IMG/VR virus record: IMGVR_UViG_3300020045_002149
Span: 1-34,586 of that record
Length of the DNA: 34,586 nt
Source: a virus
Taxonomy: Duplodnaviria > Caudoviricetes
Reading direction: 5' to 3' (one strand)
Made by a program: the position numbers and the translations under genes. This document shows positions 1 through 34,586 of the stretch, piece after piece (position 1 is the stretch's first letter; each line of letters begins with the position of its first letter). The notes under the pieces are model-generated. The model saw only the letters and a program-made list of their open reading frames with translations, was not told where the DNA came from and made no database searches.

Positions 1-3
1 GCG

Positions 4-1335
4 GTGGAGAAGACGCTATCAAACGTGCCCGTCTCCCAGGGCTGGTGGCAGCGCATCAACGAGCCCTTTACAGGCGCTTGGCAGCGCAACAAGGAAGAAA
101 AGCTCGAAAGCCTGTTGAACTATCCGGCTTTGTATGCGTGCATCTCCCGCATCGCTACCGACATCGGCAAGCTGCCGTTTAAGCTGATGCAGCGCGATGC
201 CAATGGTGTGTGGTCGGAAACTGAAAGCCCGGCCTTTTCCCCGGTGTTGCGCAAGCCAAACCACTACCAGACAGCCCAGCAGTTCCGGGAGCGGTGGGCG
301 CTGTCGCGCATCACGCAGGGCAACACCTACGTGCTGAAAGAGCGTGACAATCGCGGCGTCGTTGTGGCGCTGTACATCCTCGACCCGTACCGCGTTATGC
401 CGCTGGTCTCCGAGAGTGGCGAGGTGTTCTACCAGCTCAACAACGACTACTTGAACATGGTCCCGAGCGAGTTCGACGATATGGTCGTGCCCGCTTCCGA
501 GATCATTCACGACCGCTGCATTTGCCCTTATCACCCGTTGATCGGCCTGCCGCCGATTGCCGCCGCGTACCTGCCAGCGCTAAAGAACATGCGCATTTTG
601 CGTTCGTCGTCTGAGTTCTTCGGCAACAACGCGCAGCCGTCCGGCATCCTGTCGGCCCCCGGCGCCATCGGCGACGACACCGCCAAGCGTTTGTCCGAGC
701 ACTGGAACACCAATTTTACAGGCGAGAACGCGGGCAAGGTCGCTGTTGTTGGCGACGGCCTGAGCTTTATCTCCCTGGCGGCGAAGTCGGTTGATTCGCA
801 GATGGTCGAGCAGCTCCGGTACTCTGATGAGCAGATCTGCCAGCCGTTCGGCATCCCCCCGTTCAAGATCGGCTTGGGAACGATCCCTTCGGGCCTTGGC
901 GTGGACGCAATCAATCAGCTCTACTTTGACGACGCGCTGCAGGCCCCTATGCAGGCCATGGAAACGCTGCTGACCGAGGGGCTCAACGCTACCCCCTACA
1001 AGATCGACCTCGACGAGAGCGTGCTGATGCGCATGGACTCCGGCAAGAAAGCGGCCTATCACAGCGACCTGGTGGGCGCCAGCATCGAAACGATCAACGA
1101 CGCCCGCATCGAGTTCAACTTGAAGCCTCTTGCCGGCGGCGATACGGTCTACATGCAGCAGCAGGACTTCCCGCTTAACGAAGTTCGAAACAACAAGCTG
1201 CCGGATAACACCCCGGCACCCGTTGTCGCGCCTGCGGAACCTGTGCCGGCAGTCGACACCCAAACGCAAAAAGACCTGGCCGAACTGTTCCTGCTTAAAG
1301 CAGTTCAGGCCGCGCGAACTGAGGTTGCACAATGA
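4..1335 (+). CDS. HK97-family portal protein (true start may lie upstream of the window)
   Basis: Motifs ALYACISRIA, L..PN.YQTAQQF, GNTY, EIIH, FF.N.AQPSG, INDAR...NL.PLAGGD. Confidence 0.95.
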   Translation: MEKTLSNVPVSQGWWQRINEPFTGAWQRNKEEKLESLLNYPALYACISRIATDIGKLPFKLMQRDANGVWSETESPAFSPVLRKPNHYQTAQQFRERWALSRITQGNTYVLKERDNRGVVVALYILDPYRVMPLVSESGEVFYQLNNDYLNMVPSEFDDMVVPASEIIHDRCICPYHPLIGLPPIAAAYLPALKNMRILRSSSEFFGNNAQPSGILSAPGAIGDDTAKRLSEHWNTNFTGENAGKVAVVGDGLSFISLAAKSVDSQMVEQLRYSDEQICQPFGIPPFKIGLGTIPSGLGVDAINQLYFDDALQAPMQAMETLLTEGLNATPYKIDLDESVLMRMDSGKKAAYHSDLVGASIETINDARIEFNLKPLAGGDTVYMQQQDFPLNEVRNNKLPDNTPAPVVAPAEPVPAVDTQTQKDLAELFLLKAVQAARTEVAQ

Positions 1336-2003
1336 TCGATCCGGTAGAGTTCGGCAAAGCGATGGGCGCCATCATCAAAGAGGCGACCGCGCCGCTACTG
1401 CAGCGCATCGACCAGTTGGAAAAGCAACTGGCAGTGCTCCCGGCGCCTGAGAACGGCAAAGACGCCGACATGGAAGCCTTGCGCGCCCACCTGGGCGAAC
1501 TGGTCAAAGCCGTGCCGCCTGCTGCGCCGCTCCCGGCCCCGTCTGTCGAAGAGATCGCGGGCGCGTTCGAGCGTCGCTTCTCTGCTCTCACGCTGTCATG
1601 GGAACGCCAAGCGCGCGACACCTTCGAGAAAGCCGCAGACCGTATGCCGAAACCCAAGGACGGCCGCGACGCGCTCTCCCTGGAAGCCTTCGACCTGGCC
1701 TTGGCTGACGACGGTCGCACCGTTACGGTCAAGATGCAGGCCGGCGGCACCGTTATCGAAAAGTCCGTGAAGATCGCCGCAGTCATCGACCGCGACACCT
1801 TCAAGCACGACCGCGCCTACGAAAAGGGCGACGGCGTTTCTTACGGCGGGAGCTTCTGGATTGCCAAGTGCGATGAACCTAAAGGCGTGCCGGGCAGTGG
1901 CGAAACCGATTGGCGTTGCGCGGTAAAGAAAGGCCGCGACGGCAAAGACCTTCGCGACAACGCGAGCACCGTTGACCTGTCCAAAGGGGTGCCAATCAAA
2001 TGA
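1332..2003 (+). CDS. Portal-adjacent head-associated protein with GRDG motifs and a CBM5/12-like YEKGDGVSYGGSFWIA segment
   Basis: ATGA overlap with the portal gene; GAGG RBS; recognisable motif pattern. Confidence 0.65.
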   Translation: MIDPVEFGKAMGAIIKEATAPLLQRIDQLEKQLAVLPAPENGKDADMEALRAHLGELVKAVPPAAPLPAPSVEEIAGAFERRFSALTLSWERQARDTFEKAADRMPKPKDGRDALSLEAFDLALADDGRTVTVKMQAGGTVIEKSVKIAAVIDRDTFKHDRAYEKGDGVSYGGSFWIAKCDEPKGVPGSGETDWRCAVKKGRDGKDLRDNASTVDLSKGVPIK

Positions 2004-2374
2004 TGTACGTCACCCTGGCGCGCGGCAAGCAGCACCTGAACATGGACCACGACGAAGACGACACCTTGATCGAGGCGTACATCGGCGCGGCGTCTGAGGC
2101 GGTGAAAAACTACCTGAAGTCAGCCAGTCCTTACGAAGTCGAGCGCGATAGCAACGACGACCCGATCCTCGACAGCGCGGGCGACCCGACCTACGTCCTC
2201 GACAGCTCCGGCGATAAGGTCGTGAAGTACGCTGTGCAGGCTGCCACGCTGCTGCAGCTCGGCTTCCTGTACAAAGACCGCGACGAGAACGCCGACCGGG
2301 CCTATGACATCGGCTACTTGCCCAAGCCTGTGACCGCGCTGCTCTACCCTCTGAGGGCTCCGGCATGCCAGTAG
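2000..2374 (+). CDS. Head-tail connector (HK97 gp6-like)
   Basis: K.HL..DHDEDDTLI..YI.AA..AV..YL; A.LL.LG.LY.DRD; LLYPLR. Confidence 0.9.
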   Translation: MMYVTLARGKQHLNMDHDEDDTLIEAYIGAASEAVKNYLKSASPYEVERDSNDDPILDSAGDPTYVLDSSGDKVVKYAVQAATLLQLGFLYKDRDENADRAYDIGYLPKPVTALLYPLRAPACQ

Positions 2375-3027
2375 GTGACTTTTTCCGCAAGATATTCGGA
2401 GGCCCGTATCGTAAAGAGACGGACATGGGCGACGGCTCACACGCTGAGCGAGTCATCGCGCACCCGCCTTTCGATCTGCTAACTGATGGCGGCGAAGGGC
2501 CCGCCCGGCGCATGCGCGTGGACAACGGCCAAACGGGTTTCTTTGCGCGCCGCATGTGGTCCCTGAATTATGAGTTCTCCACGGCGAACCCTATCGCCGC
2601 GACGCCGCTTGTATTCCGGTTCACTATCCCGATCAACTTCATTATCCACGCGCATTACTTGGCCGTGGACCAAGGGGGGCTAACCCTCCGCACCTATGAG
2701 GCTTCGCAGGGCACCCCCGGCGGCACTTTCGGGGCTCCTCTATCGTTGATCTCGGAGAACCGGATGTCCGAGGCTGCGGCCTACGCTTTCCAGGGTCAAG
2801 TTTCCTCCGGCGGGACTTTCACGCCGACAGCCGGCCAGGTTCCCATCACCCCGCTTCGGGTCAGAACGGCGGGCGCTACGGCGCAACAGTCCAGTGTAGG
2901 GCAGGGCACGGTTTCTGAGAAAGGACGCGACGCAGGCACCTACTACGCCGTCTTGTCGCGCATGACCGGCGTTGCGGGGGACTGCACCGGGGTCTATACG
3001 ATCGTCATCGAGGAGCGCCCCGCATGA
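2365..3027 (+). CDS. Hypothetical, probable beta-rich virion accessory protein
   Basis: Overlaps both neighbours inside the head-tail operon; G/T/A-rich. Confidence 0.6.
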   Translation: MPVGDFFRKIFGGPYRKETDMGDGSHAERVIAHPPFDLLTDGGEGPARRMRVDNGQTGFFARRMWSLNYEFSTANPIAATPLVFRFTIPINFIIHAHYLAVDQGGLTLRTYEASQGTPGGTFGAPLSLISENRMSEAAAYAFQGQVSSGGTFTPTAGQVPITPLRVRTAGATAQQSSVGQGTVSEKGRDAGTYYAVLSRMTGVAGDCTGVYTIVIEERPA

Positions 3028-3362
3028 GCCGCGCCGGCCAGTACCGCCACCGGGTCGACATTCAGAACTGGACGGAAGTCCGCGACCCGGATACCGGCGC
3101 GTTCACGGAGTCCTGGGTAACCGTGTTCGAGAAAGTGCCCGCGCGCATTGCTCCTGCCAGTGGTCGCGAGTTCCTGGCCGCTGCGGCGATTCAGTCCGAG
3201 ATCATCGCACGCATCGTGATCCGCCAGCGCCCCGGACTGAATGCCAAGCAACGCATTTTGCACAACGGCGATATCTACAACGTACACGCGTGGCTGCCTG
3301 ATCAGGAAAGCGGGCGCGATTATGTTTCTGCCCCCTGTTCAGCCGGTACGAATGAAGGATAG
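3024..3362 (+). CDS. Head closure/adaptor protein (SPP1 gp16-like)
   Basis: RAGQYRHRV.IQ...D..TG....W; P.SGREF.AA. Confidence 0.9.
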   Translation: MSRAGQYRHRVDIQNWTEVRDPDTGAFTESWVTVFEKVPARIAPASGREFLAAAAIQSEIIARIVIRQRPGLNAKQRILHNGDIYNVHAWLPDQESGRDYVSAPCSAGTNEG

Positions 3363-3394
3363 ACTTCAACCTTTAACAAGCAGAGGCAAGACAA

Positions 3395-3742
3395 ATGGGT
3401 CAGGAATATATCGGTACCAAGCAAGTAACTGCATGGCCGGAAACTAAAGACATGCTCGACGGCTTTGCCGTTCAGTACGCCGACGGCTACACTAGCTGGA
3501 GCCCGAAAAAAGTATTTGAAGAAGCGTATCTGCCGATTGGCCAAGTCAAGGAATTGCCGCCACATGTTCAGCGTGTGATCGGCGAAAAAGCCCAGCTTGA
3601 CGACCGGTTGTCGAAGCTCTCCGCCTTCCTGCAAACCCCAGCTTTCAAAGACCTGCCGGCTAAATCTCAAAAGCTTATGGAAGCTCAGGCCAAGACCATG
3701 GCCGAGTATTCCGAAGTCCTCAAGCAACGCCTCGAAGCGTAA
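3395..3742 (+). CDS. Conserved phage hypothetical protein (crAss001_48-related type)
   Basis: YIGTK.V.A, Y.DGY.SWSPK.VFE.AY, P.HVQRV..EK..L motifs; GAGG RBS. Confidence 0.7.
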   Translation: MGQEYIGTKQVTAWPETKDMLDGFAVQYADGYTSWSPKKVFEEAYLPIGQVKELPPHVQRVIGEKAQLDDRLSKLSAFLQTPAFKDLPAKSQKLMEAQAKTMAEYSEVLKQRLEA

Positions 3743-3746
3743 TCCT

Positions 3747-4301
3747 ATGGGCCGGACGTTCGTCTGCATCGCCTCCGGCCCGAGCCTAAACGCGCGCGAC
3801 TGCGAACTGGTCCGCGCCGCCGGCCTCCCCACAATCGCTGTGAACAACTCTTGGCAGCTAGCCCCGTGGTGTGATCATCTTTATGCGGGTGATCTCGCGT
3901 GGTGGGATGCGAACGTCTCCAAAGTGCCTGACGGCCCTAAGCGATGGACGTGTACCCGCCAGGGGTCCGCGAAGCACGCTCTCAACCTGCATACCGCTTA
4001 CGGGGAGTACAACTCAGGATTACGCGCAATCGAACTAGCCTTCCAGCTAGGCGCCGAACGCGTCCTACTTCTCGGGTATGACTGCACGGTGCAAGGAGGA
4101 ACGCACTGGCACGGCGACCACAAAGACACGAAGAATCCGGACGAAGCGTTGTGCAGGAAGTGGAACAAGCAGCATTGCCGGTTGGCGCAGAAAGATCGGG
4201 TCGTCAATTGCTCGCGTGACACAGCGCTGACGGCGTACCGTTTAGGCATGTTGGAAAAAGAGTTGCAAAAGGTTGTTGACACTTGTGATGCGAATGACTA
4301 A
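3747..4301 (+). CDS. Maf/DUF115 (MptE-like, sialyltransferase-like fold) putative glycosyltransferase
   Basis: CIASGPSL, IAVNNS, NSG..AI.LA..LGA..V.LLGYD motifs; ATG at 3747 follows the upstream stop. Confidence 0.7.
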   Translation: MGRTFVCIASGPSLNARDCELVRAAGLPTIAVNNSWQLAPWCDHLYAGDLAWWDANVSKVPDGPKRWTCTRQGSAKHALNLHTAYGEYNSGLRAIELAFQLGAERVLLLGYDCTVQGGTHWHGDHKDTKNPDEALCRKWNKQHCRLAQKDRVVNCSRDTALTAYRLGMLEKELQKVVDTCDAND

Positions 4302-4304
4302 AGT
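4276..4304 (+). promoter_or_regulatory. Sigma70 promoter of the ncRNA array
   Basis: TTGACA(4276-81)-17 bp-TAAAGT(4299-4304). Confidence 0.85.
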
Positions 4305-4314
4305 TTGTTTCAAG

Positions 4315-4381
4315 CAACACGGTTCACGGCCTCGCAGATGCCGCCAGACTAATAGCCCGGACTAGACCTGGGGTCGTGTTG
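4315..4381 (+). ncRNA. Predicted three-way-junction RNA
   Basis: CAACACGG/TCGTGTTG closing stem enclosing CGGC/GCCG and CCAG/CTGG stems. Confidence 0.5.
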
Positions 4382-4384
4382 GTA

Positions 4385-4490
4385 GATTGGTTTCGGGTGG
4401 AAGTATCAGGTGCAAGCCCTGACGCATTACGCGGCTACGTAGGTAGCATAAGACTTAGTACTGAGGGTTCGATACCCTCCGCCAATCGCA
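4385..4490 (+). ncRNA. tRNA-like element with an enlarged variable region and no encoded CCA
   Basis: GATTGGT/GCCAATC acceptor-like stem; TCAGG-TGCAAGC-CCTGA arm; GAGGG-TTCGATA-CCCTC T arm. Confidence 0.6.
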
Positions 4491-4494
4491 ATAA

Positions 4495-4565
4495 GCGGGT
4501 ACGCACAGGGCGTTGATCAGCCTTCCAAGCTGATGACTAGGGTTCGATTCCCTATATCCGCTCCA
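4495..4565 (+). tRNA. tRNA-Gly(UCC) with a shortened, atypical D arm
   Basis: Acceptor GCGGGTA/TATCCGC; anticodon arm TCAGC-CTTCCAA-GCTGA; T arm TAGGG-TTCGATT-CCCTA; U73 plus CCA. Confidence 0.88.
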
Positions 4566-4585
4566 TATTTCCCGCACATGCGGAA

Positions 4586-4630
4586 CGCGGCTGACGAGAC
4601 CGGTAGGTCGAAACCCGAAAGGGTTCCGCG
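4586..4630 (+). ncRNA. Hammerhead ribozyme (type I topology)
   Basis: CGCGG-CTGACGA-GACC(GGTA)GGTC-GAA-ACCC(GAAA)GGGT-T-CCGCG: all core nucleotides and three stems present. Confidence 0.9.
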
Positions 4631-4641
4631 GATTAGCCCCA

Positions 4642-4754
4642 GGCGGGGAATAACCGGCTATCAGGGAGATCAACCTAAGCATATTCGATTCTGAGTCTGT
4701 TTAGGCCGTGGGTGCACAACGGTCTCCTGCGCAGTGCACATCTGGCCCGCCACC
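4642..4754 (+). ncRNA. Predicted nested 3-way junction plus pseudoknot RNA
   Basis: GGCGGG/CCCGCC, CCGG/CTGG, GGAGA/TCTCC, CCTAAGCA/TGTTTAGG, CCGT/ACGG; loop GTGCAC pairs with downstream GTGCAC. Confidence 0.55.
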
Positions 4755-4760
4755 TATTTT

Positions 4761-4931
4761 ACGACTCTCCCTGTGCTGATCAATTTAAGGGATTCAGGCC
4801 GAATAGCACGCTAGGCCGGCTGTCCTAGGCACGTAGCAGCGCCGTTATCGTCTGGCGCGGTAGGCCCCTAGGAGGTAAACGATACGAGGACTCGGAGCCT
4901 CGTTAAAAATTCCGAGGCCTATTCCCGTCGT
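4761..4931 (+). ncRNA. Predicted multi-pseudoknot RNA
   Basis: ACGAC/GTCGT closing stem enclosing three candidate pseudoknots. Confidence 0.5.
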
Positions 4932-4940
4932 GCCCTCCTT

Positions 4941-4964
4941 GACCCGCTTCGGCGGGTTCTTTTT
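4941..4964 (+). terminator. Rho-independent terminator ending the ncRNA array
   Basis: GACCCGC-TTCG-GCGGGTT followed by CTTTTT. Confidence 0.9.
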
Positions 4965-4976
4965 GAACGAGGCTTT

Positions 4977-5855
4977 ATGATTATTCATTCTATGAAAGGA
5001 CTCGGAGATAACGTTTATCAGCGAGCGTTCATCAAAGCCCTACCGAAACCTGTTTACCTCGACACACCCTGGCCGGAAATCTATTCCGACATCCCCGGCG
5101 TCCACTTCATCCGTCCGCAAACCAACCTGCGCACCCAGGCGAAGAACATCGCGCGCCAGGGCCGCACATGGGAAACGCCACCGCCGCGCCAGCCCTCCCG
5201 GCAGATCCGTTACGGCGCCGAAGGAATTATCAAAGGCATGACGGCCAGCTTCGGTGTGGCGCCAAGCGAGTTCGACCTTCCGCCGTTGCCCCCAACCTGG
5301 GAGCCGCGTCCTTATGTCGTAGTGCGCCCGGCCACGGTGCGCAGCGAGTGGCGAGCGGACACCCGCAACCCTCTCCCGATGTACATAGACGAGGCCGTAG
5401 CAGACGCACGAAAGCGCGGCTACCGGGTTATCTCTGTCGCCGACCTAGAAGACGGTAAAGAGTGGTTAATCGCCCATCCGCCGGTCACGGACACGCAGTA
5501 CCACAAAGGCGAACTGTCGGTCGAACAACTACTGTCGCTCGTTGCTAACGCCTCGGCGGTAATCGGCGGTATTGGCTGGCTGGTGCCGGCGGCCCTAGCT
5601 GCGAAAGTTCCTGCATGGATCATCTGCGGCGGCCAAGGTGGTTATAATGCGCCGGAGTTGATCACGCCAAAAGGGCAGAGCAATATCACATTCGCGGTTC
5701 CTGACAACTTTTGTCGCTGCCGCCTCAAAACTCACAACTGCGACAAGAGGATTTCAGATTATGACTCAAAGCTTACCGCATGGGCTGACCGACACATTCC
5801 TGTGGTCGGACGAGATGGGCAGGGGCTATCACTCCCGGCCGGCGATGCGTTATGA
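4977..5855 (+). CDS. GT-B glycosyltransferase (GT9/heptosyltransferase-like)
   Basis: N-terminal GLGD motif; C-terminal L..L.A.ASAVIGG....PAALAAKVP; GAGG RBS. Confidence 0.75.
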   Translation: MIIHSMKGLGDNVYQRAFIKALPKPVYLDTPWPEIYSDIPGVHFIRPQTNLRTQAKNIARQGRTWETPPPRQPSRQIRYGAEGIIKGMTASFGVAPSEFDLPPLPPTWEPRPYVVVRPATVRSEWRADTRNPLPMYIDEAVADARKRGYRVISVADLEDGKEWLIAHPPVTDTQYHKGELSVEQLLSLVANASAVIGGIGWLVPAALAAKVPAWIICGGQGGYNAPELITPKGQSNITFAVPDNFCRCRLKTHNCDKRISDYDSKLTAWADRHIPVVGRDGQGLSLPAGDAL

Positions 5856-6378
5856 AGGCGCGTATTTCGCGCACTACCAGAAGCTTGACGCGACAAAGAT
5901 GGGGCAGCTACTGACAAAAGCCCGATTGGAACTGGTCGAGAAGTACACCAAGGCTAGCCAAGGCGTGGATATCGGGATAGGCGGAGGTCGTTACGTCCAG
6001 GAATCTTGGGGGAACGGCTATGACGTCTGTGACGAGGCTGTAAAGTGGCTTAACAACATGGGCTCCTACACTGACCCTTACGTCGCGCCCGTTAGCCACG
6101 TCACTTGCTGGGATAGTTTGGAGCACATCCCGGAGCCGGAAAAGTTATTGGCGAACGTAAGGGATTGGCTTTTCGTCTCCCTGCCGTTGTGCGAATCCCC
6201 GGAGGAATGGCAATCCAGTAAGCATTTCAAACCGGGGGAGCATCTGCACTATTGGTCTCTACAGGGGTTCGTGTCGTGGTGCCAGAGCCTCGGGTTCGAG
6301 TGTGTAGAGATAAACCACGCCGAAACGGAACTAGGTCGCGAAGGTATCACCTCGTTTGCGTTTAAAAGGGTATCCTGA
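5761..6378 (+). CDS. Class I SAM-dependent methyltransferase
   Basis: VDIGIGGG motif I; WDSLEHIPEP; EHLHYW. Confidence 0.8.
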   Translation: MTQSLPHGLTDTFLWSDEMGRGYHSRPAMRYEGAYFAHYQKLDATKMGQLLTKARLELVEKYTKASQGVDIGIGGGRYVQESWGNGYDVCDEAVKWLNNMGSYTDPYVAPVSHVTCWDSLEHIPEPEKLLANVRDWLFVSLPLCESPEEWQSSKHFKPGEHLHYWSLQGFVSWCQSLGFECVEINHAETELGREGITSFAFKRVS

Positions 6379-6384
6379 TAACCT
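6356..6384 (+). promoter_or_regulatory. Candidate sigma70 promoter with extended -10
   Basis: TTGCGT-17 bp-TAACCT, with TG at the extended -10 position. Confidence 0.55.
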
Positions 6385-6456
6385 TTACGCCGTGACTGTA
6401 TCTAGTGGTTAACCGATAGGCCTATCGTAGAAGCCCAAATCTTTCGGTGCTGTACT

Positions 6457-6482
6457 AAGCCGCCTTCCTCGGGCGGCTTTTT
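6457..6482 (+). terminator. Rho-independent terminator
   Basis: AAGCCGCC-7 nt-GGCGGCTT plus T tract. Confidence 0.85.
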
Positions 6483-6524
6483 CTTGCCTGTGATAAACTC
6501 CGACCATTACCCGAGGGCGCGACC

Positions 6525-6971
6525 ATGGCCGACTGGATTACCTACAAGCTGAAAGGCGCGGACGAGCTGAGCCGCAAGTTCCGCACGCTCCCCCAAGAGC
6601 TACAGCGCCAGATAGTTGTGCCTGCGGCGAAGGAAGCTATGCAGATCGTGTTAACGGATGCCAAGGATCGCGCGTCTCGCCTAGATAACCCGGAGACGCC
6701 GAACTACATCCCGAAGAACCTGGACATGATCGAAGATAAAAAGTTCTTCGAGGAGACCGGTTCGACCAAGGTGTCAGTAGGCGTGCGAAAACGTAAACGC
6801 GGTGTAGGCGGCGGCAACACCTACTACGCCGCCCTTTTCCTGGAGCTCGGTACGAGCCGCAGCCGCGCATTTCCGTTCATGCGTAACGCCCTGAACCAGA
6901 ATCAACAGGCCGTATTCCAAGAATTCCTAAGCGTCGCTAAACTCAAATTAATTGACCTCGGGCTCAACTAA
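6525..6971 (+). CDS. HK97 gp10-family tail component
   Basis: FLELGTS...A.PFMR.AL motif; position in operon. Confidence 0.9.
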   Translation: MADWITYKLKGADELSRKFRTLPQELQRQIVVPAAKEAMQIVLTDAKDRASRLDNPETPNYIPKNLDMIEDKKFFEETGSTKVSVGVRKRKRGVGGGNTYYAALFLELGTSRSRAFPFMRNALNQNQQAVFQEFLSVAKLKLIDLGLN

Positions 6972-7339
6972 TGGATACCCCATTCTTCACCGTGTGCAAA
7001 GCTGACCCGACTGTCCAAGCGCTGCTGGGGGGAGCACTGCCAAGAATTTATCCTTTCGGCAGTGCTCCGCAATCGGTCGTCAAGCCCTACGTCGTCTATC
7101 AGTGGATCGACGGCAACCCTTTCAATACCTTGAACTGTCGGCCTGAAGCCGACCGCGCAGTGCTCCAGGTGGACGTATACGGCACCACGGCGGTCTCCAG
7201 TAATACCGTCGCTGAAGCCATTCGGTACGCCGTGGAGCTGGACTGCCATATCACGTCCTACCGGGGCACCGATCGCGAAACAGATACCCTGCTCTACCGC
7301 ACGGGGTTCGACCTCAACTGGCTAGTTGAACGCGCCTAG
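6971..7339 (+). CDS. Tail terminator/completion protein (DUF3168-like)
   Basis: RIYPFG.AP....PYVVYQ, QVDVYG motifs. Confidence 0.88.
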   Translation: MDTPFFTVCKADPTVQALLGGALPRIYPFGSAPQSVVKPYVVYQWIDGNPFNTLNCRPEADRAVLQVDVYGTTAVSSNTVAEAIRYAVELDCHITSYRGTDRETDTLLYRTGFDLNWLVERA

Positions 7340-7885
7340 CGCTTCAAGATCTGCCCGTAGTATCCACTCGTAGCCGCCAGTTGTGCGCAGGCGGCCGTTC
7401 AAAGCCGAAGAGATGTTGCCGGAGTGGAATCCGTTTCGCCCGGCCTCTCTCGCCGATTCAAACGTAAAAACAATCTCCCCGTCCTTCATGGCGCAAACCG
7501 CTTTTTTACCCCATTTGTTCGGATGGTTCTCCATCGCATGCGCGACGTTTTCTTTTCCCGTACACCACTCAAGATTTTCCGCCCGGTTATCATGACGAAT
7601 GGAATTTATGTGGTTCACCTGGTCGCCTACCATCGGACCACAAAATGCTGCAGCCACGATCCGGTGAACCAGTAGGGTCTTCCTAAGCCCGTCTCTCTGC
7701 AGAACGACATCGCAGTACCCTTTGTAGTTAACTCGTTGTTTTACTGGTATAGAACGCCGCAACATTTTCTCTATTTTCCCGAACCTAGGTCGATCAACGT
7801 ATCTTTCTACGCTCCGCAAATTGCCCCTGTCCGAGACCTCATAGAAACCTTCGAAGCCTTGTATTTGTACCCATTTTTCAGCCAT
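7322..7885 (-). CDS. NUMOD4-HNH-NUMOD1 homing endonuclease
   Basis: W..I.GFEG.YEVS..G.LRS; VHRIVA.AF; VNHIN..R.DNR.ENLEW; C-terminal F.SAREA...GGYEW. Confidence 0.93.
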   Translation of the reverse strand: MAEKWVQIQGFEGFYEVSDRGNLRSVERYVDRPRFGKIEKMLRRSIPVKQRVNYKGYCDVVLQRDGLRKTLLVHRIVAAAFCGPMVGDQVNHINSIRHDNRAENLEWCTGKENVAHAMENHPNKWGKKAVCAMKDGEIVFTFESAREAGRNGFHSGNISSALNGRLRTTGGYEWILRADLEALGAFN

Positions 7886-7925
7886 GCTATTCTCCGAGTG
7901 TAAGCACCCCCGAGGTGCGAGGTTT

Positions 7926-7954
7926 ATCCTAACATTAAAGGGGTTCTAAAGCAA
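7926..7954 (-). promoter_or_regulatory. Candidate promoter for the HNH gene
   Basis: Minus strand TTGCTT-17 bp-TAGGAT with extended TG. Confidence 0.55.
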
Positions 7955-8436
7955 TGACTATCAAAAGCCAAGGAAGTGATCTGTTTACGATCGACCCCGA
8001 TACCGGCACCTTGCTGGACGTCGGCTGTATCACCTCGATCGACGGTATCGATACCGCAATCGATCAAATCGAAACGACCTGTCTTAACGACCTGTCGCGC
8101 ACCTACGAAGCCGGCTTGGCCACTCCGGGCGCCGCTACTTTCGGTCTGCAATTCGATCCGGCCGATCCGGCGCACATTCGCCTGCACCAGCTCAAGACCG
8201 CTGGCGTCACCCTGCAGTGGGTTATCGGCTTCTCCGACGGCACCGTGAATCCTACCGTTGGCACCGATAGCTCGGGCGATGACGAATTCGTTCTGCCGCC
8301 TACCCGCAGCTGGCTGACCTTCGAAGGCTACATGAACAGCTATCCGTTCACCTTCGGCCTGAACACCATGGTCACTTCGACCGTCGGTATCCAAGTCTCC
8401 GGCGAGCCGGTTCTCATTCCTAAGTCGTCGAGCTAA
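7954..8436 (+). CDS. Major tail tube protein
   Basis: IETTCL....Y.AGL.TPG...F; R.W..F.GY...YPF.F..N..V. Confidence 0.93.
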   Translation: MTIKSQGSDLFTIDPDTGTLLDVGCITSIDGIDTAIDQIETTCLNDLSRTYEAGLATPGAATFGLQFDPADPAHIRLHQLKTAGVTLQWVIGFSDGTVNPTVGTDSSGDDEFVLPPTRSWLTFEGYMNSYPFTFGLNTMVTSTVGIQVSGEPVLIPKSSS

Positions 8437-8439
8437 CCA

Positions 8440-8820
8440 ATGGCCTTCAACCTTAAAGACCTCGTGGAAGCCGGCGCTTTTGTTAGCGCCGCCGAACCGT
8501 TCGTGAAACGTGAGATCAAGTGGCACAACACCGAAGGCGTAGAGCAGGAAGCGACTATCTACGTGCGTTTGGCGTCGTATCACACGATTACCAACACCTG
8601 GAAGGCTGCTGAAGGCAATCAGGAACACCTGGCTGCACGGATTGCGACCATGGTTTGCGACGAGAACGGTGCCCCGGTCTTCACCACGGCTGACGTGCTC
8701 GGCACCGCTTCCCCGGATCGCGGCCCGATCTGCGACACGCTGTTCCTCGCGCTGATCACCGCGGTTAACGAAGCGCAATCGGCAAAGAAGAACCCCCCGA
8801 AGACCTCTGGTTCGAACTAG
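8440..8820 (+). CDS. Tail assembly chaperone (G-like)
   Basis: Lies between tube and tape measure genes; A.RIA..VCDE.G.PVFT. Confidence 0.88.
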   Translation: MAFNLKDLVEAGAFVSAAEPFVKREIKWHNTEGVEQEATIYVRLASYHTITNTWKAAEGNQEHLAARIATMVCDENGAPVFTTADVLGTASPDRGPICDTLFLALITAVNEAQSAKKNPPKTSGSN

Positions 8821-9104
8821 TTATGAACGGCATAGGCGGTCGCACGATCGCCGAAGCCCAACAGAACATGTCACTGGTCGAAGCGCGGCAATGGGCTCAG
8901 TACATGCAGCGCCACGGGGGTCTGAACATTGCTGAGCGCATCGAGCAAGCCGCCGCGCTGATCTGTACTACTGGCGCGCAGCTGATGGGTAACAAAAAGG
9001 TAAAGGTCGCGGATTTCATCCCTAACCGGGAATCGGACGACGAACTAAGGTACGCCACGCCGCAAGACTTCTTGCGAGTGTTGCAAGCATCCAGGAAGCC
9101 CTAG
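8793..9104 (+). CDS. Tail assembly chaperone C-terminal extension (T-like) via -1 frameshift
   Basis: -1 frame is open from C CCC CCG: PEDLWFELVMNGIGGRTIAEA... Confidence 0.8.
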   Translation, partial: PPEDLWFELVMNGIGGRTIAEAQQNMSLVEARQWAQYMQRHGGLNIAERIEQAAALICTTGAQLMGNKKVKVADFIPNRESDDELRYATPQDFLRVLQASRKP

Positions 9105-9106
9105 CT

Positions 9107-11956
9107 ATGGCGGTAGGATCACTCGGGCAGCTCACGGTTGACCTGGTAGCGAACACCGCCGGTTTCGAACGCGGTATGAATCAGGCCGAACGCGCTTTGG
9201 CCTCGGCCACTCGCGAAGCCAAGAAGCAAGGCGATGCGCTTGATCGACTGGTCGGGCAGATCGACCCGACCATTGCTGCGTATTCCCGCCTCGACAAGAT
9301 GGAACAGCAGCTAGAGGCTCACCGCAAAGCCGGCAGGCTGCCGACCGAGGATTACAAGCAGTACCTCGCACAGATTAACCTGGCCCGTGACGCTATCGGC
9401 AAGACTGATAAGGTCATGATGTCAAACGGCATGTCGGCAAAGCAACTGGCCAACAACCTTCGCGGCATCCCGGCGCAGTTTACTGACATCGCCACTTCCC
9501 TGGCCGCCGGCCAGAACCCGTTGACTGTGTTCCTGCAGCAAGGCGGCCAGCTCAAAGATATGTTTGGCGGCGTCGGCCCGGCTGCGAAAGCGCTCGGCGG
9601 TTATGTCGTCGGCCTGATCAACCCCTTCACCGCAGCAGCCGCAGCCGTGGGCATCCTCGCCCTGGCCTACAAGCAGGGAAGCGACGAAGCTACCGCATTC
9701 ACCAACGCGCTGATCCTGAGCGGTAACGCCGCCGGCGCGAACGCTGACCAGCTCGCCGACCAGGCCGAAAGCGTTAGCGAGTCCGTTGGTACGGTCGGCG
9801 CCGCTGCGGCTGTCCTGGCGCAGCTCGCTGCCTCCGGCAGCATCCCGGCGCAAGCGTTCGACATGATCGCCATTGCCGCGCTGAAGATGCAGGAGGCCAC
9901 CGGCAAAGCCGCCGAGGAAACGGTCAAGGACTTCGAGAAGATCGCGAAAGATCCGGCCAAGGCCATTCGCGAACTGAACGCGACCATGAACTTCCTCACC
10001 ACGTCGACCTACGCGCAGATTGAAGCGCTGCAGCGTCAGGGCGACGTGCAGGGCGCCGTCAACCTGGCCGAGCAGACCTACGCCGAAGCGCTGACCACCC
10101 GCGCCAACAAGATCGTTGAGAACCTGGGCTACATCGAAGGCGCATGGCTCACCGTCAAGAACGCGGCGAAGAGTGCGTGGGACAGCATCCTAGACATCGG
10201 GCGCGAATCGACCCTGGACGAGAAGCTCAAAACTCTTAACGACCGTTTGCAAGCGATCAAGGACGCCGAGGAGGCCAACAAAGGCCCGTTCGGTTTCTCC
10301 ACCCCGAGCGATGACTACCGCAAAGAGCAGACCGAGAAAGACATCACCGCCTTGCTGGTGCAGCAAGAGGAAAGCCGCAAGCGCTCCGCTGCGGCGGCCG
10401 CTATCGTCGCGCAGGACAAGAAAGGCATCGCCGCCGTTGAAGCCCTGAACAAAGGGTTGGAGGAGACGGCGCCGAAAACCGAAAAGCTGGCCAAGCGCTT
10501 CGCCGAGATCGACAAGCAAGTGGCCGCAGCCGCCGCCCGTGGTGTGCAGTACAGCGACGCGCAGATCGCCCAGTTGCGCAAGGCCGCCGAGGAGCAATTT
10601 AAAGCCACTGCAGCGCCTAAGCAGAAAGAGTTCCGAGAAGACGCCGGCCAGAAGATGCTGGACACCCTGCGCCAGCAGTCCGCCGCGCTGCAGCTCCAGT
10701 CCGGGACCAACGAGAAGCTTGGCGCGCAGGCGCAAGCCTTGGCGAAGTTCCAGCAAGAAATCGCCGACATCAAATCAAAGGGCATTCAGACCGCCGACCA
10801 GAAATCGCTACTGGTCAGCGAAGCCCTGATCACCGCCCAGCTCAAGCGCAACGTGGCGCTAGAGCAGGAAGTCGCCGCGCGCAAACAAGCAACCGAGGAG
10901 GCCGGCAAACTTGCAGCATTCCAAGAGAACCAAGCGTCGAAGCTGAGCACCGCGCAGAGCGGGCTTAATTCCCAACTGGCCGGCATTGGGCAGGGCGACA
11001 AGCTTCGCGAGCGGTTGAAAGAAGATCTGGCGATCCGCAAGGAATATCAGAACGAAGTCGACAAGCTGAACAAGCAGTTCAACACCGGGGAAATTAGTCA
11101 AGAGCTTTACGCGCAGGAGACTGCGGTACTCGAACAGAACCTAGCATCCCGCCTAGAGCTGCAGCAGGATTATTACGCCCGCGTCGACGAAGCGCAGAGC
11201 AGCTTTTTCCTCGGTGCGTCCGAGGGCTGGGCCAACTGGGCAGAAGAGGCGACGAACTACAGCGCGCAAGCTCAAGAATTCGTAACGGGAACTCTGGACA
11301 CTTTGACCAGTGGCCTGGCTGACAGCTTCATGTCGATCCTCGACGGCACCAAGAGCGTAGGGGAGGCCTTCCAGGATCTCGGGGCGACCATGGCCAATGC
11401 TATCGTCGGCGCCCTTGTCGAGATGGCCGCGCAGTGGCTCGTGTACCAAGCCGTGCAGTTGCTGGTCGGTAGCACGACCAGCGCCGCCGCCATCGCGCAG
11501 GCGGGGGTAACTGGCACCGCCATCGCGGCGGCTTACGCCCCGGCGGCGGCCTTGTCTTCCTTGGCGTCTTTCGGCGCTAACTCTATCCCGGCGACAGCGG
11601 CTATCCTCTCCACCACGGCAGTGGCCGAGGGCGTCGCACTGGCAGGCATGGCGCACGACGGCATCGACTCTGTACCGCAGACCGGCACCTGGCTGCTGCA
11701 GAAAGGCGAGCGCGTTACCACGGCGCAGACCAGTGCCAAGCTGGACAAAACCCTGGACGGGATGAAATCCACGAGCGGCGGCGGCGGAACCACGGTAAAC
11801 TTGATTGAAGACGCCTCCCGCGCGGGGCAGACTGAATCGAGAACGGATGACAACGGGGGCTCTATGATTGACGTGTTCGTAGCTGACCTGCTGGGCGATG
11901 GGCGCACCAAGAGTGCGATTAGCCGCAAGTTCGGTCTGTCGAGCGTGGGCCAGTAA
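9107..11956 (+). CDS. Tape measure protein (lambda-like)
   Basis: 949 aa, Ala-rich helical; LG.LTVDL.ANT.GF; AQFTDI.TSL..GQ.P.TV.LQQGGQLKD. Confidence 0.95.
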   Translation: MAVGSLGQLTVDLVANTAGFERGMNQAERALASATREAKKQGDALDRLVGQIDPTIAAYSRLDKMEQQLEAHRKAGRLPTEDYKQYLAQINLARDAIGKTDKVMMSNGMSAKQLANNLRGIPAQFTDIATSLAAGQNPLTVFLQQGGQLKDMFGGVGPAAKALGGYVVGLINPFTAAAAAVGILALAYKQGSDEATAFTNALILSGNAAGANADQLADQAESVSESVGTVGAAAAVLAQLAASGSIPAQAFDMIAIAALKMQEATGKAAEETVKDFEKIAKDPAKAIRELNATMNFLTTSTYAQIEALQRQGDVQGAVNLAEQTYAEALTTRANKIVENLGYIEGAWLTVKNAAKSAWDSILDIGRESTLDEKLKTLNDRLQAIKDAEEANKGPFGFSTPSDDYRKEQTEKDITALLVQQEESRKRSAAAAAIVAQDKKGIAAVEALNKGLEETAPKTEKLAKRFAEIDKQVAAAAARGVQYSDAQIAQLRKAAEEQFKATAAPKQKEFREDAGQKMLDTLRQQSAALQLQSGTNEKLGAQAQALAKFQQEIADIKSKGIQTADQKSLLVSEALITAQLKRNVALEQEVAARKQATEEAGKLAAFQENQASKLSTAQSGLNSQLAGIGQGDKLRERLKEDLAIRKEYQNEVDKLNKQFNTGEISQELYAQETAVLEQNLASRLELQQDYYARVDEAQSSFFLGASEGWANWAEEATNYSAQAQEFVTGTLDTLTSGLADSFMSILDGTKSVGEAFQDLGATMANAIVGALVEMAAQWLVYQAVQLLVGSTTSAAAIAQAGVTGTAIAAAYAPAAALSSLASFGANSIPATAAILSTTAVAEGVALAGMAHDGIDSVPQTGTWLLQKGERVTTAQTSAKLDKTLDGMKSTSGGGGTTVNLIEDASRAGQTESRTDDNGGSMIDVFVADLLGDGRTKSAISRKFGLSSVGQ

Positions 11957-12405
11957 TGGCCCTCGCCTACCCGGAGGGGCTGCCGCTCGCGATGCGGGAC
12001 GGCTACGCTTTTTCTCCCGTCAACAACATCCTTCGCACCGATATGCAAAGCGGTCGTGCTCGCCAGCGGATCGAGTTCGAGAACGTGCCCGACATGCTCC
12101 GGCTACGCTGGACGCTTACCGAGCTGCAGTCTCGGCTGTTCAGCACCTGGGCGCGTAACGTCGTCGGCGCCGGGTGGTTCCCGATGACCATCTTGACGCC
12201 CATGGGCTTCGAGACGCTAGAGCTGCGCTTTACTGAGCGCGTCAACGGCCCGGCGCTTACTGGTAAATTTCACTGGGTATGGACGGCAACCTGCGAACTG
12301 CGGGAGATGCCAGAGCTTGACCCCGATTGGGTAAACCTCCCGGACTTCGCGTTGCAACCCAATCTTCTTGACATTTGCATGAATCGAATTTGGCCGGAGG
12401 CCTGA
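11956..12405 (+). CDS. Distal tail protein (minor tail)
   Basis: Follows TMP; YP..LP......Y...P.....RT.MQSGRARQR. Confidence 0.8.
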   Translation: MALAYPEGLPLAMRDGYAFSPVNNILRTDMQSGRARQRIEFENVPDMLRLRWTLTELQSRLFSTWARNVVGAGWFPMTILTPMGFETLELRFTERVNGPALTGKFHWVWTATCELREMPELDPDWVNLPDFALQPNLLDICMNRIWPEA

Positions 12406-12407
12406 GC

Positions 12408-14513
12408 ATGAATAACACCGGAAACCCTGTACCCTCCGACGCGGCCTTGGACTTTGAGGACAATGTAAATAACTTTGACCTCCTGAGCGCCGGCTCGCTC
12501 GCGAGCTACCCAGACAGACTAGGCGTATCCCGTAAGTCATGGAAAGGAATGGAGCTTGACTTTTCAGCATTCCTTGCTGCGTCAGGTTTTGAGCTTCCCG
12601 CACTTGAATACACCGGGCTCGCCCCGCTGGTAGTAGACCGCCCTACCCAGCTTCTTTTCCGAACAGGTTTCCCCGACACCCTCTACGGCGTCAAGTCTAC
12701 CGAGGCCTTCCCGGCCACGCTGACCGGAACATGGGCTACCGATGAGGCGCACCTGGTCGTGCGATCCGACGGTGATCTTCGCCAGGACTTAGAGGGCGGA
12801 ACTGGTGCTGCGCTTGTTGGGTGGGAGCGATCAACACTTAGCCTTACTGTTGAAGCTGTAAATCAGGGGCTTGACGCTATTCCGGTCAGTATTTGGGAAT
12901 ACGCGCACCTTGCCATTGGTTACGGCGTAGGCTCGCCAAGCACCTGGGATTGGCAGCCAGCGTTCCAGGCTGCCTGTGACGCGCACTTTACCGTTGTCAT
13001 CCCAGAAACAATCAACGACGCGGTTTACCAAGTTGGTGCTCCGATTAAGTTCAACACCAACCAGACGATCCGTGGATACGCAAAAGGCGGCCTGACCGGC
13101 AATGACCGCATTGTAACCACTGGCGCTTTTGCAGCTTTCGAGAGCAAGACAAAGGGCGTTTCCGCTTGCTTTAACGTCACTATCGAAGGGCTGACGATAA
13201 ACCACGCGAATACAACTAGCCGCCCCGCTGGGTCTTGCGGGATTGACTTTACTGACGTTTCGATGAGCGTTATCCGGAACTGTTCGTTCCGTTACCATGA
13301 AAAGAACATCAAGTTCGGCGGTACGGTTGCCGGTTATTACAACTCTACCTACGACTGCGAAGTCAGTAGTGCAGATACTGGCTACTACTTCGGAACGGCT
13401 GCTAACAGCCTCCGCGTAGTCGGTGGCCGCGTTCACTCCTGCAAAAAAGGTATTCACTCCCTAGCGTCTACCGACTGCTTTATTACTTCGGCGCTTGAGT
13501 CGTGCGAGATTGGCGCCGACCTCGATACTGGCACATCAGGATGGTATTTGTTCAGCAGGTATGAGGGGAATGGGCGCGATATTGCAACTGATGCAATTTT
13601 GTCGACTGTTTCAGGTGGTGTTGTTTTGCGCGCCGGCACATCTGGAAACCAAGTGTTCGGGCACTGCTCTGGTGCCACTGATCGAATCATAGACCTTGGG
13701 CACAACACCGTTCATACGCGGTCAACTAGCTACTCAGGTGTCGAGCGGGTAGCAAACGAAAACGCATTCTATAACCCTTCGATGGAGTACGACTCAAACG
13801 CCGATGGTTTGGCGGATGGCATTACACTGACAGCAGGCTCAGGACTTACCGCATCGCTAGATGCCACTCAGTTCGTTACTGGGGCGCGCTCGCAACTGCT
13901 AAATGTGGCTGCTGCCGGCGCCGCTAGGCGTGACCTTGTTTGCGAGGCTTTTGATACTACCCCGGGGGTCGAGTATGTTTTCGCCTGCCGAGTAAAGACA
14001 AATCTAACAACCGGATGGAATCTGAGAATAGGAACAACAGTCGGAACCTCTAACTACATGAACGCACAGGTTCAAGTTGTCGGAGAGTGGACGATTATGA
14101 CGACTCGCTTTGTTGCAACTGGCGCAACGGCGGCGGCATATTTCTACATGAACACCAGTACAGCGGCTGGTGGTTTGGCCGAAGATGCAAAACTATGGGT
14201 TGACTCAATATTCTTTGGTAAAGGCGCGCGGGCACCTGAGTTTGGCGAGCACTCGCGTAAGCTCAAGCGCGTGGTCGTTAACGATCCGGCCAGCTTGGCT
14301 GCCGGCGCACAAACAACTCCAGTATCCGTGACTGTCGCAGGTGCCGCCTTGGGCGACCGTGTTAGCGCGTCTTTTAGTCTGAGTCAGCAAGGACTCGACT
14401 TAATCGCTTACGTCAGCGCGGCCAATACTGTCGACTTTGTGTTCCGTAATGGAACTGCTGGCGTTGTCGATCTAGCCAGCGGGAACGTGCTACTGGTTGT
14501 CAACAAGCTATGA
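12408..14513 (+). CDS. Tail spike/fibre with probable beta-helix (depolymerase-like) and C-terminal carbohydrate-binding-like domain
   Basis: NTGNPVPS...D..DN anchor domain; AFQAA.DA pectate-lyase-like start; N/T/G/S-rich repeats; GGAGG RBS. Confidence 0.8.
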   Translation: MNNTGNPVPSDAALDFEDNVNNFDLLSAGSLASYPDRLGVSRKSWKGMELDFSAFLAASGFELPALEYTGLAPLVVDRPTQLLFRTGFPDTLYGVKSTEAFPATLTGTWATDEAHLVVRSDGDLRQDLEGGTGAALVGWERSTLSLTVEAVNQGLDAIPVSIWEYAHLAIGYGVGSPSTWDWQPAFQAACDAHFTVVIPETINDAVYQVGAPIKFNTNQTIRGYAKGGLTGNDRIVTTGAFAAFESKTKGVSACFNVTIEGLTINHANTTSRPAGSCGIDFTDVSMSVIRNCSFRYHEKNIKFGGTVAGYYNSTYDCEVSSADTGYYFGTAANSLRVVGGRVHSCKKGIHSLASTDCFITSALESCEIGADLDTGTSGWYLFSRYEGNGRDIATDAILSTVSGGVVLRAGTSGNQVFGHCSGATDRIIDLGHNTVHTRSTSYSGVERVANENAFYNPSMEYDSNADGLADGITLTAGSGLTASLDATQFVTGARSQLLNVAAAGAARRDLVCEAFDTTPGVEYVFACRVKTNLTTGWNLRIGTTVGTSNYMNAQVQVVGEWTIMTTRFVATGATAAAYFYMNTSTAAGGLAEDAKLWVDSIFFGKGARAPEFGEHSRKLKRVVVNDPASLAAGAQTTPVSVTVAGAALGDRVSASFSLSQQGLDLIAYVSAANTVDFVFRNGTAGVVDLASGNVLLVVNKL

Positions 14514-14995
14514 CAATCCTAAACACCTTCTACGCCAGCGGCGGGGATGACGTTCGGCTTTTCACGCTGGAGCTAACCTGTCCCGCGTGGGCGGCGCCGA
14601 TTCTGATCTGTAATGGTTTCGATGACCGGACGTGCATCACGGAAGACGCGCGCACGCTTACATTTATCGCGGCAGCAATCGACGTGGCCCTACCGAAAAA
14701 GGACAGCCGTGGCGCCCAGTCGATAACCATTGCTATCGACAACGTGAACGGCGAAGCTCAAGCCAAGATTGACGAGGCGATGACTGCTGAGTCGCGCATA
14801 TCAGCAACGCTGCGGACCTACCTGCTAAGCGATCTAACGGCGCCTGCGGAGGTGCCCTACAGAATGACTGTGCAGGACGGCTCTATTGAGCAACTGGCCG
14901 TACAGCTTCGCGCCGGGTTCTTTGACCTGATCAATGTCGCCTGGCCGCGTATGCTGTACACGACCAAAAACGCGCCAGGGTTGAAGTACATTTGA
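14510..14995 (+). CDS. DUF1833-family minor tail protein
   Basis: TLELTCP.W, IDVALP......Q.I.IAIDNV.G, N.AWPR..Y....PGL. Confidence 0.85.
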   Translation: MTILNTFYASGGDDVRLFTLELTCPAWAAPILICNGFDDRTCITEDARTLTFIAAAIDVALPKKDSRGAQSITIAIDNVNGEAQAKIDEAMTAESRISATLRTYLLSDLTAPAEVPYRMTVQDGSIEQLAVQLRAGFFDLINVAWPRMLYTTKNAPGLKYI

Positions 14996-15417
14996 ACGCC
15001 GACGCATGGGTCAACGCGTATCTTTTCGCTCGGTACGTTGACGGGGCGCGTGGTGAAGGAGGAGCTTTCGACTGCTGGGGACTGGCCCGCGAAGTGCGGC
15101 ACGAGATCTACGGCAAGCGTCTGCTGCCAAGCTGGGGCCATATCCGAAACACCATGCCGCGCGCTTTCACCGATGCCTACACCGAGCAGGCCAAGGAGCT
15201 AGAAGAGTGCCCGCCGGAGCCCGGCGCCCTGGCGATGGTGTTCACTGGCCGCCTAATGCTTCACGTCGGCGTAGTGGTAGAATTAGAGGGCAGGCTGGCT
15301 GTGCTTGATATAAGCGCGCAACATGGGCCACGATGGCAGCGCATCCCCGCCTTTGAGGCGCCATTTTCCAAGGTGGTCTATTACCGTGACAGTCCTAGTA
15401 TTCCCGAGCCAACTTGA
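14992..15417 (+). CDS. NlpC/P60-like tail tip assembly protein
   Basis: GARG...FDCWGL and HVGVV motifs. Confidence 0.85.
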   Translation: MNADAWVNAYLFARYVDGARGEGGAFDCWGLAREVRHEIYGKRLLPSWGHIRNTMPRAFTDAYTEQAKELEECPPEPGALAMVFTGRLMLHVGVVVELEGRLAVLDISAQHGPRWQRIPAFEAPFSKVVYYRDSPSIPEPT

Positions 15418-18073
15418 AGGCGAACCGCTAGAGCGGCACGAAACTTTTGCACCGCAGACTGTCGAGGCGTGGCTATTGTCCAGCGTCCAGAAGTTCGAGC
15501 GCCGCGAATCGCCACCGATCACCATTACGATCAACGGCGCCGCTGTAGCCCCCGACGACTGGGCGCTCACGACTTTCCGCCCAGAAGACACCGTGCGCAT
15601 TTACCCGCAGGCTAAAGGTTTGGAAACGGTGTTTTTGGCCGTCCAGGCCGTCGCCGCACTGAAGTTTGTGACCGGCCTTTTTATGCCGAAAATTCCGACC
15701 GTAAACTCAGGCGGGTCGGCGGCGGGAGAGAGGCTTTCGGATGCAGCGGTAAAAGGTAACAGCGCCAAGCTAAACAGCCCTGTTCGCGAAATCGCCGGCC
15801 AATATCCGATTTACCCGGATTACCTGACGCAGACCCGCCGCTACTTTGCCAGTCCGCGAGAACAGGTTATCGAGATGCTGTTGTGTGTCGGCGCCGGCGA
15901 ATACGACATTCCGCTGTCCAGTGTGCTTATCGGAGACACCCCGGTTATCAGCCTGGGCGAAGAGGCGGAGATTAACATTTACCCACCAGGTGCGGACCTT
16001 AGCGGGAACTCGGCAGCGCTTGTCTGGTTCAACTCAAAAGAGGTCGGCGCGACGTCTAACGGAACTGCCGGGATGTCTCTTGTGACAACCACGCCAGTTG
16101 ACCCCGTGGCCACTGCTTCCGCCTATGAGTTCAACACCTTCACCGTCACGATCCCGACCGGTGCCGGGGAGTTCCCCGACGGCTGGGCGTCCGGCATGAT
16201 TGCTGTAATAGACGTCCGTTATCCGTATACCGTTACCGATGGCGGCGCTGGACTGCGCGACATCATTACGGGGGACATGGATCAGCTAGGATTCGCTCCG
16301 GGCGATCTGATCGAGATCGCAGGACCAAACGCCGGCCTATTTATCGTTGACACCATAACGCCCGGCCTTTCCGGCACCCTCACATTAAATTATGAAGACG
16401 GCAGCCCGGCCACTGCGCTTGCTCTCGGCTCGCTAAATATGTGCATAGGCTGGCGCGGCTTTCGATACCGCCTAACTGCAGCAAGCCTGACTACGATTAC
16501 CGTAGAGCGGCTCGAAACGAGCGGCGTCACCGATACTGCATGGACAGGCTTCTCGCTACTGTCTACCACTACTGCGAGCATCTCGCTGGACGAAAGCAGC
16601 GCCGATGGCGACTGGCTAGGCCCTTTTGTTGCGTGCCCCGATGGCGAAGTGACGAACACCTTAGAGATAGACTTTATGTGCCCGAGCGGGCTGGTGAATA
16701 TCAGCCCAACAACCGGAGGACTGTTCGCGTACACGGTTAACGCAGAAATCCAGTACCGCGATTACTCGACAGCTGGCGCGTGGACCAGCGTCTCGAAAAC
16801 TTACCGCGAAAAGACGCTTAACCAGATCGGCTTCACCGAGGAGATCATACTGCCATCATACTTTCAGCCGGAGGTCAGAGTCCGCAGGATCGGAGCGAAG
16901 TCTACAAGCACTAGCGTACAGGATGAAATCCAATGGTACGGACTTCGCGCACGCCTAGCAGACTGCGATAGTTACCCAGACTTTACGACGCTATCGCTGC
17001 GAATCCGGACCGGCGATAGGCTCGGCGCCCAGTCCGAGAACTTGGTATCCGTTCGCCCGAAGCGCAAGTTGCCGTTATGGAATGGCTCAGCCTGGTCGGC
17101 GCCAACGGCCACTCGCAGCATCGCGCCATGGGTCGCGCATATCGCTAAGTCGGTCGGTTACACCGATGACGATATTGACTTGGCCGAACTGCACCGCCTT
17201 GGCGACATATGGGACACGCGCGGCGACTATTACGACGACGCGATCAACGACCGCACGACAGTCAAGGCTGCGATGAATGATGCCCTGGCAGCCGGATTCG
17301 CAGAGCTGACGATTAACCGAGGCTTGATCACCCCCGTGCGCGACGAGCCGCGAACTGTATTCGAACAGGCTTACAGCCCACAGAACATGACGACGCCGCT
17401 GGTGCGCCAATTCTCTTCGACTGACGTTGACGACTTTGACGGCGTTGACGTTGAATACTTCGACGCCATATCTCGGCAATGGGTAACGGTCGAATGTCGA
17501 TTACCTGGCGATCTCGGCCAGCGTGTCGAGAAAATGCGCATTGCAGGCGTGACCGATCAGACCCGCGCTTGGCGCATCGGTATGCGTCGGCGCCGCACGC
17601 AGCGCTATCGTCGGTGGATTTACAAATACGACACCGAACTCGACGCGATGAACAGCGGATACCTGTCTTATGTGCCGCTGTTGGATGATGTGCCTGGCTA
17701 CGGCCAAAGCGCTATTCTCGACGGCTACTTGGTGTCCGGGAGCGGCGCTCTGCTGGTGTCCTCCGAACCTTTGGACTGGTCGGCCGGAGGCGAACACGTT
17801 GTCGGCCTGCGCCGCCCGGACGGCACGCTAAGCGGCCCCTTCACCGCCACGCGAGTTGACGACTACCGCTTGACAATTGCGACGCTGCCTGACTTCGACC
17901 CGAACTTGACGTGGGACATCGAACCGCCCCACCTGTACTTCGGACCGCTCGTCCGCTGGTGCTTCCCGGCCCTTATCACGGAGGTGGCGCCCACGGGTAA
18001 AGTGGGCTGCAGTGTGACGGCGATCAACTATGACGCTCGCGTTTATCTTGACGATGACAACTCGCCACCATAG
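15386..18073 (+). CDS. Tail tip/host specificity protein (lambda J-like)
   Basis: ~895 aa from GTG 15386; RE.AG....YPDY, DGVDVEY.D, A.NYDARVY..D. Confidence 0.88.
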   Translation: MTVLVFPSQLEGEPLERHETFAPQTVEAWLLSSVQKFERRESPPITITINGAAVAPDDWALTTFRPEDTVRIYPQAKGLETVFLAVQAVAALKFVTGLFMPKIPTVNSGGSAAGERLSDAAVKGNSAKLNSPVREIAGQYPIYPDYLTQTRRYFASPREQVIEMLLCVGAGEYDIPLSSVLIGDTPVISLGEEAEINIYPPGADLSGNSAALVWFNSKEVGATSNGTAGMSLVTTTPVDPVATASAYEFNTFTVTIPTGAGEFPDGWASGMIAVIDVRYPYTVTDGGAGLRDIITGDMDQLGFAPGDLIEIAGPNAGLFIVDTITPGLSGTLTLNYEDGSPATALALGSLNMCIGWRGFRYRLTAASLTTITVERLETSGVTDTAWTGFSLLSTTTASISLDESSADGDWLGPFVACPDGEVTNTLEIDFMCPSGLVNISPTTGGLFAYTVNAEIQYRDYSTAGAWTSVSKTYREKTLNQIGFTEEIILPSYFQPEVRVRRIGAKSTSTSVQDEIQWYGLRARLADCDSYPDFTTLSLRIRTGDRLGAQSENLVSVRPKRKLPLWNGSAWSAPTATRSIAPWVAHIAKSVGYTDDDIDLAELHRLGDIWDTRGDYYDDAINDRTTVKAAMNDALAAGFAELTINRGLITPVRDEPRTVFEQAYSPQNMTTPLVRQFSSTDVDDFDGVDVEYFDAISRQWVTVECRLPGDLGQRVEKMRIAGVTDQTRAWRIGMRRRRTQRYRRWIYKYDTELDAMNSGYLSYVPLLDDVPGYGQSAILDGYLVSGSGALLVSSEPLDWSAGGEHVVGLRRPDGTLSGPFTATRVDDYRLTIATLPDFDPNLTWDIEPPHLYFGPLVRWCFPALITEVAPTGKVGCSVTAINYDARVYLDDDNSPP

Positions 18074-18113
18074 CGGGTATCCTTGCCGCTAACTTATGGG
18101 CTGGGGATTTGAG

Positions 18114-18479
18114 ATGGACAGACTAGGCGAGGCCATTTTGGCCGTCTTGCTTGGCCTACTGGCGGGGATGCAACCACACGCAGCCGCCGGGGCTGCGGTG
18201 GGGTGTTTCTTCTTCCTGGCGTCACCGGCCAGCACGAACCGCAAACAGCGCTTGCTGTTGGCGGTTTTTTCGTTTGGGATCGGGTACGCCGCGGGCATTT
18301 TTGCCTACAGTAACGAGAAGTCGATGCTGGTCGCGGGGAGCGTTTCGGCTCTGGCGGCTGTCATATGGACAGGGCTACACCGAATGGCGGCGGCTGATGG
18401 CCCTCTGCCACAATGGGTCAAGGATACCCTCGGCTTTATTCCGATGATCCGCCGCAAGGGGCCTGATGATGGACCTTAA
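18114..18479 (+). CDS. Putative holin 1
   Basis: Several hydrophobic segments; first gene of the lysis cassette. Confidence 0.7.
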   Translation: MDRLGEAILAVLLGLLAGMQPHAAAGAAVGCFFFLASPASTNRKQRLLLAVFSFGIGYAAGIFAYSNEKSMLVAGSVSALAAVIWTGLHRMAAADGPLPQWVKDTLGFIPMIRRKGPDDGP

Positions 18480-18783
18480 CGAATTCTTCCAGGGGGCCCG
18501 CTTGCTGGCCCACATTCTGACAATGCTTATCGTCGCGGGTTACTGCCCCGACCTCGACACCAACAAGCGCCCCGGCGTGAGTCTCTTCGCCGTTGTCATA
18601 GCCGGCGGCTCCGCGGGCCTCGCAATGAGCACCGCGCTTAGTTGGTCCACCTGGCTGGCACTGCCGACCGCAGGGCACGTCTTCCTGGCGCTGGTGTTCG
18701 GCGCGCTTCTCATTCCTATCATCGCCGGTCGCGGCAACGTGGCCAGTCTATTTCCTCGCAAACCGTGGAGCACCAGACCGTGA
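18466..18783 (+). CDS. Putative holin 2
   Basis: Three TM segments; RPGVSLFA and RGNVA motifs. Confidence 0.75.
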   Translation: MMDLNEFFQGARLLAHILTMLIVAGYCPDLDTNKRPGVSLFAVVIAGGSAGLAMSTALSWSTWLALPTAGHVFLALVFGALLIPIIAGRGNVASLFPRKPWSTRP

Positions 18784-19259
18784 GACCTAACTGGCTGGCC
18801 GAAGCAGAGAAGTTCATTGGCCTGCAGGAAACCGCCGGCGGCGCCAGTAATCCGCAGATTGTGCAATTCTGGAAGGACATTAAGCGCGGCGGGATCAAAG
18901 ACGACGCAACGCCGTGGTGCGCTGCCTTCGTCGGCGCCATGCTTGAACGGTCGGGCGTCCGGTCTAGCCGCTTCGAGTCGGCCAAGTCGTACCTTGACTG
19001 GGGGCAACTGCTGGCGCTGCCGGTGCCCGGTTGCGTGGTTGTATTCACGCGCGAAGGTGGCGGCCATGTGGGCTTCGCGGTCGGGCGCGATAAGGCCGGC
19101 AATCTGCTGGTGCTGGGGGGCAACCAAGGCGATGCGGTGAACGTGAAGGCTTTCCCGGTGTCGCGAGTGACCGGCTACCGCTGGCCGGCAAACCTGGCCG
19201 CCCCTGCTACGCCTTTGCCTGTCCTGAGTGCTGCGCAACTCTCTGAGCGTGAAGCGTGA
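18780..19259 (+). CDS. Endolysin, TIGR02594/NlpC-P60-like
   Basis: DD.TPWCAAFV, GGGHVGF, LGGNQ.D.V, GYRWP. Confidence 0.9.
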   Translation: MRPNWLAEAEKFIGLQETAGGASNPQIVQFWKDIKRGGIKDDATPWCAAFVGAMLERSGVRSSRFESAKSYLDWGQLLALPVPGCVVVFTREGGGHVGFAVGRDKAGNLLVLGGNQGDAVNVKAFPVSRVTGYRWPANLAAPATPLPVLSAAQLSEREA

Positions 19260-19675
19260 GCGGCTTGCTCGCCTTGATCCCCCTGGTCGGCGGGATCATC
19301 GACAAGGTGTTCCCCGACGCCGACGCCGCGGCCAGTGCAAAGCTTGAGCTGCTGAAGTTAGCACAGTCGGGAGAACTGGCGCAGCTCAACGCCGAGACGA
19401 GCCTCGCGCTCGGTCAGATCGAAGTCAATAAGGTGGAGGCGGCCAGTTCCAGCGTCTTCGTCGCCGGGTGGCGCCCTGGGGCGGGCTGGGTATGTGTTGG
19501 CGGGCTGTGTTACAGCGTTTTAGGCCAGCCCTTGCTGGCCTGGTTGTCGGCGGTAAAGGGCTGGCCGTTGCCTCCAATCGTAAGCGTTGAAGTCCTGATG
19601 GGGTTGCTTACCGGGTTGTTAGGCCTCGGCGGCTATCGAACCGCCGAGAAAATCAAGGGGAAAGCGGCGGGGTAA
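19256..19675 (+). CDS. GTA-holin 3TM-family protein
   Basis: QIEVNK.EA.S.S.FVAGWRP..GW; GLLGLG.YRT.EK.KG. Confidence 0.85.
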   Translation: MSGLLALIPLVGGIIDKVFPDADAAASAKLELLKLAQSGELAQLNAETSLALGQIEVNKVEAASSSVFVAGWRPGAGWVCVGGLCYSVLGQPLLAWLSAVKGWPLPPIVSVEVLMGLLTGLLGLGGYRTAEKIKGKAAG

Positions 19676-19696
19676 CTACCCCGCTTCACTTCTTTT
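19667..19696 (+). terminator. Terminator at the end of the late operon
   Basis: GCGGGGT-AACT-ACCCCGC followed by TTCACTTCTTTT, between convergent genes. Confidence 0.6.
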
Positions 19697-19731
19697 CGCG
19701 GCCCGCACCATGCGAGCGCCGAAGAATTTGC

Positions 19732-20034
19732 TCACTGGGTTTTCTCCTCTTCGAACTGAATCAGCATGTCAATGACGTGCTTCGCCTTGTGCAAGTCCTC
19801 AATACCTCCCTTCTCCCGGAAACGGCTGATGTACTTGATTGCCGTATGCTGGCAGGCGTCTAAGCCGTTTTTCATGCTGTATTCCATCGGCTGAATGGGC
19901 ATGTTTTTGTAATGTCCGCCGCCGACCTGCGTGTCTAACGCTTTAGGCTCTACACTTTGACCTTTGCAGGATCGGCAAGCGCTACCGGCCTGCAGCATCT
20001 CCCCACAGCCTCTACATTCAACTCTTCTAGCCAT
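19732..20034 (-). CDS. DUF3310 (T7 gp1.7-like nucleotide kinase) with N-terminal Zn ribbon
   Basis: QVGG.HYK...IQP.EY, IKYISR...KGGIEDL.KA; two CxxC. Confidence 0.85.
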   Translation of the reverse strand: MARRVECRGCGEMLQAGSACRSCKGQSVEPKALDTQVGGGHYKNMPIQPMEYSMKNGLDACQHTAIKYISRFREKGGIEDLHKAKHVIDMLIQFEEEKTQ

Positions 20035-21431
20035 TATGCTGCATCCTCTTCGATTGGGTTAAATCCGTTATCTCGCATCGCGCGTAACAGAATGTCTTGG
20101 ATCTCTCGTTTGGTTTGCAGGCGCTCCAACACCAATTCGTCCACGGTGTCCGCGGCCAAGATGAAATGGTGGAACACGGGGCGGTTATGGCCGGCCTGCA
20201 ACTGACGCACGGGGCCGTTACGCTCGATGATCTGTTGGTGCTCTTCCAAGTTCCAATTGACGCTGAAGAACACCAGGATGTTGCCCCCGTCCTGCAGGTT
20301 CAAACCGTGCCCTGCACTGGCCGGGTGGGCGAACATGATCGGGATCTCTCCGGCATTCCACGCGTCGATCGTCTCAGGCTTCTTGTCTAGGTGTCGTCCT
20401 TGTGGGAAACGCGCCAGGAGTCGCGCCAGATCGCTTTTGAAGTTGTAGGCGACGAGGACCGGCATACCGGCGGCTTCCTCTAGGATTTCCTCCAGTGCGT
20501 TCAGCTTCTCGTCGTGGATCTTCTTCCACTGCGGGCCGCCTTCTACATAGGCTGCGCCTGAGGCGATCTGCAAACACTTCTGCGTCTTCGCCGCCGCGTT
20601 CAGCGCTTCGATCTGCGAACCTTCCAGGTCCATGAACATCTGCTTTTCCATGTTCTTGTAGAGGACGCGCGCGGCCGGCGGCAGCTCTACGCGGATCACG
20701 TTCACGATCGGCTCTTTGAGGTCGAACCAGTCCGCTGCGTCAATCGTGATACACACGTCGCCAAGTGCCTTCTGGATCTGCTCCTGTGCTTGGTCGGTCG
20801 CCTCTACGCCGAACCCGGTATGTGAAGCGCGGAACCAGCGTTGCTTGAAAGCGTCATAGGTGCGGCCGAGACGATCGCCCTTATCAACAAACCACATCTG
20901 ACCCCAAAGGTCTTGGAGGCCGTTAGGGCTCGGCGTACCAGTTAGCAGAATGATCCGCTTGATCTTGGTATGCGCAACGCGGGCAAGCGCTTTGGCGCGG
21001 CGAGTACCCTGGCGCAGCCGAAAGCCTTTGAGCTTGGTCGCTTCGTCGACTACCACTGTGCGGAACGGCCACTTGTCGCCGAGGTGCTCGACCAGCCATT
21101 CGATCTGCTCAAAGTTCACCGTGTAGACATCAGCCTTGATGCGCAAAGCCGCCTGCCGATCCTTGAGTGCGCCGCAGATCGTCACGACGCGGCGATGCTT
21201 AAGGTGGTTCCACTTCTGGTACTCCTGAGGCCATGTGGTGCGGGCAACGCGTAGGGGCGCAATGACGAGAATCGGGTAGACATCCTCGGTCAGCGTCAAG
21301 TCTTCCAGCGCCGTGGCCGTGCTTACACTTTTGCCAAGCCCCATGCCCGCCCACACAGCAATGCGCTTGGTCGCGTGGATCGCGGACATGATGAGATCTT
21401 GGTATTTGTGCGGTCTGTAATCAATTGCCAT
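20034..21431 (-). CDS. SNF2-family helicase
   Basis: MGLGKS, VVDEA, LTGTP, SAGHGLNLQ. Confidence 0.95.
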   Translation of the reverse strand: MAIDYRPHKYQDLIMSAIHATKRIAVWAGMGLGKSVSTATALEDLTLTEDVYPILVIAPLRVARTTWPQEYQKWNHLKHRRVVTICGALKDRQAALRIKADVYTVNFEQIEWLVEHLGDKWPFRTVVVDEATKLKGFRLRQGTRRAKALARVAHTKIKRIILLTGTPSPNGLQDLWGQMWFVDKGDRLGRTYDAFKQRWFRASHTGFGVEATDQAQEQIQKALGDVCITIDAADWFDLKEPIVNVIRVELPPAARVLYKNMEKQMFMDLEGSQIEALNAAAKTQKCLQIASGAAYVEGGPQWKKIHDEKLNALEEILEEAAGMPVLVAYNFKSDLARLLARFPQGRHLDKKPETIDAWNAGEIPIMFAHPASAGHGLNLQDGGNILVFFSVNWNLEEHQQIIERNGPVRQLQAGHNRPVFHHFILAADTVDELVLERLQTKREIQDILLRAMRDNGFNPIEEDAA

Positions 21432-21604
21432 TAGACAAGATCCGAAAAGTCATCAGGGATAGGTTCGGCGTCTTCTTGGGAAAGATCCTCGAAGTCTGAG
21501 ACATCCGCCGAGCGCTTAGGAGTGTTTCGCACGTAAGGCCGACTTGGAAACCATTCGCCGCGGTCGACCGCCAGGTTCATGTAGTAATCCGCCATGCTTC
21601 CCAT
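21431..21604 (-). CDS. Small acidic hypothetical protein
   Basis: MGSMADYY start coupled to the VRR-NUC stop; stop coupled to the helicase start. Confidence 0.65.
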   Translation of the reverse strand: MGSMADYYMNLAVDRGEWFPSRPYVRNTPKRSADVSDFEDLSQEDAEPIPDDFSDLV

Positions 21605-21921
21605 CAGCAAACCACCTTGAATTCTTCGTCGACCCACACTTTTTCTTTCATGAACAAATTGCCCATGATCCCCTCTACCCCCTCTTTGCTATCCAGCCAA
21701 ACCACTTCGGCACCCGCGGCACGCCGACGCTCATGGTCTCTCACTTGTGCAGGAGTAGGGCGCGCCCCGGTCGCTTTCAGCTCAACGAACAACACGCGAC
21801 CCCTGAAGGTGATCAACCGATCAGGCACCGAACGGCGCTGGGGGCTGGTGAACTTGTCGCAAAGCGCGCCAATCTCTTTGCAGCGCTTGACAAGGTACGC
21901 TTCGATATCGCGTTCTAGCAT
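21604..21921 (-). CDS. VRR-NUC nuclease
   Basis: ERDIE, KF.SP....VPDR, FVELK. Confidence 0.9.
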   Translation of the reverse strand: MLERDIEAYLVKRCKEIGALCDKFTSPQRRSVPDRLITFRGRVLFVELKATGARPTPAQVRDHERRRAAGAEVVWLDSKEGVEGIMGNLFMKEKVWVDEEFKVVC

Positions 21922-22151
21922 GGCTCTATCTCCGAACTCGGCAAAGGTGCCCATCCGAAAGGATCGATGGCCGACGTGGACTGTGTGCGGCTGTTGCCGC
22001 ACCACTCAGCCCATTTCCCTTCGTGAAAACGACACTCTTGCCATTTGGTACCACATGGCGTATAGCGCCCTAATTCTCGAACGTAACCGAACATCTGACA
22101 CTTGATCAGAATTCGCGTGCCGTCTCTTGGTGCCGTGCTCATGTCGAACAT
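21915..22151 (-). CDS. Hypothetical protein (TAPRDGT motif)
   Basis: TAPRDGT.IL...W.PLP; strong AGAGGAG RBS. Confidence 0.75.
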   Translation of the reverse strand: MFDMSTAPRDGTRILIKCQMFGYVRELGRYTPCGTKWQECRFHEGKWAEWCGNSRTQSTSAIDPFGWAPLPSSEIEPC

Positions 22152-22176
22152 ATTTGCTCTCCTCTAGATGTACGCA

Positions 22177-22205
22177 AGCTTATGCAAGATTCGACTTGTA
22201 GTCAA
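22177..22205 (-). promoter_or_regulatory. Sigma70 promoter
   Basis: TTGACT-17 bp-TAAGCT. Confidence 0.75.
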
Positions 22206-23230
22206 CCTTTCCGGTAGCGATACGCTTCGAAGCCGGCTGCGGCGAGCGGTAAGCCTTCTGTCCAGTCGCAACCGGCGGACATCAGTTCGGCCAGGTGTTC
22301 GTGCGTGTAGTCGTCGGTGTCCGGCGCTTCGCTGATGATCTCGTCGTGGACGGTCAGCACGATTTCGTAACCGGCTTTCTCGATATCCGGCATCCGATAG
22401 GCCAACACATCCCGCGCACTGGCCTGCGTCACGTTTTCCGCCAGCTTGCCAGAGTAGGTGCGCAGCCGTTCCCATTTGCGGCTGTACTGGTTGATCCCCA
22501 TGTACGTGATCTGCCCGTCGTCCTCAACGCGAGGCGATGGGTAGCAGAGATAGCGCCCGCTCGGCAGCATGACGCGCAGCCAAGCGCCATCACGGCGGAT
22601 CTTGTGGCGACGGCACGTCAGGGTGCGGCCGGGGTTGTTGATCGCGTCGCGACAAGCGTTCTCCAGTTCCTTCCAGTAGGTTACGGTCTGCGGATGTGCT
22701 TCACGCCAGAGACGCTTAAAGGACTCGCAGACGATGAACGCCTCTTCTGACAGGCCGTAAGTGCTCTTGCCCTGGCTGATGTGCCATTCCATGAAGTCGC
22801 GCGCTTCGCGCAGCATGGCCGCCGGGATCGCGTCCCATGCGTTTTTCGCCATCAGCTCCAAGTCGATGTTGAAGGCAAGCGAGAAGGTGATAAACGCGCC
22901 TACGCCCCCGGCGTAACCCAATGCGAGTTCCATGGTCTTGCCGATCTGCCGCATGGTGTCGTCAACGTCTTCAGGCGAGCAGCCGAACGCCTTGGCGTAG
23001 GCCAAGATGTAAAGGTCGAAACCCTTACGGATCGGCTTCTGCTTTTTGTCGTCCCAGCCGATCACCGTATCAAAGTCGCGGAACGCTTGGAGCTTCCACT
23101 CTTCACCGGCCAGCCAAGCGAGCTTACGCCCCTCGATGTTTGAGAGGTCGGCAACGACCAGCTTCTTACCCTTCGGCGCGATCACACAGCCGCGCGTGGC
23201 GCTGCTGCAGGCTTCCATAACGGTTGTCAT
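22202..23230 (-). CDS. Family A DNA polymerase, C-terminal catalytic part
   Basis: Motif A DLSNIEGR, motif [14 protein letters not shown], motif C VHDE. Confidence 0.95.
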
Positions 23231-23985
23231 ACGAGGTCTCCATACATCGCGTCTTCGATACGCTTTTGCGCGATGGCGAAGTATTTATCGTCGCGCTCGA
23301 TACCGATGAAGTTGCGGCCGGTATTCGCACACGCCACGCCAGTTGTGCCGCTCCCCATCGTGTTGTCGAGAACCGTTTCACCTTCGTTGGTGTAGGTTCG
23401 GATCAGGTATTCCATTAGGGCGACGGGTTTTTGTGTAGGGTGAATGCCGTCGCGCTGACAGTCAAAATGCAAAACAGAATTTGGGTATCCGGTGAACTCT
23501 TGAATATAGGAGTCTTTGGCGTTAGCTCGGGCTTCGAACGCAGAACCACGATGCCCCTTGGAATTCTTTACTGTTTTCCCAAGCGGTGTAAGGTCCTGAG
23601 GGTTGTAAGTCATACGATTCTTGCACTGGCTTATGTGGCCTGTCTTAGCGGGCGAGAAAACTAAAACGTCTTCGTGCTGTGTCATCGGTTTATTTTTAGC
23701 TTGAGCGAAACCAGCCGGCATGTTTTTACACCACACCCACTGATAGCGAAACCACTCCGGATTAGACATGACGAGAGCGGATGTAAAAGGTTGTCCAGCG
23801 GTTAGCACAACTGCTCCGGAGCTTTTCAATAGGCGCCGGTATTCTGCCCACAACTGGTCGAATGGGATAATCGAATCCCAAGCGCAAGCGGTAGTGCCGT
23901 ACGGCAAATCGCAGAGCACCATATCCACGGAACCCTCCGGGATGAGCTTCATCATTTCCAGGCAATCGCCGTGCATTAAGTTCAT
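23227..23985 (-). CDS. N4/N6 DNA methyltransferase (beta class)
   Basis: [20 protein letters not shown]. Confidence 0.95.
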
Positions 23986-25055
23986 ACCAAATCCTCGGCA
24001 TCCGCCTTCAAGGCTTCAATCCACAGTTCTATTTCTTTGTTCTTGATCGTAGGTCTAGCCAGATTCTGGGGCTGCCATAGGCGACCCGCCCACCGTCCCG
24101 TGCGCAACGCGCCACAGAACGCGAGAAGCCCCCGCAGCCTGCCGTCTGCGCTAACGCCATTAAGAACGCGTTTGTACTTTGACACACTGGTCTTGCTGGC
24201 CTGCAGCCGGACGGCCAGCAGTTCGCGCAATTCCACCGGCAAATCGGGGTCATCAATGCGACGCTCCAGGGTGCTGATCTGCAGATCGGGAAGCCCGACC
24301 CCATAAGCCTCTAGGATGTGCTCCAGCATCTTGTCGCGCTGGTTGGCACTCGTTACAGCGCCATCGGTCAAACGCACTGCGTCGGCTGCGTGGATCTTCT
24401 GCGCCCGGTCGCTGGCGCGGATCGCCGCGTGCGCTAAGTCCAGGTCCATCAGGACGCCGCGCTCGTTGATCTTCTGGTCGAGCTGCCACAGTTCGCGTTC
24501 TGCACCGCGGTAGTTCCAGCGCGGCAGCTTCTTATAGATCTCGCGCATCGCCTCGATGTCTAGCCCACCGTAGGCGCGGAAGCGCTGCCACTCTACCGGG
24601 TGCGTGTGCTTCGTGGCCCGGCGTATTTTGCGGCCCTTCGGTTGAGGTTTGCAGAAGAGGGCGATCCAGGTTCTGCCTTCCTTGTCTTTGGCTTTATCGA
24701 CGGCAACGCCGAGAATCGAACACAGCGTCCCGAGTGCGCCCGGCAAAGAATGTGCCATGGCACAGACCATCGTATCGAAGACACGTTCAACAGGAAGCAC
24801 AATGCCAGCCGCGTGGCGCATGACCGTGCGGTCGAAAGCGCTGTTCTGAATGACCACTTCATAACTTTCATCCTCAAGCAATGCGAGCAAGTCGCTTATG
24901 TCTTCATCCCCGTCGCGAATCTCGACGGGCCCATCGCCTACCGCCCACTGCCACATGATGATCTCGGCGTCTTCTGCATAGCGGTGGGTGCCGTTGTTGA
25001 TCGGCGTTTCGCAGTAGGTCTCTGTGTCTAGGAAAATGCAGTTATCGATGTTCAT
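23982..25055 (-). CDS. Family A DNA polymerase, N-terminal part (3'-5' exonuclease and thumb)
   Basis: LDTET, N.AFDR, Y...D exonuclease motifs; INERG; TGRWAGR..QPQNL. Confidence 0.93.
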   Translation of the reverse strand: MNIDNCIFLDTETYCETPINNGTHRYAEDAEIIMWQWAVGDGPVEIRDGDEDISDLLALLEDESYEVVIQNSAFDRTVMRHAAGIVLPVERVFDTMVCAMAHSLPGALGTLCSILGVAVDKAKDKEGRTWIALFCKPQPKGRKIRRATKHTHPVEWQRFRAYGGLDIEAMREIYKKLPRWNYRGAERELWQLDQKINERGVLMDLDLAHAAIRASDRAQKIHAADAVRLTDGAVTSANQRDKMLEHILEAYGVGLPDLQISTLERRIDDPDLPVELRELLAVRLQASKTSVSKYKRVLNGVSADGRLRGLLAFCGALRTGRWAGRLWQPQNLARPTIKNKEIELWIEALKADAEDLV

Positions 25056-25354
25056 AGGTCAGCGGCTTCTAGCAGCTTGGCGACTTGCTCTTCCAGAATT
25101 GATAGGCGCTGCTTTGTCTTTCCTTTGCGCGCTTCGACAAGGTTCCGCAGGTGCTCTACTTCTTGTGTCTTGCGCTTGCCGTAGTTTTTGGCTTCGGCCA
25201 GGTCGCGCCCAAGGGTCTTGTTCTGCCCCATCAGCCAAAGCGCGAAGTTATAAACGACTTCAGCGTCCGATGAACCGACCGGCCGCATGTCCAGCTCGTC
25301 CAGTTGTCGGCGCACACGTTCGGCCAAGTGGGTCCAAGTTATTTGCTCTGCCAT
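25052..25354 (-). CDS. Hypothetical coiled-coil protein
   Basis: AAGGAG RBS; ATGA overlap with the polymerase gene. Confidence 0.7.
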   Translation of the reverse strand: MAEQITWTHLAERVRRQLDELDMRPVGSSDAEVVYNFALWLMGQNKTLGRDLAEAKNYGKRKTQEVEHLRNLVEARKGKTKQRLSILEEQVAKLLEAADL

Positions 25355-25520
25355 CTCAATTCTCCTTCATGCGCCGGGCAATGCCCTTTATTAGCGCGGT
25401 GCGTTCCCACGATACGTGGCGCGTTATGGTCTTCCACGGTAGCCCCAAGCAGTACAGCTCATACGCGAAGGCCAGGTCGGCCAGGGGGTATCGCTTTGAG
25501 GTTGCGGCCTCCTTCGGATT

Positions 25521-25844
25521 TCATCGCGTATTCTTCCAAGTCCTGCCTGTGCAAATGTTGTGGATTATGCTTTTTGTCGGTTTCTTCTGGAACAGGTGGT
25601 AGATGTCCGACGGCATGTAGCCGTTCGCGTGCAGCAGCTTGATCATTGCCGCCCCAACCCTGGTCGTCTTCGCCTGGCTGTGCTTCTCGCCCTGGCGGAT
25701 GCCTTTAAGCTTTAGCGCCTGCATCTTGTGATAAATCGACGCCTCGGTGCGGCCAAGGTCTTTGGCAATCTGCGGCGCCGACTTAATGCCGGCCCACTTG
25801 CGCAGGTGGGCGACGTGTTCGCCCGTCCAGTCTTTTCGGGTCAT
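25521..25844 (-). CDS. Putative DNA-binding HTH protein
   Basis: WT.E....L...IAKDLGRTEASI; GEKHSQAK; AAGGAGG RBS. Confidence 0.7.
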   Translation of the reverse strand: MTRKDWTGEHVAHLRKWAGIKSAPQIAKDLGRTEASIYHKMQALKLKGIRQGEKHSQAKTTRVGAAMIKLLHANGYMPSDIYHLFQKKPTKSIIHNICTGRTWKNTR

Positions 25845-26026
25845 GGCTCCTCCTTGCCAGAAGACAGGGCGCAGACGAACTCAGGTTCGCGCATGACTGT
25901 TTCGTCTGCTACGTTCGCCAGTCGTATCAACGCACGGGCGTACTCATCGGCCGGCATGCAAGACAGGTCGCGCAGCACCATACGCAGCTTCTTTTCGTGG
26001 TAGTGCTTGTCGAGTTGCGCGCTCAT
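25841..26026 (-). CDS. Hypothetical protein
   Basis: GGAG RBS; coupled to the downstream gene. Confidence 0.65.
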   Translation of the reverse strand: MSAQLDKHYHEKKLRMVLRDLSCMPADEYARALIRLANVADETVMREPEFVCALSSGKEEP

Positions 26027-26030
26027 TCTC

Positions 26031-26183
26031 TTAGCTCCCTTGTTCGACGCGCTTCGCGCGCAGGATCGTGTAAGTCTTAATTTTGTACCTGGCCACGAAG
26101 TCGAGGAGTTCGCGATACCGGCGAAAGACCCGTATTTCTGCGGGCCGCCCTTTGGGGTACGTGATCAACGTCGGTTCGCCCAT
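26031..26183 (-). CDS. Small basic hypothetical protein (50 aa; below the ORF-track cutoff)
   Basis: MGEPTLITYPKGRP...EQGS; AAGGA RBS; fills the gap between neighbours. Confidence 0.6.
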   Translation of the reverse strand: MGEPTLITYPKGRPAEIRVFRRYRELLDFVARYKIKTYTILRAKRVEQGS

Positions 26184-26185
26184 GG

Positions 26186-26446
26186 CTACGCTTCCTTTCG
26201 GGCTGCGATGGCGTCAAGCTCTCTGCCGATAGTGATCAGGTCATCAATGTGAGCATGGCCGATCCAGACTTTTGCGATCCGCTCGCTGATGCCAGATAAC
26301 TGTGCCTTTATCGCGCCAAGTTCGGTTTGGTACGCAAACGCGGACTGCTGCATTATTTCTGCGCACTTGCGCGATTCTACGAGTTCGGCGCGTAGCTGCA
26401 CCACTTCATCCTGCAGCGCGCGTTCTGCTTTCGATTCTTCAATCAT
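26186..26446 (-). CDS. Hypothetical protein
   Basis: MIEESKAE start with ATGA overlap and GGAG RBS. Confidence 0.65.
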   Translation of the reverse strand: MIEESKAERALQDEVVQLRAELVESRKCAEIMQQSAFAYQTELGAIKAQLSGISERIAKVWIGHAHIDDLITIGRELDAIAARKEA

Positions 26447-26640
26447 TCGTTCAACTCCCATACGGCAGTGTCTTTGAGGGCTTCGGCGGCGACGTAGGTC
26501 GCCGGTCCAGTATCTTGGTGCAGCTCGCACATGCCGCCGGCTTCGTATGCGATGAGGTAGCGCGTGCCCGTGGGCTTATGGTGCAACGGGAAGCGTTTGA
26601 GCTGTAGGCGGACGCGGCGCTGAAAAGCGCTTTCCGTCAT
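26443..26640 (-). CDS. Hypothetical protein
   Basis: MTESAFQ start coupled (TGATG) to the upstream gene. Confidence 0.6.
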   Translation of the reverse strand: MTESAFQRRVRLQLKRFPLHHKPTGTRYLIAYEAGGMCELHQDTGPATYVAAEALKDTAVWELNE

Positions 26641-26870
26641 CACAGCCCGGGCCCTGCTTCGATCCACAGGGCCAGCATTCCGCCGACGCCGATCACCAGC
26701 ACAGCAGCGCCCAGCACGGCGTCAAGGATAGGGCGGCGCGTGGCCAGCGATGGCGGCGTCAGCGTACTGGTTGGAGGCTTCTCGCCCGGTGCGAAGGTGT
26801 ACCCGCGGGATTCCCAATACGCGAGGTAGGCCCACTCTTGTGAGGTGTAGCGGGTGGCTTGGGGTTTCAT
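26640..26870 (-). CDS. Hypothetical protein with C-terminal TM segment
   Basis: MKPQATRY start, GGAG RBS, ATGA overlap. Confidence 0.65.
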   Translation of the reverse strand: MKPQATRYTSQEWAYLAYWESRGYTFAPGEKPPTSTLTPPSLATRRPILDAVLGAAVLVIGVGGMLALWIEAGPGL

Positions 26871-27073
26871 ACCGGCAACTCCAATTGGTCGATGTAAGTG
26901 CAATCCTCCGATGGCCCTTCCGAGCAATGATGACAAAAGACATAGCCGCAGCGCACACAACGAGGGCCGTTATGATTCTCATCGTCGAAGGCCATATAAT
27001 CGGGCGAGCCATCTTCATCAAGTTGCCAAACATGGCCGCGGTTGTCCGCGGTGCCGTCGCATACTTTGCACAT
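26867..27073 (-). CDS. Cys-rich Zn-binding protein
   Basis: Three CxxC pairs; first gene after a promoter. Confidence 0.7.
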   Translation of the reverse strand: MCKVCDGTADNRGHVWQLDEDGSPDYMAFDDENHNGPRCVRCGYVFCHHCSEGPSEDCTYIDQLELPV

Positions 27074-27109
27074 GCCCTGTTACTCCCTGCGTTTGTTTTC
27101 GTTAAAGCG

Positions 27110-27138
27110 AATGTACAACGCATTACTTGTATTGTCTT
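27110..27138 (-). promoter_or_regulatory. Candidate sigma70 promoter
   Basis: AAGACA-17 bp-TACATT, just downstream of a terminator. Confidence 0.55.
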
Positions 27139-27161
27139 GCGTATCCCGACGAACGGTCAAC

Positions 27162-27186
27162 AAAAAGCCCGACGAGAGCCGGGCCT
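27162..27186 (-). terminator. Rho-independent terminator
   Basis: Minus strand GCCCGG-CTCTCG-TCGGGC-TTTTT. Confidence 0.8.
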
Positions 27187-27202
27187 TCTGGTGTTGCTTT
27201 GG

Positions 27203-27331
27203 TCAAAGATCAGGGTTGTTCAGGCGATGCTGCGTGACCAACTCTTGGATTTGCAACGCCCAATCATCTTCAAGCTGTAGCACACCGACTTCGTCGAGGA
27301 GTTCGACCAGTTCCAAGTATTCGTCTAGCAT
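27203..27331 (-). CDS. 42-aa acidic protein (below the ORF-track cutoff)
   Basis: MLDEYLELVELLDEVG...NNPDL; GAGG RBS; followed by a terminator. Confidence 0.7.
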   Translation of the reverse strand: MLDEYLELVELLDEVGVLQLEDDWALQIQELVTQHRLNNPDL

Positions 27332-27377
27332 GGCAAATCCTCTTCATGGTTTGCCCGGCTTTCACCGGGCGGTTGAT

Positions 27378-27914
27378 TTACGCCAGGTCGTCTGCGTCTG
27401 CGCCGTCTGCGATCTCGTCGAAGTCGCTGGCATCTGCCGAGGTGCCGCCGCCACTGAACGCTTCGCCGTCTTTAACGAACTGGATGCCTTGGAGCTGGGC
27501 GTTTACCTTCTTACCGTACTGGTTGTCCTGCGCCCATACGTCGATGATCACGTTGACGTAGCAGCCGGAGTACGGCTTGCCATCGGCGGCGACCAGTGGG
27601 CTACGATCGCGATCTACGACTGTCGGTCGAACAGTGTTGTTGGCGTTGAAGAACAGGTTGCCTTCGTAGCCGACATAGGACGCTTTGCTGTCGCCATCGT
27701 GGATCAGCAGGTTGTCACCGGCTTTCAGCTCTTTGCCAATCTGCGCCCACTTGGCACCCCACTTGGCTTTGCCGACTTCTTCGATTACTGCTTTCAGCGC
27801 GGCGATACCCGGGTGATCGGTCGGGAAGATGAAAGCCGCAGCGAACTTGCCGTCTTTGTTGGCTTCGAAGATGTCCGGGAATGCGATACGGGCGTTAGCG
27901 AAAGTGTGTTTCAT
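27378..27914 (-). CDS. DUF2815 ssDNA-binding protein (T7 gp2.5-like)
   Basis: YSGCY.N, L.GIQF.KDGE.F.GG; acidic tail. Confidence 0.92.
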   Translation of the reverse strand: MKHTFANARIAFPDIFEANKDGKFAAAFIFPTDHPGIAALKAVIEEVGKAKWGAKWAQIGKELKAGDNLLIHDGDSKASYVGYEGNLFFNANNTVRPTVVDRDRSPLVAADGKPYSGCYVNVIIDVWAQDNQYGKKVNAQLQGIQFVKDGEAFSGGGTSADASDFDEIADGADADDLA

Positions 27915-27967
27915 GTGGTGAATCTCCAGTCTATTTTGAGGGTTCTACTTCGGTTGGTTTTAGTGAA

Positions 27968-28171
27968 TCAATATTCCAGGTCTACGGTAAACTCGTGTTC
28001 ACAAGCGGGGCAAATCACCTCTACGTCTTTTGTGCGATCAGTTCCATGCTCGGGAACATCGAAGCGATGCCCATCCCAAAAGTCGTCAGCATCGAGCAGA
28101 TTCACATCTTCTTTGCAGCTCGGACATTCAGTATCGAGACTTATCGACCAAGTGGCAGAAATGCTGCTCAT
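27968..28171 (-). CDS. Zn-ribbon hypothetical protein
   Basis: CPSC...CPAC; ATGA overlap. Confidence 0.7.
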   Translation of the reverse strand: MSSISATWSISLDTECPSCKEDVNLLDADDFWDGHRFDVPEHGTDRTKDVEVICPACEHEFTVDLEY

Positions 28172-29562
28172 ACCAAATCCTCGAAGTTGTCTTCTACTTC
28201 CGCCGGCAGATCTTCGAACTGCTCGGCAATCGCCATGTTCAATGCAGGACGCTTGTCGCTGGCCGGTGCTACGGATGGTTTGCCATCGCTGCGGCCGATC
28301 AATGGCTGCAGCTTGTTCCACTTGCGTGGGTTCGCTTCCTTCAAGACCTTCTCCGCCGTTGTGGGGCTGATCAGCTTGAAGTCGTACATTTGGTCGACCT
28401 TGAGGCGCATCGCCTTGAGCGCGGCTTCAGCTTCCTCCTCGCTGGTCCAGCTACGCGCACCCTGTCGACCTTCGACCAGCTTGTAGCGGGCATCGGTGAA
28501 CTTGCCAGCCAGGAGTCGGCGCTCAACTTCAGCGCGTACCGCTTTGGCAAAGCCTTCGATCATGTCGGCTGCGTCCATTAGCGTCGCCAAACGCTCGTCT
28601 TCCGCCGTGGCTAGCCGTTCGGTTGCCGCTTCAAGCGCCGGGCGAATGCTTGGCTTTTTCACGATGAATTTGTGATTGAGACTGCGCAGGCCGTCGTCTT
28701 CTTCGTAAGTCTCGAAGTCGATAGCCGCCGGCTTCACACCGAAGCTTTGAGCGAGCAACTTCTCCGCTTGCCCGATTGAAACTTCAATCGCTCCTTTGTC
28801 CAGGTCGACAAACTCGCCGACGATCAGCTCAGTGGTAAACGCGGTACGCTCTGCGCAGGTTGCCGACGCCTTACAGAAACGGCACTGCTTGTCGCCTGGC
28901 GTTGCGGCCAGGTCTTCAGCTAACAGGATGCGCTCGGCAGTAGCTCGCACCGCGGCCAGCAGCTCGCGCGCTTCGCTTACCGACAGCTCCCACTTGTCGA
29001 AGTGGTTTAGCCGTGGCTGATCGATGCACAGTACCAGCCTTTCGGTCTCGCCCATCACGTCGAACTCGTCTAGCGCTGCGCCGCCGTACAAAAGCAACTG
29101 CTCGTTGCCTTCGGCGAATACCTGGACGCCGCGCCCGAATTTTAAATCACGGCACCAAAGCGTTTTGCCTTTGACGATCACCATGTCGCAGGTGCCGGTA
29201 GCGCCTTCCTCGCCGGTGAACTGCTCAATGGCCAGTTGCTGCTCCGCGTAGATCGTGGCGCCGTCTGCATCGCTGCGCGCCAGGTCCAAGACCTTTTGGA
29301 TCTCGCGGGTCATGTCCGGCCCTACGGGGTAAGCGCCGCTCGTGTGGAACTCAGTTACCCCGTTCTCTACGCGGATGCGCAGGCCGGTGAAGTGGTCAGC
29401 GTTTACGTTCTGCTCTAGGCACTGCTCCAGCAGATAGTGCGCTGCGGTGCCCTCGTCGGCCGAATCGTTAGTGGTTTCGGGAAAGTCGCGCTCCCGGTAC
29501 GGCTTGGCGTTGCAACGCATCCACGCTGCTGCGCCACTTGGTGAAAGAAATGCGTGTGCCAT
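28168..29562 (-). CDS. DUF2800 Cas4-like PD-(D/E)xK nuclease
   Basis: HA.LSPS.A..W..C, EGTAAH, GT.D, DLKFG, QL.LY, CRFC. Confidence 0.92.
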   Translation of the reverse strand: MAHAFLSPSGAAAWMRCNAKPYRERDFPETTNDSADEGTAAHYLLEQCLEQNVNADHFTGLRIRVENGVTEFHTSGAYPVGPDMTREIQKVLDLARSDADGATIYAEQQLAIEQFTGEEGATGTCDMVIVKGKTLWCRDLKFGRGVQVFAEGNEQLLLYGGAALDEFDVMGETERLVLCIDQPRLNHFDKWELSVSEARELLAAVRATAERILLAEDLAATPGDKQCRFCKASATCAERTAFTTELIVGEFVDLDKGAIEVSIGQAEKLLAQSFGVKPAAIDFETYEEDDGLRSLNHKFIVKKPSIRPALEAATERLATAEDERLATLMDAADMIEGFAKAVRAEVERRLLAGKFTDARYKLVEGRQGARSWTSEEEAEAALKAMRLKVDQMYDFKLISPTTAEKVLKEANPRKWNKLQPLIGRSDGKPSVAPASDKRPALNMAIAEQFEDLPAEVEDNFEDLV

Positions 29563-29566
29563 AGCC

Positions 29567-30010
29567 TTACGCCTCCAGCGCCAGCAGATCGGCGTAAACG
29601 GCTTCCAGCTTCACCTGGTCGTTCACGGTGCTGAAGTCGTCTTCTTTGTCCAGCAGCACTTTGAGGTTGGCGATACCGTGCTTGGCGTTCAGCGCCTTGA
29701 TTGCGTCACGCTGCGTTGGGGCCAGCTTGAGCACCAGTGCGCGGACAGTTTCGTAGGGGGTCGGCTCGGGGATAGCGTCGAACTGCTCTTTAAAATTTGC
29801 GTCGACGGATTCGATAAGATCGGCGATCTCCTCAAGGGATACTTTTTCAGCAATTTTTGCTTCAACCTTGGCCGCTACCTTTTCGGCTTTCGGTGCGACT
29901 TCCGACTTCGCCGGAGTGCGCCCGGCCAGGGAGAGGGTCAGCAGCTTGACGGCTTCGGTGTTGGCAAGCAGCGCTTCGGTATGGGCTTGGATCAGGGCTT
30001 CAATTGACAT
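29567..30010 (-). CDS. Hypothetical protein preceding the DUF2800 gene
   Basis: MSIEALIQ start with AAGGA RBS. Confidence 0.75.
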   Translation of the reverse strand: MSIEALIQAHTEALLANTEAVKLLTLSLAGRTPAKSEVAPKAEKVAAKVEAKIAEKVSLEEIADLIESVDANFKEQFDAIPEPTPYETVRALVLKLAPTQRDAIKALNAKHGIANLKVLLDKEDDFSTVNDQVKLEAVYADLLALEA

Positions 30011-30045
30011 GTTGCAAGTTCCTTTTTGGTTAAGGTGTGCTGCGG

Positions 30046-30074
30046 ATGGTAGAGAGCAGCACAAGGGTTGTCAA
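30046..30074 (-). promoter_or_regulatory. Sigma70 promoter
   Basis: TTGACA-17 bp-TACCAT. Confidence 0.8.
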
Positions 30075-30079
30075 GCGGT

Positions 30080-30376
30080 TTAATTGCTATTGCTTGTAGC
30101 TTTAGCGATGGCCTCGTGCAAATCGGCTATGCCTTCGAATACGGGCGTAGTGTTCCTTTCTTGTTCGGCGTATGCGATACGCTCCTCTAATCCGGCCATA
30201 ACTTTTCGCGCTGCTTTCAAAAGATCCTGCGCGCCACCAAGTAAAAGCAGATCGTCAGGCAGTCGGCCGTCAAGCACCGCGCATACGACGCCATGCCTTT
30301 CAGGCGTCATGACCCCGGATTGGTCGGACGAATAGCCCGTCGAGGTCTTTATCGAATACTTATAAGTCGTCTTCAC
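30080..30376 (-). CDS. Hypothetical protein
   Basis: GTG start with AAGGAG RBS and GTGA overlap. Confidence 0.65.
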   Translation of the reverse strand: MKTTYKYSIKTSTGYSSDQSGVMTPERHGVVCAVLDGRLPDDLLLLGGAQDLLKAARKVMAGLEERIAYAEQERNTTPVFEGIADLHEAIAKATSNSN

Positions 30377-30630
30377 TCTGTCTCTCCTTTCCAGTCGTAG
30401 CAGTACCACCCGTTATCCGGGCTGGCGCTGCCTTTGCGGTGGGTGCCGTTGTCCCATGGAAAACCGGAGCAGCGGCAGCCCTGTCGTTTGTGTTCTACGG
30501 TCTTCCGGTACGTGTCGACCCGGTACGTGCCGCCGCATGCACAACGCGGCTCGCGGGCGTAATCTTCCGGGTGCTTGGCCAGGGTTCGCCTGGCTCCGCA
30601 CTTACGGCACCGGCACGGGTGGCGGTTCAC
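30373..30630 (-). CDS. Cys-rich basic Zn-binding protein
   Basis: CRCRKC..CACGG..CRC..HRKGS; GTG start overlapping the upstream stop. Confidence 0.65.
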   Translation of the reverse strand: MNRHPCRCRKCGARRTLAKHPEDYAREPRCACGGTYRVDTYRKTVEHKRQGCRCSGFPWDNGTHRKGSASPDNGWYCYDWKGETE

Positions 30631-30719
30631 GTTAAGCTCGTCAGCAGCCAAAAGAATTCGACTAGGGCCACGCCGGTAGCGAAGCCGGCCCACAGATAAA
30701 GCGCTTCTGTCTCGGTCAT
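30627..30719 (-). CDS. 30-aa membrane peptide
   Basis: MTETEALYLWAGFATGVALVEFFWLLTSLT; 4-nt overlaps at both ends. Confidence 0.55.
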   Translation of the reverse strand: MTETEALYLWAGFATGVALVEFFWLLTSLT

Positions 30720-30946
30720 CGCCCGGCCCTCAGATCAGCGAGTTTGCGTGTCAGGTCAAGCGAAGCGCGCTTGGCGGCTGCGTGCTCCTTTACAACGCTC
30801 GGGTAATGCGGGAAACGCTCGCCGGCTTTTCGGTCTGCGTCGTAAACCGCATCCGAGGTCTTTACAGCCTTGCGCAACGCTTCCAAGGCTTTCTTGGTGC
30901 GCATGATTTCTAGTAGCGCTTCGTCTAGCGTTTGATCTTTGATCAT
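30716..30946 (-). CDS. Hypothetical protein
   Basis: MIKDQTL start with AAGGAG RBS. Confidence 0.7.
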   Translation of the reverse strand: MIKDQTLDEALLEIMRTKKALEALRKAVKTSDAVYDADRKAGERFPHYPSVVKEHAAAKRASLDLTRKLADLRAGR

Positions 30947-30966
30947 TTCGGCAACTCCTTGTTTAG

Positions 30967-31167
30967 TTAAATAAGGCCGGTATACGGCAGGAAGGCGAGG
31001 CCGCACATCGCGGACAAGGCGAGAGTCACGACTATCATTGACTCTCGGTCGTAGCGGATCTCTTTCGCACTCGCTTTGTACCCACGCGCGCCGCTCGCGC
31101 AGCTGCCTATCGCCATCGGCAAAAGGCCGGGGTTTGCAGCACTCAGTGCTAGTTGTGCGTGGTTCAT
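30967..31167 (-). CDS. Hypothetical protein with C-terminal TM segment
   Basis: MNHAQLAL start in an ATGA overlap. Confidence 0.55.
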   Translation of the reverse strand: MNHAQLALSAANPGLLPMAIGSCASGARGYKASAKEIRYDRESMIVVTLALSAMCGLAFLPYTGLI

Positions 31168-31322
31168 TTCTTCCGATCTCCTCGATTCGAATTCAAAAGG
31201 GGCTTCTGGCCGTCCTTCAACGGCCAGGGTGATTCGGTATGGCAATCCGGGCAGTAGATAATCCATAGGCTGCTCATGCGTACTACTTCCGGGTTGCCGC
31301 ACTTAGGGCATGGCGGGGTCAC
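31164..31322 (-). CDS. Zn-ribbon hypothetical protein
   Basis: CPKC...CPDC; GTGA overlap. Confidence 0.65.
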   Translation of the reverse strand: MTPPCPKCGNPEVVRMSSLWIIYCPDCHTESPWPLKDGQKPLLNSNRGDRKK

Positions 31323-31909
31323 TTCAAGCTTTCTCGCAGCAGGCGCACCCACTGATTGCGCTCGGCAGTGCGCTGAAGTTCCTTGGCGTTTTCCTCTTTG
31401 TGGTATTCGATATTCTTCAACGCTTTCGCCTTCTTTGCTTCGAGCCAGTCGGTAGCGCTGAGAACCGGAGTCGGTTTGTTTAGGTACTCGGTCGAGTCAT
31501 CCCACTCGATGCTGTCTTCGATCTGCTTGATCATGAATTCCTTTAGGCCGTCGTGATCCTTGGTAGGCGCTATCCAAATGCGCGCCCGATCAAGCATCTC
31601 GCGATAGCTTTCCAAGGTGTCCAGGTTATCCCTCAGGCGCTTTTCCCGGCTGTGCTCCGCGTCTCTGTATTCGGCGGCCGACAGTTGGGCGGCGTCCTCA
31701 GGCAACATCGCTTCATATAAGGCCAGTTGGCGGCGCGCTTCGGCCAACCGGTCGGCGTGGTAGTTAGAAGGCTCGAACTCTTCCGGGATCGGTGCGTCGC
31801 TCGGCAGATCGCGCATTGTGATGCAGGCGCCGAACGCCTTGGCACAGTTCAGGGCGAATTGCTCGAAGCTGATGCCGTCTTTGATATCGGCGGTATATCC
31901 GGTTGGCAT
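31319..31909 (-). CDS. Conserved phage hypothetical protein (MPTGYT type)
   Basis: MPTGYT..I.DG.SF..FAL.CA.AFGA; GAGG RBS. Confidence 0.8.
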   Translation of the reverse strand: MPTGYTADIKDGISFEQFALNCAKAFGACITMRDLPSDAPIPEEFEPSNYHADRLAEARRQLALYEAMLPEDAAQLSAAEYRDAEHSREKRLRDNLDTLESYREMLDRARIWIAPTKDHDGLKEFMIKQIEDSIEWDDSTEYLNKPTPVLSATDWLEAKKAKALKNIEYHKEENAKELQRTAERNQWVRLLRESLK

Positions 31910-31939
31910 GGTGAATCCTCTGAAAGTTGGTGTGAAGCA

Positions 31940-32003
31940 AATCTAATTGCATTCTGTTGTGTTGTCTAGCGCTATTTGCTTTTCCTGTTAAATACCGTAG
32001 GAT
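31940..32003. promoter_or_regulatory. Divergent promoter pair
   Basis: Leftward TAGACA-17-TAGATT (31968-31940); rightward TTGCTT-16-TAGGAT (31976-32003). Confidence 0.6.
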
Positions 32004-32040
32004 GCGCCCCATCGACTACCTAAACAGAAGAGAAGCACCG

Positions 32041-32355
32041 ATGGACAAGAAACTCGAAGCCCTCAAGCAATACGCGCTGAAGCACCGCCCGACCCTGGCC
32101 GTAATGAATGCTCTGGTGGCCGCTGGCGCCTATACAGGAATCCTTGACGTAGTGGTGCGCGCTGGCAGCCTTGACGCCTTGGCCGATAAGCTTGGCGTCA
32201 CATACCAGGCCGTCCAGCACTGGCTCAAGCTCGGCTATGTGCCCCTGGGCCGCATCCCCGAGATCGAAAGCATCTACGGCGTCCCCCGCGTCGAACTGAT
32301 GAACCCGAAGTACGCTGCTGCCCTCGCCGAGCCTAACTTCTCGTCCGACGTATAG
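32041..32355 (+). CDS. Cro/YdaS-like HTH regulator
   Basis: GS..ALA..LGVTYQAVQHW...G.VP..R...IE. Confidence 0.8.
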   Translation: MDKKLEALKQYALKHRPTLAVMNALVAAGAYTGILDVVVRAGSLDALADKLGVTYQAVQHWLKLGYVPLGRIPEIESIYGVPRVELMNPKYAAALAEPNFSSDV

Positions 32356-32358
32356 ATC

Positions 32359-34320
32359 GTGGGAGCCGCGAAGATGGCCAAGAAGTTCGATGGTCTGCGG
32401 GCGCCTGATGCCCTGCGGGATCTAAAAGGGTGGCTGGTGTGGCACTGGCGGCAAAAGCCGGGCAGCCCTAAGCCGTCCAAAATGCCGTACTACGTGTCGG
32501 GTAAGGTCCGTACCGGCACCCACGGGTCTGAAGCTGACCGCGCCAACCTGGTGACGTTCGAAGAGGCCAAAGCGTTCGCTGAGAAAAACGACTTTGCAGG
32601 CGTCGGCCTGGCACTAATGCCAGAGTTCGGCATCACCGCCTTAGACTTCGACAACTGCGTGAAAGATGGCGTCATCGATCCTCGGGTCGAGGAGCTTACC
32701 GCTGGCACATATGCGGAGCTGAGCCCGTCGGGCAACGGCATCCGCGCGTTCGTGCGTGGCGAATCGCCGGACCATAAGGACAGCACGCCGGCTGATGGCT
32801 CGTTCGGCTTCGAGACGTTCCACGCCAAAGGGTTCGTGACCTTCACTGGCCACGTGACCGAGCTGACCGAGCTAACTGGCGCGGAGAACACCGTCGCGCC
32901 TATGAGCGAAGCCGTGGTGGCTTTCTGCGGTGCACGGTTCAAGCGAGCTGCTCGCGTTCGGGCTGAGTGCGTCGGAGCGGGCAAACCGACGTTCGGCATG
33001 TCGCCGGAGCAGATCACCGAACTGCTGAACAAGCTGCCGGACGATCTGCACTACGAGGATTGGCGCAACGTCGGTATGGCCGTGCACCACGAGACGGAAG
33101 GCGAAGGCTTCGACATCTGGCACGAGTGGTCGATGAACTCGCCCAAATACACGACTCAGGAATACTGCCAGGCGAAGTGGAATTCGTTCGGGATCAACAC
33201 CAGCGCCGAATACACGACGATGGGTACCATCCTCCAGATGATCCGCGACGCAGGCGGCGAGACGGGATTGGAGACGGCTAGCGCCGACGAGTTCGAGGCT
33301 TTGCCGATGCCCGTCGGTGGTAAGTACCGCATCGAATCGTGGGAAGAGGTGCGCGCCCGGCCGCGCAAGACGGCATGGCTGATCAAGGGCTTTCTGCCGA
33401 AGGCGGTGCTCGGGGTGATGTTCGGCGCTTCGACCACGGGTAAGTCATTCGTCGCACTGGACATGGCCTGCGCCATCGCCCGTGGCGCTGACTGGAACGG
33501 GCACCGGGTGAACAAAGGCCGCGTGCTCTACGTCGTGGCGGAAGGCGCCGACGGCTTTATCCAGCGCATGGACGCCTACGACCACCAACACGGCGTCGAG
33601 AAGCGCGAGATCGACCTGATCACCGGCATGGTGCCGAACCTTACCGAAGTCGCCCAGGTCACTGACTTGATAAAGGACATCAAGGCGCGCGAGCCCTACC
33701 AGGTCATCATCATGGACACCTTCGCCCAGATGACCGCCGGCATTAATGAAAACAGCGGAGAGGACATGGGTGTCGCCCTGGAGCAGTGCAAGCGCATCGC
33801 CCGTATAAGCGGTGCCATGGTCCTGCTTATCCACCACAGCGGCAAGGACGCGGCCAAGGGTGCGCGCGGCTGGTCGGGCCTGCGCGCTGCAGCTGACGTT
33901 GAGCTTGAGGTGACACGTTCCGACGAAGTGCGAGCTATCAAGGTGACCAAGCTCAAGGACGGCCGCGACGGCGCCGAGCACGGCTTTAAACTGGTCGACG
34001 TGATCCTAGGCCTCGACGAGGACAACGACACGATCACCAGTTGCGTGGTGGAGTATGGCAGCGCCTCGCACGGTATGCCGTCGGGGAAGAACGAGGTTTT
34101 GCTGCTCACCACCCTGCACGAGCTGATCGGTTACGGCCACCGGGGCCGCATAGAGGAGGAGGAGCTTTTGAACGCTGCGAAGGGGAAAACGCCGAACGCA
34201 GGGCGCGATACCAAGAGCAATTTGAAGAAAGCGCTTACCGCTTTGGCGGCCAAGAATTTCGTGGTTAGACACGAAAAATGGGTCTCACCTATCGAATCCG
34301 CAGAAAATGCAGGCTTATGA
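32359..34320 (+). CDS. Primase-helicase (prim-pol, PriCT-2, AAA_25/RepA-like helicase)
   Basis: DFD, E.SPSG.G, Y..W..VGMA.H, GASTTGKS, IIMDT, HH.GKD...G.RG.S; start may be ATG 32374. Confidence 0.92.
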   Translation: MGAAKMAKKFDGLRAPDALRDLKGWLVWHWRQKPGSPKPSKMPYYVSGKVRTGTHGSEADRANLVTFEEAKAFAEKNDFAGVGLALMPEFGITALDFDNCVKDGVIDPRVEELTAGTYAELSPSGNGIRAFVRGESPDHKDSTPADGSFGFETFHAKGFVTFTGHVTELTELTGAENTVAPMSEAVVAFCGARFKRAARVRAECVGAGKPTFGMSPEQITELLNKLPDDLHYEDWRNVGMAVHHETEGEGFDIWHEWSMNSPKYTTQEYCQAKWNSFGINTSAEYTTMGTILQMIRDAGGETGLETASADEFEALPMPVGGKYRIESWEEVRARPRKTAWLIKGFLPKAVLGVMFGASTTGKSFVALDMACAIARGADWNGHRVNKGRVLYVVAEGADGFIQRMDAYDHQHGVEKREIDLITGMVPNLTEVAQVTDLIKDIKAREPYQVIIMDTFAQMTAGINENSGEDMGVALEQCKRIARISGAMVLLIHHSGKDAAKGARGWSGLRAAADVELEVTRSDEVRAIKVTKLKDGRDGAEHGFKLVDVILGLDEDNDTITSCVVEYGSASHGMPSGKNEVLLLTTLHELIGYGHRGRIEEEELLNAAKGKTPNAGRDTKSNLKKALTALAAKNFVVRHEKWVSPIESAENAGL

Positions 34321-34335
34321 ATCCGCAAAACCTGC

Positions 34336-34430
34336 ACGTAAGTATCGTAAAAGGTCAGTATTTACGTTACTTACGACAGGTAGCAGTCGTAAGTAAGAGT
34401 GCATGACTATAGGAATGCACTTACTTACTA
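34336..34430. repeat. Origin-like cluster of GTAAGTA/TACTTAC inverted repeats
   Basis: Perfect inverted repeat TTACTTACGAC/GTCGTAAGTAA plus overlapping ones, directly after the primase gene. Confidence 0.7.
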
Positions 34431-34586
34431 CACCGAAAAACTACGATTTCCTGCATCTGCAAAAATTGCGCGTTTGGAGAGTCAAAATTAAATGCCAGAA
34501 CTGCAAAGCCGAATACGACGAGAAAAAGATCCCAAAGCTCAACGACTGTTCGTTGTGTGCGCATTGTCGCGACCACTGGGCGAGAA

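What the first reader, a model, noticed from the sequence alone, without database searches (positions are those of the whole stretch)
4586..4630. Complete hammerhead ribozyme 20 nt downstream of a tRNA
Seen: stem I CGCGG/CCGCG, core CUGACGA, stem II GACC-GGUA-GGUC with the conserved G10.1-C11.1 pair, GAAA, stem III ACCC-GAAA-GGGU, and a GUU triplet. Cleavage is predicted after 4625. Known: this matches the hammerhead consensus (NUH rule); HDV-like theta ribozymes flank phage tRNAs, while a hammerhead in that position is less familiar to me. Inference: it splits the transcript into a tRNA-containing half (2',3'-cyclic phosphate end) and a 5'-OH ~340-nt pseudoknot-rich half that could be stabilised against 5'-end-dependent RNase E.
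Basis: partly seen in the sequence, partly recalled or inferred. Interest (0 to 1): 0.85.

Follow-up and report, generated by a model that had tools for sequence, protein, structure and literature searches.

The report
Hammerhead-matured symmetric knotted phage RNA
This phage carries an intact hammerhead ribozyme motif predicted to cut 60 bases past a tRNA, likely not to trim the tRNA but to create the exact front end of a conserved, two-halved, doubly knotted 126-base RNA that many unrelated phages encode and that matched no catalogued RNA family.

Summary
The type I hammerhead at 4586-4630 is real: consensus core, covarying stems, about 0.01 expected by chance. The unit is not hammerhead plus tRNA. 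It is hammerhead plus a 126-nt core (4626-4751) of two similar hairpins, each loop paired with the other half's tail.

I found 160 hammerhead-bearing variants in two circular permutations and 120 hammerhead-less variants. All long-range helices covary; Rfam has no family for the core. A tRNA lies within 40 nt upstream in only 15 of 156, and the predicted cut is 60 nt from CCA, so this is not theta-like.

Each half opens with an NCG leader. N is identical in both halves (157/160; 112/115 without hammerhead), and the cut falls exactly before it (87/87). Best reading: the hammerhead likely supplies a free 5' end at that leader, which other copies appear to get from a transcription start or tRNA boundary. 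The mature RNA likely acts in trans; its target is unknown.

Earlier scan notes found this family on other DNA and prompted my test for hammerhead-less forms. Cleavage is untested.

The parts
4276..4304 (+). sigma70-like promoter heading the non-coding island
   Evidence: 10 of 12 matches; the same promoter directly precedes the element in L050; activity untested
4495..4565 (+). tRNA-Gly(TCC) ending in CCA; a neighbour, not part of the conserved unit
   Evidence: adjacency 15 of 156
4586..4630 (+). type I hammerhead; predicted cut 4625/4626
4626..4751 (+). conserved two-halved double-pseudoknot core, the predicted mature RNA
4626..4632 (+). leader of half A (NCGYGGA); its first bases are held in hammerhead stem I before the cut
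4633..4661 (+). hairpin of half A (stem 4633-4638 with 4656-4661; 17-nt loop holding the best-conserved unpaired bases)
   Evidence: helix 4: 5 of 6 pairs with changes on both sides
4639..4647 (+). loop A bases pairing with the tail of half B: 4642-4647 with 4746-4751, and 4639-4640 with 4744-4745
   Evidence: helices 5 and 6; 6 of 6 pairs intact in 110 of 116 elements
4665..4671 (+). tail of half A pairing with loop B (4721-4727)
   Evidence: helix 7 (6 of 7 pairs with changes on both sides, 79.7% of cells paired)
4674..4705 (+). variable hairpin linking half A to half B in this permutation
   Evidence: helix 8; absent, or replaced by paired flanks, in the other permutation
4706..4711 (+). 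leader of half B (NCGUGG); N equals the first base of leader A; its fifth base covaries as a pair with 4654
   Evidence: (G-C 147, U-A 13)
4712..4739 (+). hairpin of half B (4712-4717 with 4734-4739)
   Evidence: helix 9: 100% of cells paired, 5 of 6 pairs with changes on both sides
4763..4885 (+). separate conserved module, not part of the hammerhead unit
4886..4919 (+). separate small H-type pseudoknot-like module
4941..4965 (+). intrinsic-terminator-like hairpin and U tract

Best explanation
The hammerhead motif at 4586-4630 is predicted to cut after base 4625 and likely serves as the maturation device of a conserved 126-base RNA (4626-4751) whose two similar hairpin halves pair loop to tail, giving that RNA a free 5' end exactly at the NCG leader of its first half. 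Shown by comparison: the helices, the two permutations, the optional presence of the hammerhead, the cut register, and the identity of N in both leaders. Inferred steps: (1) the island is transcribed from the promoter at 4276-4304; (2) the ribozyme cuts and its short stem I lets go; (3) the freed leader docks against the matching leader of half B across a pseudo-two-fold axis, most simply by like-with-like base pairs, completing a compact, nuclease-resistant fold; (4) the mature RNA acts in trans as a gene product of its own, most likely as a late-infection decoy or binding scaffold for a host defence or RNA-handling factor. Step 4 is the weakest (about 0.3 on its own). The stated confidence covers steps 1-3 plus action in trans.
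For: Structure: 47 proposed pairs, 93.8% of cells paired, 29 pairs with changes on both sides; 0 of 500 shuffles reach this and slid controls give 31-41% (19 sequences). Top mutual-information pairs in 160 and in 120 variants are the same helices. Cut register: in a search that did not fix the 3' side, UH lies directly before leader A and N pairs with position 2.1 in 87 of 87 elements that showed a leader. N identity: 157 of 160 with hammerhead and 112 of 115 parsed without (shuffle mean 38, maximum 56); 41 changes on the tree, independent pairs 8 of 8 and 6 of 6; no complementary partner in cis among hammerhead-less copies. Other routes to a 5' end at a leader: a -10-like box 6 nt before leader B in 9 of 129 and 7 of 113 (corrected P 0.004 and 0.002). 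An ARAGORN tRNA end was scored at leader B in 18 of 104 hammerhead-less against 5 of 122 hammerhead-bearing copies (P 0.0015; one of the 18 is misregistered by my parse). Paired flanks that bury leader B are commoner with a hammerhead (64 of 122 against 27 of 104, P 7e-5). In the window's permutation, all 35 loci with the core carry the hammerhead. Gene-like behaviour: neighbouring tRNAs always on the same strand (35 of 156 and 57 of 101 elements have one, none opposite); no fixed protein partner among 103 flanking ORFs; placed after Q in the late leader of an E. coli prophage and after the capsid terminator of a T7-like phage.
Against: No cleavage, end or expression was observed. Four RNA-library contig sets cover part of a homologue but show no joint or end, and four raw runs gave 0 reads. 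In hammerhead-less copies leader A is internal, so a free end there is not required for the fold. For 80 of 104 hammerhead-less copies I detected neither a tRNA end nor a -10 box at leader B, and 27 of 104 have paired flanks without a hammerhead. The fixed cut register could be inherited from one insertion event. Like-with-like pairing of C, G, U and A at one site is geometrically demanding; a shared outside partner fits the identity equally well. The window copy has the rare GUU triplet (5 of 160), and its local minimum-energy fold pairs 4566-4575 with loop A, competing with the pseudoknot. No target was identified.
Confidence: 0.55

Rival explanations
1. The core is itself a new self-cleaving (possibly ligating) ribozyme that cuts 5' of leader B (4705/4706 here), as theta ribozymes cut at their 5' edge. 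The hammerhead supplies the symmetric cut before leader A, so the two cuts could release a fragment that can be circularised.
For: No conservation 5' of leader B (all four bases). The best-conserved unpaired loop contacts leader B. Leader B begins 0-3 nt after a tRNA discriminator, as my script assigned it, in 21 of 50 junctions within 35 nt. Its size, double pseudoknot and permutations resemble small nucleolytic ribozymes (my knowledge).
Against: A -10-like box that would put the start at N leaves nothing to cut. Hammerhead presence tracks buried leader B, which self-cleavage does not predict. The C after the discriminator is not enriched over background (10 of 11 against 85%, P 0.5). No joints in RNA contigs (a weak test).
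Confidence: 0.2
2. One reading: the hammerhead punctuates a polycistronic transcript, frees the tRNA side and leaves a 5'-OH end that slows 5'-end-dependent decay; the downstream structure only stabilises.
For: Hammerheads flanking genes in prophages were proposed to process long transcripts (PMC3088659, passages). In this permutation the cut does separate the tRNA from the rest. That RNase E prefers 5'-monophosphate ends is recalled.
Against: A tRNA is upstream in only 15 of 156. The cut is internal in 129 of 160. There are 120 hammerhead-less variants. A stabiliser would not need base-level identity between two leaders.
Confidence: 0.12
3. The core is a two-site aptamer or sponge: both N bases read the same nucleotide ligand or host RNA, for example a symmetric cyclic dinucleotide or cyclic mononucleotide of anti-phage signalling.
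For: Strict N identity with no complement in cis, in four states (C 49, U 31, G 30, A 2); two equivalent halves; late, tRNA-like placement. Pseudo-symmetric two-site riboswitches exist (recalled).
Against: N switches about 41 times among 160 variants, which looks more neutral than a change of ligand. No link to host or defence system was tested.
Confidence: 0.08
4. A selfish, retrozyme-like mobile RNA that spreads through a circular intermediate and has no job for the phage.
For: Two circular permutations; tandem copies in L046 and L069; present in Enterobacter phage SDFMU_EhYP but replaced by another insert in phiKDA1 and Entb_48; found in siphoviruses, a podovirus and prophages.
Against: One place per genome in 15 of 5426 E. 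coli genomes; sense orientation in RNA-gene clusters; hammerhead dispensable; no reverse transcriptase among the listed matches of flanking ORFs.
Confidence: 0.05

Closest known systems
Type I hammerhead ribozymes of bacteria and prophages (Perreault et al. 2011, PMC3088659; Rfam clan CL00010)
   Same: Full core C3-A9, G12-A15, U16, H17; three stems; open stem I; phage intergenic setting.
   Different: Short stem I (3-5 bp in 123 of 160) whose 3' strand is the conserved leader of a 126-nt core. No stem I-II pseudoknot was found. The core exists without the ribozyme and in two permutations. The passages read describe no such appended domain.
Theta ribozymes (Kienbeck et al. 2024, PMC10879173)
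   Same: Small phage ribozyme beside tRNA genes; some hammerhead-less cores abut tRNA 3' ends in a similar register.
   Different: Theta is HDV-like and cuts within 5 nt of the tRNA end. Here the catalytic motif is a hammerhead cutting 60 nt away, and the core has no Rfam HDV match. The word hammerhead does not occur in that paper's main text.
Orphan structured phage RNAs found near tRNAs or ribozymes (GOLLD, ROOL, RAGATH motifs; names recalled)
   Same: Conserved, pseudoknotted RNAs in phage tRNA clusters or next to ribozymes, function open.
   Different: No Rfam 15 family matched the core in the window or in 37 homologous or neighbouring loci. It is built of two like halves with an optional hammerhead.
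Retrozymes and other hammerhead-bearing circular RNAs (PMC4918200, PMC7761336; search listings only)
   Same: Type I hammerhead, occasional tandem copies, permutation.
   Different: Usually one hammerhead or none per element; single copy per genome where counted; no evidence of circles.

Membership tests
Type I hammerhead ribozyme | Core C3 U4 G5 A6 N7 G8 A9, G12 A13 A14 A15, U16 H17 | tested here: met
   consensus as stated in PMC3088659
Type I hammerhead ribozyme | Stems I, II, III paired next to the core, ends in stem I, with covariation | tested here: met
   helices 1-3: 98.6-100% paired, 7 of 12 pairs with changes on both sides
Type I hammerhead ribozyme | Rfam gathering score for a hammerhead model | tested here: not met
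   HH9 19.8 bits against 52; three homologues 23-28 bits. HH9 models a different subfamily, so this lowers membership of HH9 only.
Type I hammerhead ribozyme | Stem I-stem II tertiary contact for fast cleavage | tested here: inconclusive
   No stem II loop partner among the top covarying pairs, but long loops were shortened before alignment
Type I hammerhead ribozyme | Mg2+-dependent self-cleavage after H17 | not testable with these tools
   needs an in vitro assay; RNA data uninformative
Theta ribozyme | HDV-like nested double pseudoknot | tested here: not met
   no HDV-type Rfam hit; helix order differs
Theta ribozyme | Cleavage site within 5 nt of a tRNA 3' end | tested here: not met
   cut 4625/4626 against tRNA end 4565; definition from PMC10879173
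Catalogued structured RNA families (Rfam 15) | Covariance-model match of the core 4626-4751 | tested here: not met
   nothing over the core at E up to 10 in the window or E up to 0.5 in 20 and 17 loci; lower-scoring clan-mates of listed hits are hidden by the tool
Retrozyme | Element bounded by two repeated hammerheads (recalled) | tested here: not met
   one matching hammerhead in the window; tandem copies noted only in L046 and L069
Retrozyme | Circular RNA form | not testable with these tools
   no joints in 4 contig sets, which cannot show absence

The most novel reading that the evidence does not exclude
The knotted core is a new class of natural ribozyme descended from a symmetric homodimer. 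It cuts (and can rejoin) RNA just 5' of its NCG leader, and a hammerhead is plugged in to make the mirror-image cut, so phages would carry a two-ribozyme device that matures tRNA 3' ends and can excise or circularise its own halves.
Probability: 0.2. Interest if true: 0.92.

Novelty: categorically new. Interest (0 to 1): 0.76.

Why it matters
The role of hammerhead ribozymes in phages is stated to be open (PMC6765202, passages). Here a large set of them has a concrete, testable candidate job: maturing one uncatalogued RNA. That RNA has 280 sequence variants in my partial sample. It occurs in cultured phages of enterobacteria and actinobacteria, with a partial match in a cyanophage, and in E. 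coli prophages, so it can be tested in laboratory hosts. Its build is unusual: two like halves clasping each other, an optional ribozyme, natural permutation, and a base that must be the same in both halves. It points to a new catalytic RNA, a new RNA decoy against host defence, or a new fold. The hammerhead alone would be only a new member of a known kind; the novelty rating is for the core and is provisional on supplements I could not read.

Tried and rejected
(1) My first idea, that leader B swaps into hammerhead stem I after the cut. It fitted 114 of 116 elements, but N identity persists in 112 of 115 hammerhead-less cores, so the swap is not needed and the identity is intrinsic to the core.

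(2) A GGA-UCU helix (4630-4632 with 4741-4743): 19 of 19 paired but never varying, so there is no evidence for it.

(3) Selection for C after the tRNA discriminator as a sign of a precise cut: not above background.

(4) RNA data: 14 RNA runs hold part of an enterobacterial homologue. Four laid contig sets show partial cover and no joints or ends, and DNA carry-over is not excluded. Four raw runs gave 0 reads, which is no test.

(5) A resemblance of half A to a CRISPR repeat (recalled): no CRISPR family was hit, and covariation assigns those bases to the pseudoknot.

(6) Weak Rfam hits isrK, rsmX and tmRNA cover mainly a terminator or a T-arm-like hairpin.

(7) Search for homologues of the upstream T-arm-like hairpin: 23 loci, none with similar flanks.

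(8) Plasmid search with 4750-4975: only short matches.

(9) Nine literature searches listed no paper whose title or abstract start describes this RNA. The library lacks most subscription papers, and the supplement of PMC5737381, with its 224 motifs, could not be read.

Rows dropped before counts:
- 19 of 54 loci (no hairpin A).
- 11 of 120 and 102 of 119 loci without a hammerhead core.
- 35 of 120 loci did not fit the strict parse; of 28 distinct such sequences about 17 were variant members by eye and the rest chance.
- 1 of 34 and 6 of 119 loci with under 5 pseudoknot pairs, and 5 of 120 unparsed leaders.
- 20 of 262 in the half-to-half parse.
- 62 of 165 flanking ORFs not scanned.

My patterns fix some conserved bases, so conservation at those positions is partly by design.

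Full report
Setting. The window is a linear viral record of 34,586 bases, 65% complete, with siphovirus-type head, tail, lysis and replication genes. Between two genes of the head region lies a non-coding island, 4305-4965, with a sigma70-like promoter (4276-4304) and a terminator-like hairpin (4941-4965), and one tRNA-Gly at 4495-4565.

Observation. The hammerhead is as described: a type I motif with the full consensus core given in PMC3088659 (passages) and a predicted cut at 4625/4626. A structure-aware descriptor finds it once, against 0.01 expected. Rfam sees it only weakly (HH9, 19.8 bits).

The unit is larger. blastn finds 4584-4756 at about 70% identity in Pectobacterium phages Pappous and Taid, Dickeya phage Setonix and Enterobacter phage SDFMU_EhYP. 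In Pappous and Setonix the tRNA lies downstream; in EhYP there is none nearby. A pattern from the downstream part alone gave 54 viral loci. All 35 that form hairpin A carry the hammerhead, and none of the other 19 forms it. Further scans gave 160 unique hammerhead-bearing elements: 31 in the window's order (hammerhead, half A, linker hairpin, half B) and 129 permuted (half B, hammerhead, half A). L046 and L069 hold tandem copies that bridge the two orders.

Structure. On 19 aligned copies in the window's order, 47 proposed pairs in 9 helices are paired in 93.8% of cells, 29 pairs show changes on both sides, 0 of 500 shuffles reach this, and slid controls give 31-41%. The structure was derived from these sequences, so the independent support is the mutual-information analysis of 160 and of 120 variants, whose top pairs are the same helices. 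The core has two halves of like geometry: a leader NCGYGG, a 6-bp stem, a loop of mostly 15-17 nt, a short linker, and a tail that pairs with the other half's loop (242 of 262 parsed). No Rfam family covers the core.

The hammerhead is optional. Earlier notes of this scan called it an optional insert in a two-fold symmetric RNA; my searches until then had required it or had covered only the window's order. I tested the claim: 33 of 34 viral and 113 of 119 metagenome loci are cores in the permuted order without a hammerhead, 120 unique. In the window's order I saw none without it (0 of 35).

The leader rule. The first base N of leader A equals the first base of leader B in 157 of 160 hammerhead-bearing and 112 of 115 hammerhead-less copies. 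It changes 41 times on a tree built without those columns, with independent pairs agreeing 8 of 8 and 6 of 6. Without a hammerhead it has no complementary partner in cis. This overturned my first reading, a swap of leader B into stem I. What remains is direct like-with-like contact across the pseudo-axis or a shared outside partner; the data do not separate these. Wherever a hammerhead is present, it cuts exactly before N of leader A (87 of 87 in the search that did not fix that side) and holds the leader in a short stem I (3-5 bp in 123 of 160), so cutting would both expose and free it (inference).

Where 5' ends come from. A -10-like box sits 6 nt before leader B more often than at other spacings, in two separate sets (9 of 129; 7 of 113). 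A tRNA end was scored at leader B in 18 of 104 hammerhead-less against 5 of 122 hammerhead-bearing copies (one of the 18 misregistered). Flanks that pair and bury leader B go the other way (27 of 104 against 64 of 122; shuffled background 10-13%). I infer that the RNA favours a free 5' end at one leader and that the hammerhead supplies it when nothing else does. Against this: 80 of 104 hammerhead-less copies show no detected end source, these tests do not correct for relatedness, and a test for a precise cut after tRNA position 74 failed.

The tRNA link. Among 156 hammerhead-bearing elements with at least 150 nt of flank, a tRNA ends within 40 nt upstream in 15, starts within 40 nt downstream in 17, and lies within 300 nt in 35, always on the same strand and of many isotypes. 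L050, a close relative, has the element right behind the same promoter without a tRNA. Theta ribozymes are defined by a cut within 5 nt of the tRNA end (PMC10879173, passages); here it is 60 nt. The element shares an RNA-gene slot with tRNAs rather than serving them. Of 103 flanking ORFs scanned, 50 matched a family. By best match, 15 were head, packaging or connector proteins, 6 HNH nucleases and 3 Q antiterminators; none was an RNA ligase or reverse transcriptase. In an E. coli prophage it lies between Q and the holin; 15 of 5426 E. coli genomes carry one copy.

The rest of the island. 4763-4885 recurs, with compensating changes, in 10 viral loci, none with the core within 250 nt. The small pseudoknot-like motif at 4886-4919 recurs in 15 of 19 loci found with its first 16 bases, often next to tRNAs or terminators.

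Mechanism and odds. Best reading (0.55): the hammerhead matures a stable, two-halved RNA that acts in trans, probably as a decoy or scaffold late in infection. Rivals: the core is itself a ribozyme (0.2); plain transcript punctuation with a protective 5'-OH end (0.12); a two-site nucleotide sponge (0.08); a selfish element (0.05). No cleavage, expression or target was shown.

Literature. Passages read: PMC3088659, PMC10879173, PMC6765202, PMC10085705, PMC5737381 (supplement unreadable). Nine searches listed no description of the core; other papers were seen as listings only. Unread supplements and subscription papers may hold it. The scan has reported this family on other DNA. What I tested here beyond those short notes is the window's permutation, the leader-identity rule with and without the hammerhead, and the pattern of end sources.

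Noticed in passing
window 4763-4885: A second conserved structured module with compensating changes, found in 10 viral loci without the hammerhead core nearby; no Rfam match over it in the window or in six of those loci.
   Followed up: partly
window 4886-4919: A small H-type pseudoknot-like motif recurring in 15 of 19 viral loci, often just before tRNAs or terminators.
   Followed up: partly
window 4350-4490: Two T-arm-like hairpins (about 4405-4423 and 4463-4479) upstream of tRNA-Gly, not called as tRNA; no homologue found for the first.
   Followed up: partly
window 4305-4965 against L050 and L420: The slot behind the same promoter holds different RNA modules in related phages: an interchangeable RNA cassette site.
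   Followed up: partly
L003:2960-3170 against L417 and L418: In enterobacterial phages the element sits in the loop of a bulged stem that holds a different insert of about 40 nt in phiKDA1 and Entb_48; possibly an RNase III-processed slot.
   Followed up: no
family-wide, hammerhead stem II: The first stem II pair is G-C in 92, A.A in 29 and U.U in 22 of 160 elements; the window copy has the canonical G-C.
   Followed up: no
L046 (- strand 1725-1380) and L069: Tandem copies of the element that link the two circular permutations.
   Followed up: partly
window 22202-25055 and 4-2003: The DNA polymerase is split in two ORFs around a DNA methyltransferase gene (23227-23985), and portal-family matches fall on two ORFs.
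   Followed up: no
window 3747-6378: A sialyltransferase-like gene, an unknown gene and a methyltransferase gene flank the RNA island inside the head-neck region.
   Followed up: no
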